A stretch of 64,000 nt of DNA, taken from contig JAZRVL010000043.1 in the NCBI GenBank assembly GCA_045599105.1, positions 1,103-65,102 on the forward strand, read 5' to 3'. The first letter of the stretch is position 1. Each line of letters starts with the position of its first letter. Below, one piece after another: positions 1-64,000 of this stretch. The notes under the pieces are model-generated. The model saw only the letters and a program-made list of their open reading frames with translations. It searched no databases and was not told the DNA's origin. The position numbers were made by a program, and so were the translations under genes. Source of the stretch: Kiritimatiellia bacterium (GTDB lineage Bacteria; Verrucomicrobiota; Kiritimatiellia; RFP12; UBA1067).

Positions 1-3000
1 AATAATGTCACTGTTATTGTTAAGTATTCCGGGCTGACGACGACGGCGGTTGCAAATCCCACAATTTTGATTGCCAACAAGGTTGTTACCAGCGATGGCT
101 CATCGACCAAGTGCAATAATACCGGTATCTTGCTTACCGCGAATAATTCGAACAAGGCGACGATTTATTACGATGGCACGATTCGCACCGATAACAATTT
201 GACGCTTGTCGGTTCGACGAAACAGCCGATTCCCGCTGAGTCCGGTCGATTCGTCTATTCCTACAATGCGGGCAGTGCTACGGGCATGTACTTTGGCGAA
301 AATGGCGGAGCATTGGATGGCAGCAAGGATGAAGGTGTGAAATGGCGCGACTGCCCCTTGAAGAGCATTTCGATCGGTTCGTATCGTAGCGAAGGCAGCA
401 AGCCTACTAATGCCCAGCCGGCAACCGGCATGAAGATCGAGAAGATTGCGGTTATTGCTGGAACCTCCTACCTTGATGCGAGCGGTATGAACGAGCTTGC
501 CGCTTATACGTTCCCCGGCGATCCGGTTGCGATGTGGGACAAGGATTTCTCGGCCAACACTCCGACCACGTTGGGCAGTGGCTATACGTTAGATGTTAAT
601 GGTAACAGCAAAGCTTCGGATGATACCTATCTTGAGGTTACTAGAAGTGGCACGACAGTTGGCGGTCTTCGTTTTGTAAGCAGCGACTGGACCAGTACGG
701 CAACGGAGAATGCAACCGTTATTTTCAAAGTAACAGACCTTTCTGCAACCATAAATAATGAGTTCTTGATTTCGATGCATCACACATCGACTTCTGATGC
801 GCAAAATGATCCAAATGGAATTTATCTTGCGACTGGGCTTGTTCCGAAGCGTGTTGGCGGCGGTGGAATGAAGGCGGACGGAGTTACTATGGCGACGGGT
901 GTGACCTCGCTTGATACAACTGCTACAGAGCGTATTTTGGCTTTTGTTTGGCGCAAGAGCGGCGGTATGACGCTGTTTGAGACGGTTGGCGGAACTTGCA
1001 AGAAAATTTGCGATGTTATCAATCAAAGAAACGATATCAAGTTTGGCGGGTTTACTATCGGTGCAGCCAAGGCGTCGGGTGGAAATATGAATGCTGCGAA
1101 CGGAATGAAAGTTCATTCGCTGGCGGTTTTCAATGAGGCCCTTACCGCTGATCAGATTGGCGCGTTCATGTTCCCGAGTGATAAGCCAGATCCATTCATC
1201 GAGCCGGATGGGACTGGAGAGGATGAGAATGGAGTAACACCCAGTTTTTGGTATCAGTTCAACGGCAATACTACTGGATTGGGGCCGATCGCTGGAATAG
1301 GTAACTTGGGCACGGAATATGTAACGGATCGTGGCGGTCAAGAGAAGAAAGCGATTAAGGTTGCGAATGGTGTTGCTGATAATAATTCAACAACTGAACC
1401 CAAAACAAATCTGGCATCAAATTCTACAGAGAATCAGCCGTTTACGGTTTCGTGTATCGCCAAGATTACGCCGATAGCTGACAACAAGGCGCTACTTTGG
1501 TGCTTTGGCTCAAATAACGACAATATACTCCTCGTTGCCGATACTGAAAACAAGCAGATTGAAATCATTTATAATAACTCAAATATCAAGTATGAGATTA
1601 GCGTTCCTGATATAACAGAGACATTCCATACTTATGTTTTTGTCGGGCGCCAGAATAATACGACTGATTTTTATGTTGATGGTGAGAAGCAGACACGAGT
1701 TGGCGGCTGGTATCCAAATACAACAAAGACAGCGTTTGGTCTTGCGTCGTTTGGTTTGGCGAATGGTAGCGTATTTTCTGTTTCGGGCATCAAGGGCGCT
1801 ATCGGCTCCTACATCGATGACTTCCGCGTCTATCGCGGCGTTGCGCTTACCGACGAACAGGTCGCGAAGATTGGCAAGAATATGTACAGCCCTGTCCCGA
1901 CCAAGGCGACGGCAACGGTGGGCGGCGAAACTCTTTGGAGCGAAATTCAGTGGAAAGATGGCGTTAAGCCGAGTGCGGAGTTGCCTGCTGAAATTACAGT
2001 TAATAATGGCGTAATGCTTTATATGGATGGCGAAGTTGATGCTAAGAGCATTACTTTCAAGGGTACGGGCACTGTATTAATCACGGACTATTTTCTTACC
2101 CCACCGACCTACAATGTAGATCAAATCACTTCTGAACTTATAATTTCTTTGGCAACCGCAAGTTCGCTTAATGTCGATGCAGGAGCAAATAATCTCTCTT
2201 ATAGTTATAGTGGTGAAGACGAGATCTCTCCAACGCTGTCAACTACTGGCACGCTTAAGATTGATGAAGGTTCGATTGCGCTTACGGATGTGGTTGCGAA
2301 TTGCCACCTCAACATTGCCCAAAACGCGACCTTGAAGTTGAATCTTTCCGCTGCAAAGACGATTAATGGTATCGAAGGCACGGGTACGTTCGTCAAGGAA
2401 GGGTCGGGCACATTAAACGTGATAAACAAAGTTAATAATGGCTTTGCGGTTGATGGCACCACGATTCAGATTGATGGCGGCACATTTAACCTTGATGGTC
2501 ATAATAATGGTGATGCTCAAGCGAAGAATGCAACGTTTGTTATCGGTGCTAATGGATCGCTTGCGCAGTATGCTTGGTACAATTTGTATGGAACAATTGT
2601 TTTTGACAATGCAACGGATAAGACTGTTTTGGGTTCAAATGTTCGCACGAACAATGATCTTGCATTCGTTAAGCGTGGCGCAGGGAAGTTGACTTTTGCA
2701 TCCTCGCTTGGTTCTGGTGGTAATTGTAATGGTATTCAGAGCGTAACGGTTGAAGCTGGTAATATCCACTTTAACAACACTGATGTTTTAAGCCCAACGA
2801 CTCTCGCGCTTGATTTCTCGGCGCTGGTTACCGACGCAACGCCAATCGACGGGAACTTCAACGTCAATGGTTTGTCGTCGATTCGCTTCCCTGAAGGTTT
2901 GGCGGAAAATACGCCATTCACGCTTTGCACGGGCACGCTTACCGCGCCTGAGACGGATGATACGGCGAGTGTCTATGTCGGAGAAGTTCTGAAGAAAAAT

Positions 3001-6000
3001 GCAACTTTGACCTATAGCGCGGACAACAAAACCGTCAGCTATAGTATGCCGACGACTCAAGATGTGGAGATTTCTGGTGGTGCGGTTACATTGCAGGATA
3101 TTATTGATGCGGTCGAAGCAAAGAGTGAGGGATGGACTGGGGACGTCAAGGTGATGCTTGATAGCGGCGCGACCTTGACCATTGACAATATGACGGTTGC
3201 GTACCCCAAGATCTTCTTGGTGAGCGAGGGTAGTGTCGCGATTGCGTCCTCCGATACAACCAACTTCGCCAAACTCAACTTCAATGATGTTGCGGGCGAC
3301 ATTACGATTACTACGGCGATTGCGCTTGACTTTAATGCGGGTAGCCGCAATTTGACCTACAACTACACGGGTTCGGGCGAGATTTCGCCAGCGATTGCGA
3401 CGACGGGTTCGCTAACGCTCGGTGCGACGAATAGTGGCGTGTTTGCGCTTACATCCAAGATTTCCAGCAATCTTACCATTAATCAAGGCGCGACGGTGAA
3501 GGTAATGTATAATAACCGCACTGCGATTGAGGGTGTTGCGTTAAGCGGCAAGGGTACGATTATCTTTGATGCGAATAACCAAGGAAACGATTCAGACATT
3601 ACGACATATATTAAGTGCACCTTTAGCAACGCATGGGAAGGTGTGTTCTGGTTAAAGAACTGCCGTGGTACCGGTTGCGAGCGCTCTCCTTGGAAGCTCG
3701 GTACGGTGAATTCGATTGTCCGCTACACGAACTGCTCTGGTTGGACGCGTACGACGTCTACATCTGGAGCATTTGAGGCGACGGTTGAGTTTGAGGACGA
3801 TGGAAATAATCTTGCGCTCATAATCGAGAACGGTAGTTCGGGTTGGGGGGCAGATAAGACGGTCATCTACAATAAGTTCATTGGTACTGGTACCTTTAAG
3901 TATAATTGGAGCAATAAGTATCCAATTATCGTTCGCGATCTTTCTGGGTTTAACGGCACTATCAATATGGCGAAGAACAGCGCCGGACTTACTGTAAGCC
4001 CGACAGCGGCTTTTGCCGACATTACCGAGAACAATGGTAAGATTACAATTGCTGCGAATGGCGTAGCCAACATCGCGTCGGGTAAGACATGGAATGCGGT
4101 CAGCGGCATTGATGTAAACGGTACGATTGGCGGCACGGGCATTTTGGGCGATAACACCACCTTCGGCGCTGGTGCGACCCTTGATGCGACGAAGGGCACG
4201 CTCTCGCTTGCTTCGGGCAAGACCGTGACTTTTGGCGTTACCTTGAACATTACGGGTATTACCGCTCTTACGGAAGATGCGGCAGTCAAGGTTTTGGGCG
4301 GAACTTTCTCGTCTCAATTGCTTATCAATTGCCGCGTGACGATTGGTGGTAGCAACAATTACATCCTTGAACAGCGGACGGATGGTATTTATGTTGCTAC
4401 GGCGACCGAAGGCGATACTTACACCTTTAGCAATGAAGAGAAGGCAGCAATCTCGCAGATTGAGCTTGGTGGAGTGTATTCGACTGCGGTTAAGCAGTTT
4501 GGCATCACGAAGCTTGAGAATGTTCCTGATGGCTATCTTGCCTGGGCGGAAGGCATTAATATCTATGCCGCCAAGAAGTCGGACTCGATTAGTATCAAGT
4601 TTACGCCTGCTTCGGCGAAAGAAGGTACAATCGCTACGACCGATACGAATGTTGGTGGCTTCCCAGTTGCGGGTAAGTTCTGGAATCACTCCAAGATCAG
4701 CACCCAGACGACCGTGAATGCTGGCATCACCGAGGTGTTCTACCTGAAGGACGGCAATGGCGAAGATGCGGTCGATCCTGACAGCAACAAGACCGTCTGC
4801 TACTACTACGCGCCGAATATGTACGACACCAATCAGCGCAATATCAATGGACGTGATAAGCAGACGACTGGTAACGGCAAACTCACCTATTCGTACTTCG
4901 ACGATCCAAATGTGGCGAAGACGTTCCCGCTCGTAATTGGAACGTTGGACGAAATTGAATATTCGCTCCCCGGCTCGCCGAGCGGGAACCTTGGTTGGGA
5001 AGTGGCGATCAAGAATATTCCTTACCAAATCTTCGACCTCTACATCTATCAGGCTTCCGACTCGAGTGGTACAATCAAGTTGATGCCGATTGCGGTTCGT
5101 GCAAATGATGGCGACTGGAAGTATTTCGGCGGCGATGGCCAAGGATCGACGATTCCAGTTGCGGCGAACGTGACTTGGAGCGGAGCGCCATATTGTGACG
5201 AGCCAACGATGGTCGAGGGCACGAACTATATCCGCTATCGTATGTCGCGCGCGGCGCTCGGACTTGGCGACGATGAGAAGATTGAGACCGTCTATCTCTC
5301 GCATCCCGACCGCCATGATGGAGCTCGTCTCGGCCTTGCGGGTGTCCAGATTGTTCAGGTGTTGAACGATGGCTACTTCTTCCGCAATGCTGAGTGCGAA
5401 AGCACCGATTGGATTGCGGATGGTGCATGGAAGAATGGTGCGGACGAGATTTCGCCTTGGATGAATCGTGATGATGCGACCAAGAATGATGCGCATGCAA
5501 CGATTGATGCGGACGAAATTAATACGATTAACATCAATGGTGAAATTATCGCGAATGAGGTGATTCTTAAGAATACTGCGCCAGGAGACGGTGAGGATGA
5601 GCCAGTATTTACCTTCACCGCGTCGGAAGATTGCTCGCTTGCTTCGCCGATTGATGCGACGGGCTTCCACGGCAAGCTCGTCCTTTGCCAGGGCATGTCG
5701 GGTGTCGTTACCCTCGGGGACAATGTGTATATTGAGATTAACGTTCCTGCCAATACCGAGAAGAATCTTGAGGAATTCATTCCTTCTGGAATTACTATTA
5801 GCGGTGGCAATGTTAATGTCATTGGCTCTGGTACTCTCGTTTGTGAAAATAGACTTCCGTCGGATGCCGTCGCGCTTCAAGGTGCAGACTGGACTGGTAC
5901 GCTGTGGCTCAAAAATTATACTTGGGAAGATTGGGGCTTTGGCGCCAAGGGAACCATGAACAGCAAGATTAAGGTTACTGGTGTTAAGGGCTATGGACCG

Positions 6001-9000
6001 AACTCCACGGGCGGTGGAGCGAACCCAGAACTCATCCTTGAAGATAATAATGACGTTAAGGCGCTCTTGGTGACGGATGGTTATGGTAATAAGGATTATT
6101 TCTTCCGCAAGGTGACGGGCAGCGGTACCTTCGGTTGGGATCCAGCCGCAACGGCTGGACCGCAGAATGGTCACAACTACATCTTCAAGGATGTTTCTGG
6201 TTTCACGGGCGTATTTGATGCTGGCGCCTATTTGAGGATTGTCGTCGGCGAAACGGCTGCAGGCACTGAGAAGGGCTCGATTACGTTCGCGAACGGCGTA
6301 ACGATCAAGCCGAATAACTGGACGGCGAAGAAAGCATATTTCGGCGCAACGCTTAATCTCGTTAGCGCGAATGTTAATGATGTAATTGTGTCGGGTCTTG
6401 ACACCGATCCAGGGACGCTTCCAGCAATTACCGTTGGTGGTGTGGAGACCATGTTTGCGCTGAAGTATGATAATGGCACGGTTAAGGTCGTGGCAGCGGA
6501 GGAAATTGAGATTACTGGCGAAGCCAGCATCTCCGCAATCAATGAACAGGCGGGATCAATCCCAGCAATCGTTACCATCAAGGGCGAAAACGCCGCCGTT
6601 AAGTTCGACGCAACTCCCAACGCAAGCATTAAGTTCGTCGCGGGTGAAGGCGCAACCGTTCTTAAGTTCGTTCCAGATGCAGACAGTCGGTTTGTATCGC
6701 TTGCCGAGATTAAGCAGTTCACGTACACGGGCTTCACGTCCTTCAAGTATGATTGGGCGGCAGGCGAGGTGATTTCGCTCAACTTCGGCTCGAACGAGCC
6801 GGATGCGTCGATGTCGGGCAGCGGTAAGACCGATACCTTCGCGGGCACGCAGATTCCGGATGCGAGCTGGATTAACCTTACGGGCGGTTCGGGCACGGAT
6901 GTCGCAGTCGGTAAGTACTACGATTCGGTTGGCGACGAGACCATCGATATCAGCGGTATGACGGTTACATACGCTGGCGGTCGTGATGGTACGTGGGCTC
7001 CTGGTAATACATCAGACACATATCGATTCATGAATGGGTATCTTGATGATGAAAACAATACTCATACGACGGTTACGGTAAAGAATGTGCCGTTTGCAAC
7101 ATACGATGTCATCGTCTATATGCAGGGTGACACAACCGATCGTCCGTTTACTCCGATTTCGGTGACGAGTAATGATGAGACGAAGATTTATACCTATGTT
7201 GGAGACGAGATTCAAGAGGGCAACTTTACTGAATCGAATGACTGGGGTGGTGGAAATCACGCAGAGATTTCGTATGAATATAACGTCCTTCGCATTACGG
7301 GAGTGAGTGGCGATGCTACGATTGCTCCGCTTGCTATGGCCAATAAAGCGAATCGTCGTACGACGCTTGCTGCGATTCAGATCGTCAATACGGGCAATCA
7401 GCTTCGTACGACTTGGACCGGCGCGGCCAATGATGGCGCGTGGGATACGGCCGGTAACTGGGATAATGGCGTCCCGACCGCTGACTCGATCGCGGTGATT
7501 CCTGTTTCGTCTCCGAACGATCAAATTACCGTCACTGCAAATTCGACAGCAAAACTGCTCGTAGCTGAGACTTACCTGACTGGACTTACGCTTAAAGGTG
7601 CAGGGGCATGGTTTGGTGGTATTGACGGTAGTAGCCCAATAGGTATTAACAATACTGACACGACTAATCCAATTACAATTAGCGGAACCATTAGCGGCAC
7701 TCCAGTGATTGGTTCTATTACACTCACTGTTGATGCTGGTGTAGTAGAATTTGATGATGTAAATTGCACTGTCAATATTCATTTGCAAGGTGGCGCAACT
7801 TTGGCGGGTAATGGTACGATAAATAGCATCATGCTTGAGAGGGATGCAATCCTTAAGCCGGACGCGGATGGATTCGTGGTTACAGGTTCGTGGGCGCAGG
7901 ATTCTGGTGAAGAGCATAAGACCATTAAGGTCGATGGTTCGCTCATTACCGCTGAAGAAGCCGAAGATCAGCTTACGCTTATCTCGCTTGGCACGGATTG
8001 CACGGGCATCATCAACGACTTCACCGCGCAGAACTTCGCGGAAGGCATCGTAGTCAGCAAGACCGCGGACAACAAGTCCATCGTCGCTACTCGCAACATC
8101 AATGTCACGATTCCGACGCTCGAAAATGCGGAGCCGACGGTGGTTGCGGATGGCGAGACGATTACGATTACGGGCGGCGTTGCCGCTATTCCGTATGGAA
8201 CTGCGAGCTTGACGGTTACTTACACGGCAAATCCGGGCTACTTCTTCGCGGATGGCTCGACCACGAAGGTGTTTAACTACACGAATGTAACGACCGCTCC
8301 GATGATCGATGTCACTACTATCCCAGTAACCTTGGGCGAAGCGGTAAGTGCGAATGAGCAGATGGAGTTTGTTTATCATCAGACTTTAGCTGGGGCATTC
8401 GCACGTTCGGACGCCATGAAAATTATGCTCATGAAGAATGTCACGCTCACCGAGCCAGTTAGCATCGGCTGCTCCCCCGTGCACTTGGACTTCAATGGCT
8501 TCACAATCTCTGGTGCATTTGCCAATGGTGCTGTTCTCACAGTCCCCAACGGCAAGCAGATTTATTTGGAGAACAATCAAGAATGTGACGCGATTGGTGG
8601 TATTGCCAATACGGCAGGCGGTCTCTCCATTGATAATGCGGGTGCTGTCGATATTAAAAATGTCGATATTGTTGGAGATGTCAGCACTACGGCTGTTAAC
8701 GGAAGCATTCGTGGCCAAACGTATATAGAGTATATGTTCGCGCCAACGTCCACCGTAAACTTTATTCTTGATACGCCGTTTATGCAGTCCGCCCCACAAG
8801 TGTGGGTTGCAAAGGCGAATACAAGTGAAAATGTCACTGTAGATGGTGAAATGAAGCTTGTCACATACGACGGATATTACTATCTTCGTAATGTTCAAAT
8901 AAATAGCACCGCGCAGCCAGACTTCAACATTTATTATGTTGTTTCGCTGTCCAGAATTGCACTTGTGGAATTTACCGATATTGTTAATGTGACAGTTGAT

Positions 9001-11790
9001 GGGAAGGAGAATATTTATGATGGGCCTGGTGGTATCAAGTATGCAAGTATCGGCGAAGCTTATGCTATTAAGTTCACGGTAACGCCGGATGAAGGTTGCG
9101 GCGATGTCGTGGTCTCGGTCAATGGCGATACGACTCGTGCAACGCTTGTCGACGGCAAGTACAAGATTGTGGTAACTGAGGACGATGTCGAACTCGAGAT
9201 CGCGGTCTCGGCGACCAAGTACGTCGCGCAGGTTGGCGACAATAAGTACGCCACAATTGCGGCGGCGATTACCGCTGCGGCTGGTGAGCCGATCACGCTC
9301 CTTGCTGATTCCTCGGAAACGCTCGCAATTAGTAGTGACGTAACAATCACCGTTCCGGAAGGTACGACGCGCACCTTGAGCGGTGCAATCTCCGGCACTG
9401 GTAAGCTCGTCAAGGCGGGCACTGGCATGCTCACGCTTTCGGGCGCGAACACCTTGACGGGTGGCGTCGAGGTTTCGGCGGGCACGCTCAAGGCAAACCA
9501 CGCCAAGGCGCTCGGCAATGGTGGCGGCACGGCCGCTGATCCGGACGCAATCGTCGACAGCGGCGCAACCCTCGACCTCTGCTATAACAGCGGATACAAC
9601 AATGCGCTTTGGATTGTCTCCAATGGCGGTACGATTACCAATAGTGGTAGTGACTTCGGTAATACGGCTAAGTGCATCAAGGGCTTGACGCTTAATGCGA
9701 ACACGTCGATTACCGGCAACAAGCTCAACCTCTATGCGACGAACGGCGATGCGACGACGATTACGCTCAACGGCAATACGCTTGACGTCACGCCTAACGC
9801 CAATAAGGAATTCATGCTCGCGCGCTGCACGGTTACTGGCGAGGAGGGTACGGTTAACATCAATACCGGCGTGCTCGGCATTCGTTCGCCGAGTGGAACG
9901 TATGAGAATATCTTTGAGAACTGCAAGACCGTCATCAAGAACGGTGCGAAGTTGCTCATCGGTTACCATGCAACATTCGCGGATATTGAATTCGCGGATG
10001 GCTCTTACGTTACCGACAACAACAACGATCGTCCGCTTACCGTTACTGGAACGGTGAAGTTCTTGGGTTCGGTCAATTGGAGCGGCCGCATTGAACTCGT
10101 TGTGAACGGCACGCTCGAAGGCACGGCTTCGCTGGCCAAGCTTACGCTTGGCGATGGCGCGACGATTCCAGTGACGAGTGCGATTACGGTTTCGAGCACG
10201 CTTACGCTCCCGAATGAGGGCACGTTCAATGTTGATCTTGGCTCTGCCGCCAGCGGTAACTTCCGCATCATCACCGCGCCTACCGGTTATGAGTGGGATA
10301 CCACCAAGGTCGCGCTCATCGGTACATATGCGGAAGACGACTGGAATATCAGCGGCGAAGGCACGACGCTCGTCGTCAGCAAGCTTCCGCTCAATGCGAA
10401 GATCGTTGAAGCGGACGGCTACAACTTCGGCGAGAAGGTGATTGAGGTTGACGTGACGGCGATCGATCCGACCCTTACGGGTACGCAAATCAAGGTCGTG
10501 ACGACCGATATGACTGGTACGCTGGTTGGTGACGCGACACTCTGCCCGATTGACGGCTCGAAGGGTAAGTATGAGGTTACGATTGGCGGACTTACCGCCG
10601 GCGAGGCCTATAACTTCAATGTCACCTTTGTGGATAGCAAGGGTACGCAGATCGACAAGTCGAAGGAAGCCGACCTCGAAAATATCGCGGTTGGTACGCT
10701 CATCAAGGGCGTCGAGGTCTTCTCGGCCGATGCGAGCAAGGAAGAGGGTCAGCGCGAGGTTGGCGGCGATTGGACGACAACCCAGACCATCACCGACGGC
10801 AAGTATGTCATCAGCGATGATGTGGCAAGTGTGTTTGATGTAACAGCGACTGCGCCGACTGGCAACTACACGGTCGAGTACGATCTCACCTTCGACGATG
10901 GCTTCGTGGCCGAGCTTACGGCAGAAACCGATACGCCAATCGCCGGTCTTACCATCGGCGCTGACGATACGGAAGGAACGTTCAACTGGTATCGTGTGAA
11001 TGGCACGGAATGGGCGAAGCTCGATCAGGCCGTCACCGCCGGACATTACCTTATCCGTATGGCGTTCACCGCTACGACCGTAACCTACTCGGTCAAGGGT
11101 GATACGGATACGGCCTTCACGACCTTGACGCAGAATGAGGTTTCTGAGTTCACCAGAGGTGGTACTGAAGCAGCGGCTATCTCGTCCGTCAGCTTCTCGG
11201 GTGCATCTGCGCTCGCCAAGTTCGTCGCGAAGACCGACGATACGATCGATACCACGATCGCCAACGAGAATATCACCACGGTCGAGGGTGTCGTTGCGGC
11301 ACTCAAGGCAGGTACGGCGATCACGCTCAAGACCAACGTCGCGATTGATACGACCGGTCTTAATGCGGGTACGTACAGCAACATCACGGTGGGAGACTTT
11401 GATCTCTCCTTCGTCGGTAACGATACGCGTGTTGTTAAGTTCGTAGATGGCGTGCTCACGATCTCCTCTGCGGATGTGGAGATTAAGAACGGACAGAGCA
11501 ACAAGGTCAACTCCGACCTCGGTCTCGATCCGACCGATGAAGACGACAAGCCGTTCGTGAAGGCGGTTAATACCACCAACCCGAACGCGGTTGCGTTCAA
11601 GCTCTTCCACGGCACTGAAGCTAAGGAAGTCGCAACCGACACGAAGGCGAAGTTCTATGTCGAAAGCTCGACTGACGCGAGCTTCAGCACGGTCGAGAAG
11701 AGCCCGAGCGCAGGCGTGAAGCAAACGCTTGAAGTTCCGCTTCCGATGGGCGACACCAAGGTTCGTTACTATCGCTTGAAGTTCGACTAA
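1..11790 (+). CDS. Giant modular surface/secreted protein, 5'-truncated by the window edge, with LamG/ConA-like modules, beta-helix/autotransporter-associated (PATR-like) repeats and a C-terminal ...RYYRLKFD domain
   Basis: Frame 1 has no stop from position 1 to TAA at 11788-11790, so the true start is probably upstream. Sequence is G/T/A/N-rich. LamG-like motifs WYQFNG...IDDFRVYRGVALTDEQV; PATR-like GTGKLVKAGTGMLTLSGANTLTGGVEVSAGTL at about 9394-9489. Confidence 0.9.
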   Translation, partial: NNVTVIVKYSGLTTTAVANPTILIANKVVTSDGSSTKCNNTGILLTANNSNKATIYYDGTIRTDNNLTLVGSTKQPIPAESGRFVYSYNAGSATGMYFGENGGALDGSKDEGVKWRDCPLKSISIGSYRSEGSKPTNAQPATGMKIEKIAVIAGTSYLDASGMNELAAYTFPGDPVAMWDKDFSANTPTTLGSGYTLDVNGNSKASDDTYLEVTRSGTTVGGLRFVSSDWTSTATENATVIFKVTDLSATINNEFLISMHHTSTSDAQNDPNGIYLATGLVPKRVGGGGMKADGVTMATGVTSLDTTATERILAFVWRKSGGMTLFETVGGTCKKICDVINQRNDIKFGGFTIGAAKASGGNMNAANGMKVHSLAVFNEALTADQIGAFMFPSDKPDPFIEPDGTGEDENGVTPSFWYQFNGNTTGLGPIAGIGNLGTEYVTDRGGQEKKAIKVANGVADNNSTTEPKTNLASNSTENQPFTVSCIAKITPIADNKALLWCFGSNNDNILLVADTENKQIEIIYNNSNIKYEISVPDITETFHTYVFVGRQNNTTDFYVDGEKQTRVGGWYPNTTKTAFGLASFGLANGSVFSVSGIKGAIGSYIDDFRVYRGVALTDEQVAKIGKNMYSPVPTKATATVGGETLWSEIQWKDGVKPSAELPAEITVNNGVMLYMDGEVDAKSITFKGTGTVLITDYFLTPPTYNVDQITSELIISLATASSLNVDAGANNLSYSYSGEDEISPTLSTTGTLKIDEGSIALTDVVANCHLNIAQNATLKLNLSAAKTINGIEGTGTFVKEGSGTLNVINKVNNGFAVDGTTIQIDGGTFNLDGHNNGDAQAKNATFVIGANGSLAQYAWYNLYGTIVFDNATDKTVLGSNVRTNNDLAFVKRGAGKLTFASSLGSGGNCNGIQSVTVEAGNIHFNNTDVLSPTTLALDFSALVTDATPIDGNFNVNGLSSIRFPEGLAENTPFTLCTGTLTAPETDDTASVYVGEVLKKNATLTYSADNKTVSYSMPTTQDVEISGGAVTLQDIIDAVEAKSEGWTGDVKVMLDSGATLTIDNMTVAYPKIFLVSEGSVAIASSDTTNFAKLNFNDVAGDITITTAIALDFNAGSRNLTYNYTGSGEISPAIATTGSLTLGATNSGVFALTSKISSNLTINQGATVKVMYNNRTAIEGVALSGKGTIIFDANNQGNDSDITTYIKCTFSNAWEGVFWLKNCRGTGCERSPWKLGTVNSIVRYTNCSGWTRTTSTSGAFEATVEFEDDGNNLALIIENGSSGWGADKTVIYNKFIGTGTFKYNWSNKYPIIVRDLSGFNGTINMAKNSAGLTVSPTAAFADITENNGKITIAANGVANIASGKTWNAVSGIDVNGTIGGTGILGDNTTFGAGATLDATKGTLSLASGKTVTFGVTLNITGITALTEDAAVKVLGGTFSSQLLINCRVTIGGSNNYILEQRTDGIYVATATEGDTYTFSNEEKAAISQIELGGVYSTAVKQFGITKLENVPDGYLAWAEGINIYAAKKSDSISIKFTPASAKEGTIATTDTNVGGFPVAGKFWNHSKISTQTTVNAGITEVFYLKDGNGEDAVDPDSNKTVCYYYAPNMYDTNQRNINGRDKQTTGNGKLTYSYFDDPNVAKTFPLVIGTLDEIEYSLPGSPSGNLGWEVAIKNIPYQIFDLYIYQASDSSGTIKLMPIAVRANDGDWKYFGGDGQGSTIPVAANVTWSGAPYCDEPTMVEGTNYIRYRMSRAALGLGDDEKIETVYLSHPDRHDGARLGLAGVQIVQVLNDGYFFRNAECESTDWIADGAWKNGADEISPWMNRDDATKNDAHATIDADEINTININGEIIANEVILKNTAPGDGEDEPVFTFTASEDCSLASPIDATGFHGKLVLCQGMSGVVTLGDNVYIEINVPANTEKNLEEFIPSGITISGGNVNVIGSGTLVCENRLPSDAVALQGADWTGTLWLKNYTWEDWGFGAKGTMNSKIKVTGVKGYGPNSTGGGANPELILEDNNDVKALLVTDGYGNKDYFFRKVTGSGTFGWDPAATAGPQNGHNYIFKDVSGFTGVFDAGAYLRIVVGETAAGTEKGSITFANGVTIKPNNWTAKKAYFGATLNLVSANVNDVIVSGLDTDPGTLPAITVGGVETMFALKYDNGTVKVVAAEEIEITGEASISAINEQAGSIPAIVTIKGENAAVKFDATPNASIKFVAGEGATVLKFVPDADSRFVSLAEIKQFTYTGFTSFKYDWAAGEVISLNFGSNEPDASMSGSGKTDTFAGTQIPDASWINLTGGSGTDVAVGKYYDSVGDETIDISGMTVTYAGGRDGTWAPGNTSDTYRFMNGYLDDENNTHTTVTVKNVPFATYDVIVYMQGDTTDRPFTPISVTSNDETKIYTYVGDEIQEGNFTESNDWGGGNHAEISYEYNVLRITGVSGDATIAPLAMANKANRRTTLAAIQIVNTGNQLRTTWTGAANDGAWDTAGNWDNGVPTADSIAVIPVSSPNDQITVTANSTAKLLVAETYLTGLTLKGAGAWFGGIDGSSPIGINNTDTTNPITISGTISGTPVIGSITLTVDAGVVEFDDVNCTVNIHLQGGATLAGNGTINSIMLERDAILKPDADGFVVTGSWAQDSGEEHKTIKVDGSLITAEEAEDQLTLISLGTDCTGIINDFTAQNFAEGIVVSKTADNKSIVATRNINVTIPTLENAEPTVVADGETITITGGVAAIPYGTASLTVTYTANPGYFFADGSTTKVFNYTNVTTAPMIDVTTIPVTLGEAVSANEQMEFVYHQTLAGAFARSDAMKIMLMKNVTLTEPVSIGCSPVHLDFNGFTISGAFANGAVLTVPNGKQIYLENNQECDAIGGIANTAGGLSIDNAGAVDIKNVDIVGDVSTTAVNGSIRGQTYIEYMFAPTSTVNFILDTPFMQSAPQVWVAKANTSENVTVDGEMKLVTYDGYYYLRNVQINSTAQPDFNIYYVVSLSRIALVEFTDIVNVTVDGKENIYDGPGGIKYASIGEAYAIKFTVTPDEGCGDVVVSVNGDTTRATLVDGKYKIVVTEDDVELEIAVSATKYVAQVGDNKYATIAAAITAAAGEPITLLADSSETLAISSDVTITVPEGTTRTLSGAISGTGKLVKAGTGMLTLSGANTLTGGVEVSAGTLKANHAKALGNGGGTAADPDAIVDSGATLDLCYNSGYNNALWIVSNGGTITNSGSDFGNTAKCIKGLTLNANTSITGNKLNLYATNGDATTITLNGNTLDVTPNANKEFMLARCTVTGEEGTVNINTGVLGIRSPSGTYENIFENCKTVIKNGAKLLIGYHATFADIEFADGSYVTDNNNDRPLTVTGTVKFLGSVNWSGRIELVVNGTLEGTASLAKLTLGDGATIPVTSAITVSSTLTLPNEGTFNVDLGSAASGNFRIITAPTGYEWDTTKVALIGTYAEDDWNISGEGTTLVVSKLPLNAKIVEADGYNFGEKVIEVDVTAIDPTLTGTQIKVVTTDMTGTLVGDATLCPIDGSKGKYEVTIGGLTAGEAYNFNVTFVDSKGTQIDKSKEADLENIAVGTLIKGVEVFSADASKEEGQREVGGDWTTTQTITDGKYVISDDVASVFDVTATAPTGNYTVEYDLTFDDGFVAELTAETDTPIAGLTIGADDTEGTFNWYRVNGTEWAKLDQAVTAGHYLIRMAFTATTVTYSVKGDTDTAFTTLTQNEVSEFTRGGTEAAAISSVSFSGASALAKFVAKTDDTIDTTIANENITTVEGVVAALKAGTAITLKTNVAIDTTGLNAGTYSNITVGDFDLSFVGNDTRVVKFVDGVLTISSADVEIKNGQSNKVNSDLGLDPTDEDDKPFVKAVNTTNPNAVAFKLFHGTEAKEVATDTKAKFYVESSTDASFSTVEKSPSAGVKQTLEVPLPMGDTKVRYYRLKFD

Positions 11791-11811
11791 GCGAGTAACC
11801 GAACGCTAACT

Positions 11812-11850
11812 TCAAACGGCTTGGGGTCTCCTCAAGCCGTTTGAGTTTTT
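11812..11850 (+). terminator. Rho-independent terminator of the giant gene
   Basis: Stem TCAAACGGCTTGGGG / CCTCAAGCCGTTTGA (one G-U pair) followed by GTTTTT, 21 nt after the stop codon. Confidence 0.85.
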
Positions 11851-11903
11851 ATTAAAATTCTATTAAAATTCTTCCTGTGGCAATGGAAAAGTCATGTGAT
11901 ACG

Positions 11904-11912
11904 TGGTATAAT
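11904..11912 (+). promoter_or_regulatory. Extended -10 promoter
   Basis: TGGTATAAT ending 8 nt before ATG 11921. Confidence 0.65.
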
Positions 11913-11920
11913 ATATTTAT

Positions 11921-12220
11921 ATGAGTTTATTTGTTGCGTCATTATCGAAGACATTGTTTTGGGATGTTGATCCTGAGATGGTTGATGAAGTAGAGCATCG
12001 TCGCTTTATTATTCAGCGTGTATTAGAGCGCGGGAATATGCAGGATTGGCGCAATACGAAAAGTCATTATGGATTGTCGACAGTTGTACAAGAGGCGCAA
12101 AAAATGCGTACGCTTAATCCAACTGCGCTTGCGTTTATTTCATGCCTCGGGCAAGTGAAAAAGGAATCATTCCGATGCTTTACCTTACAACACTTACACC
12201 GTCAACATTGGCCTTACTAA
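11921..12220 (+). CDS. DUF6922-like protein, putative antitoxin partner of the adjacent nucleotidyltransferase
   Basis: Motif LSKTLFWDVD...FIIQRVLERG..DW; overlaps the downstream AbiEii-type gene. Confidence 0.75.
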   Translation: MSLFVASLSKTLFWDVDPEMVDEVEHRRFIIQRVLERGNMQDWRNTKSHYGLSTVVQEAQKMRTLNPTALAFISCLGQVKKESFRCFTLQHLHRQHWPY

Positions 12221-12786
12221 AACGCATCCAAGAGCAGGATGCATTTCGTGATACACGACTTGTTGGTGGAGCTGCATTAGCGTTGCATTTTGGGCATCGC
12301 ACATCGTTAGATCTTGATATTTTTGGCACTTGGAAGCCACATTCTTCACTTGAGCTTGCTCTATCAAAGTGTGCTACTAATGTAGTAAAAACAGGGGGAG
12401 AGGATTTACTGCAGTTCTTTACGGTGGACAATGTCAAGATTGATTGTGTCACTCATCCATATGCATGGTTAAAGCCGGTTGTCGAGTCAGATGGTGTTCG
12501 CTTGGCAGACATTTCAGATATTGGCGCAATGAAACTTGCAGCAGTGACTAATCGAGGAACGCGAAAGGATTTCGTAGACATCTACTTTTTATTGCAGCAT
12601 TGCTCGTTGCAACAACTTCTTGAATGGTATTCGCAGAAATATCCAGATGGTAATGAATACCTTGTTCTTCGTAGTCTTGTTTATTTTGACGATGCCGAAG
12701 CTGATCCAATGCCTAAAATGCTAAAACCAGTAGAATGGTTAACAATTAAAACAACGATTGAGGCGGCAGTCAAATCTATCGCATAA
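12175..12786 (+). CDS. AbiEii/AbiGii-family nucleotidyltransferase (type IV TA toxin-like)
   Basis: LVGGAALALHFGHRTSLDLDIF and IGAMKLAAVTNRGTRKDFVDIY motifs; start taken at MLYL (12175). Confidence 0.85.
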   Translation: MLYLTTLTPSTLALLKRIQEQDAFRDTRLVGGAALALHFGHRTSLDLDIFGTWKPHSSLELALSKCATNVVKTGGEDLLQFFTVDNVKIDCVTHPYAWLKPVVESDGVRLADISDIGAMKLAAVTNRGTRKDFVDIYFLLQHCSLQQLLEWYSQKYPDGNEYLVLRSLVYFDDAEADPMPKMLKPVEWLTIKTTIEAAVKSIA

Positions 12787-12794
12787 GGACAACA

Positions 12795-12813
12795 GTTTTC
12801 GGTTTTCGGGGAC
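12795..12813 (+). repeat. Junction motif, copy 1 (GTTTTCGGTTTTCGGGGAC)
   Basis: 8 nt after stop 12786; 17/19 identical to the copy at 15145-15163. Confidence 0.6.
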
Positions 12814-12835
12814 CGCAACTTTGCGGAGGTTTTTT
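12813..12835 (+). terminator. Possible weak terminator
   Basis: CCGCAA-CT-TTGCGG hairpin followed by AGGTTTTTT. Confidence 0.35.
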
Positions 12836-12846
12836 CGGGGTAAATG

Positions 12847-12855
12847 TGGTATAAT
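12847..12855 (+). promoter_or_regulatory. Extended -10 promoter
   Basis: TGGTATAAT ending 7 nt before ATG 12863. Confidence 0.65.
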
Positions 12856-12862
12856 ACGAGCG

Positions 12863-13048
12863 ATGTGCGGAAATTATCGAGTTGTTACCGAATTGACGGG
12901 TGAGGCGAAAATGCTTGCGGAGGCCGCCAAGGCCGCGAGTCGGGCTGCGGTTGCGAAGACTTTTGCCGCAGGTCTTTCCATTGCCGTTGAACGTGATGGA
13001 AAGTTGATTAGCATCGCCCCTGATGGCACGGAAACACCAATCACCTGA
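12863..13048 (+). CDS. Small hypothetical protein (61 aa), probable partner of the zeta-like ATPase
   Basis: ATG directly after the promoter; MCGNYRVV...AVERDGKLISIAPDGTETPIT; ends 9 nt before the next gene. Confidence 0.65.
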   Translation: MCGNYRVVTELTGEAKMLAEAAKAASRAAVAKTFAAGLSIAVERDGKLISIAPDGTETPIT

Positions 13049-13057
13049 TCATAATCG

Positions 13058-13780
13058 ATGCCAATAAATCGTTTTAGGATGATAGCAGGGCCTAATGGTT
13101 CGGGTAAGTCTACACTTGTAAATTGGTTGCAAGACGAGTTCTCGGTTAATTTCTATTCCTTTTTAAACGCAGATGATATTTTTGCCGCAATCAAGAGCAA
13201 TCATGCATACTCTCCAAAGTTTCCGGTATCGCACGATGATTTGCTCGCGTATGTAAACACTTCAACATATGACGAGTCAGCAAAGTGTTTTTTTAGAAAT
13301 GGCGGAATTAACATTGACGGGGATTGCGTTTTGTTTGATGATGAGGCTATCAATTCATATACCATAGCGCTTTTTACCAATTTTTTGCAAGATGAATTCA
13401 TAAAACGTGGAGAGAGTTTTTCGCAAGAGACGGTGTTTTCCCATCCGTCAAAAATTGCGGCATTGAAAAAAGCCAGAGAAGCAGGGTATCGTACGTATCT
13501 TTATTTTGTCGCCACTAACAACGCTTCATTAAACAAGCTTCGAGTGGCGAATCGGCATGCGCAGGGCGGGCATAGCGTGCCTGACGATAAGATTGTTTCG
13601 CGTTATCCGCGCGCAATTGCGCAATTAAGGCTTGCATTGCCTTATCTATCGCGTGCGTTTGTGTTTGATAATAGCGGGCCGGAGATGGATTTCTTAGGCC
13701 AATATGAAAATGGAAGCGGGTGGGTGTTTTCTCGTCCAGTCGACAAGCTTCCTAATTGGCTCGCCTTGGCGCTAGGTTAA
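13058..13780 (+). CDS. Zeta-toxin-like P-loop kinase/ATPase (COG4185-like)
   Basis: IAGPNGSGKST Walker A; NADD, ETVFSH, RVANR...GGHSVP..KI..RY and FDNS motifs. Confidence 0.8.
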   Translation: MPINRFRMIAGPNGSGKSTLVNWLQDEFSVNFYSFLNADDIFAAIKSNHAYSPKFPVSHDDLLAYVNTSTYDESAKCFFRNGGINIDGDCVLFDDEAINSYTIALFTNFLQDEFIKRGESFSQETVFSHPSKIAALKKAREAGYRTYLYFVATNNASLNKLRVANRHAQGGHSVPDDKIVSRYPRAIAQLRLALPYLSRAFVFDNSGPEMDFLGQYENGSGWVFSRPVDKLPNWLALALG

Positions 13781-13781
13781 G

Positions 13782-13796
13782 GTTTTGTTTTCAGGG
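13782..13796 (+). repeat. Junction motif, copy 2 (GTTTTGTTTTCAGGG, degenerate)
   Basis: Immediately after stop 13780; a GGGGTGTCCCC near-palindrome follows at 13830-13840. Confidence 0.45.
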
Positions 13797-13869
13797 CATC
13801 GTTTATTTATTTCACCACGGCGAAAAGCAGGGGTGTCCCCGGTTGCATACTGTTCGCAGTAGATAATGC

Positions 13870-13915
13870 AGTCGGCAAATTCGGTCTAAAAATGCCAACA
13901 TAGTCGGCAGATTCG
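13870..13915. repeat. Direct repeat AGTCGGCA(A/G)ATTCG x2 with 32-bp period, putative operator
   Basis: Copies at 13870-13883 and 13902-13915 (13/14 identical); the second abuts TTGACA. Confidence 0.7.
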
Positions 13916-13945
13916 TTGACAAGCTAATCGTCAATTTGGTACAAT
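13916..13945 (+). promoter_or_regulatory. Sigma70-type promoter
   Basis: TTGACA (13916) and TACAAT (13940) 18 nt apart, with extended -10 TG; 10 nt before ATG 13956. Confidence 0.75.
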
Positions 13946-13955
13946 TGTCGCTACT

Positions 13956-15128
13956 ATGAAGGTAAATTCTAGAATAGTAGCGCGAAAGCTTGATATTAAT
14001 TCGATTTTGAACAAGAAATCGGTATTTTTATTTGGACCAAGGCAATGCGGTAAATCTTGGCTTATCGATCATACTATCAAAGATGCACATCTTTTGGATT
14101 TACTTTCATCTGATACGTTTATTCGTCTCTCGCAACATCCAGAATATATTGAAGAAGTTGGTGTGGATGGCAAACCAATAGTAATTGATGAGATTCAAAA
14201 GTTGCCAGGGCTTTTGGATGAAGTTCATCGGCTCATAGAGCGGCGGGGTTATCGGTTTGTGCTTACGGGGTCAAGTGCGCGAAAACTTCGCAAGCGAGGC
14301 GTCAATCTTTTAGGCGGGCGTGCGCGAGTGAGGCAATTGCATCCATTTTCCGCTTATGAATTGGGCAAAGATTTTGATCTTAAAAGGGCCATTAATTTCG
14401 GGCTACTGCCACCAGTCTGGTTTTCGGATGATCCTGATGAGGAGTTGGCGGATTATATCGACGAGTATCTTCGTCAGGAAATTATTGCCGAAGGAGCTAC
14501 TCGCAATTTGCCGGCGTTTAGTAGATTTCTTGAAATTGCCGCACTATCCAATGGGGAGCAGATTGATTATTCGGCAATTTCTCGGGAAGCACAAGTTCCG
14601 CGTTCAACGGTGCAAGAGTATTTCAGGATTTTGCAAGAGACATTGTTGGCGAATGAGGTTGCGGTTTGGAAGCGAGGATTAAAACGCAAAACGGTGGAGA
14701 CGGCGAAGTTTTATTTATTTGATTCTGGGGTTGCTCGTCGACTTTCACGCCGCGCTGAAACAGTCGAGGGGACGATAGAATACGGACATTTGTTTGAGAC
14801 TTGGGTTCACCATGAATTAAGGTCATATTTGGATTCGCAAATGCGGGATGGGGTCATTAATTATTGGCGAACGCCTTCGGGGAATGAAGTTGATTTCATA
14901 GTTGGAAACGCCGCGATTGAAGTGAAGAGTGGCAAGCACATTGATCGAAATGATCTTTTAGGATTGAGATCAATTGCCGAGGAGGGGGAATTTGCGCATC
15001 GAGTGGTGGTTTGTCAAGAACCTTTGCCGAGGGTTGTTGATGGAGTGGAAATTATGCCAGTTAAATTATTTGTTGATAATCTTTGGTCGGGCAAGTTGAT
15101 TGATGCAACGTCGGTACCCTTGGCGTAA
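13956..15128 (+). CDS. AAA_14 ATPase with C-terminal DUF4143 (wHTH and PD-(D/E)xK-like) domain
   Basis: LFGPRQCGKS, IDEIQK, LTGSSAR, KFYLFDSG and YWRT...EVDF...AIEVKS motifs. Confidence 0.88.
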   Translation: MKVNSRIVARKLDINSILNKKSVFLFGPRQCGKSWLIDHTIKDAHLLDLLSSDTFIRLSQHPEYIEEVGVDGKPIVIDEIQKLPGLLDEVHRLIERRGYRFVLTGSSARKLRKRGVNLLGGRARVRQLHPFSAYELGKDFDLKRAINFGLLPPVWFSDDPDEELADYIDEYLRQEIIAEGATRNLPAFSRFLEIAALSNGEQIDYSAISREAQVPRSTVQEYFRILQETLLANEVAVWKRGLKRKTVETAKFYLFDSGVARRLSRRAETVEGTIEYGHLFETWVHHELRSYLDSQMRDGVINYWRTPSGNEVDFIVGNAAIEVKSGKHIDRNDLLGLRSIAEEGEFAHRVVVCQEPLPRVVDGVEIMPVKLFVDNLWSGKLIDATSVPLA

Positions 15129-15144
15129 GCTGTTTCGCGTTTCC

Positions 15145-15170
15145 GTTTTCCGTTTTCAGGGACAGTCCTC
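15145..15170 (+). repeat. Junction motif, copy 3 (GTTTTCCGTTTTCAGGGAC) running into a GGGACAGTCCT near-palindrome
   Basis: 16 nt after stop 15128. Confidence 0.6.
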
Positions 15171-15173
15171 AGT

Positions 15174-15250
15174 TTGTAACAACTTCACCATTGCTTTTAT
15201 TGCGATAAGTTGTTACAATACACCCAAATTCAATACTGAAGTTGTTACAA
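15174..15250. repeat. Three copies of AAGTTGTTACAA (one inverted, two direct with 32-bp period)
   Basis: TTGTAACAACTT at 15174-15185; AAGTTGTTACAA at 15207-15218 and 15239-15250. Confidence 0.8.
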
Positions 15251-15309
15251 TCATAAAATGAAATCGGGATCTGCCAGAGGAGCTGATTGAACGCGAGAGC
15301 TTACGCTTC

Positions 15310-16080
15310 GTGGAAAAAGTTATATTAGTTTCGGTAGTTAACGATTATGCTCGATACGATCGGTGTATCCGAAAAAATCCTTTTGTCCTTGCCCAAGACA
15401 ATCTCCAATTGGTAGATTTTGATAATACCCAATCGAATCTCCCTATCCCTAAACGATATAATGACTTTATTAAGTCATACGATTTTAATACTCCTGCTTG
15501 GATCATCTTTTGTCATTGTGATTGGGAGCTATTGTCCGACATCAATCAATGGGTAGCTCGCGTCGACCCCAACTCCGTCTATGGTCCCATCGGTGTGCGC
15601 ACCTTGTCGATTAATGGAAAGGTTCAATCCCTATTTTGCGGGAGCGTCATTGAGCGTCGCAGAGATGGTAGCGATCCAAGGCGCATTGGACATAGTTGGA
15701 ATAAACTTCCTTTAGAGACTTTAGATTGCATGGCCTTTGCGATTCATTCGTCCTTGATTAAGGAGTTAAACTTTAGCTTTGACGAGCATTTGGAGTGGGA
15801 TTGTTATATTGAAGATGCATGTATTCGGCTTAGGAAGTTAGGAAAATTAGTTTGGCAAATGGGGATAAAGTCGTGTCATTGGTCAGGTTATCATCAAGTC
15901 CCGCCTTCATATTTGCGCACCCTAAAGTACATGAACGAAAAATATCCGAATGAGCTTCATGCTGGGACGGTTTCATTTATTGGGGGAAAGGAAGCCAAAA
16001 TCGCCAATAATTTTGAATATGCCTTTGCACTTCTTAGGGAGGCGTGGAGAAGCGCATTGACGAAGGGCGAAGGGTTTTGA
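15310..16080 (+). CDS. Glycosyltransferase-like protein (GT-A fold, Glyco_tranf_2_5-like)
   Basis: IPKRYN..I, IIFCHCDW, TLDCMAF and FDE...YIEDAC motifs. Confidence 0.7.
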   Translation: MEKVILVSVVNDYARYDRCIRKNPFVLAQDNLQLVDFDNTQSNLPIPKRYNDFIKSYDFNTPAWIIFCHCDWELLSDINQWVARVDPNSVYGPIGVRTLSINGKVQSLFCGSVIERRRDGSDPRRIGHSWNKLPLETLDCMAFAIHSSLIKELNFSFDEHLEWDCYIEDACIRLRKLGKLVWQMGIKSCHWSGYHQVPPSYLRTLKYMNEKYPNELHAGTVSFIGGKEAKIANNFEYAFALLREAWRSALTKGEGF

Positions 16081-16086
16081 TATAAT
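16057..16086 (+). promoter_or_regulatory. tRNA promoter
   Basis: TTGACG (16057) and TATAAT (16081) 18 nt apart, with extended -10 TG. Confidence 0.7.
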
Positions 16087-16101
16087 ATGACCAACTTATC
16101 C

Positions 16102-16175
16102 GGTGGGATGGCCGAGCGGTTAGGTCGCGGACTGCAAATCCGCTTACAGCGGTTCAACTCCGCTTCCCACCTCCA
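16102..16175 (+). tRNA. tRNA-Cys (GCA)
   Basis: Acceptor stem GGTGGGA/TCCCACC, U73 discriminator and encoded CCA; anticodon arm GCGGA-CTGCAAA-TCCGC; T-loop TTCAACT. Confidence 0.95.
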
Positions 16176-16181
16176 ATTTTA

Positions 16182-16595
16182 ATGGTGGGTAAACAAAAGT
16201 CCAAACAATTAGCCTCGGTTTTAACCGTCTTCGCATGGTTTTGGGCTGCGTATGAGTGCAATACGATAGGTATTGACGTATTTGACATGATTTTATTGAA
16301 GGGTCCGACGAATGGCGTTTTCGTTTGGGTTTTGGCGGCGGTTTTATCATATTTAACTATAATTTGGATGGAGAAGAACCTGCTAACGCGCTCGATTATG
16401 GCGATATTCATGCTCATTCCGGCGGAGTTGTTTAAGTTTACGCGCCCGCTCGTCCCCGATAGCGGCTTTGCGCCGATTCAGCTTTTAGTTGGGCTTGCGT
16501 ATATTCTTGCTATTATCGGCATGTATGGGATGTTTTATCCATGGCGGATTGAAAAAGCGCTTAAGTTTATTTTAGGAAAGAAGGATGAAAAATGA
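16182..16595 (+). CDS. Hypothetical membrane protein (about 4 TM helices)
   Basis: 137-aa hydrophobic ORF; stop overlaps the next start (ATGA). Confidence 0.7.
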   Translation: MVGKQKSKQLASVLTVFAWFWAAYECNTIGIDVFDMILLKGPTNGVFVWVLAAVLSYLTIIWMEKNLLTRSIMAIFMLIPAELFKFTRPLVPDSGFAPIQLLVGLAYILAIIGMYGMFYPWRIEKALKFILGKKDEK

Positions 16596-19366
16596 AGAAG
16601 CTTTTGATTGCGAGCGTGATTTTATCGCTCGTACAGTTTGCGGATGCAGCATTTACGCGTTTAGTACCTGAAGACGGCATTTCCAAGGCCTTTACCCTTA
16701 AAAGTGATGGCGACAATGAATATGTCGTTCGTTTTTATCGCCCCAATGTTTTTCGTTTAGAAGTTGCGAAGAAGCTTTGGGAAGGCGACGAGACCAACCG
16801 TACTTATCGATTGGATTTTGCGGACAAGCTTAACAATCCTAATCACGCGCAGATTTTGCTTGATAATTACGCCGAGGACATGACGAGTGTCAAGTTTGCC
16901 GACAAGGACGACAAGTTTACCTTCAAAACGACAGAGATGATCGTCGAGTTCGACAAGCTTACGGAAATTATGAGTGTCTATGATTATTACGGCAAGAAGA
17001 TTTTCACTGAGACCGAGGCGATTTCGATTGCGACCAATGAAACTATCCAAACGCTTGCATCGGCGAAGGACGTTCGTTATTATGGTGGTGGCCAGCAAGT
17101 TGGAAAATTGATGCACAAAGGTCGCAAGCTCAAAATCGATTGTGACTATGAGTGGGCGGAAGGAGGCGTGCCCAATCCAGTGCCGTTTCTTATTTCAAGT
17201 GAGGGCTTTGGCCTAATGCGCCATACGTTTTCGGCGGGCGAGTATGATTTGACAGCGGAGGAGACCGCTTCGCTCAAGCATGATGAAGTGCGATTTGACT
17301 GCTTTTATTTTATTGGCAACTTTAAAACCATTTTAGATCGCTACACCGAAGCAACTGGGCGGCCGAATTTACTTCCGATGTGGGCGCTTGAGCTTGGAGA
17401 CGCGGATGCGTATATTACGCGAGAGAATGACACGAAGTATCCCAAGCAAGAAAAGGATGGGGAGTTTACGGAGCTTACGCCCATGGTAGCTAATCGCGTA
17501 GCGATGAAGTACCGTGACATGGATATGCCTGGCGGTTGGATATTGGTAAACGACGGATATGGGTGTGGTCATATTTTATTGGGCTCAACGGTTCGCGAGT
17601 TGTATGAGCTGGGCTTTCATACGGGACTTTGGACGGAAGGCAAGCTCGATCGCATTGCATGGGAAGTCAGTAAGGCAGGAACGCGCGTTCAAAAGTTAGA
17701 TGTCGCGTGGACTGCTCAAGGCGGGGACTATAAAATGCAGCACGCCTTGCAGTGCAATAAGGACGCATACCTTGGCATCACCACCAATGTGAATGCGCGC
17801 GCATTTGTTTGGTCGGTGCTTGGCTGGGCGGGCTCGCAACGCTATAGCATTGCTTGGTCGGGCGATCAATATGGGGGCTGGGATTTAATTCGCTACATGA
17901 TTCCAACGATTACGGGCTCGGCGATGAGTGCGCAAGCGTACGCTTCGGCGGATGTCGACGGGATTTTCGGCGGCTCCAACGAGACGTATTTGCGTGACTT
18001 GCAATGGAAGTGCTGGACGACGGCGATGTATGTGATGAATGGTTGGAGCCACGTAAATAAAAGTCCTTGGAGTTATCCCGAGCCCTATCGCTCGCTCATC
18101 CGCGACGCGCTTAAAAAGAAGATTCGCTTGACGCCGTTTTTCTATACGCTCATGCGCAATGCGTGGGAGTCGGGCGAGCCCATTATTCGTCCAATGGTTT
18201 GGAATTATCCTTTTGCGGCCGAAGAGAACGAGGACTTTGACGAGAAAACGAAATATCAGTTTATGGTCGGCGATAGCATCATCGTTGCTCCTATTTATAC
18301 GCCAATGTCGGTCAACAAGGGCTGGTGGCGCAAGGGGATTTATATCCCCGAAGGCGAGTGGTACGATTACAACGACGGTCGACAAGTGAACGGCGATCAA
18401 ATGTTGATGGCCTATCCAATTGAGCTTGATAAAATTCCCGTCTTTGTGCGCGCGGGCTCAATCATCCCAATGTACCCCGAAGCGCTCACGACGAGCGGCG
18501 CAGACATCTCCACGCTCACCTTTGACATTTGGCCCGATCACGGACGCGGCGCGTGCACGATTTACGAGGACGATGGCGAAACGCTAAACTATCTTCATGG
18601 CGCGTATTCCTTGCAACAACTTGTTGCCATTCACGACGAAGTGCCTTTTCGCTACGAGCTTTCGCCGGTGATGGGCGAGTTTGATGGCAAGCTTGCGAGG
18701 CGCAAATATGAGTTTATGATTCACACCCAAGCCGAGCCGGAGATGGTGCTACTTGATGGAGTTGAGCTTAAGCATTTAACTACGACTAATTGCATCAAGC
18801 GCCTTTATGCGAATGTGCGCCAAGGTTGGTATTATGACAAGGACGAGAAGTTTGGTACTCTCATGGTCAAGCTCGCGCCACGCTCGACAGAGGTCGTAAC
18901 GACATTGGAAGTTCGCTTCCCGAACGGCGAGCTTGAGCGCGTGATGACACCTGACTATCCAGTTCCAAGCGTCGAGGAAGAAGAAGCCGCCGACGAGCCC
19001 GTCAAGAAGCCGGCAATTGAGTTTGTCAAAGATACCTCGCTCATTAATGGCGCAGATATGGTCGTTAAAGACGGCAAGCGAGTGACGATTGGACCGATGG
19101 ATGGGACTTTCATTCGCATCACGGGCCACGTCGCAACTCATCCTGATAATGACGACGATGCGCGCTTTACCTTCACGATTCTTGCCGACGATGAGAAGAT
19201 CTTTGAGCGCGCCAATATGAAAGGTGGCGATGTGCCGCAACTTATTGCAGTAGACATCCCAGCCAATAAGCATTGGATCAAGTTTGACTTCAAGGCGGAC
19301 GATGAAACTTTAGAATCCAAGAATGCCAAGGGCGTTTGGAAGAATGTGGAGTTTATAACTGAATGA
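16592..19366 (+). CDS. Secreted GH31 glycoside hydrolase (alpha-N-acetylgalactosaminidase-like) with DUF5110 and a C-terminal NPCBM-like module
   Basis: Signal peptide; YYGGGQQ, WILVNDGYGCG, KLDVAW, GSQRY..WSGDQ and DVDGIFGG motifs. Confidence 0.85.
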   Translation: MKKLLIASVILSLVQFADAAFTRLVPEDGISKAFTLKSDGDNEYVVRFYRPNVFRLEVAKKLWEGDETNRTYRLDFADKLNNPNHAQILLDNYAEDMTSVKFADKDDKFTFKTTEMIVEFDKLTEIMSVYDYYGKKIFTETEAISIATNETIQTLASAKDVRYYGGGQQVGKLMHKGRKLKIDCDYEWAEGGVPNPVPFLISSEGFGLMRHTFSAGEYDLTAEETASLKHDEVRFDCFYFIGNFKTILDRYTEATGRPNLLPMWALELGDADAYITRENDTKYPKQEKDGEFTELTPMVANRVAMKYRDMDMPGGWILVNDGYGCGHILLGSTVRELYELGFHTGLWTEGKLDRIAWEVSKAGTRVQKLDVAWTAQGGDYKMQHALQCNKDAYLGITTNVNARAFVWSVLGWAGSQRYSIAWSGDQYGGWDLIRYMIPTITGSAMSAQAYASADVDGIFGGSNETYLRDLQWKCWTTAMYVMNGWSHVNKSPWSYPEPYRSLIRDALKKKIRLTPFFYTLMRNAWESGEPIIRPMVWNYPFAAEENEDFDEKTKYQFMVGDSIIVAPIYTPMSVNKGWWRKGIYIPEGEWYDYNDGRQVNGDQMLMAYPIELDKIPVFVRAGSIIPMYPEALTTSGADISTLTFDIWPDHGRGACTIYEDDGETLNYLHGAYSLQQLVAIHDEVPFRYELSPVMGEFDGKLARRKYEFMIHTQAEPEMVLLDGVELKHLTTTNCIKRLYANVRQGWYYDKDEKFGTLMVKLAPRSTEVVTTLEVRFPNGELERVMTPDYPVPSVEEEEAADEPVKKPAIEFVKDTSLINGADMVVKDGKRVTIGPMDGTFIRITGHVATHPDNDDDARFTFTILADDEKIFERANMKGGDVPQLIAVDIPANKHWIKFDFKADDETLESKNAKGVWKNVEFITE

Positions 19367-19367
19367 T

Positions 19368-19475
19368 ATGCTTGAAGCATTGACAATTTTAGTCACGGTT
19401 CTTGGAGGACTTGGCGTATTTCTTTTGGGGATGAAGCACCTCTCGGAGGGCTTGCAAGCGGCGGCTAAGCGATGA
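19368..19475 (+). pseudogene. 35-aa remnant of a Na/Pi cotransporter (NptA/YjbB-like N-terminus)
   Basis: Hand translation MLEALTILVTVLGGLGVFLLGMKHLSEGLQAAAKR* matches the GGLxxFLxGMxxxSEGLQ opening motif; the stop overlaps the next ATG. Confidence 0.7.
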
Positions 19476-20752
19476 TGGACGCTTTTCTCTCGCTTTTATC
19501 CGTCATTTTAGGCGGCGTAAGTTTTGCCTTATATCCCATTTGCTCCATCATTCTGGCGGCGCTTTTTGTTTATTTGATGGTGGTCGAGTCGGGCGCGATG
19601 GCGATGATCAAGGAGGGGCTTGCGGCAATCTCCCAAGACCAGCGTGTCCAAGCGCTCGTCATCATTTGGGGCTTTGGCAACTTCATGGAGGGCATGGCGG
19701 GCTTTGGGACGGCAGTCGCAATTCCGGCGGCGATTTTAGTGGGAGTTGGATTTAATCCGTTAAAGTCGGTAATGATGGCGCTGGTTGCCAATACTACGCC
19801 TACGGTCTTTGGCTCGGTGGGCGTGCCGCTGATGACGCTGGCGAAAGAAAGCGCAGTTGATAGTGCGTCTCTAACTTGGACTTCGGCCTACTTGCAGCTA
19901 ACGATCACCGCCTTAGGCCCCGTACTTATTTTGCTTATCCTTGATGGCTGGCGAGCGTTAAAGGGAATGGTCTTAAAAGTGCTTATTGCGGACATTGCAT
20001 TTCTTTTGCCGTGGATGGGAGCGGCGAAGTTTTTGGGCTGTGAGCTTCCGAACATCTTGGGCGGAGTTATGGTGATGCTTGTCTTTCTTGCGCTTTCGCC
20101 CAAAGCGATTTCACGCGCTGGTTTTGCACGTCAAGTGCACGCGTGGCTCCCGTTTGGTTTGGTTGTTGTATTTCTCGCTTTGGCGATTCCACTGCCGAGT
20201 CAAGTGCGCAAGTTTTTATCGCCTCCTATTCTCGTAGTTTTGGCGGGCTTCGTGGGCGGCTTTGCGCAAGGCCTCGCCTTTAAGCGAATGACGAAAGCGC
20301 TTTTTGAGACAGTAGTTAAATATAAAAAAGCCGTCTTTACTATCGTTATTACTTTGACTTTCGCAAGAGTCATGGTGCACTTGGGCGTCATTGATTTTCT
20401 CGCGCGTTCACTCGTTAAAGCTACGGGCGCATATTATCCATTTTTTGCGCCGCTCGTTGGTGCGCTGGGTGGATTTTTGACGGGCTCGGGGACAAGCTCC
20501 AATGTGCTATTTGGCGCACTTCAGCGAGCGGCCGCAGACGAAATAAATGTCAGTAGTGCGCTCCTTGCCGCCGCCAATGTGATGGGCGCGGGCATTGGCA
20601 AGATGATCTGCCCCCAATCAATCGCCATTGGCGTTGCCGCCGCCGCGCTCGCATCCAAGGCGAGTGAAGTTATGCGGCGAATGCTGCCTTGGTTTTTGGC
20701 GATCATCTTTTTAGCTTGCATCATTACGGGAGCGCTAACTAATTGCGTATGA
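19472..20752 (+). CDS. L-lactate permease family (LctP), apparently N-terminally shortened
   Basis: DQRVQAL...FMEGMAGFGT, ANTTP..FGSVG, GGFLTGSGTSSN.LFG and GKMICPQSI motifs. Confidence 0.85.
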   Translation: MMDAFLSLLSVILGGVSFALYPICSIILAALFVYLMVVESGAMAMIKEGLAAISQDQRVQALVIIWGFGNFMEGMAGFGTAVAIPAAILVGVGFNPLKSVMMALVANTTPTVFGSVGVPLMTLAKESAVDSASLTWTSAYLQLTITALGPVLILLILDGWRALKGMVLKVLIADIAFLLPWMGAAKFLGCELPNILGGVMVMLVFLALSPKAISRAGFARQVHAWLPFGLVVVFLALAIPLPSQVRKFLSPPILVVLAGFVGGFAQGLAFKRMTKALFETVVKYKKAVFTIVITLTFARVMVHLGVIDFLARSLVKATGAYYPFFAPLVGALGGFLTGSGTSSNVLFGALQRAAADEINVSSALLAAANVMGAGIGKMICPQSIAIGVAAAALASKASEVMRRMLPWFLAIIFLACIITGALTNCV

Positions 20753-21930
20753 AGTATCATTTAGTAGGTATCGGTGGAGTCGGTATGAGCGCACTTGCAA
20801 CTGCGCTTGCAAAGCAAGGCCATAGCGTAACTGGCGCCGATCGCATGCTTGATTCGCCTAACATAAGCGCACTAAAAGCGCGTGGGATCAAGGTCTTCGC
20901 CGATGATGGGAGCGCCGTCGATGATACGATAGACGAGGTAATTGTCTCTACCGCAATCGAAAGTACGAACTTAACTTTACTTAAGGCGAAGTCCCTTAAC
21001 TTGCCTATCGTTCACCGTGCCACGGCGCTCGCCAAAGCGCTTGAAAGCTACAAACTGGTTGCGGTCGTGGGGACTTGCGGCAAGTCCACGGTCACCGCGA
21101 TGCTCGGCCACATTTTAAGTGAGTGCGCTTTTGATCCAATGTGCGTTAATGGCGCGAATGTCGTGGGCTGGGACGGGGCGGTCCTGTTTGGGCGAGGCGA
21201 GTATGCGGTTGCGGAAGTCGACGAAAGCGACAAGTCGCTCGTCGCTTTCAAGCCCTACGCCGCCATCGTCACCAACTCCTCGGCCGACCACTACTCCAAA
21301 GCCGAAATGGACGAAGTATTCGATAACTTCATTAAAGACCTCCCCGGCCCCGTCGTCGATGCGCGCGGCGAAGTTTATGCGAGCGAAGCTTACGACTTGC
21401 AAAACGCCTCCCTCGCTATTCGCATGGCCGTGAAACTTGGCGTAGAGGAAGCTTTGGCGCACAAGGCGATGGCGAGCTTCCCGGGCGTTGAAAGACGCTT
21501 ACAGCGCTATGGCGCGCGGGTTTACGACGATTATGCGCACAATCCCGAGAAACTGCGAGCGATGTGGATGGCGCTCGCCAAGCGCCACGTGCGCGGGCTA
21601 TGCGCCGTTTGGCGACCGCACGGCTACGCGCCCTTAAGGAAGATGAAAGCGGCGCTGGGCGAAATGTTCAATGAGGTCATTCGTCCAATGGACAAGTTAC
21701 TTTTACTTCCCGTCTATGATGCGGGCGGGACCACCGATAGGTCAATTAACTCTGATGCGCTTTTCGAGCTTATCGACGCAGGCAAGGCGGAGATGGTCGC
21801 CGATTTGGACGAGGCCTACGAGTGGATAAAAGCGCATCAAAACGCTTACGAAGCGTTTGTCACTGCGGGCGCGCGCGATGTCGCATTGCCGCACTTAGCA
21901 AAAAGGATTGAGCGATGTTTGAGCGAATAG
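20749..21930 (+). CDS. murC: UDP-N-acetylmuramate--L-alanine ligase-like Mur ligase (compact)
   Basis: HLVGIGGVGMS, GTCGKST, VAEVDESD, FPGVERR and DDYAHNP motifs. Confidence 0.75.
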   Translation: MKYHLVGIGGVGMSALATALAKQGHSVTGADRMLDSPNISALKARGIKVFADDGSAVDDTIDEVIVSTAIESTNLTLLKAKSLNLPIVHRATALAKALESYKLVAVVGTCGKSTVTAMLGHILSECAFDPMCVNGANVVGWDGAVLFGRGEYAVAEVDESDKSLVAFKPYAAIVTNSSADHYSKAEMDEVFDNFIKDLPGPVVDARGEVYASEAYDLQNASLAIRMAVKLGVEEALAHKAMASFPGVERRLQRYGARVYDDYAHNPEKLRAMWMALAKRHVRGLCAVWRPHGYAPLRKMKAALGEMFNEVIRPMDKLLLLPVYDAGGTTDRSINSDALFELIDAGKAEMVADLDEAYEWIKAHQNAYEAFVTAGARDVALPHLAKRIERCLSE

Positions 21931-24092
21931 CCGGAGAAATTGGGGCAAATCCACTACAAGTGGCGGCGGTAGTCAAGCTCTTGGATGAGGGTTCGACGAT
22001 TCCTTTTATTGCGCGTTATCGCAAGGAAGCGCACGGCAACCTTGATGAAGTTAAAATTGGCAAAATCAGCGAGCGCCTCACCTACTACCGTGAACTCAAC
22101 GAGCGCAAAAAGACGATTCTCAAATCCATCGACGAGCAAGGCAAACTCACGGACGAACTTAAAGCGAAGATTCTCGCAACCTACGTAAAAAGTGCGCTTG
22201 AAGACTTGTACCAGCCCTACAAGCCCAAGCGCCGCACACGGGCGGAAATCGCGCGCGAGAAGGGCTATGGACCGCTCGCGGAGAAAATGTGGAATGGTGA
22301 GGTTGATGGAGGTGAAGAAGCTCTACAATATGCGCGAGATATTATTGCAGAGCGCATTGCCGATAATGCGGATGTGCGAGGAGCGGTGCGTAATGCCTTT
22401 AGGACAAAGAGTATTATAAAGAGTGAGCGTGTAGGTGGAGTAGGCGACGCTTCATCTCCAACTAAATTCGAGCAATACTACGATTTTGCGGAGCCGCTTT
22501 CGACGATCCCCTCGCACCGTTATCTTGCACTTCGTCGTGGCCAAGCGGAGAAAGTTTTGTGGGTGCACTTGGAGCTTGATGTAGAGCCGGTCATCGAGCG
22601 CATCCTTGAAATTATCGGCAAGTCCTCGCCCCAAATTGAGCTTGCGGCACGTGACGCTTATAAACGGCTTTTGGCGCCAAGCGCCGAGATTGATGTTACC
22701 ATCGAGAAGAAGATGGAGGCCGATCGTGCGGCGGTGGAGGTCTTTGCGGAGAACTTGCGCCATTTGCTTTTGGCGTCACCCTTGGGCGAGAAGCCGGTAT
22801 TGGCGATTGATCCCGGGATTAGGACGGGGTGCAAAGTGGCGATGCTGGACTCAAGCGGCAAGTATCTGGGCAAAACCGTCATCTACCCTACGCAAAACCC
22901 GAGCGAAGCGGAGAAGGCGATTGCGCTTATCGTCTATAAATACAAACCGGAGGCAATAGCGGTCGGCAACGGCACTGCGGGGCGCGAGACGGAGGCGTTT
23001 GTGCGGGCGACCTTAAAGAAACTTCACGCCCAACACCCCGAAGTGCCCATCCCCATCGTCGTTTCGGTGAGCGAGGCGGGCGCGTCGGTCTATTCGGCCT
23101 CGGAGATCGCTCGCAAGGAATTTCCCGATCTTGATTTGACGGTGCGAGGAGCGATTTCAATTGGGCGGCGCTTGCAGGACCCGCTGGCGGAATTAGTCAA
23201 AATCGACCCCAAGGCAATCGGCGTTGGCCAGTACCAACATGATGTCACAGAGACGCTACTTGGCGCGAAACTCGATGAAGTGGTGGTATCGTGCGTAAAT
23301 GGCGTTGGAGTGGAGCTCAATACCGCCTCCGCCCCGCTCTTGGAGCGGTGTTCGGGGCTTTCGCCCTCGCTGGCGGCCGCTATCGTCGAGTGGCGCAACA
23401 CCAATGGCAAGTTCAAGAGCCGTGAAGACCTAAAGCGCGTCAAGGGCTTGGGACCGAAAGCGTTTGAGCAATGCGCAGGATTTTTGCGTATTCGGGGAGC
23501 GAAAAATCCGCTCGATAGCTCGGCCGTGCACCCCGAGCGCTATGAGCTCGTGGAGAAAATGGCGGCGGATATCGGACTTAAAGTGGACGAGCTTGTGGGA
23601 AATCAGCTCGCAGTAAAGAAGATTGATGTTAGGAAGTATGTACTTGAGGTGGGTGAGGCGACATTAAAGGATATAGTTGCTGAACTTATAAAACCTGGGC
23701 GAGATCCACGCAAAGAGTTTGTGCGAGCGAAGTTTCGTGAGGATGTCACCACCCTCGAGGATGTCAAAGAAGGAATGAAGCTCGAGGGGATTGTTACCAA
23801 TGTCACCGCATTTGGCGCGTTTGTGGATATAGGAGTTCACCAAGACGGCCTCATCCACTTAAGCGAGCTTTCGGACAATTATGTGAGCGATCCCGCAAGC
23901 GTAGTAAAGGTCGGGGAGAAAGTGACCGTCACAGTCCTTGGCATTGATCGTGAGCGTGGAAGGATATCACTTAGTGCAAAGACAAAGCCAACCTCCAACT
24001 ATTCCCTCCAACTATTCCCTCCAACTATTCCCTCCAACTATTCCCTCCAACTCAACACATCATTCACCATCAATCCATTTGCAAATTTATGA
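21915..24092 (+). CDS. tex: Tex RNA-binding transcriptional accessory protein (YqgF, HHH and S1 domains)
   Basis: TIPFIARYRKE, AIDPGIRTGCK, SEAGASVYSAS and S1-domain FGAFVDIGVHQDGL motifs. Confidence 0.93.
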   Translation: MFERIAGEIGANPLQVAAVVKLLDEGSTIPFIARYRKEAHGNLDEVKIGKISERLTYYRELNERKKTILKSIDEQGKLTDELKAKILATYVKSALEDLYQPYKPKRRTRAEIAREKGYGPLAEKMWNGEVDGGEEALQYARDIIAERIADNADVRGAVRNAFRTKSIIKSERVGGVGDASSPTKFEQYYDFAEPLSTIPSHRYLALRRGQAEKVLWVHLELDVEPVIERILEIIGKSSPQIELAARDAYKRLLAPSAEIDVTIEKKMEADRAAVEVFAENLRHLLLASPLGEKPVLAIDPGIRTGCKVAMLDSSGKYLGKTVIYPTQNPSEAEKAIALIVYKYKPEAIAVGNGTAGRETEAFVRATLKKLHAQHPEVPIPIVVSVSEAGASVYSASEIARKEFPDLDLTVRGAISIGRRLQDPLAELVKIDPKAIGVGQYQHDVTETLLGAKLDEVVVSCVNGVGVELNTASAPLLERCSGLSPSLAAAIVEWRNTNGKFKSREDLKRVKGLGPKAFEQCAGFLRIRGAKNPLDSSAVHPERYELVEKMAADIGLKVDELVGNQLAVKKIDVRKYVLEVGEATLKDIVAELIKPGRDPRKEFVRAKFREDVTTLEDVKEGMKLEGIVTNVTAFGAFVDIGVHQDGLIHLSELSDNYVSDPASVVKVGEKVTVTVLGIDRERGRISLSAKTKPTSNYSLQLFPPTIPSNYSLQLNTSFTINPFANL
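23992..24061 (+). repeat. 13-bp tandem repeat CCTCCAACTATTC x4.7 plus tail CAACACATC, inside the tex 3' end
   Basis: Units start at 23992, 24005, 24018, 24031, with a partial unit at 24044. Confidence 0.95.
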
Positions 24093-24604
24093 AAAAGTAC
24101 ATCTCGGCAAACGATTATTTACATGACAGTTGGCGCTTGGCGGAAAGCATCTACCGAAGCGGATGGCGGCCGGACCTACTTGTCAGCTTATGGCGGGGCG
24201 GGGCGCCAGTTGGAATGGCAGTCCACGAATACCTCCGCATTCGCGGATGGGACATAAAGCATATAGTTGCGTCTCCACCTCCAACTATTTCCTCCAACTA
24301 TTCCCTCCAACTATTCCCTCCAACTCAACACATCCTCTTCCTCGACGATGTATTCGATACCGGCAAGACATGGGAAACGATCCTCAACCACCTCTCTCCA
24401 ACTCCAACTATTCCCTCCAACTCATATCGCCTCGCCACTGTATATTGGAAAAAGCCCTGCAATTTGACAAACCTTAAGCCAGATTGGACGGTTAGGGAAG
24501 TAGGGGAAGAGTGGTTAGTCTTTCCCCATGAGCTTGACGGTCTTTCGCCCGAAGAACTTGCCGTTAAAGATTCTATGCTACACGAGATAATGAATATGCT
24601 ATAA
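24089..24604 (+). CDS. Type I phosphoribosyltransferase (xanthine/hypoxanthine-like)
   Basis: WRPD...WRGG, PRPP-binding LFLDDVFDTGKT and WLVFPHEL motifs. Confidence 0.85.
   Translation: MKKYISANDYLHDSWRLAESIYRSGWRPDLLVSLWRGGAPVGMAVHEYLRIRGWDIKHIVASPPPTISSNYSLQLFPPTQHILFLDDVFDTGKTWETILNHLSPTPTIPSNSYRLATVYWKKPCNLTNLKPDWTVREVGEEWLVFPHELDGLSPEELAVKDSMLHEIMNML
24278..24334 (+). repeat. 13-bp tandem repeat x3.7 plus tail CAACACATC, inside the PRT gene
   Basis: Units at 24278 (ending T), 24291, 24304, with a partial unit at 24317. Confidence 0.95.
24396..24424 (+). repeat. Short copy of the same repeat inside the PRT gene
   Basis: CTCCAACTCCAACTATTCCCTCCAACTCA. Confidence 0.85.
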
Positions 24605-24605
24605 T
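24597..24605 (+). promoter_or_regulatory. Extended -10 promoter of the gcv operon
   Basis: TGCTATAAT ending 10 nt before the gcvT ATG. Confidence 0.6.
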
Positions 24606-24615
24606 ATTTATCACT

Positions 24616-25698
24616 ATGGAAAAGAAAACTCCCTTATACGATAAGCATCTTGAGCATGGTGGGCGGATTGTGCCTTTTGCGGGTTACTTGCTACCAGTAC
24701 AATATGGCGCTGGCGTCATTGCCGAGCACATGGCAGTTCGCACGAAGTGCGGACTATTTGATGTTTCACACATGGGTGAAGTCGTTTTTGAAGGTCCTGA
24801 TGCGCTTAAGAACTTAAACCGCATTGTTACCAATGACTACACCAAGATGGAGGCAGGTCGTGTCAGATATGGCCTTATGTGCTATGACAATGGCACTTGT
24901 GTAGACGACTTACTCGTTTACAAGATTGGCGACGAGAAGTATTTCGTCGTTATCAATGCTGGCAATCGTGACAAGGATGTGGAGTGGATCAAAGCGCATC
25001 TTGAAGGCGATGTTCGCTTTACCGATATTTCCGATTCTATTGCGCAGTTGGCGCTTCAAGGTCCCAATGCGCCTGAAATTTTAAAGAAGCTTACGGATGC
25101 CTTGCCTGAGAAGTATTATTCCTTCCTTGCTAATTGCGAGGTTGCGGGCATTAAAGGTGCGATTATTTCGCGAACTGGATACACGGGCTCGGAAGGATAC
25201 GAGATTTATGTTGACGCAGATAAGGGACCTGCGCTTTGGGATGCACTACTTGCTGCCGGCAAGGAAGAGGGGCTCATTCCATGCGGGCTTGGTGCACGTG
25301 ATACGCTTAGACTTGAAGCATCAATGCCACTTTATGGGCACGAGATGAACGAAACCATCACGCCCTTTGAGGCGGGACTTGGGATGGGAGTCAAGATGTC
25401 CAAGAGTGATTTCATTGGACGCGCGGCACTTGAAAAAGCGGGTGAACCTAAGCGTGAGCGGGTGGGGTTGGAGGTGACTGGACGCGGTATTGTGCGTGAG
25501 CATCAAGCAATTTATATTGGGGAGAAGCTCATTGGCCAGACGACGAGTGGTACGCATTGCCCTTATATCGGCAAGGCGCTCGCGATGGCGCTTGTGGAGA
25601 GTGGCTCGCTTGCGATGGGCGAGAGCGCTGAGGTCGATGTTCGTGGTCGTCGAGTGACGGTCAAGCGAATTGAAATGCCATTTTACAAGAAAGGATAA
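24616..25698 (+). CDS. gcvT: Glycine cleavage system aminomethyltransferase
   Basis: KTPLY, GLFDVSHMGE, SRTGYTG..GYE and GLGARDTLRLEA motifs. Confidence 0.96.
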   Translation: MEKKTPLYDKHLEHGGRIVPFAGYLLPVQYGAGVIAEHMAVRTKCGLFDVSHMGEVVFEGPDALKNLNRIVTNDYTKMEAGRVRYGLMCYDNGTCVDDLLVYKIGDEKYFVVINAGNRDKDVEWIKAHLEGDVRFTDISDSIAQLALQGPNAPEILKKLTDALPEKYYSFLANCEVAGIKGAIISRTGYTGSEGYEIYVDADKGPALWDALLAAGKEEGLIPCGLGARDTLRLEASMPLYGHEMNETITPFEAGLGMGVKMSKSDFIGRAALEKAGEPKRERVGLEVTGRGIVREHQAIYIGEKLIGQTTSGTHCPYIGKALAMALVESGSLAMGESAEVDVRGRRVTVKRIEMPFYKKG

Positions 25699-25704
25699 AA
25701 TAAA

Positions 25705-26085
25705 ATGAATATTCCAGCAAATCTCAAGTATGTGAAATCTCATGAATGGATTGAGGATCTCGGCGCAGGCAAGGTCCGCGTTGGCATCACCGATTTTGCG
25801 CAGCATGCGATGGGGGATATCGTTTTTGTAAACCTCCCTGAAGTTGGCGCAGAGGTTGTTGCGGGTGAGAGGATGTGCGATATTGAAAGCGTCAAGAGCG
25901 TGGAGGACGTCTTTTCTCCAGTGACGGGCAAGGTAGTGGCGGTCAATGAGGCGCTGCGCGATGCGCCAGAGTCGGTCAATAGCGACCCGTATGGGGCGTG
26001 GTTTGCAGAGATTGAAGGTGTGTCTGCGACCGAAGAGACGATGGACAATGTCGCCTACACGGCGCTTTGCGAATCGGAGGGCTAA
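25705..26085 (+). CDS. gcvH: Glycine cleavage system H protein
   Basis: SHEW, GITDFAQ, lipoyl-lysine motif ESVKS and NSDPYG.W. Confidence 0.96.
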   Translation: MNIPANLKYVKSHEWIEDLGAGKVRVGITDFAQHAMGDIVFVNLPEVGAEVVAGERMCDIESVKSVEDVFSPVTGKVVAVNEALRDAPESVNSDPYGAWFAEIEGVSATEETMDNVAYTALCESEG

Positions 26086-26086
26086 G

Positions 26087-27382
26087 ATGGGCTCGTATAT
26101 TCCGAACGGCGATGATGATCGTCGGGAGATGCTCGATAAGTGTGGAGCTAAGTCGGTAGATGACTTTTATAGCGCCGTTCCGAGCGCGATGCGTTTAACT
26201 AAACTTAACTTACCCGCAGGCGTTTCCGAAATGGAAACGTCTCGTTTTGTTGAGGAGCTTGCGGAGAAGAATATTGCTTTTAAGCGCGTTTTTCGTGGCG
26301 CTGGTGCATATAAGCATTATATTCCTGCGACGGTTAAATCGATTACCGCCAAAGAGGAATTCGTCACCGCCTATACACCATATCAAGCGGAGATTTCGCA
26401 AGGCATCCTACAATCAATCTTTGAGTATCAAACGATGATTTGCGATTTGACGGGATTGGATGTCGCTAACGCCTCAGTTTATGATGGGGCGACGGCTGCT
26501 GCGGAAGCGCTTGCAATGTGCCGTGAAGGAAAGCGAGAAAGGGCACTTGTTGATAAGAACATCAATCCACGTCATCTTGCGGTTATTGAAACTTATGCGT
26601 TCGGCAGTGGCATGAAGATTGAAAAAGTCGACCTCAAAAACTTGGAAATCGGCGAGGATGTTGCTTGCGTATATTTAGAGCAACCAGATTTTTACGGGAC
26701 GATCGTAGATGCAGAATCGGTGGGCAAGATTGCGCATGCGGCAAAGGTGAAGTTTGTGATGGGCGTAAATCCTATTGCATCAGCAATCTTAAAGAGTGCC
26801 GGTGAATGCGGAGCGGATGTGGCAGTCGGCGAAGGTCAACCACTTGGAATGCCACTTTCGTGGGGTGGACCGTATCTCGGGTTTATGGCTGCAACAACGG
26901 CGATGATGCGCAAGCTTCCTGGACGTATCGTGGGTGAGACGGTGGACGCTGAAGGTAAGCGCGCATTCGTTCTCACTTTGCAAGCCCGTGAGCAGCATAT
27001 TAGACGCGAAAAGGCGTCATCCAATGTTTGCTCTAACGAAAATTTGTGTGCGCTTACTGCGAGCGTATATTTAGCTACGATGGGTAATGTGGGGCTTAGG
27101 ACAGTAGCGGAAAACTCCTACGCCAATGCACATTATCTCAAGGAGGTTTTGGATGACTGCGGCTTTAAGCACGAGGACAGGGGTGAGTTCTTCCATGAGT
27201 TTGTGACCTCAACGCCGATTCCTGCGACTGTGCTACTTGACAAGCTCGCTAATGTCGGTATTTTGGGCGGCTACAAGTTAGATGAAGCGCATCTCCTTTG
27301 GTGTGCGACCGAGCTTAACGATAAAGCGGATATTGATAAGTTGAAGTTGGAGTTGGAGAGAATAGTTGGAGGGGAGAGATGA
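26087..27382 (+). CDS. gcvPA: Glycine dehydrogenase subunit 1
   Basis: TAYTPYQAEISQG, NASVYDG and REQHIRREKASSN motifs; start at MGSYIP. Confidence 0.95.
   Translation: MGSYIPNGDDDRREMLDKCGAKSVDDFYSAVPSAMRLTKLNLPAGVSEMETSRFVEELAEKNIAFKRVFRGAGAYKHYIPATVKSITAKEEFVTAYTPYQAEISQGILQSIFEYQTMICDLTGLDVANASVYDGATAAAEALAMCREGKRERALVDKNINPRHLAVIETYAFGSGMKIEKVDLKNLEIGEDVACVYLEQPDFYGTIVDAESVGKIAHAAKVKFVMGVNPIASAILKSAGECGADVAVGEGQPLGMPLSWGGPYLGFMAATTAMMRKLPGRIVGETVDAEGKRAFVLTLQAREQHIRREKASSNVCSNENLCALTASVYLATMGNVGLRTVAENSYANAHYLKEVLDDCGFKHEDRGEFFHEFVTSTPIPATVLLDKLANVGILGGYKLDEAHLLWCATELNDKADIDKLKLELERIVGGER
27345..27374 (-). repeat. Reverse-strand copy of the CCTCCAACTATTC repeat family at the gcvPA/gcvPB junction
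   Basis: AGTTGGAGTTGGAGAGAATAGTTGGAGGGG; contains GAATAGTTGGAGGG, the exact reverse complement of CCCTCCAACTATTC. Confidence 0.75.
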
Positions 27383-28761
27383 AATTAATATTTGAGCGTG
27401 GACGCTTTGGAAGAGTCCAGAGCGTAGTTCCTTCGGCAACGACACCTAAACGCGAGCTCCCGATCGCCTTTCGTCGGGTGCGGGCATTGCATTTACCTGC
27501 GCTTTCAGAGATTAATCTTTCGCGGCACTATACGGAGCTTGCCAAAAGGGTGCATGGAGTTAACTCAGGCTTTTATCCGCTTGGCTCTTGCACGATGAAG
27601 TACAATCCGAAAATCAATGAAGCGGTAGCAGCGCTCAAGGGTTTCACGGATGTTCATCCTTTGCAATGTGCGCCATCATCAGCTGGTTGTCACGAAGTGA
27701 TTGCGACGATTGAAAAGTGGCTTTGTGAAATCACTGGTATGGACGCTATGAATTTTACGCCAGCTGCAGGTGCGCATGGTGAATTTACAGGGCTATTGAC
27801 CATCAAGGCCTATCACAAAAGCAAAGGTGAGATTAATAAGCGTACGAAAATTATCGTTCCTGATAGTGCGCATGGTACCAATCCCGCATCGGCCAAGATG
27901 TGTGGCTTTACCATTGTTAATATCCCCTCTGGTAGTGATGGATGTGTGGATTTAGAAGCGCTCAAAAAAGCTGTCGGGCCCGACACTGCTGGATTGATGC
28001 TTACTAACCCCAATACGGTTGGTGTATTTGATAAGAATATTTTAGAGATTACTAGGATTGTTCATGAAGCTGGCGGTCTTTGCTATTATGATGGCGCGAA
28101 TATGAATGCGGTGATGGGCAAGGTGCGACCTGGCGATATGGGATTTGATGTTATACACTTAAATCTCCACAAGACTTTCTCTACTCCTCATGGTGGTGGT
28201 GGTCCAGGATCGGGTCCTTGTGGTGCGAAGAAGTTTTTGGAGCCATTTCTTCGTAAGATGCAGATGACGGCGTTTTATGGTAACTTCCTTGTGATTGTGC
28301 GCGCGCTTGCGTACATCAAGACTTTGGGCGCAGAAGGCATCAAGGCGGCAGCCGAAGGCGCAGTACTTAATGCGAACTATATGAAGACGCTTTTGGAAGG
28401 TGAGTACAAGACGGCTTATCCAGGCTATTGTATGCACGAGTTTGTCCTTACGTTGGAAGCGCTCAAGCATGACAATGGCGTTTCGGCGCTCGATGTTGCG
28501 AAAGCACTTCTTGATCGAGGCATTCATCCACCGACTATGTACTTCCCACTCATTGTTCATGAAGCACTCATGATTGAACCTACTGAAACTGAGTCGAAAG
28601 ACACACTTGATGAGGCGGCAAAGGCATTTTTGGAGATTTTGGCGACGGCAAAGACGGACGCAGAAAGTTTACATCAAGCTCCTCTACGGACATACATCCG
28701 TCGGCCAGATGAGACGCGCGCTGCGCGCCAGCCAATTTTGAAGTTCGCCTTTAAGGATTGA
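27379..28761 (+). CDS. gcvPB: Glycine dehydrogenase subunit 2
   Basis: YPLGSCTMKYNP, SAHGTNPAS and HLNLHKTFSTPHGGGGPG motifs. Confidence 0.95.
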   Translation: MKLIFERGRFGRVQSVVPSATTPKRELPIAFRRVRALHLPALSEINLSRHYTELAKRVHGVNSGFYPLGSCTMKYNPKINEAVAALKGFTDVHPLQCAPSSAGCHEVIATIEKWLCEITGMDAMNFTPAAGAHGEFTGLLTIKAYHKSKGEINKRTKIIVPDSAHGTNPASAKMCGFTIVNIPSGSDGCVDLEALKKAVGPDTAGLMLTNPNTVGVFDKNILEITRIVHEAGGLCYYDGANMNAVMGKVRPGDMGFDVIHLNLHKTFSTPHGGGGPGSGPCGAKKFLEPFLRKMQMTAFYGNFLVIVRALAYIKTLGAEGIKAAAEGAVLNANYMKTLLEGEYKTAYPGYCMHEFVLTLEALKHDNGVSALDVAKALLDRGIHPPTMYFPLIVHEALMIEPTETESKDTLDEAAKAFLEILATAKTDAESLHQAPLRTYIRRPDETRAARQPILKFAFKD

Positions 28762-28762
28762 A

Positions 28763-29545
28763 GTGGCTAATCGTTTCATCGTCGAGGCAGATGGGTTTCA
28801 GGTCCATCACAATCAGGCGATTGAAGAGTTCCTTTTAAGGACGCTAAACAAGGGCGATGCGATCTTGTATCTTTGGCGTAACGATCGCACCGTTGTTTGT
28901 GGGCGCAATCAAGATGTTAGACATGAGTGCAAGGTTGATGCGCTCATTGCTGATGGAGGCAAGGTCGCAAAACGGCTTTCAGGCGGGGGTGCGGTTTATC
29001 ACGACTTAGGGAACTTAAACTTCTCTTTCTTTGCGGATGCGAGCGAATACGATATTGCGAGGCAATTAGGTGTCGTACAACGTGCCTTGAAGAAGTTTGG
29101 TATTGTGGCGGAGAAAACTGGGCGCAACGATCTCGCAATTAATGGAAAGAAGTTTTCAGGGAATGCCTTTTTAAAGCAGGGTTTTCGGCGACTACATCAC
29201 GGAACGATTATGCTTGAGGTCAACGCAGAGGCGCTTAAAAAGTATCTGACTCCTGCGCCCATTAAGCTCGCCAAAAATGGTGTTGCTTCGGTAGTCTCGC
29301 GAACAATTAACTTGAAAGCAATCGCCCCTACGATGAGTGTGGCGGAGTTGGCAAGTGAACTTAAGCATGTTTATAGCGAAGAATATGGCGCAAGCCTGCG
29401 TGAACCATTTTCAATGAGCGAGCGCAAAACGATTGCAACTTTGGAGTCTCGCTTTGCGTCGGATGAGTGGCTATATGCTGCGCCTGGCGAGCTATCAGAC
29501 GATGGCATTGAAGAAATCTTTACTGAAGAATGGAGGAAAGCATAA
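28763..29545 (+). CDS. lplA: Lipoate-protein ligase, catalytic domain only
   Basis: RLSGGGAVYHDLGNLNFS, RNDL...GKKFSGNA and HHGT motifs; 260 aa with no C-terminal domain. Confidence 0.85.
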   Translation: MANRFIVEADGFQVHHNQAIEEFLLRTLNKGDAILYLWRNDRTVVCGRNQDVRHECKVDALIADGGKVAKRLSGGGAVYHDLGNLNFSFFADASEYDIARQLGVVQRALKKFGIVAEKTGRNDLAINGKKFSGNAFLKQGFRRLHHGTIMLEVNAEALKKYLTPAPIKLAKNGVASVVSRTINLKAIAPTMSVAELASELKHVYSEEYGASLREPFSMSERKTIATLESRFASDEWLYAAPGELSDDGIEEIFTEEWRKA

Positions 29546-30933
29546 TGTACGACTTAATTGTAATTGGCGCAGGTCCTGCGGGATATGTAGGGGCAATTAA
29601 AGCTGCGCAATTAAACTTGAAGACTTTGCTCGTTGAGCGTGATGAACTTGGTGGGACATGCCTTAATCGTGGTTGCATCCCGACCAAGGCGTATTTGCGC
29701 TCAGCGCATATCCTTGAAGAGGCGAAAAATTGGGGCGTGCTTGGAATAACTGGTCCCGCGCCTAGTTTTGATTTTACGGCGATGACTGCGCGCAAAGACG
29801 CGGTAGTTAATCAGCTTAAGACTGGAATTGGCGCACTATTAAAAGGTAACGGCGTTGAGCTCGTCAAAGGCGAGGCGAAGATTGTCGGCAAAGGTAAAGT
29901 CACTGTCGCAGGTACGGAATATGCGACTAAAAACATTCTAATTGCCGCAGGCTCAAGTCCACTTCGTCCACCGATTACTGGAATTGATACCGATGGTGTG
30001 TGGACGAGTGATGAACTGCTCACAGGGCGCTTTGTGAAAGAGCTACTTATCGTTGGCGGAGGGGTAATCGGGATGGAGTTTGCGTCGCTATACGTAGCAC
30101 TGGGTGCAAAAGTAACGGTCATTGAGGCCTTGGATCGTGTACTTGCGAGCGTTGATCGCGAACTTGGACAAAACCTTTCGCTGATCTTGAAGAAAAGGGG
30201 GGTTACTATTTATACTAACTCGCGAGTGAGTGCTTTTAAGCGCCAGGGTGATAAAACCATAACTACATTTAGCACCAAAGACGGCTCAAGTATTAAACTT
30301 GCATCTGACGCCGTCTTAGTCGCTATTGGGCGCAAGGGTAATGCGGCAAATCTTGCCGAGGAGTCGCTTGGGCTCAAAATTGATCGCGGACAATTTGTAG
30401 TAGACGAGTATCATCGCACAAACGTTGAGGGCATTTGGGCGGTTGGTGATATTGCCAAAGGTGATGTGCAGCTCGCTCACGCAGCGAGTGCTTATGCGAT
30501 TTCGGCAGTCTCGCAGATGGCAGGCGTAGCGAGTGTAATTGACCTTAAGCTTATTCCTGGCTGTATTTTTACTGAGCCAGAAATTGCTACAGTGGGACTG
30601 ACGGAAGAGGAAGCAAAAGCAAGGGGACTTAATGTTAAGAGTGCTAAGTATTTGATGAGTGGTAATGGCAAAACTATCATCGAACTCGCGGAGCGGAGTT
30701 TTATTAAGATTGTTGCCGAAGAAGCGAGCGACAAGATTGTGGGTGCTTTTCTTATGTGCCCACATGCCTCCGATCTTGTGGGTGAACTTGCGCTTGCAAT
30801 TAGTAAAGGACTTACTGCGAAGGATGTCACTTCACTCATTCATCCGCATCCAACGCTCGGTGAGGGTGTGTTGGAGGCGTGTGAAAACTTTCTTGGCACG
30901 TCCGTGCATACGATGCCGCGTATCCACAAATGA
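29545..30933 (+). CDS. lpdA: Dihydrolipoamide dehydrogenase
   Basis: IGAGPAGY, GGTCLNRGCIPTK and HPHPTLGE motifs. Confidence 0.95.
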   Translation: MYDLIVIGAGPAGYVGAIKAAQLNLKTLLVERDELGGTCLNRGCIPTKAYLRSAHILEEAKNWGVLGITGPAPSFDFTAMTARKDAVVNQLKTGIGALLKGNGVELVKGEAKIVGKGKVTVAGTEYATKNILIAAGSSPLRPPITGIDTDGVWTSDELLTGRFVKELLIVGGGVIGMEFASLYVALGAKVTVIEALDRVLASVDRELGQNLSLILKKRGVTIYTNSRVSAFKRQGDKTITTFSTKDGSSIKLASDAVLVAIGRKGNAANLAEESLGLKIDRGQFVVDEYHRTNVEGIWAVGDIAKGDVQLAHAASAYAISAVSQMAGVASVIDLKLIPGCIFTEPEIATVGLTEEEAKARGLNVKSAKYLMSGNGKTIIELAERSFIKIVAEEASDKIVGAFLMCPHASDLVGELALAISKGLTAKDVTSLIHPHPTLGEGVLEACENFLGTSVHTMPRIHK

Positions 30934-31370
30934 TTATTCGCTTTGCGAGGTGTGATGACGAGCGGTTGGCGGGGATGGCGTGTGAGTATTGGCGTGCTCG
31001 GGCGGCGAGGATGCGTTTTAGGTTGGGGCAAATGCAGGAGTTGGTTGCTGGTGGGCTGTTGATGGAGATGACTGGCTTTTGCGAGCCCAAGATTGCGCTT
31101 TCTGCGAGTGGCAAGCCGTTCTTTGCGGATCATCCCTCGGTGCATTTCAATATTTCGCATTCCTTTGAATATGTCCTGTGCGCCATCGCCGACCACCCCG
31201 TCGGTTGCGATATTGAGCGTGATGTGCCGCTCGATGATGAGCTTAAAAAAGCAATCGGTTCAATCGCCAATTGGACTTTGCAGGAAGCATCCTTCAAATG
31301 CGGCACCCCCCACGCCCACGCTCGGCTTATTGACGCACCTTGCGGATACCTTGCCGCAATAGCGGTATAA
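30930..31370 (+). CDS. Minimal Sfp-type 4'-phosphopantetheinyl transferase
   Basis: GKPF...FNISHS...VGCDIE...WTLQEA..K motifs. Confidence 0.75.
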   Translation: MIIRFARCDDERLAGMACEYWRARAARMRFRLGQMQELVAGGLLMEMTGFCEPKIALSASGKPFFADHPSVHFNISHSFEYVLCAIADHPVGCDIERDVPLDDELKKAIGSIANWTLQEASFKCGTPHAHARLIDAPCGYLAAIAV

Positions 31371-31376
31371 AGGTAC

Positions 31377-31406
31377 TTGCGCACACTCCGCCAAAAGTGG
31401 TATAAT
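31377..31406 (+). promoter_or_regulatory. Sigma70-type promoter
   Basis: TTGCGC and TATAAT 18 nt apart, with extended -10 TG; 6 nt before ATG 31413. Confidence 0.65.
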
Positions 31407-31412
31407 TACCTC

Positions 31413-31613
31413 ATGACTATTAAAAAACCAGCAACTGGCGCGGCAATTGCCGATCGTCTTAAATTAGACACCTCAACCGAATCCTCCGTAGCTCGCGTAG
31501 GAGGATCAACCTCCACCAAAGCCGCCCTCATCGCAGGTGCGCTTGCGTTGATTGTTGCGGGCATTTTGACGTTCATCCTGTATCAGCATTGGGAATTTCT
31601 TAAGTGCGCATGA
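31413..31613 (+). CDS. Small single-pass membrane protein (66 aa)
   Basis: ATG just after the promoter; C-terminal hydrophobic helix; ATGA overlap with nadC. Confidence 0.65.
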   Translation: MTIKKPATGAAIADRLKLDTSTESSVARVGGSTSTKAALIAGALALIVAGILTFILYQHWEFLKCA

Positions 31614-32482
31614 TGGCGGATATTGCCTCGCTTAAGTCCGTCAAGGAGGTGATTCGTCGTAGTTTGGATGAGGATTTAAGCCCCCAGCGCTTAGATGCGA
31701 CGAGTGAGGCGCTCATTGACCCCAAGACGGTTGCGACTGGCGAGATTTATGCTAAAGCTGCATCGTGCATTGTTGCTGGTGCCGGGGTAGCCAAGGCGGT
31801 TTTTAAGGCGATTGATCCCAAGCTTCAAGTCCATATTCTCAAAAAGGATGGCTCGCTGGCCCGTCCTAAGGAACCGATTTTGGTATTCAAGGGCAAGGCG
31901 CGCTCTATTCTCGCTGCGGAGCGTACGGCGCTTAATTTCATGCAACGCATGTGCGCGACTGCGACTTTGACGCACAAGTTCGTCGCCGCAACTCGCCGCT
32001 ATCATACGCTCATTTTGGATACTCGCAAAACCACTCCCGCCCTGCGCATTTTCGAGAAGTATGCGGTGAAGTGCGGCGGTGGCGCCAATCATCGTTTTGG
32101 GATGTATGATCGCATTTTGATCAAGGACAATCATCGTCGGCTTTGGTGCGGGGGCGACCCCGATCGACTTGATGAGGCGGTTAGAGTGGCGCGCAAGCGC
32201 TTCCCGAAGCTGATGGTCGAGGTCGAGGTTGAAAGTGTGCGGGAGTGCATAAGCGCTTTGAGGGCGTCGCCGGAGTGGATTATGCTTGACAATATGTCCA
32301 TTAAGGACATGAAAGCGTGCGTCAAACTTTGCCAGGGCAGGGCTCTAACGGAGGCCTCGGGCGGGATTACATTAAAGCGAGCGAGGCAAGTTGCCGCCAC
32401 CAAGGTCAGTGCAATTTCGCTTGGGTGTTTGACGCACTCGGCTCCTGCGGTTGATTTATCGTTGGAATGGCGAGCGATTTGA
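31610..32482 (+). CDS. nadC: Quinolinate phosphoribosyltransferase
   Basis: AERTALNF, DTRKTTP, HRFG..D.ILIKDNH, MLDN and EASGGI motifs. Confidence 0.95.
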   Translation: MMADIASLKSVKEVIRRSLDEDLSPQRLDATSEALIDPKTVATGEIYAKAASCIVAGAGVAKAVFKAIDPKLQVHILKKDGSLARPKEPILVFKGKARSILAAERTALNFMQRMCATATLTHKFVAATRRYHTLILDTRKTTPALRIFEKYAVKCGGGANHRFGMYDRILIKDNHRRLWCGGDPDRLDEAVRVARKRFPKLMVEVEVESVRECISALRASPEWIMLDNMSIKDMKACVKLCQGRALTEASGGITLKRARQVAATKVSAISLGCLTHSAPAVDLSLEWRAI

Positions 32483-33207
32483 TTGTAGTTGATGTAGGCA
32501 ACACTTCTACGGCAATTGGGCTATGGAAGGGTGGCAAGGTGAGTGCGGTTAAGCACTTTGATGGCGATGAGCGAGGCGCTTTTGCGTACGCTCGTGCCCT
32601 TGCCAAGCGTGCCAAGTGCGTCTCTTATATTTCGGTAGTCCCCGAAAAGGATGCGCGTTGGCTTGAAGCTTTTCGGCGCTTGGCGCTTAAGGTCCATCGG
32701 CTTTCGTACCGTGACTTCATGGGCGAGTCGTCGCCCGTCAAGTTGGATTATCCTAAACCCTCGACGATTGGCGCTGATCGGCTTGCGGATGCGCTGGGGG
32801 CGGTGGTGAAGTACGGTGCGCCGATTATAGTGATGGACTTTGGTACGGCGCTTACGGCGGCGCTTATCACCAAGGACAGGGTTTGGCGAGGCGGGGTGAT
32901 CGCGCCGGGCTTTCCGCTGATGCGGGATTATCTTTTTGAGCGCACCGCCAAGTTGCCGCGAATGAAGCTGGGCCGGGGGGCGGCGCCGCGGCTTGGGCGC
33001 TCGACCGAGGAGGCGATGCGCTTTGGGGCGCTGGTGGGCTATCGTGGAATGGTGCGAGAAATCGTCCGTGAACTCGAGCGCAACTTTAAAACTCGCTTTA
33101 AGTTGGTCGCAACGGGCGGCTTTGCGAAGTGGGTGCTCAAGGACCTTGATCTGCCATTTATAATTGATCCTACCTTAACCTTGTATGGAGCGGGGCTTGT
33201 CGTATGA
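32467..33207 (+). CDS. coaX: Type III pantothenate kinase
   Basis: VDVGNT, GADR, DFGTA, GGVIAPG and ATGG motifs. Confidence 0.92.
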   Translation: MASDLIVVDVGNTSTAIGLWKGGKVSAVKHFDGDERGAFAYARALAKRAKCVSYISVVPEKDARWLEAFRRLALKVHRLSYRDFMGESSPVKLDYPKPSTIGADRLADALGAVVKYGAPIIVMDFGTALTAALITKDRVWRGGVIAPGFPLMRDYLFERTAKLPRMKLGRGAAPRLGRSTEEAMRFGALVGYRGMVREIVRELERNFKTRFKLVATGGFAKWVLKDLDLPFIIDPTLTLYGAGLVV

Positions 33208-33713
33208 AGCGCTTATTTTCAATTATTGCACTTTCCCTTATTGCTGGCTGCGGACCTTTTTGGGTGAACCCCTACATCACCGTTAGGGAAAGCTCGCTTA
33301 ATTGGGTGGCGATTCACTACTACAATATGCGCTCAAGTCCGATTCGGCGAATTGGCGTGGAGCTATACGGCAATGGACTGGTGATTGTCAAAAAGGGCGC
33401 GAGCGAACTCGTCTCCAACGACTTCGCCAAGCGCTACCAGAGTGAAGATTGGCAAAATATCAAAACTTTGCGAATCAACATTGACCCCCAAGACGCTCAT
33501 CACATCATGCAGAACTTGGTCAACTTCGGCGTCCTTGATCGAGAGAAAACGGGCAAAGCGTCAAGCAAGGAGGTTTATGACCGCTTCGTTGCGGTCAAGG
33601 CGAACATTTGCGGCAATACCTACTCCGAGAACGTCAACATCTTCGAGGCCGACCCCGATTTGGCCGAGCAATTGGTGGATGTGATTAGGGAGTTTGAAAG
33701 CCCCGCGCTTTGA
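33204..33713 (+). CDS. Hypothetical lipoprotein
   Basis: MKRLFSIIALSLIAGC lipobox. Confidence 0.7.
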   Translation: MKRLFSIIALSLIAGCGPFWVNPYITVRESSLNWVAIHYYNMRSSPIRRIGVELYGNGLVIVKKGASELVSNDFAKRYQSEDWQNIKTLRINIDPQDAHHIMQNLVNFGVLDREKTGKASSKEVYDRFVAVKANICGNTYSENVNIFEADPDLAEQLVDVIREFESPAL

Positions 33714-33755
33714 CGCATTGATGATTTTGCCGATAAATGATAAAATAAGCGCATT

Positions 33756-35429
33756 ATGACTATTCGAGGATTTTTAGAGAAGTGGGCCTTAGTCCATCCT
33801 AATTGGACGGCGAGCAAGAGCTACGACAACAAGGCGTGGAAATCGGTTTCGTACGGCGAAATGCTCAAAGGTGTGCGTGAAATTGCCGAGGGCTACGGGC
33901 GAAAGTTTGACTTAAAGAGCCGTGAGGACAATACCGCAATCATCCTGCAAAACTCCCCTACGTGGATGGAGGCGTACCTTGCGCAGGCGGGAGCGGGCGT
34001 TTCGGTAGTGCCGATTGACCCTAAACTTCATAACGACGAAGTTGAATACATTTTGAAGGACGCTTTAGTCAAGGTGGTGACGACCGACAAATCGCACCTA
34101 ATGATGCTTATGCGCATTGCCAAGAACTTGCCCAACCTCAAGGCGGTGGTGATCGTAGATGGCGTTATTAACGAGGGACAGAAGATTGACGAGCGAATTG
34201 ACGTCATTCATTATGACAAGCTGCGTATCGTAGGTGGCGGCAAGTGGTACGACGATAATCGCGCTGGTGACAATGACATCGCCTCCATCATCTACACCTC
34301 GGGCACGACCGGCAAGCCCAAAGGCGCGATGTTGACGCACGCGAACTTCATTGCGGACGCGGAAGGGGCGATCAAGGTCTTTGGGGCGCCGCTATCAAAG
34401 CGAGATTCGTTTTTTATAGTGCTACCGCTTTTCCATGCGTTTTCGTTTTGCGCCAACTTCGTAGTGCCGCTGGTGATTGGGTGTAAGATGTACTTTATGC
34501 AGTCCTTGCGCACCGTGGGCGGGGACATTCACGACTTGAAGCCGAGCGTACTTTGCGCAGTGCCGCTGTTGGCCGAGAAGTTGCACGACAAAATTGAAGA
34601 CGCACTTAAGAAGTCCAAGTTTGCGCAGTTCTTGATCAAGCTTGGGCTCAGGGGACCTGTGATGCACATGGTCAAGCTGCGCTTGGGCGGCAAGTTGCGC
34701 TTTATGATTACGGGCGGGGCGCCCTGTCCACGCCATGTGATGGAGAGCTTTAATCGGATTCACGTGCGCTTCCTCGAAGGGTATGGACTGACGGAGTGCT
34801 CGCCGATTGTTTCGGTGTGCCCGCCCGAGATTACCGAAATTGGGACGATTGGGCTGCCGATTAAAGGGATTGAAGTTCGCTTGGCCGACAAAAACGAGCA
34901 AGGGGTGGGCGAGTTGCAGATTAAGGGGCCCATTGTAATGCAAGGGTACTTCCACAACCCTGACGCTACGGCGGAGGCGTTCGAGGACGATGGCGGGCTT
35001 TGGCTTAAAACGGGCGATTTAGCGTCAATGGACGAGAAGGGGCTTATCACCATCAGGGGACGCAAGAAAGCGCTCATCGTCAATCGTGAAGGCAAAAACA
35101 TCTACCCCGAAGAGGTCGAAATCATGATCGCCAAGGAGCCGTGCGTGCAGGATGTGGTGGTTATCGGCTACACGCAAGGCGGCGACCCGGGCGAGAAGGT
35201 GGGGGCGATCGTTTACCCCAATGAAGAGTGGTTTAAGAGTGAGTATGGCGGCAACTTGCCGGCTTGGGAAGAAGTCGAAAAAGTGACGATTAAGCGCGCG
35301 CAGGAGAAGTGCGCGGAGCTTGCCGACTACAAGCGAGTTCGCAAACTGCTTGTCGTTAAAGAGCCACTGGTCAGAACTTCAATCGGCAAGGTGAAGCGCG
35401 TTTTCTACAAGGGAAAGCTTGACGAATAA
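33756..35429 (+). CDS. Long-chain fatty acid--CoA ligase (AMP-binding)
   Basis: YTSGTTGKPKG, EGYGLTE and TGD motifs; preceded by TGATAAAAT at 33738-33746. Confidence 0.9.
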   Translation: MTIRGFLEKWALVHPNWTASKSYDNKAWKSVSYGEMLKGVREIAEGYGRKFDLKSREDNTAIILQNSPTWMEAYLAQAGAGVSVVPIDPKLHNDEVEYILKDALVKVVTTDKSHLMMLMRIAKNLPNLKAVVIVDGVINEGQKIDERIDVIHYDKLRIVGGGKWYDDNRAGDNDIASIIYTSGTTGKPKGAMLTHANFIADAEGAIKVFGAPLSKRDSFFIVLPLFHAFSFCANFVVPLVIGCKMYFMQSLRTVGGDIHDLKPSVLCAVPLLAEKLHDKIEDALKKSKFAQFLIKLGLRGPVMHMVKLRLGGKLRFMITGGAPCPRHVMESFNRIHVRFLEGYGLTECSPIVSVCPPEITEIGTIGLPIKGIEVRLADKNEQGVGELQIKGPIVMQGYFHNPDATAEAFEDDGGLWLKTGDLASMDEKGLITIRGRKKALIVNREGKNIYPEEVEIMIAKEPCVQDVVVIGYTQGGDPGEKVGAIVYPNEEWFKSEYGGNLPAWEEVEKVTIKRAQEKCAELADYKRVRKLLVVKEPLVRTSIGKVKRVFYKGKLDE

Positions 35430-36339
35430 TCGCTATTTGATCTGGCTTCACTGGCCGGAGAAGTGTTTTCAAGTTAAGCCCGACGATTTGAAGTTCTTTA
35501 AGTCGTTGGTAGATCCTCGAAGCACGGTTACGTGCGTTAAGCGTGAGCGAGAGTTTTTAAGCGCACTTAAAAATGCTACGCACGTTGTGAGCTGGACTTT
35601 CAAGGAAGAGTGGTTTTCGCGCGCGAGCAAATTGAAAATCCTTTCAACTCCAGCCGCAGGGCACGAGCTCATGCCCACGGCGGTGCCGGAGGGAGTGAAA
35701 CTTTGTTTTAGCCACTTCCACGGGCCCATAATCGCAGAGAGTGTCGTTGGCTTTATGCTCGCTTGGGCGCATGGATTTTTCGCTCGCTCCGAAGACCGTC
35801 GCCATCAACGAGTTTGGCTGTCGGATAAGTGTTATATGCTTGAAGGAACCAAAGCGCTCATTGTGGGGTACGGGAGGATTGGCAAGGTGATTGGCGAGAA
35901 ACTCAGGGCGCTTGGAGTTAAAGTTGAGGGCTTTACGAGAAAGAACATCAAACTCTTGCCCAAGTCTGCCGGCTTGGCCGATTGGCTGATTATGGCCTTA
36001 CCCGCCAATACGGCAACTGACAACTTGCTTGACGAGAAACTTTTGCGAACCTTGCCGCAGAAGGCGGTAGTCATAAACGTAGGTAGAGGAAATGCGATTG
36101 ATGAAAGTGCACTAATTGGTGCACTTAAAAAGCGGATGATAGCAGGCGCTTATTTAGATGTGTGCAAGTGCGAGAAGTCGGAAATTTGGAAAAGCAAAGC
36201 CAAAACGGCGAAGATAAGGGGAATTATTCCACCTAAGCCAAAGGTGCCCAACCTTGTTTTAATGCCTCACGCTTCCGCATTTAGCCCAGATTATTTCAAA
36301 CGCGCATTCAAGGAGTTTAAGCGTGAAGGGGTCATTTGA
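35419..36339 (+). CDS. D-isomer-specific 2-hydroxyacid dehydrogenase
   Basis: GYGRIG, INVGRG, GAYLDV and MPH motifs. Confidence 0.85.
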   Translation: MTNNRYLIWLHWPEKCFQVKPDDLKFFKSLVDPRSTVTCVKREREFLSALKNATHVVSWTFKEEWFSRASKLKILSTPAAGHELMPTAVPEGVKLCFSHFHGPIIAESVVGFMLAWAHGFFARSEDRRHQRVWLSDKCYMLEGTKALIVGYGRIGKVIGEKLRALGVKVEGFTRKNIKLLPKSAGLADWLIMALPANTATDNLLDEKLLRTLPQKAVVINVGRGNAIDESALIGALKKRMIAGAYLDVCKCEKSEIWKSKAKTAKIRGIIPPKPKVPNLVLMPHASAFSPDYFKRAFKEFKREGVI

Positions 36340-36736
36340 GGTAAACTCGCTCGAAGAGACTTGGCAAATCGCCAAAGAGTTCGCAAAGACATTGAAAAGC
36401 GGCGATGTAGTTTGCTTGGAGGGCGACCTTGGAGCCGGCAAGACCACCTTCACGCAGGGCTTGGCGGCGGCGTTGGGGGTGAAAGGGCGGGTAACTTCCC
36501 CTACGTTTTGCTTGGTTCAAGAGCACTTTCCTTTGGTTCACATGGACCTTTATCGATTAAATGACGAGCGCGATGTGCTGTCGATAGGGTGGGAGGATTA
36601 TCGCGAGCGAGGCGCCATCATCGTGGTGGAGTGGCCAGATCGCGCCAAGGGCTTGATACCGGAAACTGCCCATAGAGTAGTTCTGCGCTTGCTTGATGAA
36701 AAAAGTGAAAAAAGGCGTATTGACATACTATCATGA
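36323..36736 (+). CDS. tsaE: tRNA threonylcarbamoyladenosine biosynthesis ATPase
   Basis: GDLGAGKTT, TSPTF, HMDLYRL and VEW motifs. Confidence 0.93.
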   Translation: MKGSFEVNSLEETWQIAKEFAKTLKSGDVVCLEGDLGAGKTTFTQGLAAALGVKGRVTSPTFCLVQEHFPLVHMDLYRLNDERDVLSIGWEDYRERGAIIVVEWPDRAKGLIPETAHRVVLRLLDEKSEKRRIDILS

Positions 36737-36749
36737 GATTTGATACAAT
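36720..36749 (+). promoter_or_regulatory. Promoter of the polysaccharide export cluster
   Basis: TTGACA (36720) and TACAAT (36744) 18 nt apart, with extended -10 TG; 11 nt before ATG 36761. Confidence 0.7.
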
Positions 36750-36760
36750 TCATCCAAAGT

Positions 36761-37423
36761 ATGTCCAGATTATGTCCTATAGTCGTCTTTATGGCTCTCG
36801 CATGCTCGCTATTTTGCGGGTGTGAGACCATTTCGGAGTCTTTTTCGGAGCGCGAGAAAGTCGATGCTGGGGTAGTCGCTACTTGGTGGGATGGCCCTTT
36901 AATTCGTCCTGGAGTTGCGCTTATCATTCAAGTTGGCACTTCGGCAACTCCGCCAGTTACCGTCAATGCGCTTGTGGATCAAAATGGCGACATTACCATG
37001 CCCATTCTCCTTCAAGAGCCAGTATCGTGTGACGGTTTGACTTTGGAGGGGCTTCGCCAAAAATTGGTGAAGGAGTATTCCGCTTATTATCGTCAGCCGC
37101 AAGTGACGGTGACTTTCGCGCCTTATGATGGCAAAGGCGTGAGCCCTTGGGGGACGATCACGGTGTTGGGCGAGGTCGGCTCGCCAGGGCCGGTAAACAT
37201 CCCTTCGACGATGGAGCTGACCGTGACTAAGGCGTTACAAATGGCAGGCGGGCTAAAGCCATTTGCGGATCGTACATCGATTCGTGTTACTCGCTGCGAA
37301 AAAGATGGCACGCAGGTGCGCACTTATGTGGATTTAAAGGAAATCGGCAAGGACGGACGCGTCGACAAGGATATGATCCTTAGGGCGGGCGACGTCGTTT
37401 GGGTCCCGGAAACATGGTATTAA
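36761..37423 (+). CDS. Short OPX/Wza-family polysaccharide export lipoprotein (PES domain plus one SLBB domain)
   Basis: LFCGC lipobox; VD.NG.I.MP, VLGEV..PG, AGG and LRAGDVVWVP motifs; ends immediately after the SLBB domain. Confidence 0.85.
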   Translation: MSRLCPIVVFMALACSLFCGCETISESFSEREKVDAGVVATWWDGPLIRPGVALIIQVGTSATPPVTVNALVDQNGDITMPILLQEPVSCDGLTLEGLRQKLVKEYSAYYRQPQVTVTFAPYDGKGVSPWGTITVLGEVGSPGPVNIPSTMELTVTKALQMAGGLKPFADRTSIRVTRCEKDGTQVRTYVDLKEIGKDGRVDKDMILRAGDVVWVPETWY

Positions 37424-37459
37424 AGTTATATTAAGATAGCAACATAAGGAAATAAGAAA

Positions 37460-38329
37460 ATGAAAAAAATTATGGTAGTTTTGGTTGCAGCGCTCGCAAG
37501 CGTGGCGTTCGCCAAGGATATGTCAATTGAAGAAGCGCGTGCAAATATTGGTGAGTGCATCACCAATATGTCGCAGCTTACGGAAACTATGAAGAGTCTT
37601 AGCGCCGAAGATCAGAAGCGCTTCCTCTCGGATATTAATGAGGCGATTAGTCGTATGCCTGGATCTAACGAGGCCAAGGCGGCGGCTTTTTTGAACGCCA
37701 ACCGTGCGGCGTTTAAGGGCGCGAAGAAAGGCAACCTTTCGACGTTGATTGCTGAGACTTTCGCAACGGTCCCGGTTGAGTCGCTTACGTTCCTTAACGA
37801 GCGCTTTGCGGCGGATCTCTTTAACCGCTCGGCGGATCCGTCACTTAGCTACACGGATGAGCAATTCTCCAAGATTGCCAAAGAGTTGACCGCAAAAATT
37901 GGTACGCGCCTTGCTCGGGTTGACAACGGTCCTGAGCGCCAGGCGTTTGCGGTGTTGATGCTCGTTCGCGCTTCGAATGGCTCGCCAGCGGGACTGCAGG
38001 ATGAGCTTGTCAAGACCCTCCCTCCACCAGCTTGCGATAGCGCTGGCGATTGGATTAACGATGCGCTCTCGGGCAGTTACGATAAGTTTTTGGACGCGGC
38101 GGGCGCTGGCATGTACCCTAACTATCGTGAGGCAATGGTCTATAGCGGTGCGCAGTTGCCGGAGTCAATGCTTGGCTTCGTCGTCGAACAGACTCCGTTC
38201 ATCACTACCGACGGCGAGGAGATTGGCAAGGCCTTTTATACTGCGTATCAGGAAAACGATAGCACGCCCAGCGTAATTCCGATCGTTGAGCCAGGTGGTT
38301 ATCTCGGTCAAGATCCAGGACAACTTTGA
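37460..38329 (+). CDS. Hypothetical exported alpha-helical protein
   Basis: Signal peptide MKKIMVVLVAALASVAFA; TAAGGA upstream. Confidence 0.8.
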   Translation: MKKIMVVLVAALASVAFAKDMSIEEARANIGECITNMSQLTETMKSLSAEDQKRFLSDINEAISRMPGSNEAKAAAFLNANRAAFKGAKKGNLSTLIAETFATVPVESLTFLNERFAADLFNRSADPSLSYTDEQFSKIAKELTAKIGTRLARVDNGPERQAFAVLMLVRASNGSPAGLQDELVKTLPPPACDSAGDWINDALSGSYDKFLDAAGAGMYPNYREAMVYSGAQLPESMLGFVVEQTPFITTDGEEIGKAFYTAYQENDSTPSVIPIVEPGGYLGQDPGQL

Positions 38330-38350
38330 TTTTTTTAGGAGAACAAGACA

Positions 38351-39598
38351 ATGAAAACTAACCTTAAATGGATGACCTCGTTGGCGGTGATGTTTGCTAT
38401 GTTTGTGGCAAATGCTGAAATTATGGATCGCCCTAACGGCATTAAACTTACCGAGCGTCTCACTTTGAGGCCGTATGTCGCAATTTCGGCGTCGTACGAT
38501 ACCAATTCTGATCGTCGTAGTGGCGGTGATGAAAATGTAGTGTGGACGGTTAACCCCAATCTCGATATTAGCTACAAGGCGGAGCAGTGGGTGCTGAACA
38601 TGAATTTGTACTATCAGTACAATGCCGAAAGCCGCAATCGCAACTCGCACGCAGACAATAACTACCATGGTTATGGCGAGCAGATCAACTTCACTTGGTC
38701 GGATTCGCTGCCTGGCGAGAGGGGATGGTCGATTACGTTGAGCGAGAAGTATCACCGTGTCGGATATACCGATGATATGGATGTGGGTAATACTACCTAT
38801 TCACGTGACCGCCAAGAGTTTAAGTTTGGTGGCGCGATTCAGCGCACTTTTGGCAACGGCTTTCATGCGGACATCAACGCAGGCTACTATTGGATAGATT
38901 ATATTCATAGCAATAATAGTGCTTATGGATGGGATCGCTACAATGTTGGCGCGGAAGTTGGTTATGCTGCCTCCCCCTATACCGACATCTTGGTCGCTGG
39001 CGGATATCAGGGCTATCACCAAGACAATTCTGGCAGTCGTTATGGCATTGATCAAAATAATTCGCGTGGGTGGACACTTCAAGTCGGTCTTGGCTCGTTT
39101 GCAACTCAGCGTATTACCTATCGTCTTCTCGCCGGTTGGAGCCAGTTCCGCTATGGCGGGCGTAGTGGCAAGAGCGATAGCGGCTTTACTTATTCGGCAA
39201 GCGGCAGTTGGAAGATTTCCGAGACTTGGCACACGATGCTCCTTGCTTCAAGCTACTATCAGCCTTCTGAACGTGAGCAGGGCACTTCGCAGCGCGTAGA
39301 TGCAATTAGCTGGGGTATCGGGCATTCAATGATTCGTGGCAAGCTTGGTGCGTCGCTCGATTTTGCGTATCGCCGCGAAACAACTGCTCATGCGGGATAT
39401 GATGCGGCTGACTATGATCTTGATGTATTTTCAGTTCGCTTTGGACTTGATTATACGCTCAACCGATTCCTTGCAGTCTTTGCAAACTGCGAGTATCGTA
39501 ACCAAATGAAGTCAGGTGGTGGTTCGGCTACTCGCAGTCGCGATGCCTATGATTACGATCGTTTCCGTATTGGAGTCGGTTTGCGGCTTACTTACTAA
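38351..39598 (+). CDS. Outer-membrane beta-barrel protein associated with polysaccharide export
   Basis: Signal peptide; alternating aromatic/Gly strands; C-terminal RIGVGLRLTY beta-signal; located between OPX and Wzc. Confidence 0.8.
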   Translation: MKTNLKWMTSLAVMFAMFVANAEIMDRPNGIKLTERLTLRPYVAISASYDTNSDRRSGGDENVVWTVNPNLDISYKAEQWVLNMNLYYQYNAESRNRNSHADNNYHGYGEQINFTWSDSLPGERGWSITLSEKYHRVGYTDDMDVGNTTYSRDRQEFKFGGAIQRTFGNGFHADINAGYYWIDYIHSNNSAYGWDRYNVGAEVGYAASPYTDILVAGGYQGYHQDNSGSRYGIDQNNSRGWTLQVGLGSFATQRITYRLLAGWSQFRYGGRSGKSDSGFTYSASGSWKISETWHTMLLASSYYQPSEREQGTSQRVDAISWGIGHSMIRGKLGASLDFAYRRETTAHAGYDAADYDLDVFSVRFGLDYTLNRFLAVFANCEYRNQMKSGGGSATRSRDAYDYDRFRIGVGLRLTY

Positions 39599-40975
39599 GT
39601 GCAAAAGCTAATTACCAAATACGGATTAGCGGCGCATCTTGCCTTGTTGGCGGTAGCGCCGCTCTTCCTATCAGCGAGCGCGGTTCTTTATCTCGCAGCG
39701 TTAGCTACGATGTGGTTATTAATGGAACCATCGCGGGTTGGCAATGAAATGCTCCATGATGCTCGCAATCGAGTGATGGAGCGATTAGCAAAAGATCCGC
39801 TTTTTTGGGTATTGTTGGTTATAGCGGTTTTTGCGCTCATTAGGTTTCTTAACGATGGGATTCGTTTGGCGTATGATGCGGAGCATTATCTTTGGTATAT
39901 TGCCTCAGCGAACATTCCATTTCTTCCAGGCTCGGCCAATGGATTTGGATATTCAGAATTGGCAGTAGCAGTTTCGCTTGTAATATTGATTTCGGGTTGC
40001 CGACATGCGCTTGGCAAGTCAGCGCGGTATGCATTTTGTTTGGTAAGTTCACTAATTTCTGGATGTTTTGCGCTCTATTTGATTTTTAACTATTCTTCGG
40101 GCGATTCAGTTCTTGCAAAATTAGTTATGTGCACTTCTGATTGTCCAGTTTATCTTGGTTCAGCTTTTGGCGTGTATTTGGCGGTTTCAGTTATTGCGTT
40201 AGTGGCTACTTTTGAGCGCCATTGGTATTTAATGGTACCTTTTGCGATTATAGCAATTCTTGGCAACGCTTTGGGGCTATTCGTTTTTGCGCCACCATTG
40301 TCGGCGATAATATTTGGAGTGGTGGTAGTGCTTGTTTTTGGCTATTCTTTTGTTTATATTAAATTGCGACTTGGGAGCTACAATGAATTTAAATTCATGG
40401 TGATATTTTTTTCAACCTTAAGTATTGCAACAGTCGTATTGATAGCGTTGATGCCGAGCGAAGATATGACTACGAAACTTGCTGCCTACAACGAGGGCAT
40501 TTTGACGAAAGAGTTTTTCGCTATTCGAAGAACACTTTCAGATTTTGCATTCAAGGTGTGGAAGACTTGCCCATGGTTGGGTTCGGGTTTAGGTTCGTAT
40601 GCGATTGATTATAAGTTTTTTGCGGGCGCCACAGAATGGAAGATAGTTCCACCTTTGCAGTCAGCGCCGCTTAATGGATATTGGCTTTTACTTTTAGAGC
40701 GTGGCACAATAGGGGCGTTTATTATGGCGTGCCCATTAGTTTTGATGGCAATCACTTATGTAAGGCGGCTTATCGGTGGACTTAAACTGTCATTTCCTAA
40801 TCCAATGGCATTCATTGGACTGTTATTATTGTTGGCGATGATGGGCGAGGCGGCTTTTAATGTCAATATTTTATCACCTTGGATGATTTCTGCAGTGATT
40901 CCAATGTTTGCGCTTTCTGCGAGTTCATTTCTTAAGGAGAAGAAAGAAAATGTCCGACAAACCGCTTTACTATAG
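39599..40975 (+). CDS. O-antigen ligase/Wzy-like polytopic membrane protein
   Basis: About 11-12 hydrophobic segments; PWLGSGLGSY and NGYWLLLLERGTIG (Wzy_C-like) motifs. Confidence 0.7.
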   Translation: MQKLITKYGLAAHLALLAVAPLFLSASAVLYLAALATMWLLMEPSRVGNEMLHDARNRVMERLAKDPLFWVLLVIAVFALIRFLNDGIRLAYDAEHYLWYIASANIPFLPGSANGFGYSELAVAVSLVILISGCRHALGKSARYAFCLVSSLISGCFALYLIFNYSSGDSVLAKLVMCTSDCPVYLGSAFGVYLAVSVIALVATFERHWYLMVPFAIIAILGNALGLFVFAPPLSAIIFGVVVVLVFGYSFVYIKLRLGSYNEFKFMVIFFSTLSIATVVLIALMPSEDMTTKLAAYNEGILTKEFFAIRRTLSDFAFKVWKTCPWLGSGLGSYAIDYKFFAGATEWKIVPPLQSAPLNGYWLLLLERGTIGAFIMACPLVLMAITYVRRLIGGLKLSFPNPMAFIGLLLLLAMMGEAAFNVNILSPWMISAVIPMFALSASSFLKEKKENVRQTALL

Positions 40976-43361
40976 TTCTGGTAAATCTAGTCCAATGTAC
41001 TACGGCTCATCCAAGACGATGGCGTATGGTGGGGGCAAGGACCCTATGTATTATTCGAGCAATCAAGCGTATGGTGGCTCGTATGGAGTTTCGTATGGTG
41101 GTGCAGGTGGCTCTGGGCGTGGCGAAGATGGATCGATCGTTGGTACGATTACTTTGAGCCGTATGCTTCGCGTTATTTCTCAACGCTGGCTTTCAGTATT
41201 TGTCTTTTTATTGGTAGGCTTGGTTGTTTCGTTTGCGATTTATCGTATTTCGCCTACAATTTATGAGGCAACCAGTGAATTTACGATGGATATGCGCCGT
41301 TCGGTGGCGCGTGGACAAGATGCGCTTGCGCAAGCAATGCCAGACTATGGTGTCTCGTATGCGGAGATTCTTAATACGCGTACTCCTGAGTGGCGTTCAG
41401 ATAAGATCGTAAAGAAGATTGTTGATCACTATCGGGCGAATCATCCCGCCTCTACGGTTACCGAAGAAGAGCTCGTTTCTACGCTTGCTGGCTCCAAACT
41501 TGATTTGGTTAGAAACTCGCGTATTATCACTATTTCGGTTCGATCAAAGTCGAAGGAGCTTTGTGCGGCACTTGCCAATGCGTATGCGGAATCGATTGAA
41601 ACATTTACTGACGAGGAAAATAAGGTTCGTTGCGACAAGGCGGTAGCCCAGATTCATGCAAATGTTGAGAAGAAGCGTCGTGAAGTGGATAAAGTAGCAA
41701 AGCAGCTTTTGGATTTCCGTACTGCTAATAAGGTGGACAACTTGCGTTCATCGCGCGATACGCTTTCGCAGTCATTGTCCAAGGCCACTTCTGACTTACT
41801 CTCGTTAGAAAGTGAACAGACGCAGTTAGTTGAGTGGGAGAAAATGCTCGCAGCGGTTCAAAAAGATCCAACGAGCTATGGTAGTTTGGCAGTTAATGTC
41901 CCGCGTGCCCAAGAAATTGCAACTGAGTTCACCGCTTATCAAGATGCTGATGGGGCTTATCAACGTTTGCTTTTTGCTTTTACGGAGAATCACCCTGAAG
42001 TAATCACTGCTAAGAAATCAATGGAGCTTGCAAAGCAGCGCTTTTTGGATGCGGCTGCACGTGCGCTATTAACTGGGCGTTCAACACTACAAGTCACTCG
42101 CAATCAGCTTGCTAATCTAAAAACTCGCCAGGAGGAGCTGAGAAACGAGCTCGCTTCGGCAGAGCAACGTATTGTACTTGCGGAGTCAGGATTAGGTCAA
42201 CTTGAGGCCGAGTTTGGGGTGGCCAATCGTGTGCTTGAAGGTCTTATTCTTGATGAGAACAAAGCGCGCATTGATGCTGAATCTAATAACGAAATTGTGC
42301 GCGTTGGTCGTCCAGCACGGGTTCCGTCCAAGCCGATTCTTCCTAATCCCATGATTATTTTTGGCGCGGGTGCTTTCTTGTCAATTGCTTTTGGTATTTT
42401 GTTTGTATTAGTTGTAGATAATCTTGAAGATACCGTAGTTGACTTGTCGGACATTGAAGGGCGTCTTGCGCTTAAGGTGTTGGCAGTTTTGCCACACGTT
42501 CGTCGTAAGAAACGTGAGCAAGTTGCGAAGTTTTTGATAGAGGACAAGTATTCGCAATTTTCCGAAGCTGTGGCAGGTCTTCGTAACCTCTTGGATTCAC
42601 CACGTTATGAGGCGCTTAGCCATTGCGTGTTAGTGATTTCTACTCAACCCGGTGAAGGCAAGACAATCACTTCAACTTCGCTTGCGATTTCTTATGCTCA
42701 AGCGGGTAAGCGCACTTTGCATGTGGACTTTGACCTTCGTCGACCACGATTGGCGAGAATTTGGGGGCTCACGGATAAGTTGACAAAGGATACGAGCTTC
42801 TCGCATACTTTGCAAAATGCAAGTGATGAAAATCGCCCAGATTTTAGCAAGCTTATCAATCATAGCGAGCTAAAGAATTTGGATGTTATTTGTTCGCTAC
42901 TTCCTGACGGTGTTTCGCCAGCGACAATCTTTGGCTCGGCAGTTATTGCGGATTTCTTTGATTGGGCTCGCGCCAATTATGATCGCATCATTATTGACTC
43001 TCCGCCGTATGGTCTTGTGGGAGATGTGGTTTCGTTAGCAACTATGGTTGATTCGGCAATTATTATGTGTTGCCCAGATCGTACGCACTTTAAGCCAATT
43101 CAATATTGTTCTCGTTCGCTCGCCGAGGCGGGTGCAAACATCCTTGGAGTAATTGTGAATGATGTGGAAGTTTCCAGCGCCAAGGCATTCTCCCCATCGC
43201 ATCATCATAGTCGTAAATATGGTTACGGTTACGGTTATGGCTATGGCTACGGTTACGGCTATGGTTATGGCTATGCGCCAGGCAAGAAGGGCAAGAGCAA
43301 AAAGACGGTTGATAGCGCACAAACCGCAGCAGAGAAGGCGGCATTTAATGATGAAGAATAA
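40950..43361 (+). CDS. wzc: Polysaccharide co-polymerase / BY-kinase
   Basis: Two TM helices flanking a coiled coil; STQPGEGKT Walker A; [14 protein letters not shown]; C-terminal (YG)n cluster. Confidence 0.9.
43218..43274 (+). repeat. (TAY-GGY)n repeat encoding the Wzc tyrosine cluster (10 Tyr)
   Basis: TATGGTTACGGTTACGGTTATGGC... Confidence 0.9.
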
Positions 43362-44385
43362 GCGTTGTATTGTAACTGGAGGGTGTGGATTTATTGGCTC
43401 TGCACTTGTTCGACATTTGGTGCGTGAAGGCGCCAAAGTGTTAGTTATTGACAAGCTTACTTATGCAGGAGTAGTTGAGTCGCTCAAGGAAGTAGAGGGT
43501 AAATACGAGCTTTTGGTTGCTGATATTTGTAATCAAGAGTTGATGGACAAGGCATTTTTTGAGTTTAAACCAGACACCATTTTTCACCTTGCTGCCGAAA
43601 GTCATGTAGATCGCTCAATTGATGGACCAGGAGAGTTTATTCGCACCAATATTGTTGGCACGGCGACTTTGTTGCAAGCGGCGCTTAAATGGTGGCGTGA
43701 GCATCCTGCGTTTGTTTTTCAACATATTTCTACGGACGAGGTTTATGGGACGTTAGGCGAGAGTGGCTACTTTACCGAGCACACTCCATATTCTCCCCAT
43801 TCTCCTTATTCAGCTTCAAAAGCATCAAGCGATCATCTCGTTCGTGCTTGGCATGATACTTATGGTTTGCCGATTCGGCTTACCAATTGTTCCAATAATT
43901 ATGGCCCATACCATTTTCCGGAAAAGCTTATTCCGTTAGTGATTCTCAATTGCCTTGATGAGAAGCCACTGCCAGTATATGGTAAAGGTGCGAATGTCCG
44001 TGATTGGCTTTATGTTGATGATCATGTAAAGGCGCTTTGTTTGGTTAATGAAAAGGGCAAGGATGGTGAAACTTACAATGTCGGTGGACATAATGAGCGT
44101 ACTAATCTTGAAGTGGTAAAGACGGTTTGCGCGATCTTAGACGAGCTCAAACCGCGCGTAAAAGGTAAGTACGAAGATCTTATTACTTATGTCACTGATC
44201 GTCCAGGCCATGACTTGCGTTATGCGATTGATCCATCAAAACTAATGAATGAACTTGGCTGGAGACCAGAGGAGAACTTTGAGACTGGTATTCGCAAAAC
44301 GGTTAAATGGTATCTTGAGTCCTCGTGGTGGTGGAATCCGATTCACGAGAAGAAATATTCTGGTCAACGACTAGGTAAAATCTAA
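43348..44385 (+). CDS. rfbB: dTDP-glucose 4,6-dehydratase
   Basis: [33 protein letters not shown] and YSASK motifs. Confidence 0.95.
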
Positions 44386-44403
44386 AAGAAAGAAGTGATT
44401 ATT

Positions 44404-45399
44404 ATGACTAAAGCAGAGAAGGAACGTTTCGCCAAAATTGGCAAAAAGTTTGACGCTAAATCTTATATCAAAAACGAGATAGCGGAAATTCGCCGTACAG
44501 TTGGTAATCGAAAAGTGCTCCTTGCGATGTCTGGTGGTGTGGATTCAAGTGTTTGTGCGGTGTTGCTTCATAAGGCAATTGGTCAACAGCTTACTTGCGT
44601 GTTTGTAGATCATGGTTGTATGCGACTTAATGAAGCCAAAGAAGTTAAGGCGGTGTTCAAGGGAAAATTTGGTATTAACTTGATTCAGGTTGATGCAGAA
44701 GCACGCTTTCTAAAGAAAGCTAAAGGAGTTGTCGATCCTGAACTTAAGCGCAAAATTATTGGCGGCGAGTTTATTCGCGTCTTTGAAGAAGTTGCAAAGA
44801 AGCTTGGAAAGATTGAGTTTCTTGGTCAAGGTACAATTTTTCCCGATATAATGGAGTCGGGCGTTGGTGGCCACAAAGCTGTGAAGGCGCATCACAATGT
44901 TGGTGGGCTCCCTAAGAACATTGGATTTTGCGGTTTAGTTGAGCCCGTTAAGTATCTCTATAAAGATGAAGTCCGCAAGGTTGGCAAATTGCTCGGGATT
45001 CCTGAGGCGATGGTAATGCGCCAGCCATTTCCTGGTCCTGGTCTTGCGGTTCGTTGCTTGGGCGAGCTTACTAAAGACAAGTTGGATATCCTTCGTCAAG
45101 CGGATTATGTTTTTCGTAGTGAAATGGCTAAGGCGAAACTTGATCGCAAAGCTCAGCAGTTTTTTGCCGTTATGACAAACGTGAAGTCGGTCGGGGTCAA
45201 GGATGGTGCACGTACTTTCGGCTATGTGATTGCTATTCGTGCGGTTTCTACTTCGCAATTTGTAAAAGCGGGAATTGTCGAGTTGCCGTTTAAGTTTGTG
45301 ACGAAAGTTGCGGCGAAGATTGCAACCACAGTTAAGGGTGTCAATCGCGTGGTTTGGGATATTACTCCTAAGCCTCCAGCAACCATTGAGTGGGAGTAA
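44404..45399 (+). CDS. guaA: GMP synthase ATPPase and C-terminal domains only (no glutamine amidotransferase domain)
   Basis: SGGVDSS, DPELKRKIIG, HHNVGGLP, PFPGPGLAVR and KPPATIEWE motifs; about 331 aa. Confidence 0.85.
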   Translation: MTKAEKERFAKIGKKFDAKSYIKNEIAEIRRTVGNRKVLLAMSGGVDSSVCAVLLHKAIGQQLTCVFVDHGCMRLNEAKEVKAVFKGKFGINLIQVDAEARFLKKAKGVVDPELKRKIIGGEFIRVFEEVAKKLGKIEFLGQGTIFPDIMESGVGGHKAVKAHHNVGGLPKNIGFCGLVEPVKYLYKDEVRKVGKLLGIPEAMVMRQPFPGPGLAVRCLGELTKDKLDILRQADYVFRSEMAKAKLDRKAQQFFAVMTNVKSVGVKDGARTFGYVIAIRAVSTSQFVKAGIVELPFKFVTKVAAKIATTVKGVNRVVWDITPKPPATIEWE

Positions 45400-45407
45400 C
45401 TGCTTAA

Positions 45408-46775
45408 GTGCGGCGCTCTCGCGATGAATGGGTAAAATTCGCGGCGACTCGAGTTATCGGGTTCGCCGTGGATTCTTTTTTTCTTGCAATAGCCTACGCT
45501 GCAGCTATTCTTCTTAGATTTGATTTTCAGCGTCCGCGTTGGGGTTGGGTAGCAACTGCCTTTTCTTTTATTTCGGTACTTTTAGTGCATGTCTTTGCAC
45601 TTCTTGTTTTAGGGGTTTATCATCGATCTTGGCGACGCACTTCGCTTAGTGATGTGCCACGCTATTTAGGCGCGACTATTTTAGCGTGCTTTATTCTTAC
45701 CCTAATGCGTTTAATTTTAGGTATTGATACTTATGCACACATCCGTCCGCCGTATTCGGTGACATTGATGTCATTTGTGCTTTCTACAATTGCAATTTTG
45801 GGATGGCGAATTGTTTGGAGCTGGTTTTGGTCAGCGTGTCGAAATGATGAAGCGCTAATCTCGCGCAAAGTTCGGAGAATGAATTCTTCATCGGCGATTG
45901 AGTTTTTGCGGGGCAAGGTGGTTATGGTTACTGGAGCGGGCGGGTCAATTGGGTCGGAATTGGTACGACAAGTGGCTTTGGCTTCACCCAAGAAAGTGTT
46001 GATGGTTGAGCGGGGCGAAAATGCGCTATACGAGATTGATCGTGAGCTACGTCAATTGGCAGTTACTACCGAGCTAAGGCCATTAATGAAGGACATCAAT
46101 GATGTTGAGGCGATGGAGGCAATTTTTGAGTCCGAAAAGCCAGAGATTGTTTTACATGCAGCAGCTTATAAACATGTGCCAATGGTGGAAATGAATCCAG
46201 AAGAGGGGTGGCGCAATAATACCGAGGGTACCAAGAAGTTGGCTGAGCTTTCTAAGAAATATTCGGTTAAACGCTTTGTCTTAATTTCAACTGATAAAGC
46301 GGTAAATCCGGTCTCAATTATGGGCAAGACCAAGCTTGCCGCTGAAGAAGCAATTATGGCAATCGGTATGGATGGTGCGACTTCATTTTGTGCGGTACGT
46401 TTTGGCAATGTGCTTGGATCTTCTGGTTCGGTAGTTCCGCTATTTAAGGAGCAGATTGCGCGGCGTTGTCCCATTACTGTTACCCATCCAGACATGAAGC
46501 GTTACTTTATGACAATTCCTGAAGCGGTAGGGCTAGTTTTGCAGGCTGCTTCACGAAGTGAACGAGCAATCTATACATTAGATATGGGCGAGCCGATTAG
46601 AATTCTTGACTTAGCAGAGGATATGATTCGCCAAGCGGGTTATCGTCCGTATATTGATATTCCAATTATTTTTACGGGTATTCGTCCAGGCGAAAAACTT
46701 TTTGAAGAACTTGATATATCTGAGAAGTCGGTTTGCAAAACTGATATGGCTCGTATTTACATTAACAAACGGTGA
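45408..46775 (+). CDS. CapD/PglF/WbpM-like nucleotide-sugar 4,6-dehydratase (internally shortened)
   Basis: Four N-terminal TM helices; TGAGGSIGSE, HAAAYKHVP, STDKAV, RFGNVLGS and GIRPGEKL motifs. Confidence 0.88.
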   Translation: MRRSRDEWVKFAATRVIGFAVDSFFLAIAYAAAILLRFDFQRPRWGWVATAFSFISVLLVHVFALLVLGVYHRSWRRTSLSDVPRYLGATILACFILTLMRLILGIDTYAHIRPPYSVTLMSFVLSTIAILGWRIVWSWFWSACRNDEALISRKVRRMNSSSAIEFLRGKVVMVTGAGGSIGSELVRQVALASPKKVLMVERGENALYEIDRELRQLAVTTELRPLMKDINDVEAMEAIFESEKPEIVLHAAAYKHVPMVEMNPEEGWRNNTEGTKKLAELSKKYSVKRFVLISTDKAVNPVSIMGKTKLAAEEAIMAIGMDGATSFCAVRFGNVLGSSGSVVPLFKEQIARRCPITVTHPDMKRYFMTIPEAVGLVLQAASRSERAIYTLDMGEPIRILDLAEDMIRQAGYRPYIDIPIIFTGIRPGEKLFEELDISEKSVCKTDMARIYINKR

Positions 46776-47692
46776 AAAAGATATTTATTGATGGTAGTGC
46801 CGGCACGACTGGGCTTAGGATTCGTGAGCGTCTCGCGAAACGGATGGATTTAGAGTTAATCGTTTTGCCTGAAGCGGTGCGCAAAGATGTTTCAGCGCGC
46901 AAGGCGGCGCTTAATGATTGTGATGTTGCGTTTCTTTGTCTCCCGGATGCAGCAGCAATTGAGGCGGTCGGTTTAGTTGATAATCCTAATGTGGTTGTTA
47001 TTGATACTTCAACCGCTCATCGCGTAAATCCTGCTTGGACTTATGGCTTCCCTGAAATTGGTGCTTTGCGAGAAAAAATCACTACCTCCAAGCGGATAGC
47101 CAATCCTGGCTGTCATGCGAGTGGTTTTATTGCATTAATTGCTCCACTTGTTGAGAAGGAAATGTTAGTCAAAAATACTCGGCTTACCGCAACTTCACTT
47201 ACTGGATATTCGGGTGGAGGCAAAAAGATGATTGCGGACTATGAAAGCGCTGCAACTCCATTACATCAAGGAGGTCGGCAGTACGCGTTAGGGCAAACTC
47301 ACAAACATCTTCCAGAAATGGTGGCACTATCGCAATTAGATTTTGCGCCTGCATTTCTTCCGATTGTGATGCCGCATTATGCGGGCATGGAAGTTGTTGT
47401 TCCAGTGTTTGCTCATGATTTACAAGGTACTCGTGATGAAATTAAGGCTCTTTATCGGGATTACTATCATGAGGGCGTCGTAAAGTTTGTTGACGATCCA
47501 TCCGAGGATGGGTTAATGTCTTCGGCGAAGTTCTCTGGGCGTGATGATATGGAGATTTCGGTCTTTGGCAATGACGAACGGATTTTATTAGTTTCCCGTT
47601 TTGACAATCTTGGCAAGGGTGCCTCAGGAGCGGCAATTCAAAATATGAATCTTGTTCTTGGAGTTGACGAACAGGAGGGACTTAATGTCTGA
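46772..47692 (+). CDS. argC: N-acetyl-gamma-glutamyl-phosphate reductase (type 2)
   Basis: [16 protein letters not shown] and [11 protein letters not shown] motifs. Confidence 0.93.
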
Positions 47693-48674
47693 AATACGGC
47701 AAAGTGACGAACTCAATTGCTCAACGGCGTTTGATAACAAGCTCCGCCCTATTAATTTTGAGGGCTTTGTTGGCCAGGAAAAAATTCGGGATCGTTTAAT
47801 GCTTGCAGTAAAGGCCGCCAAAGATCGTGGTGAAGCATTGGATCATGTGCTTTTTTCAGGGCCGCCTGGTTTGGGCAAGACGACGCTCTCCTATATTTTG
47901 GGCGAGGCGATGGGGGTTAATGTTAAAACGACTTCTGGTCCTGTAATTACTAAACCTGGCGATCTTGCAGGTTTACTTACTTCGCTTGAGCCTGGTGACA
48001 TTGTTTTCATTGATGAGATTCATCGTATGGCAAAGACCGTGGAAGAGTATCTTTATTCGGCAATGGAGGACTATGCGATTGACATTATGCTTGATCAAGG
48101 TCCAAATGCGCGGAGTGTTCGACTAGATTTACCACGTTTCACCTTGGTTGGTGCGACGACTCGTATTGGGCTTATTGCAGCTCCTTTGCGTGAACGCTTT
48201 GGTTTGGTTAATCGGCTTTCTTATTATGAACCTAAAGAACTTGCTGAAATCGTTCGGCGTTCAGCGACAAAGTTAGCCGTTGATATTGACGATGCTGGTG
48301 CGGATGAGATTGCGCGTCGTTCGCGCGGTACTCCACGCATCGCCAATAATCTACTTCGTCGAGTGCGTGACTATGCGCAAGTCAAGGCCAATAATTTTAT
48401 TACCGGAGAAGTGGCGCGTGAGTCGCTCGCATTATTAGAGATTGATCCACATGGACTTGATGAGATGGATCGCAAAATTCTCTCCACCATTTGTCTTAAG
48501 TTTGGTGGTGGGCCAGTTGGCCTTTCTACGATTGCAGTCTCAGTTGGTGAAGAGGCCGATACGATTGAGGAGGCTTATGAGCCGTTTCTTATTATGGAGG
48601 GATATTTGGAACGCACTCCTAAAGGGCGCGTTGCTACGAGTTTAGCATACGAAAGAATAGGATTAGCAAAATGA
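47685..48674 (+). CDS. ruvB: Holliday junction branch migration helicase
   Basis: [21 protein letters not shown] and RGTPRIAN motifs. Confidence 0.96.
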
Positions 48675-50287
48675 CAAATACTGACAAGTGGGCAAATCTT
48701 GATGATGCTATGGTAGCATCGTCTAAAAAAAGTATTAAGGAACTATTTGCTGAGGATCCTAAGCGAGCAAGGAAGTTTTCGCTTTCGGCAGCGGGATGGT
48801 TCCTTGATTACTCAAAAAACCGCATTGATCGCGCGACGATGAAAGCGCTTGTTAAGCTTGCTGAGGCGTCAAATCTCAAAGCTGAAATTGAGCGGATGTT
48901 TACTGGGGAAAAGATCAACGTTACCGAGAATCGTGCGGTGCTTCATACGGCACTTCGCAATTGCGATCCTGAGGCGAAAGTTTTAGTTGATGGCAAAGAT
49001 GTTATACCTGAGGTGCGTGCGGTATTGAAGCAGATGGGCGAGTTTTCTGATTTAGTGCGCACGGGCAAGTGGCGTGGATTTACGGGCAAGCGAATTAAGT
49101 ACATTGTCAATATTGGTATTGGTGGTAGTGATTTAGGTCCTGTTATGGCTAATATTGCACTTACTCCTTATGCGAAGCGTTCAATTAAATGTTTTTTTGT
49201 CTCTAATGTGGATTCAACCCATTTGGCGGAGACTTTGCGTGCGATTAAGCCCGCAGAGACGCTTTTTATCGTCGCATCTAAAACGTTTACTACGCAAGAG
49301 ACGATGTCTAATGCCAATGCGGCAAAAGATTGGCTGATTGAAAAGCTTGGCTCAAAGGATGCGGTTGCCAAGCACTTTGTTGCGGTCTCAACGGCGAAAA
49401 AAGAGGTCGCGGAATTTGGGATTGACACTGCCAATATGTTTGGTTTTTGGGATTGGGTCGGTGGTAGGTACTCACTTCCTTCGGCAATTGGACTTTCGTT
49501 GATGATTGCGATTGGGCGCAAGAATTACGCAAAGTTCTTAAAGGGCTACTACAAGATGGATTGCCATTTCCGTACGGCCGCATTTGAGCGCAATATGCCA
49601 GTAGTATTGGCGCTTTTAGGCGTTCTCTACTCCAATGGCTATGGTGCTGAGAGTTACTGTGTTTTGCCTTATGACCAATATCTTTCTCGTTTTCCGGCTT
49701 ATTTACAGCAAATGGATATGGAGTCCAATGGCAAGTCGGTTGACAAAGATGGTAATGTAGTTGATCGTGAGACTGGTCCTATTGAATGGGGTGAGCCAGG
49801 CACGAATGGGCAACACTCGTTTTATCAGCTCATCCATCAGGGTACTCATCTTATTCCTTGTGATTTCATTGGGTGTTCACGTACACACAATCCGATTGGT
49901 GATTTGCACGATAAACTTATGGCCAATCTTTTCGCTCAAACCGAAGCGCTCGCTTTTGGGAAGACGGCGGATGAGTGTCGTGCGGAGGGCGTGCCGGAAA
50001 ATCTCGTTCCTTTTAAGACCTTTGAGGGCAATCGCCCAACCAATACACTTCTTTGCGATGAGCTTACGCCTGAGACCTTGGGTGCGCTCATTGCATTGTA
50101 CGAGCACAAGGTGTTTGTGCAAGGTGTAATTTTCAATGTTTATAGTTATGATCAGTGGGGTGTACAGCTTGGTAAGGTGCTTGCGAAGGGCGTCTTAAAT
50201 GATCTTGTTGCTGTTGAGCCCTCACTTAAACACGATGCTTCAACCAATCAGTTGATTGCGCGCTATCGAAAGGCGGTGGGACGATAA
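48671..50287 (+). CDS. pgi: Glucose-6-phosphate isomerase
   Basis: [26 protein letters not shown] and DQWGV.LGK motifs. Confidence 0.96.
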
Positions 50288-51510
50288 TGAGTGCTTTTAT
50301 TACTATGCAAAATGGGAAGCTTTGCGTTCCCGATAATCCTACAATCCCTTTCATTGAGGGTGATGGTACAGGTTCCGATATCACTCGCGCAGCGATGGTT
50401 GTTTGGAATGCGGCTATTGAAAAAGTCTATGGGGGCAAGCGCCGAGTTGAATGGCGCGAAGTGCTTGCGGGTGAAAAAGCATTTAAGGCGACTGGCGAGT
50501 GGCTACCTAAATCAACGCTGGATGCGTGCCGGGAAGCGCTTGTTTCGATTAAAGGACCGCTCACGACTCCCGTTGGTGGAGGCATTCGTTCAATCAATGT
50601 GGCGATGCGCCAAGAGCTTGATCTTTATGTTTGCTTGCGGCCAGTACGTTACTTTAAAGGTGTGCCATCTCCTGTAAAACATCCTGAGCTTACGGATATG
50701 GTGATTTTTCGGGAAAATACCGAAGACATCTACGCGGGTATTGAATGGCTAAACGGCACTCCCGAAGCCGAAAAGATCAAATCGTTTCTTTTAAACGAAA
50801 TGGGAGTTAAAAAGATTCGATTCCCAAAGACGGCATCAATTGGGATTAAGCCCGTTTCAGTTGAAGGGACTGAGCGATTAGTGCGTGCAGCGTTTGAGTA
50901 TGCGATTACCAATGATCGCAAATCGGTGACGCTTGTTCACAAGGGCAATATTCAGAAGTTTACCGAAGGCGCATTTCGTGATTGGGGTTATCAGCTTGCT
51001 ATGCGTGAGTATGGCGCAACCAAAATTGGCGAGGGCCCGTGGTGTGAGTTTAAGAATCCCAAGACTGGGAGGATGATTACGGTTAAGGATTGCATTTGCG
51101 ATGCATTCTTACAGCAAATTTTGACGCGTCCTGCGGAATATGATGTAATTGCAACTTTAAACCTCAATGGTGACTATGTTTCCGATGCTCTTGCCGCTAC
51201 TGTGGGCGGAATTGGGATTGCTCCTGGCGCAAATATTAACTATGTCACAGGATGTGCAGTTTTTGAAGCGACTCATGGTACGGCGCCTAAATATGCCAAC
51301 CTTGACAAGGTAAACCCAGGTTCGCTTATTCTCTCTGGCGAGATGATGCTTCGCTATATGGGCTGGACGGAGGCTGCCGATCGAATTATTGCAGCTATGG
51401 ACAAAGTCATTGCGGCGAAGACCGTGACTTACGACTTTGCGCGGCAAATGGATGGTGCGCGGGAAGTGAAGTGTTCGGAGTTTGCAAATCTTTTGGCAAA
51501 GGCGATGTAA
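50287..51510 (+). CDS. icd: NADP-dependent isocitrate dehydrogenase
   Basis: [24 protein letters not shown] and [11 protein letters not shown] motifs. Confidence 0.96.
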
Positions 51511-51512
51511 CT

Positions 51513-52100
51513 ATGGCCAAGAAAGTCGATCATGAGGAAAGAAAGCATGAAATTGCGATGAAAGCAATGGCACTTTTTTCTAAGGTTGGCTTTGATCAAG
51601 TTACTTTAGGGATGATTGCTTCGGCAACTGGGATTGCACGTACAGTTCTTTACCGATACTTCTCTACTAAACGTGATGTGTTAGATGCGGCTATTCATGA
51701 GGGTACGAAGCGTATTATGGTGAAGTGTGCTCCAATTGTTGCATCTAAGTTGTCAGCGGCCAAGCGATTGGAAAAGGTGTGCCATACAACGAGCGAAGTG
51801 TTCTTTGAGAACAAGGATTTTCTGATTGCAGTATATGATTATGCGGTTTCACAAGTGCGTATTGGGGTGGATGTCACCGAGCGAGTTGCTTTGCGTACTG
51901 CTGGGATTCGTAACATTTTTCGCGAGCTACTTACTGAGGGCAAGCGCAACGGAGAGTTTTCTCGTTCTTTGGATGTTGCGGAGGCCTCGGATATGTTATA
52001 CTCTTATTTGGAATCGGCAACAATGCGTTTGGTACTCAATACCGAGCGTACACCCAAGGCGGTTAAGACGCGCTTTTCTGCATTGATAAAATCACTTTAG
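51513..52100 (+). CDS. TetR/AcrR family regulator
   Basis: N-terminal HTH IASATGIARTVLYRYFSTK. Confidence 0.88.
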   Translation: MAKKVDHEERKHEIAMKAMALFSKVGFDQVTLGMIASATGIARTVLYRYFSTKRDVLDAAIHEGTKRIMVKCAPIVASKLSAAKRLEKVCHTTSEVFFENKDFLIAVYDYAVSQVRIGVDVTERVALRTAGIRNIFRELLTEGKRNGEFSRSLDVAEASDMLYSYLESATMRLVLNTERTPKAVKTRFSALIKSL

Positions 52101-52117
52101 TGGAGAGGAATTGAAAT

Positions 52118-53020
52118 ATGGGTAATGGGCTTTCAATAGCGATGTTGGGCTGGAAAGCTCCAGTAACAACTCGCCATACTCTTGAAACATATCGAGATAG
52201 TGGACTACTTAATGCGGGTGATGAGTTCTTGATTTATTTTAACCAATATTCCGAGCGCGATAAAGCATTGGCGGATGATTTTGGAGTGCGCTCAACTGGA
52301 ACTGAGGAGAACCTTGGAATGTGGGGCGGAATGGAAGCAATTGAAAGAAACACTAAGGGCGATTACCTTCTTTTTTTGCAAACCGATCATCCTGTTCTTG
52401 TCCCAGCAGAAGAGACTAAGCATTGGATTGATGGTTCGTTGGAGCTTCTCAAAAGCGGCAAGGCGGATATTGTTTATTTGCGGCATCGTCAAGAGGCGAT
52501 CAAGGGGTATGGTTGTCATACTTATTTTTATTATCACTATGTGCACGAGTTGGAGCCGAGGATTGATGCAACAGTACTTCCCAAAAATTATAATCACGAT
52601 ACTCTCTACCGAAAGTTACATCGTTTTTTCCGTCCATTCGCTGCGAGAAAGCGTTTAATTACGGCAATGTATATTGAAAAGGATCCAATTGCGATTCTTC
52701 CAAAAGGAACGGCGCATTGGGAGAAAGATTTTCTCGTGATTGACTCTTCAATGATTCAGTTTTCCGAGTCTCCATTTATGATTTCGCGTAAGCTTTACAA
52801 TGAGCTTTCTGCTTGGGCAAAGCAGCATCCGCGTCATCGTACCATTCTTGGTTTTCAGGAGATGGAGTTCATCCTTAATTGTCGCTGGTGGAGAAAACAG
52901 CACTATAAGATTGCAACTTGTGACATGGGCATTTTTGGCCATCAACGCTTGGATGATAGTTGGCGTGCAGGTAGCGGCATCTATAATCCACAGATATGTA
53001 AAGATGGGCAAAAGAAGTGA
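52118..53020 (+). CDS. Putative glycosyltransferase-like protein (GT-A-like)
   Basis: LSIAMLGW, ENLG..GG and YLLFLQTD motifs; first gene of the GT cluster. Confidence 0.5.
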   Translation: MGNGLSIAMLGWKAPVTTRHTLETYRDSGLLNAGDEFLIYFNQYSERDKALADDFGVRSTGTEENLGMWGGMEAIERNTKGDYLLFLQTDHPVLVPAEETKHWIDGSLELLKSGKADIVYLRHRQEAIKGYGCHTYFYYHYVHELEPRIDATVLPKNYNHDTLYRKLHRFFRPFAARKRLITAMYIEKDPIAILPKGTAHWEKDFLVIDSSMIQFSESPFMISRKLYNELSAWAKQHPRHRTILGFQEMEFILNCRWWRKQHYKIATCDMGIFGHQRLDDSWRAGSGIYNPQICKDGQKK

Positions 53021-53961
53021 AGGTAGCTGTTTTAGTTCCAGTTTATAATGCAGAACACTATCTTAGAGAGTGCCTTGACTCTATTTTGGCGCAGCAAGGT
53101 GTAGATTTAGAGATTTTTTGTTGTAATGATGGCTCCAAAGATGGTTCGGAGAACATTCTCAAGGAATATGCCGCTCGCTATCCTTCGGTTCATTACATTT
53201 CTCAAGCTAATGCAGGTGTAGTTGCTGCGCGTAATCGGCTCTTAGATGATTTATCCGAGGATATTGATGCGTTTGCCTTTGTTGATTCAGATGACTATAT
53301 TAATCAGGGAATGTACTTTGCGCTTGCGAAAGCAATGGAGGAGAGTGATGCGGATGTTGCCGAATGTGGGGCTGGAACGGTTCGAGTCATTGACGACATG
53401 TCAATATTTCTTTTGCGGCGCACATCTATCGGCGGATGGATTAATATCATTAATAAGCTTTATCGTAGATCCTCAGTTGGTAAGTTTCGTTTTCGCACTG
53501 GGTTAGCATTTGAAGAAGATTTCTTTTACAACTACGAGATTAATGCTGCAATTAAGCGTAAGGTATTGGTTGCGGAAAGTTTCTATAATTATCGACCTAA
53601 TCCAAATTCGGCAACGAGCGCACTTAACCTTAAAAAGTATTTTGCTTCTGCGAGTGAGCGGATTCGTCTTTCAAGTGAAGTTTTCCTTAATGCGGGACGC
53701 ATTCCTAAAGATAAAGAGACTGCCTTTCGTTCGGAGCTTGCCAAAGACGCCTATCGAATGATGATTCGTAAGAATTTGAAGAAAAACAAGAATGCTAAAG
53801 AGCGCAAAGAGCTTTTCTTGGCAGCGAGTGATTATTTTGGTAAGCTTGAGCGAGACTATGACTTTAAGGCGATTGGACTTAATCCAATTCAACATTTACT
53901 TTATTGGTGTTGCCGTGCTCGGCAATACTTTTTGGCACAACTTTTGGTGCTATTTACCTAA
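53017..53961 (+). CDS. GT2 glycosyltransferase
   Basis: VPVYNAE.YL.ECLDS, NDGS.D, ARN and FVDSDD motifs. Confidence 0.9.
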   Translation: MKVAVLVPVYNAEHYLRECLDSILAQQGVDLEIFCCNDGSKDGSENILKEYAARYPSVHYISQANAGVVAARNRLLDDLSEDIDAFAFVDSDDYINQGMYFALAKAMEESDADVAECGAGTVRVIDDMSIFLLRRTSIGGWINIINKLYRRSSVGKFRFRTGLAFEEDFFYNYEINAAIKRKVLVAESFYNYRPNPNSATSALNLKKYFASASERIRLSSEVFLNAGRIPKDKETAFRSELAKDAYRMMIRKNLKKNKNAKERKELFLAASDYFGKLERDYDFKAIGLNPIQHLLYWCCRARQYFLAQLLVLFT

Positions 53962-53963
53962 TG

Positions 53964-54027
53964 TACCATTTTGAAGCATGCTATGAAATAGTACTTACCA
54001 TTTCAAAGGATGCTATGAAATGGTATT
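53964..54027. repeat. Two tandem 32-bp quasi-palindromic repeats, putative operator
   Basis: TACCATTTTGAAGCATGCTATGAAATAGTACT / TACCATTTCAAAGGATGCTATGAAATGGTATT; the second has perfect 10-bp arms TACCATTTCA..TGAAATGGTA and overlaps TTGACA. Confidence 0.85.
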
Positions 54028-54058
54028 GACAAAATAGGTACATAAGTGTTATTATAAT
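54026..54058 (+). promoter_or_regulatory. Sigma70-type promoter
   Basis: TTGACA (54026), 18 nt, TATTAT (54050, extended TG); TATAAT also present at 54053. Confidence 0.7.
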
Positions 54059-54062
54059 TGGC

Positions 54063-55268
54063 GTGGAGATGTATTCCAGAATATATTCTAAGATTGTACA
54101 AGAGCATCTTGCTAAATATCGGCAAATGGTGTTTCTTTCTGGTCCACGTCAAGTCGGTAAAACAACTTTGGCTAAGGAGTATGGGAGCGCATATCTTAGT
54201 TGGGATAACGAAAAGACTCGGCAGCTTATTCTTTCTGGGGTTGATGAAATAAAGGATCACCTTGGGCTTGGTAGTAAATTGCAGGATAGTCATCCTATTA
54301 TAGTTTTTGATGAAATTCATCATTATACTCGGTGGAAGACCTTTTTAAAGGGTTTCTTTGATACCTTGGAGAGTGAAACTCAGATTATTGCTACTGGATC
54401 GGCACGTATGGATATTTATAAGCACGGTGGCGATAGTATGATGGGTAGGTATTTTGCTTATCGAGTGCATCCATTTTCGGTTGCTGAGTTGACCAATTCA
54501 TCTCTGCCAAGTGAAGATTTAATTCGTAAACCAACTAAGATATCTGATGATGATTGGATGGCACTGTTAGAGTATGGTGGATTTCCAGAGCCATTTACTT
54601 TGCGAGATAGCCGGTTTTCACGCAAATGGAGTTCGCTAAGGATGGAACAACTTTTGCGCTCTGATATCCGTGATATTTCGCGTACGCTGGAGATTGATAG
54701 AATAGAGCATTTAGCCAAGCTATTGATTAACCGTTCATCCGAGCAACTGGTTTATTCTTCGTTGGCGCGTGATTTAAATGCAACTGAGCCAACAGTCAAG
54801 CTTTGGATATCTATTTTAAAGTCATTATATTTTGGCTTTGAAGTTAGTCCTTGGTTTAGAAACATAGAAAACTCTATTCGCAAGACACCGAAATGGTTTT
54901 TGCGTGATTGGTCAATAATTGACGACAGTGGAAAGCGCGCGGAGACTTTGGTTGCATGTCATTTGCTAAAAGCTGTTGAAATGTGGACTGATCTTGGCTA
55001 TGGTGAGTTTAATTTACATTATTTGCGTAACAAGAAAAAGCAGGAAGTTGATTTCTTGGTGGCACGCGATAATAAACCTTGGTTTTTAGTGGAAGTGAAA
55101 ACGAGTGAGGAAAAAATATCTAACAATTTGTTGATTTATCAAAAACAAACTGGCGCAAAGCATGCTTTTCAAGTGGTTTTGAATGGGGAGTATGTTGGCC
55201 GAAATTGTTTTGATTATACATCACCAATTGTGGTTCCTGCAAAAACTTTTTTAAGCCAATTAGTGTAG
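54063..55268 (+). CDS. AAA_14 ATPase with DUF4143 domain
   Basis: SGPRQVGKTT, FDEIH, TGS, GGFPEP, KTPK and EVDF...VEVK motifs. Confidence 0.88.
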   Translation: MEMYSRIYSKIVQEHLAKYRQMVFLSGPRQVGKTTLAKEYGSAYLSWDNEKTRQLILSGVDEIKDHLGLGSKLQDSHPIIVFDEIHHYTRWKTFLKGFFDTLESETQIIATGSARMDIYKHGGDSMMGRYFAYRVHPFSVAELTNSSLPSEDLIRKPTKISDDDWMALLEYGGFPEPFTLRDSRFSRKWSSLRMEQLLRSDIRDISRTLEIDRIEHLAKLLINRSSEQLVYSSLARDLNATEPTVKLWISILKSLYFGFEVSPWFRNIENSIRKTPKWFLRDWSIIDDSGKRAETLVACHLLKAVEMWTDLGYGEFNLHYLRNKKKQEVDFLVARDNKPWFLVEVKTSEEKISNNLLIYQKQTGAKHAFQVVLNGEYVGRNCFDYTSPIVVPAKTFLSQLV

Positions 55269-55271
55269 ACG

Positions 55272-55982
55272 ATGACAATGAATATTAAAACATATGTAAT
55301 TAACCTTGATCGCAACCCCGAGCGGCTTGAGCACATGCAAGCGGTTCTCGGCGACTTGGGGCTAGAGTATGAGCGCATCGCTGGAGTCGATGGTAAGGCG
55401 CTTTCCGAGTCGGAAATGGCGAAGGCGTTTAACGCCAAACGCTCCTATATTGCGAAAAGGGGCTATCAGTTGTGCGCGGGCGAAATCGGATGCGCGCTTT
55501 CGCATCTTTCGGTTTATCGCAAGATGGTCGAAGGCAATATTCCGCTGGCTTTGGTTTTTGAAGATGATGTTAAAATCGAGAGCAGTTTTAAGAATGCGCT
55601 TGCCAAGACGATGGGTGCGGTTGATGTTTCCCGGCGGCAGGTCGTGCTTTTCTCCTGTTATCGAATGAAGGATGCGGAAGTGGGATTTGAAGGGCTTAAG
55701 CGGGTTAAGTCCATGGCTTGCACCGACGGATATCTTATTACCTTACCGGCGGCGAAGGCCGTTCTCGAATACAACTATCCGGTTATTGTCCCGGCTGATG
55801 ATTGGCGGAAGTTCCGCAAGCATTGCGGAGTCGAGCTATATAAGTGTCTGCCGCCGACGGTTGAGCAAATGCCTGGAAGTTTTACGACGAATGCGGCGGT
55901 GAATGCGGATTCGACGAATGGCTTGCAAAGGGCGTGGTTGTGGGTCGAGGATTGGTTTTTGTCAAGAATTCTTGGCAAATAA
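55272..55982 (+). CDS. GT25 glycosyltransferase
   Basis: YVINL...ER, GEIGCALSH and FEDD motifs. Confidence 0.9.
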   Translation: MTMNIKTYVINLDRNPERLEHMQAVLGDLGLEYERIAGVDGKALSESEMAKAFNAKRSYIAKRGYQLCAGEIGCALSHLSVYRKMVEGNIPLALVFEDDVKIESSFKNALAKTMGAVDVSRRQVVLFSCYRMKDAEVGFEGLKRVKSMACTDGYLITLPAAKAVLEYNYPVIVPADDWRKFRKHCGVELYKCLPPTVEQMPGSFTTNAAVNADSTNGLQRAWLWVEDWFLSRILGK

Positions 55983-56018
55983 CCAATACTTCTTGCTAAA
56001 TATGATAAAATACACTGC

Positions 56019-56792
56019 ATGAACATTCTTACACTTAAGTGGGGCAAGATGTATGATGCGGGATATGTTAACCGTATTTATCGAGGGGTTAAGCGCTATC
56101 TTCATCAGCCATTTCGATTTGTCTGTGTAACTGACGATCCAATGGGATTAGAAGCAGGAATCGATGCTCAACCATTTCCCGAAAAGCCAGATTGGCTTAA
56201 GCTTAATGGGCGTTATCCTGTGTGGCCAAATATTTACATTAAACTACTCGTTTTTGAAAATGGCTTTGCGAAACTTGATGGACCAACTCTCTTCCTTGAT
56301 ATCGATCAGATCATTACCGGCGATCTCGATCCGTTTTTCGAATATAAAAAGGGCGAGTTTTGTATTATCCGTAACTGGGTCGCCTTTAGAAAGCGCATTC
56401 TCCGTCCAGTGCCGTTTTGCGGAAATTCCTCATGCTTTCGATTCGACGCGGGCGAGAAGAGCGACTATATTTTTCAAAAGTTCAAGACGGAGATCGATAC
56501 CGCGCTCGATCCCGAAGTTTACGGTACCGAACAGGAATATATGACTCACGCCGTCGGCTTCGAGAAGGTGAATTTCTGGCCGGAGAATTTCGTTCGTTCC
56601 TTTAAGCGTACTTGCACTTGGCCTTGGCCGTTCAATCACTTTTTAGTGCCGAGACTGAAAAAGGATACCCACATTCTTTGCTTCCACGGTTTCCCGACGC
56701 CCGAGCAGGCGATTGCCGGATTCAGGGGCTCCAAGCACATTGATGGTTGGACTCGACCCGCGCCCTGGATTAAGGAACTTTGGGATAAATAA
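56019..56792 (+). CDS. Putative glycosyltransferase (KWG..Y...YVN family, GT-A fold)
   Basis: LKWG.MY..YVN, FVCVTDD, LFLDID, NSS and FHG.P motifs; TGATAAAAT 7 nt upstream. Confidence 0.7.
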   Translation: MNILTLKWGKMYDAGYVNRIYRGVKRYLHQPFRFVCVTDDPMGLEAGIDAQPFPEKPDWLKLNGRYPVWPNIYIKLLVFENGFAKLDGPTLFLDIDQIITGDLDPFFEYKKGEFCIIRNWVAFRKRILRPVPFCGNSSCFRFDAGEKSDYIFQKFKTEIDTALDPEVYGTEQEYMTHAVGFEKVNFWPENFVRSFKRTCTWPWPFNHFLVPRLKKDTHILCFHGFPTPEQAIAGFRGSKHIDGWTRPAPWIKELWDK

Positions 56793-57481
56793 TGCGCTAT
56801 TTCCTTATCAATCTTGCCAAAAACACCGAGCGACTTGGATTTATGGAGTCCGAGTTTAATTCGCTGGGGTTAAAGCTTGAGCGGATTGACGCAATCTACG
56901 GCAAGGAGCTTACGACAACTGAACGAAAACAACGCTTTGCATCTTTAAGATCGTTAATTGCGATGCGTAGGCGTATGAGCGATGGAGAAATTGGCTGCGC
57001 GCTTTCGCATATTAAGGTGTGTAAAAAGATGGTGGACGAGGGAGTGCCGGCTGCATGCATTTTTGAAGATGATGTAATTATTGACAATCGTTTCCTCGAA
57101 GTTCTTAAGATGGTTGAGGGCAAGCTTGATTTAGCTCGACCACAGGCAGTTGTGTTTTCTGGCTATCATATTAATGGCGCGGAGTCGTTCCCATTTGAAC
57201 TTAAGCGCGAACAGGCGATTTGGTGTGCAGATGCTTATCTTTTAACACTCCCAGCAGCAAAGCTTATCCTTAAGGTAAACTCACCCGTAATCACAGTGGC
57301 CGATGCGTTTAAACGTTGGAGGAGATTTTTCGGGCTTGAACTTTATCATGCATTTCCTTCGACTGCGAAGCAGGCCAATGATCAGTTCGGTAGCGATCTC
57401 AACATCCCAAAGAAAGTGAATTGGCTGTTGCGACAAGTATTCTGGCTAATCGATTTTATTCTTATCAAGGTGGGTAAATGA
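56792..57481 (+). CDS. GT25 glycosyltransferase
   Basis: LINL...ER, GEIGCALSH and FEDD motifs; paralogue of 55272-55982. Confidence 0.9.
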   Translation: MRYFLINLAKNTERLGFMESEFNSLGLKLERIDAIYGKELTTTERKQRFASLRSLIAMRRRMSDGEIGCALSHIKVCKKMVDEGVPAACIFEDDVIIDNRFLEVLKMVEGKLDLARPQAVVFSGYHINGAESFPFELKREQAIWCADAYLLTLPAAKLILKVNSPVITVADAFKRWRRFFGLELYHAFPSTAKQANDQFGSDLNIPKKVNWLLRQVFWLIDFILIKVGK

Positions 57482-58413
57482 AGAACTTGCGGATTAAGTT
57501 TATTGACGGCTGGCGGGGCTGGGAAATGGAGGACTATTTCATTTATCAAGTCCTTAAAGAGCGCTACCATCTTGAGCTTACCGATAAAAATCCTGATTAT
57601 GTTGTTTCGATTGGGGTTGGATTTGGAGACACTGATTTTAAATATCCTAATGCGATAAAACTCGTTTTTATTGGTGAGAATCGCACTCCCGACTTTAATC
57701 GGTTTGACTATGCCATTGGTTTTGACCATCTGCAGTTCGGCGATCGGTATTTACGGATGCCACTTTTTGTGACGTATCCAGGCTATCGGAGATTACTCGC
57801 TCGCACTGATCGTCCATCCGAAGCGGAGTTATTAAATCGTAAATTCTGCAGTTTTGTCGTTTCCAATCGCCATGGTGATCCATTGCGGGAAGAGTTTTTC
57901 CATCGGCTTTCGAAATATAAGCAAGTAGATTCGGGTGGAAGGGTGCTTAATAATATTGGTGGACGAGTTGCCGATAAATTAGAGTTTTGTTCCAAGTATA
58001 AGTTCAACATTGCTTTTGAAAATAGCGTTTATTCTGGATACACTACCGAGAAGCTGATTGAAGCGCTTGCCGCCGATACAGTTCCCGTTTACTATGGAGA
58101 TCCCTTGGTTGCGGAAGACGTAAATTTAGCATCGATAGTGCAAGTTAAGGATCGTGAGGATGTGGAGCGAGCGGTGGAGGAGATTGTTGAATTGGATAAG
58201 AACGACGATAAGTATCTTGAGAAGTGCCTCGTTGATCCGCTTGTAAAGGCAAAGGATTTTTACGACTCGGCGGTTCGTCAATTTCTTTTTCACATATTCG
58301 ACGCACCGCTTGAATCTGCACGACGACTCGCGCGATTTGGCAGTCAGGCGAATTATCGTGACGAATTGAAATCTTTTTATTGTCCTAAATTCCCAATGTC
58401 GCTATTTAGATAA
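57478..58413 (+). CDS. GT10 alpha-1,3/4-fucosyltransferase-like protein
   Basis: KFCSFVVSN, VDSGG and YKFNIAFENS...GYTTEKL...VPVYYG motifs. Confidence 0.9.
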   Translation: MKNLRIKFIDGWRGWEMEDYFIYQVLKERYHLELTDKNPDYVVSIGVGFGDTDFKYPNAIKLVFIGENRTPDFNRFDYAIGFDHLQFGDRYLRMPLFVTYPGYRRLLARTDRPSEAELLNRKFCSFVVSNRHGDPLREEFFHRLSKYKQVDSGGRVLNNIGGRVADKLEFCSKYKFNIAFENSVYSGYTTEKLIEALAADTVPVYYGDPLVAEDVNLASIVQVKDREDVERAVEEIVELDKNDDKYLEKCLVDPLVKAKDFYDSAVRQFLFHIFDAPLESARRLARFGSQANYRDELKSFYCPKFPMSLFR

Positions 58414-60111
58414 ATGACAAATCCAATTTCCATTTCATTTGTTATTTCCGACAACTACGCGCAGCATTTAGCGGTATTTGCGGTTTCGGTGTTGGAAAAC
58501 AATCCTCATAGTGAATTTGTTTTTCATGTTCTTCATCGCAATGTGAGCGAGGAAAATAAAGCGACAATTAAGAAATTGGAAGAGTTTTATTCAGGCCGGT
58601 GTGCAGTTGTCTTCCATTTGGTAACCTCGAATGATATTCAAGATTTTCCTATTCCAACGAGCGTCGACCATATTTCCGTTGAAAGTTATTTTCGATATTT
58701 ACTTCCGACGGTGTTGTCCAATGAGGCGCGTACAATTTATTCAGATGTGGATGTACTTTGCGCTGGGGATATTACCGAACTTTGGAATATCGATCTTAAG
58801 GGTAATTCAATCGCCGCAGTACGCGACAAGCATGTGGACGCGGATGTAAAGCGGCATAATCTTGAAATTGGGCTTTCTCCCGATGCCCAGTATTACCATG
58901 ATGGACTTTTGGTGCTGGATCTTGAAAAAATGCGTGCGGAAGGTGCGGTTGAAAAACTTTTCGTGGCTACCCAAAAAGCCGCTCTTACACCAGGATATGC
59001 CGGAGATATGGATGCGTATAATATGGTCTTTGCGGGGCGCATTACTGAGATTGATGAAAAATTCAATAGTTGCGATAAATATAATGCAAAACGCAATGAT
59101 GTCGTTATTTGGCATTTTCCTGGCGTGGTAGCAAAGCCGTGGTGTAACATTCCCAAGAATCGCTCGTGGAGGTTGTATTTAAAGTATCTTAAATTATCTC
59201 CCTATAGGAACAGCGTTTTTCGCTTCCTTTGGGGACGGATTCGTGGACTTGTTTATTTCTCTTATCTCAAAAACGGTATTCGTCGTTATCTAATATTGGG
59301 AATTCGAGTTTATAAGAAGAAAGTTTCCAATAAATCGTATGATCTTGTCGTTGGCTTGGGGCAGAATTGCTCCACCGCCACCTATATGATGCGTAATGGT
59401 CTTAGGTCGTTCTCTTCTCCATTTGATTGGATAGGCGGTGAGAACAAGGGCGATGGGCTTGATAGGCGGATAAAGATAATTGAGAATGGATTTGAAAACT
59501 TCATGTCGCTGTCGTCATTTGTTTTGGAAAGTGACAGCGGAGAGGATGAACGCTTTATGCATTATCGCAATCTGGATACTGCTTTTTTGTGGCTTCATGA
59601 TTTTAAGCGAGAAGTGAGTATTGAAAAGGTTTACCCGTCGGTACGCGCAAAGTATGAGCGTAGGATTGGTCGGATGTATAAATTAGCGAAAAAAGCAAAG
59701 CATTTACTTTTCATATACACTTCTCTTGACTCTGAAGATTTTTCTGACAAGGCGGTTAACTCTTTTTTGCATAGATTGCGCAAACAATTCGGCGACAAGG
59801 CGGATTTGTTGATTTTGAAAAATGTCAAAGATCAATATGGAACCAGTGATGTGAAAAATGTTTGCTTAGGTGCAACCATAATTAAAGGCGGATTTTATCC
59901 TTCTCAATTTGATTGGGTGGGAGATAGAAAGCTTAATAACATTATTTATAAACAAATACCTAAAAGTTGGAATCTATGGATAAATTTCATATTTTACAAG
60001 ATTAGGGTATTTCTTGTTGCTTTTATTTCTAATATTATTCCCAATCGTACCGCACGGCATTCTATTAGGCATATTGTGCGTCATGGATTAGGAATTGATG
60101 GAGTCTTATAA
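58414..60111 (+). CDS. GT8 glycosyltransferase fused to a DUF1796-like domain
   Basis: YFRY...YSDVD, HF...KPW; then LGQNC...SPFDW...HDF...KYERRI.R. Confidence 0.8.
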   Translation: MTNPISISFVISDNYAQHLAVFAVSVLENNPHSEFVFHVLHRNVSEENKATIKKLEEFYSGRCAVVFHLVTSNDIQDFPIPTSVDHISVESYFRYLLPTVLSNEARTIYSDVDVLCAGDITELWNIDLKGNSIAAVRDKHVDADVKRHNLEIGLSPDAQYYHDGLLVLDLEKMRAEGAVEKLFVATQKAALTPGYAGDMDAYNMVFAGRITEIDEKFNSCDKYNAKRNDVVIWHFPGVVAKPWCNIPKNRSWRLYLKYLKLSPYRNSVFRFLWGRIRGLVYFSYLKNGIRRYLILGIRVYKKKVSNKSYDLVVGLGQNCSTATYMMRNGLRSFSSPFDWIGGENKGDGLDRRIKIIENGFENFMSLSSFVLESDSGEDERFMHYRNLDTAFLWLHDFKREVSIEKVYPSVRAKYERRIGRMYKLAKKAKHLLFIYTSLDSEDFSDKAVNSFLHRLRKQFGDKADLLILKNVKDQYGTSDVKNVCLGATIIKGGFYPSQFDWVGDRKLNNIIYKQIPKSWNLWINFIFYKIRVFLVAFISNIIPNRTARHSIRHIVRHGLGIDGVL

Positions 60112-60237
60112 ACAATTCTGGTACAAAATGAATATAGCTAAATGTAAAGACATTGTCATTTTGTGCCTCTCAGACGTAGCTGCAAGGGCGTGGTATATAT
60201 TCAGAATTATGGTATGCAAGGAAAATGGGGTGACATC

Positions 60238-61164
60238 GTGAACAATAAACTGATGATAATAAGGGTGGATGGCGGAATATGCTCACAAATTTCTTTTGTC
60301 GCATTGGGCTTATATTTGTCGCGAAAGTTTGCTGATCAGGGAGTAATTGTCAAATACGACTTGTCATGGTTTAAAGATACTGGAGTTGATCTTACTGGAA
60401 AATTTGTACGTAATTGGGATTTCCCGAAAGCATTCCCTGAAATATTGGTGGAATCGGCGAATGATGAGGAAATTGATTATTATAGGCGTAAATACAATAA
60501 TCGTGGTCCAAACTGCAAGGATTTCAAGCCGCCATTGTATGTTGATGGATATCCAGATGTTGGATATGCGTTGGATCAGGTAAGAGATTGTTTGCGCGAT
60601 GCATTTCAACCTCAATTAGGACGAGAGGATTTCGAGTGGGCAAGGAAGATTGGAGAGTGTGAATCGTGCGCAATTCATGTTCGACGAGGAGATTTATCGG
60701 TGTTCAATGTTGCATACGGCAATCCTGCTAGTCTGGATTATTTTACAAAGGCGGTAGGTTTAGTGAGATTGCTTCATCCTAATGTAAAGTTTTTCTTTTT
60801 TTCAGACGAGTTGGACTATGTGGAAAGTGAATTATTGCCGATATTACCACGGGATTTAAATTATGATGTGGTGTATGGGAACGGTAGTGATCGTGGGTAT
60901 ATGGATTTGTTTTTGATTTCAAGGTGTGATTATGTTATATCATCCGCTGGGTCGTTGGGAGTTTATGGTGCAGATTTATCTTGCAAATGTAAATTGTTGA
61001 TAATGAATCGCAATCGCGACTATTGTTTTCAATATATGAAAAATGTTGTTTATCTAAATGATTCGTATCATCGGTGGGCTGGAGATGCCTCGGTGCGTAA
61101 GCATGGAATATGGCGAATTCCGTGGCGAGTTTGGAAGTGGCTTGATTATTTGTTGAAGCGATGA
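60238..61164 (+). CDS. GT11 alpha-1,2-fucosyltransferase-like protein (start uncertain: 60163, 60214 or 60238)
   Basis: RVDGGICSQ, AIHVRRGD, FFSDE and DLFLIS.C motifs. Confidence 0.85.
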   Translation: MNNKLMIIRVDGGICSQISFVALGLYLSRKFADQGVIVKYDLSWFKDTGVDLTGKFVRNWDFPKAFPEILVESANDEEIDYYRRKYNNRGPNCKDFKPPLYVDGYPDVGYALDQVRDCLRDAFQPQLGREDFEWARKIGECESCAIHVRRGDLSVFNVAYGNPASLDYFTKAVGLVRLLHPNVKFFFFSDELDYVESELLPILPRDLNYDVVYGNGSDRGYMDLFLISRCDYVISSAGSLGVYGADLSCKCKLLIMNRNRDYCFQYMKNVVYLNDSYHRWAGDASVRKHGIWRIPWRVWKWLDYLLKR

Positions 61165-62270
61165 TGGAGGCGAGCGAAATGAATATTCCACAAATATCAA
61201 TATTGGCACTTGTTTATAATCATGAACGTTGGATTAATTCGTTCTTGAAGAGTGTGCTCGCGCAGACCGATGGCAGGTGGGAACTTATTTTGGTTGATGA
61301 TTGCAGTTCGGATGCGACAATTGATATAATCAATTCATTTAACGATCCGCGGATACGAGTTATTAGGCATAAGATTAACTTGGGAATTAATGCTGGAATA
61401 AATGATGCGGTGTTAGCTGCGCAAGCACCAATCTGCGCTTTAATTGCGGCCGATGATGTATTGGAGTCAGATTATGTCAAGACGATGTTGGATGGATTTG
61501 CAACTCATCGCAATTGCGGGGTTGGGTATGCAAGATTTGCCGTAATCAACGAACATGGGAAACGAACTGGTAAATTGTCGGAGGTCGAATTTGTTGGCGA
61601 AGTTTCAGGAAAGGAATTGTTCCGTAAGCTATTTTTCGAGAGAACGTCAATTGCTTCTCCTGGTATGGCGTTTAGGACGGAAGCGATTAGGGCGATAACT
61701 CCGATTCCCGTTGGATATTGTCAGTGCCAAGACTATTTTATTGAAATTATGCTTGCTATGCACAATTCGGCATTTTTCATTAACGAACCAGTGGTTGGGT
61801 ATCGATGTGCGGGACAAGGTGTATCTCAAAATGGCGGAAGAAGAGTTCGTTTGCATTATGCGGCAGAGGTGCAACTTGTGCTTGATGATGTGTCTAGGAT
61901 GATTTTTGACGATGAGACGTTGCGTAAATATTTTGGAGATATTGAAATTTTGCCAAAGGATTCTATACCTAATGATATGATTGAGTTTTGGTTGGGTAGG
62001 TTGGCGATGCGATCGCCAGAAATCGAGAAGCGCGAATGGGGCTTGCGTAAAGTAATTGGCAAGATGAATGAGAGAGATGGAGCCGCAATTCTTCGAGAAC
62101 GATACGACTGGGGATTTGGGAATTGCATAACGGCTTTTACTGGCAGTCCAATTCCACTTACGCGGACCGAACAACGGTTGCAGCGGTATGTATTGAGAGT
62201 GAAAATTTTGAGTGCTTTAATTATCACAATAATTATCGGTGTTGTTGTGCGTTATGTCGTTTTTTTTTAA
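61161..62270 (+). CDS. GT2 glycosyltransferase with a C-terminal TM helix
   Basis: YNHE...SVLAQT...ELILVDDCSSD and AADD motifs. Confidence 0.88.
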   Translation: MMEASEMNIPQISILALVYNHERWINSFLKSVLAQTDGRWELILVDDCSSDATIDIINSFNDPRIRVIRHKINLGINAGINDAVLAAQAPICALIAADDVLESDYVKTMLDGFATHRNCGVGYARFAVINEHGKRTGKLSEVEFVGEVSGKELFRKLFFERTSIASPGMAFRTEAIRAITPIPVGYCQCQDYFIEIMLAMHNSAFFINEPVVGYRCAGQGVSQNGGRRVRLHYAAEVQLVLDDVSRMIFDDETLRKYFGDIEILPKDSIPNDMIEFWLGRLAMRSPEIEKREWGLRKVIGKMNERDGAAILRERYDWGFGNCITAFTGSPIPLTRTEQRLQRYVLRVKILSALIITIIIGVVVRYVVFF

Positions 62271-62328
62271 TTGATGTGCAGTAACATAATATATGATTGA
62301 CTTTAGTAGATATTGCAATTTTACATTC

Positions 62329-62358
62329 TTGACATCTAGTCAAATCAAGTGGTACAAT
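62329..62358 (+). promoter_or_regulatory. Sigma70-type promoter
   Basis: TTGACA (62329) and TACAAT (62353) 18 nt apart, with extended -10 TG. Confidence 0.7.
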
Positions 62359-62392
62359 TTCCTGTAGTTTCATTTAGTGATATTAAAAACTT

Positions 62393-62842
62393 ATGATTGC
62401 AAATGTTCAGGAAATTAAGTTTGTTGTTAAGGGTGATTCACGTGGCGCATTGATTGTTCAAGAAGGATTATCGGAATGTGTGCCATTTGAGATTAAGCGT
62501 GTGTTTTTTATTTTTGGCACTACTCCTGGAACGATTAGAGGCAGGCATGCGCATCATTGTAATCGGCAACTATTGGTTTGTGTGAGTGGAACATGTACGA
62601 TTCGGTGTGAGATGCCAAATGGCGTCAAGTCGCGTTATTTACTTGATAAAAGAGACAAGGGTCTGCTGATAGAGGGGATGGTGTGGCATGAGATGTGTGA
62701 ATTTTCAAAAGATGCAGTATTGCTTGTTCTCGCAAGCGAGCATTATGACGAGAGCGATTACATTCGCAAATATGATGATTTTAAGAGGCTTTCGAAAATG
62801 GCAATTGGTGAAATGTGTGATTGTGGGGAGTGTAAACGATGA
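62393..62842 (+). CDS. fdtA: dTDP-4-keto-6-deoxyglucose 3,4-ketoisomerase (FdtA/QdtA cupin)
   Basis: [19 protein letters not shown] and LLVLAS..YDE.DYIR motifs. Confidence 0.88.
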
Positions 62843-63312
62843 ACGTATTTATTCATAAATTGGCAGATGTCCATACTGATAAAATTGGAGATGGAACGCG
62901 TATTTGGCAGTTTTCTGTAGTTCTTAAGGGTGCAAAGATTGGTCGTAATTGTAATCTGTGCGCAAATACTTTTGTTGAAAATGATGTCTTAATAGGAGAC
63001 AATGTAACTCTTAAGTGCGGAGTATTTTTGTGGGATGGCTTAAGGGTTGAGGACAATGTTTTTATTGGTCCTAATGTTTCGTTTTGCAATGATCGTTATC
63101 CACGTTCTGGAGTGCGTGATGAACGAAGAACACTTATGCAAACAACAATAAAAAAAGGTGCTTCTATTGGAGCTGGCGCAGTAATACTTCCAGGAGTTAC
63201 GATTGGCGAAGATTCTATTGTTGGCGCTGGTGCCATTGTTGTGGGAGATGTTCCTAAAAATGCAACTGTTGTTGGTGTATGGGGTTCTAGTAAAGGTGGC
63301 GCTAAAATATGA
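62839..63312 (+). CDS. Hexapeptide-repeat sugar N-acetyltransferase (FdtC/WxcM-like)
   Basis: IH.LADV....IG.GTRIWQF, FIGPNV.F.ND.YPRS motifs and hexapeptide repeats. Confidence 0.88.
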
Positions 63313-64000
63313 TTCAATTTTTATCATTAAAGTCAATAACCGATAAGTATTCTACAGAAATTTACGAAGCTGTACATCGTGTTGTGGATTCTGGTTGGTA
63401 TTTACAAGGCAAAGAAAATGAAGCTTTTGAGCGCGAATATGCAGAATATATTGGAGTTAAGTATTGCATTGGTTGTGCTAATGGGTTGGATGCTTTAATT
63501 TGGATTATTCGTGCGTATAAGGAACTTGGAGTATTTAAAGACGGCGATGAAATTATTGTCCCTGCCAATACTTACATTGCAACAATTCTTGCGATAACGG
63601 AAAATAATCTTAAGGCAGTACTCGTAGAGCCGCGATTTGATACGCTTGAAATTGACGATTCGTTACTTGAGTTGCACTTAACGAAGCGAACTAAGGCAGT
63701 TATGATTGTTCATCTTTATGGACGCTGCGCTTATACAGAGAAAATTGCGGCATTTTGTAAGAAGAATAATTTAAAATTACTTGAGGATAATGCTCAGGCA
63801 CATGGTTGCGCTTGTTGTAATCGAAAGACGGGATCTCTTGGTGATGCAGCAGGACATTCATTTTATCCGGGGAAGAATTTGGGGGCACTCGGAGATGCTG
63901 GTGCTGTGACGACGAATGATTCGGATGTGGCCTCTTGTATTCGCGCACTGGCAAATTATGGGAGTCAGAAGAAGTATGTATTTGGATATTGTGGAAGAAA
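63309..64000 (+). CDS. DegT/DnrJ/EryC1/StrS aminotransferase (FdtB-like), 3'-truncated by the window edge
   Basis: Absent from the ORF track; hand translation MIQFLSLK...SGWY...CANGLDAL...VPANTYIAT...EDNAQAHG...[15 protein letters not shown]. Confidence 0.9.

Follow-up and report, generated by a model that had tools for sequence, protein, structure and literature searches.

A genome-wide family of G-free repeat tracts read through as enzyme loops in a gut-type Kiritimatiellia bacterium

Introduction

In a gut-type Kiritimatiellia bacterium the 3′ end of tex and the phosphoribosyltransferase (PRT) gene that follows it contain the same 13-bp repeat, free of G on the coding strand and translated in both genes. 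The locus raises the question of how one short repeat came to stand inside two conserved reading frames, and what it has added to, or taken from, the encoded proteins. The window analysed is a stretch of 64,000 nucleotides (contig C43, positions 1103-65102) from a draft genome of 1.66 Mb in 57 contigs, estimated to be 92.9% complete. Repeats, translations, orthologues and structural models were compared at this locus, and the repeat was then followed through the source genome and its relatives.

Results and Discussion

Structure of the tex–PRT Locus

The region 23700-25100 and the sequence after it carry, in order, the tex 3′ end, PRT, gcvT, gcvH, gcvPA and gcvPB (ORF list, Pfam), with the tex stop and the PRT start overlapping as ATGA. 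The features used below are:

21915..24092, + strand: tex, 725 aa, with Tex_N, YqgF-like, HHH and S1 domains (ORF list, Pfam)
23988..24080, + strand: G-free run in tex, 93 nt, with an array of 4.7 units (23992-24052), the tail CCTCCAACTCAACACATC and G-free C-terminal codons; Tex residues 692-722
24089..24604, + strand: PRT gene, 6-oxopurine-type phosphoribosyltransferase, 171 aa
24272..24343, + strand: G-free run of PRT site 1, 72 nt, with an array of 3.7 units (24278-24325) and the tail common to tex, up to 24334; PRT residues 62-85
24332..24370, + strand: PRPP-binding motif ILFLDDVFDTGKT, intact; PRT residues 82-94
24380..24428, + strand: G-free run of PRT site 2, 49 nt, with the module TCCAACTCCAACTATTCCCTCCAACT; PRT residues 98-113
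27328..27396, − strand: module copy (27339-27371) at the end of gcvPA, C-free on the + strand; final 18 GcvPA residues (DIDKLKLELERIVGGER), including a GGAGGGGAGAG stretch directly 5′ of the gcvPB start codon

Tandem Repeats Finder reported the unit CCTCCAACTATTC with a period of 13, in 4.7 copies at 23992-24052 (100% matches, score 122) and in 3.7 copies at 24278-24325 (97% matches, score 89), and a short third copy was located at 24401-24423, 3′ of the PRPP motif; the repeat that had been read from the letters at these three places is thus real. The window has 11 occurrences of CTCCAACTATT at one mismatch or fewer where 0.76 would be expected, and none of 100 shuffles reached 11. Both PRT tracts are in frame within ORF 24089-24604, the first giving the peptide SPPPTISSNYSLQLFPPTQH, followed by the PRPP motif.

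The tex and PRT arrays have 44 exact bases in common (24018-24061 = 24291-24334), or 56 of 57 when the comparison is extended (24005-24061 vs 24278-24334), and the identity runs into a non-repeat tail, CAACACATC. The frames in which the arrays are read differ, giving LNTS in Tex and TQHI in PRT. Because the 44 bases include non-repeat sequence, the comparison supports, in agreement with the original prediction, that the arrays are related by copying and did not arise by separate slippage.

The predicted RNA fold of both window arrays is 0 kcal/mol and 23900-24500 contains no inverted repeat. An Rfam search of 21000-29000 returned no match at E up to 1, and neither a sigma-70-like promoter nor an intrinsic terminator was found between tex and PRT. 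At this locus the ribosome would read straight through the tracts. Elsewhere in the window there are a TATGGC/TACGGT-type tandem repeat of 6-nt and 24-nt units at 43218-43275 (9.7 and 2.3 copies), unrelated to the CAAC words described below, and a 32-nt direct repeat at 53964-54025 (1.9 copies, 86% matches).

The PRT Enzyme and Its Flexible Loop

The PRT matched Pfam PF00156 with 31.2 bits, and its family profile matched solved purine PRTs (PDB 1vdm, E 1.6e-20; 4z1o, 1.3e-18; also 6igs). Since NCBIfam equivalogs scored far below their cut-offs (20.5 bits vs 150 for HGPRTase), the name was taken only as far as 6-oxopurine-type PRT and the substrate was left out of it.

Twenty-nine orthologues, one each from 29 further genomes of the genus and order, were aligned with the PRT. 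All 29 contain about 35 conserved residues (LKCxSYxGIGxxxGxVxF...) between the invariant His58 and the strand preceding the PRPP motif, a stretch that in the window PRT comprises 23 residues, of which 20 are repeat-encoded. In a wider comparison, restricted to the best 120 of 310 homologues from a large protein collection, both anchor motifs were present in 119. Among these, 111 of 119 homologues have a spacing of 59 from WRGG to DD, and the window PRT, with 47, has the shortest of the set; the Ser-Tyr pair is present in 117 of 119 and missing from the window PRT, as from one other protein; and the second spacing is 21 in 112 of 119, compared with 25 here. Relative to the family norm, site 1 is therefore shorter by 12 aa and site 2 longer by 4 aa. 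Judged from these alignments, the tract at site 1 replaces a conserved flexible loop and that at site 2 lengthens a surface loop by four residues. Of the original description of two in-frame loops of the PRT, the reading frames stand, but site 1 is not an added loop: it takes the place of conserved sequence, so that the alternative between insertion and replacement is settled there in favour of replacement, 12 residues shorter than in the orthologues. Distant PRT orthologues do not encode the repeat peptides.

In an alignment of 25 sequences that includes the window PRT, all 28 invariant columns lie outside both tracts, and the PRPP motif columns L83, D86, D87, F89, D90 and G92 are among the invariant ones; the conserved PRT core is therefore intact and the gene does not appear to be decaying. 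The Ser-Tyr flexible loop before the PRPP motif has a role in HGPRT catalysis. Fold and PRPP motif are retained in the window PRT; with the conserved loop and its Ser-Tyr pair lost, catalysis is probably weakened or altered. Given the spacing of 47 instead of 59 and the missing pair, the enzyme may even be non-functional, which would weaken the view that the tract is tolerated because it is harmless. The AlphaFold2 model of the window PRT has a mean pLDDT of 89.1, with confidence falling at the tracts and at the C-terminus and nowhere else (56-66 at residues 61-80, below 50 at 65-70, and 69 at 101-110). The model of an orthologue has a mean of 93.0, and its native loop segment is likewise its least confident region (70-82).

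The other PF00156 proteins of the source genome include pyrE, prs and one ComF-like protein, and there is a fourth match with an in-frame stop; with these paralogues, the window PRT is the only purine-type PRT recognised in the genome. The match with the stop, at C57:25342-25635 (45.8 bits, in-frame TAA), is possibly a broken PRT gene. PurL is present, so de novo purine synthesis exists. The window PRT forms a singleton cluster in the protein search, its next relative having 58% identity, and two exact-flank scans of metagenome contigs gave no match to the window locus.

The Tex Linker

In all five relatives compared, Tex ends in F.CNPFANL, preceded by a variable Gly/Ala/Arg-rich or Ser-rich linker. 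The window Tex ends in SFTINPFANL, keeping NPFANL, and the repeat-encoded stretch occupies the linker between the S1 domain and this end. Counted from a conserved Lys, the length is 37 residues here and 36 in the relatives. On this alignment the Tex "tail" is an internal linker and the array not a free tail, and because a conserved C-terminus stands 3′ of it, the array must stay in frame.

The tex bases directly 3′ of the repeat (AAC ACA TCA TTC) align with native codons of the relatives (AAC GCA .. GCA TTC in G077), and the same CAACAC stands before the native ATC in PRT. Since the tex tail CAACACATC aligns with native codons, the tex array, which lies 273 bp upstream, is the most likely template of the copy at PRT site 1, the junction being at ATC.

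A Genome-Wide Family of Strand-Pure Tracts

A census was made of G-free runs that are 30 nt or longer and contain three or more CAAC words. The source genome contains 36 such tracts, compared with 4-6 in five local shuffles, on at least 15 contigs; the family they form has no G on one strand and is built with the CAAC words CTCCAACT, CTACAACT and CCTCAACC. Sorting by Pfam results and translation maps gave the following classes:

Inside conserved genes: 13 tracts in 10 genes (IleRS, GT2 and GT4 glycosyltransferases, RNase III, a giant surface protein, Tex, PRT (2), GcvPA, TonB (2), ClpX-type AAA+ ATPase (2))
Less certain coding positions: 4 tracts (23S-IVS protein tail, subtilase N-terminal region (2), a hypothetical ORF)
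Intergenic: 9 tracts
Remaining: 10 tracts, mostly short (eight of 30-40 nt), a number close to the chance expectation

The copies asked for by a genome-wide search thus exist well beyond this locus, and the proposal of a dispersed element that sits inside coding sequence and makes new peptide is supported. Both orientations occur in genes, a G-free sense strand giving a P/T/S/Q/N-rich peptide and a C-free sense strand an E/K/R/V/G-rich one. An exact 24-mer, CCTCAACCTTCTCCCTCAACCTCT, was found in three unrelated genes (IleRS, GT2 glycosyltransferase and ClpX-type ATPase; reversed control 0), and in all three it is read as ERLREKVE, its only open frame. Copies lie deep within genes, for example at residue 214 of IleRS and residue 221 of the ClpX-type ATPase. 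Intergenic members stand directly upstream of start codons or form long hairpin-forming inverted pairs, single arms of which also occur inside genes. For one intergenic pair, the C54 element, the predicted folding energy is −49.9 kcal/mol (z −6.6), matched by none of 200 shuffles.

Several further observations were made in the course of the census. At C45:29981-30496 a TonB-like linker is formed from an inverted tract pair, the C-free arm coding for residues 21-55 and the G-free arm for 67-86. The whole 2.4-kb contig C23 (1-2374) consists of a 23S-rRNA-intervening-sequence protein gene between CAAC tracts on both strands, its last residues being tract-encoded. A second dispersed G-free motif, CCTTCCATCTACTATTTTC, often preceded by TTTTTATCTCACC, has nine copies (eight exact; reversed control 0), at sites including C13:1914-1932, C13:40264-40282, C14:32252-32270, C22:71816-71834 and C36:9436-9454. 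The commonest 12-mers common to G-free runs are TATTATACCAAA and TATTATACCATA, in up to 19 runs; their reverse complement, TGGTATAATA, looks like extended −10 promoters.

Distribution and Turnover in Related Genomes

At one mismatch or fewer, TCCAACTCCAACTATT is present in 18 of 61 genomes of the genus, a count that includes the source genome, and the controls gave almost no hits. The sequence belongs to a conserved module, about 35 nt long, that is often found near start codons. The closest genomes, G077 and G078, are Kiritimatiellia MAGs of 1.7-1.8 Mb. Both carry family members at both PRT sites, different from those of the window: site 1 is a C-free array in G077 and a whole inverted pair in G078, closely resembling the intergenic C54 element of the source genome, and site 2 is in both a G-free array of 7-nt-type units. 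These 7-nt-type arrays differ between the two genomes. Both PRTs keep IKCSSYxGIG, which the window PRT has lost, and more distant members of the genus have the native loop. Contig breaks inside PRT in genomes G001, G012 and G004 were considered as possibly repeat-caused and discarded, as they lie in native sequence and the G001 ends merely overlap.

Tract and native sequence were compared with G077 and G078 at eight sites, and at all eight the tract had replaced native residues. At six of the eight both relatives have ordinary sequence, within flanking proteins that are 68-89% identical. The length changes at the sites other than PRT are:

ClpX-type gene, two tracts: +9 and +2 aa
RNase III: +7 aa
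IleRS: +5 aa
GcvPA tail: +2 aa
Tex linker: +1 aa

At the PRT locus the flanks of G077 and G078 are identical at 462 of 495 positions (93%), compared with 102 of 152 tract columns (67%; 37 gap columns). Turnover is thus much faster in the tracts than in the surrounding genes. Every tract seen in the three genomes is in frame, as the proposed check of frame preservation had asked.

The possibility that the tracts are an assembly or binning artefact of a metagenome-assembled genome was raised by the 57-contig draft state of the source genome. The tracts have unique flanks and open frames throughout, two MAGs deposited independently of each other carry members of the family at both PRT sites, and tracts of the family occur in 17 further genomes of the genus; such an origin is hardly credible.

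The comparison of native and tract sequence also disposed of hypermutation, by which C-free tracts would be native sequence edited from C to T. A few flanking codons in RNase III fit this idea (CCC to TTT, AAC to AAT), and it is ruled out by the exact modules common to several genes and by several C to G changes.

A selected DNA or RNA signal would be a different explanation for the tracts: they would serve as structure-free leaders, ribosome standby sites, GGAGG Shine-Dalgarno or CCTCC anti-Shine-Dalgarno sequences or protein-binding sites, and the coding copies would be spill-over. In several genomes many copies do lie immediately 5′ of start codons, there are 36 nt from the end of the tex array to the PRT start, the C-free copy before gcvPB contains a GGAGG stretch, the arrays are predicted to be fully unstructured as RNA, and the module is conserved across the genus. 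However, the orientation to the downstream gene is inconsistent, G-free in some cases and C-free in others; tracts at the same site differ strongly between two close relatives, unlike a conserved signal; and the copies at IleRS residue 214 and ClpX-type ATPase residue 221 have no start codon nearby. A signalling role as the general explanation is accordingly considered improbable. The conservation of modules between genomes could nevertheless mean that they have a function of their own rather than being a tolerated by-product.

A Possible Frame Switch

Contingency loci achieve phase variation by slipped-strand mispairing, and the original prediction had envisaged a possible ON/OFF switch for purine salvage. 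In a contingency locus of this kind, 13-bp slippage would turn PRT on and off and would also alter the Tex C-terminus. The unit length is not a multiple of three, and the alternative PRT frames do stop at 24467 and 24477, as had been stated (ORF list). In silico, removal of one unit from the PRT array leaves 121 aa and addition of one leaves 133 aa, both truncated, and one unit added to the tex array puts Tex into the PRT frame, so that translation would read on as a Tex-PRT fusion. Since PurL provides for de novo purine synthesis, the cell could survive the loss of salvage. Several points speak against a switch. The arrays hold no more than 3.7-4.7 units, PRT does not belong to the surface or restriction-type genes, every tract seen in the three genomes is in frame, and the Tex array precedes the conserved NPFANL end, which a slip would destroy. 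The same family is moreover in frame in IleRS, the ClpX-type ATPase, RNase III and GcvPA, where switching is implausible, and its presence in essential genes argues against switching as its purpose. A contingency locus is thus a poor candidate for explaining the arrays.

Origin and Spread of the Tracts

The exact modules in unrelated genes, the conserved non-repeat cores common to several genomes and the long hairpins of intergenic members (C54, −49.9 kcal/mol) would also be expected of a non-autonomous mobile element that resembles a MITE, REP or RPE and is mobilised in trans, for instance by a Y1 (RAYT-like) transposase, the coding copies being insertions trimmed later. Two Y1_Tnp matches above the Pfam cut-off are present in the source genome. 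However, the surroundings of both Y1 genes are free of CAAC tracts for about 1 kb, neither a terminal inverted repeat nor a target duplication was seen at the eight compared sites, the window arrays are without an inverted repeat, and the tracts replace native residues instead of adding to them. This origin seems unlikely. The two genes with Y1 (IS200/RAYT-like) transposase domains are located at C41:41950-42825 and C57:31627-32661.

A reverse transcriptase domain (RVT_1) had no match in the source genome (92.9% complete). The suggested search for a linked transposase or reverse transcriptase thus revealed none, there being no RVT_1 and the two Y1 genes not adjoining tracts. A diversity-generating retroelement was dismissed on the same absence of RVT_1, and the gene on C23 matches the 23S-rRNA-IVS protein strongly and bAvd only weakly (E 2.5e-07).

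The explanation we favour, and hold to be probable, is that these are fast-turnover repeats, spread by slippage and short templated copying and tolerated only in flexible protein segments. The tracts would grow and shrink by slippage. Gene conversion or short templated repair at microhomologies would overwrite one tract with another and carry copies to new sites; a dedicated enzyme would apparently be unnecessary for their spread. They would survive only where the frame is kept and the peptide takes the place of a flexible linker or loop. That the native ClpX-type and IleRS sites resemble module ends (GAGAGG..., ...GGAGAT) suggests that the copying is primed by microhomology. The compared sites showed neither a target-site duplication nor a terminal inverted repeat, nor any defined element end.

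A bolder version is that Kiritimatiellia possess an active, microhomology-guided "copy-and-overwrite" process, free of transposase and reverse transcriptase, which lays strand-pure modules onto flexible protein parts and gene leaders, so that essential enzymes have their loops and linkers continually re-drawn from a small genomic lexicon. It would also provide a frame switch at this locus, where a change of one unit would truncate PRT and an extra unit in tex would fuse Tex to it. This would be a long shot. Fast-turnover repeats tolerated in flexible segments remain the preferred account.

Comparison with Known Systems

A literature search on Kiritimatiellia together with heptamer or tandem repeats found no paper describing the phenomenon. 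It would be the second clear bacterial case, after Rickettsia, of repeat DNA within housekeeping genes, with the difference that flexible segments are replaced at nearly constant length and not by insertion of a palindrome. The repeat-encoded peptide at the PRT flexible-loop region in three related genomes would provide a natural experiment on enzyme rewriting. In practical terms, the tracts make sequences look more diverged than they are, can disrupt assemblies and alignments, and can lead to wrongly annotated gene ends.

Rickettsia palindromic elements (RPE) were reportedly described by Ogata and colleagues in 2000 as "selfish DNA in protein-coding genes". They are palindromes of about 100-150 bp that add residues. 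Like RPE, the present tracts are a dispersed family found between genes and in frame inside conserved genes, translated, in tolerant flexible or surface parts where the fold is not lost. Unlike RPE, they are 30-100 nt long, G-free on one strand and often tandem (13 = 7+6, or 6-7 nt words); the window arrays are not palindromic (no inverted repeats, 0 kcal/mol), hairpins being confined to some intergenic relatives; native residues are replaced here; and the phylum is another one, with no sequence likeness. The analogy with RPE drawn in the original prediction is thus apt in effect, the tracts being in frame and in flexible or surface segments, but not as to membership, and "invades" is inexact, as all eight sites replace at nearly the same length.

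Contingency loci have in common with the arrays a tandem repeat within an ORF, a unit length that is not a multiple of three and truncation after a one-unit change. They differ in the low copy number here, in the housekeeping nature of the genes and in the dispersed copies, which are not locus-specific arrays.

REP sequences are extragenic. REP/BIME elements are associated with RAYT transposases (PMC3733652). The family resembles REP/BIME in being made up in part of small dispersed hairpin-forming intergenic repeats in a genome with Y1-transposase-like genes, and is unlike it in that no tract flanks the Y1 genes and coding copies are common. Unlike a MITE, it has neither terminal inverted repeats nor target-site duplications visible at the compared sites or the window arrays.

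Cyanobacterial STRR sequences are a further case beside the bacterial heptameric simple-sequence repeats. According to the passages on heptameric arrays in Rehm et al. 2015 (PMC4692102), the repeats are GGGAATC in Xanthomonas and GGGGA(T/C)T in Nostoc, and are G-rich, quadruplex-forming and under-represented in coding regions. Like the heptamer arrays as described there (PMC4692102), the present tracts are short-unit tandem arrays spread genome-wide, with a variable number of units, near gene starts and ends and with unproven function; unlike them, they are G-free or C-free, predicted to be unstructured, inside conserved genes in 13 of 36 cases, and built of modules common to several genes. 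The unit here is 13 nt, built from 6- and 7-nt CAAC words, compared with the 5-11 nt expected of heptanucleotide-type arrays. The repeat family is thus RPE-like in effect without belonging to the RPE, and heptamer-array-like in make-up, probably without belonging to the heptamer arrays.
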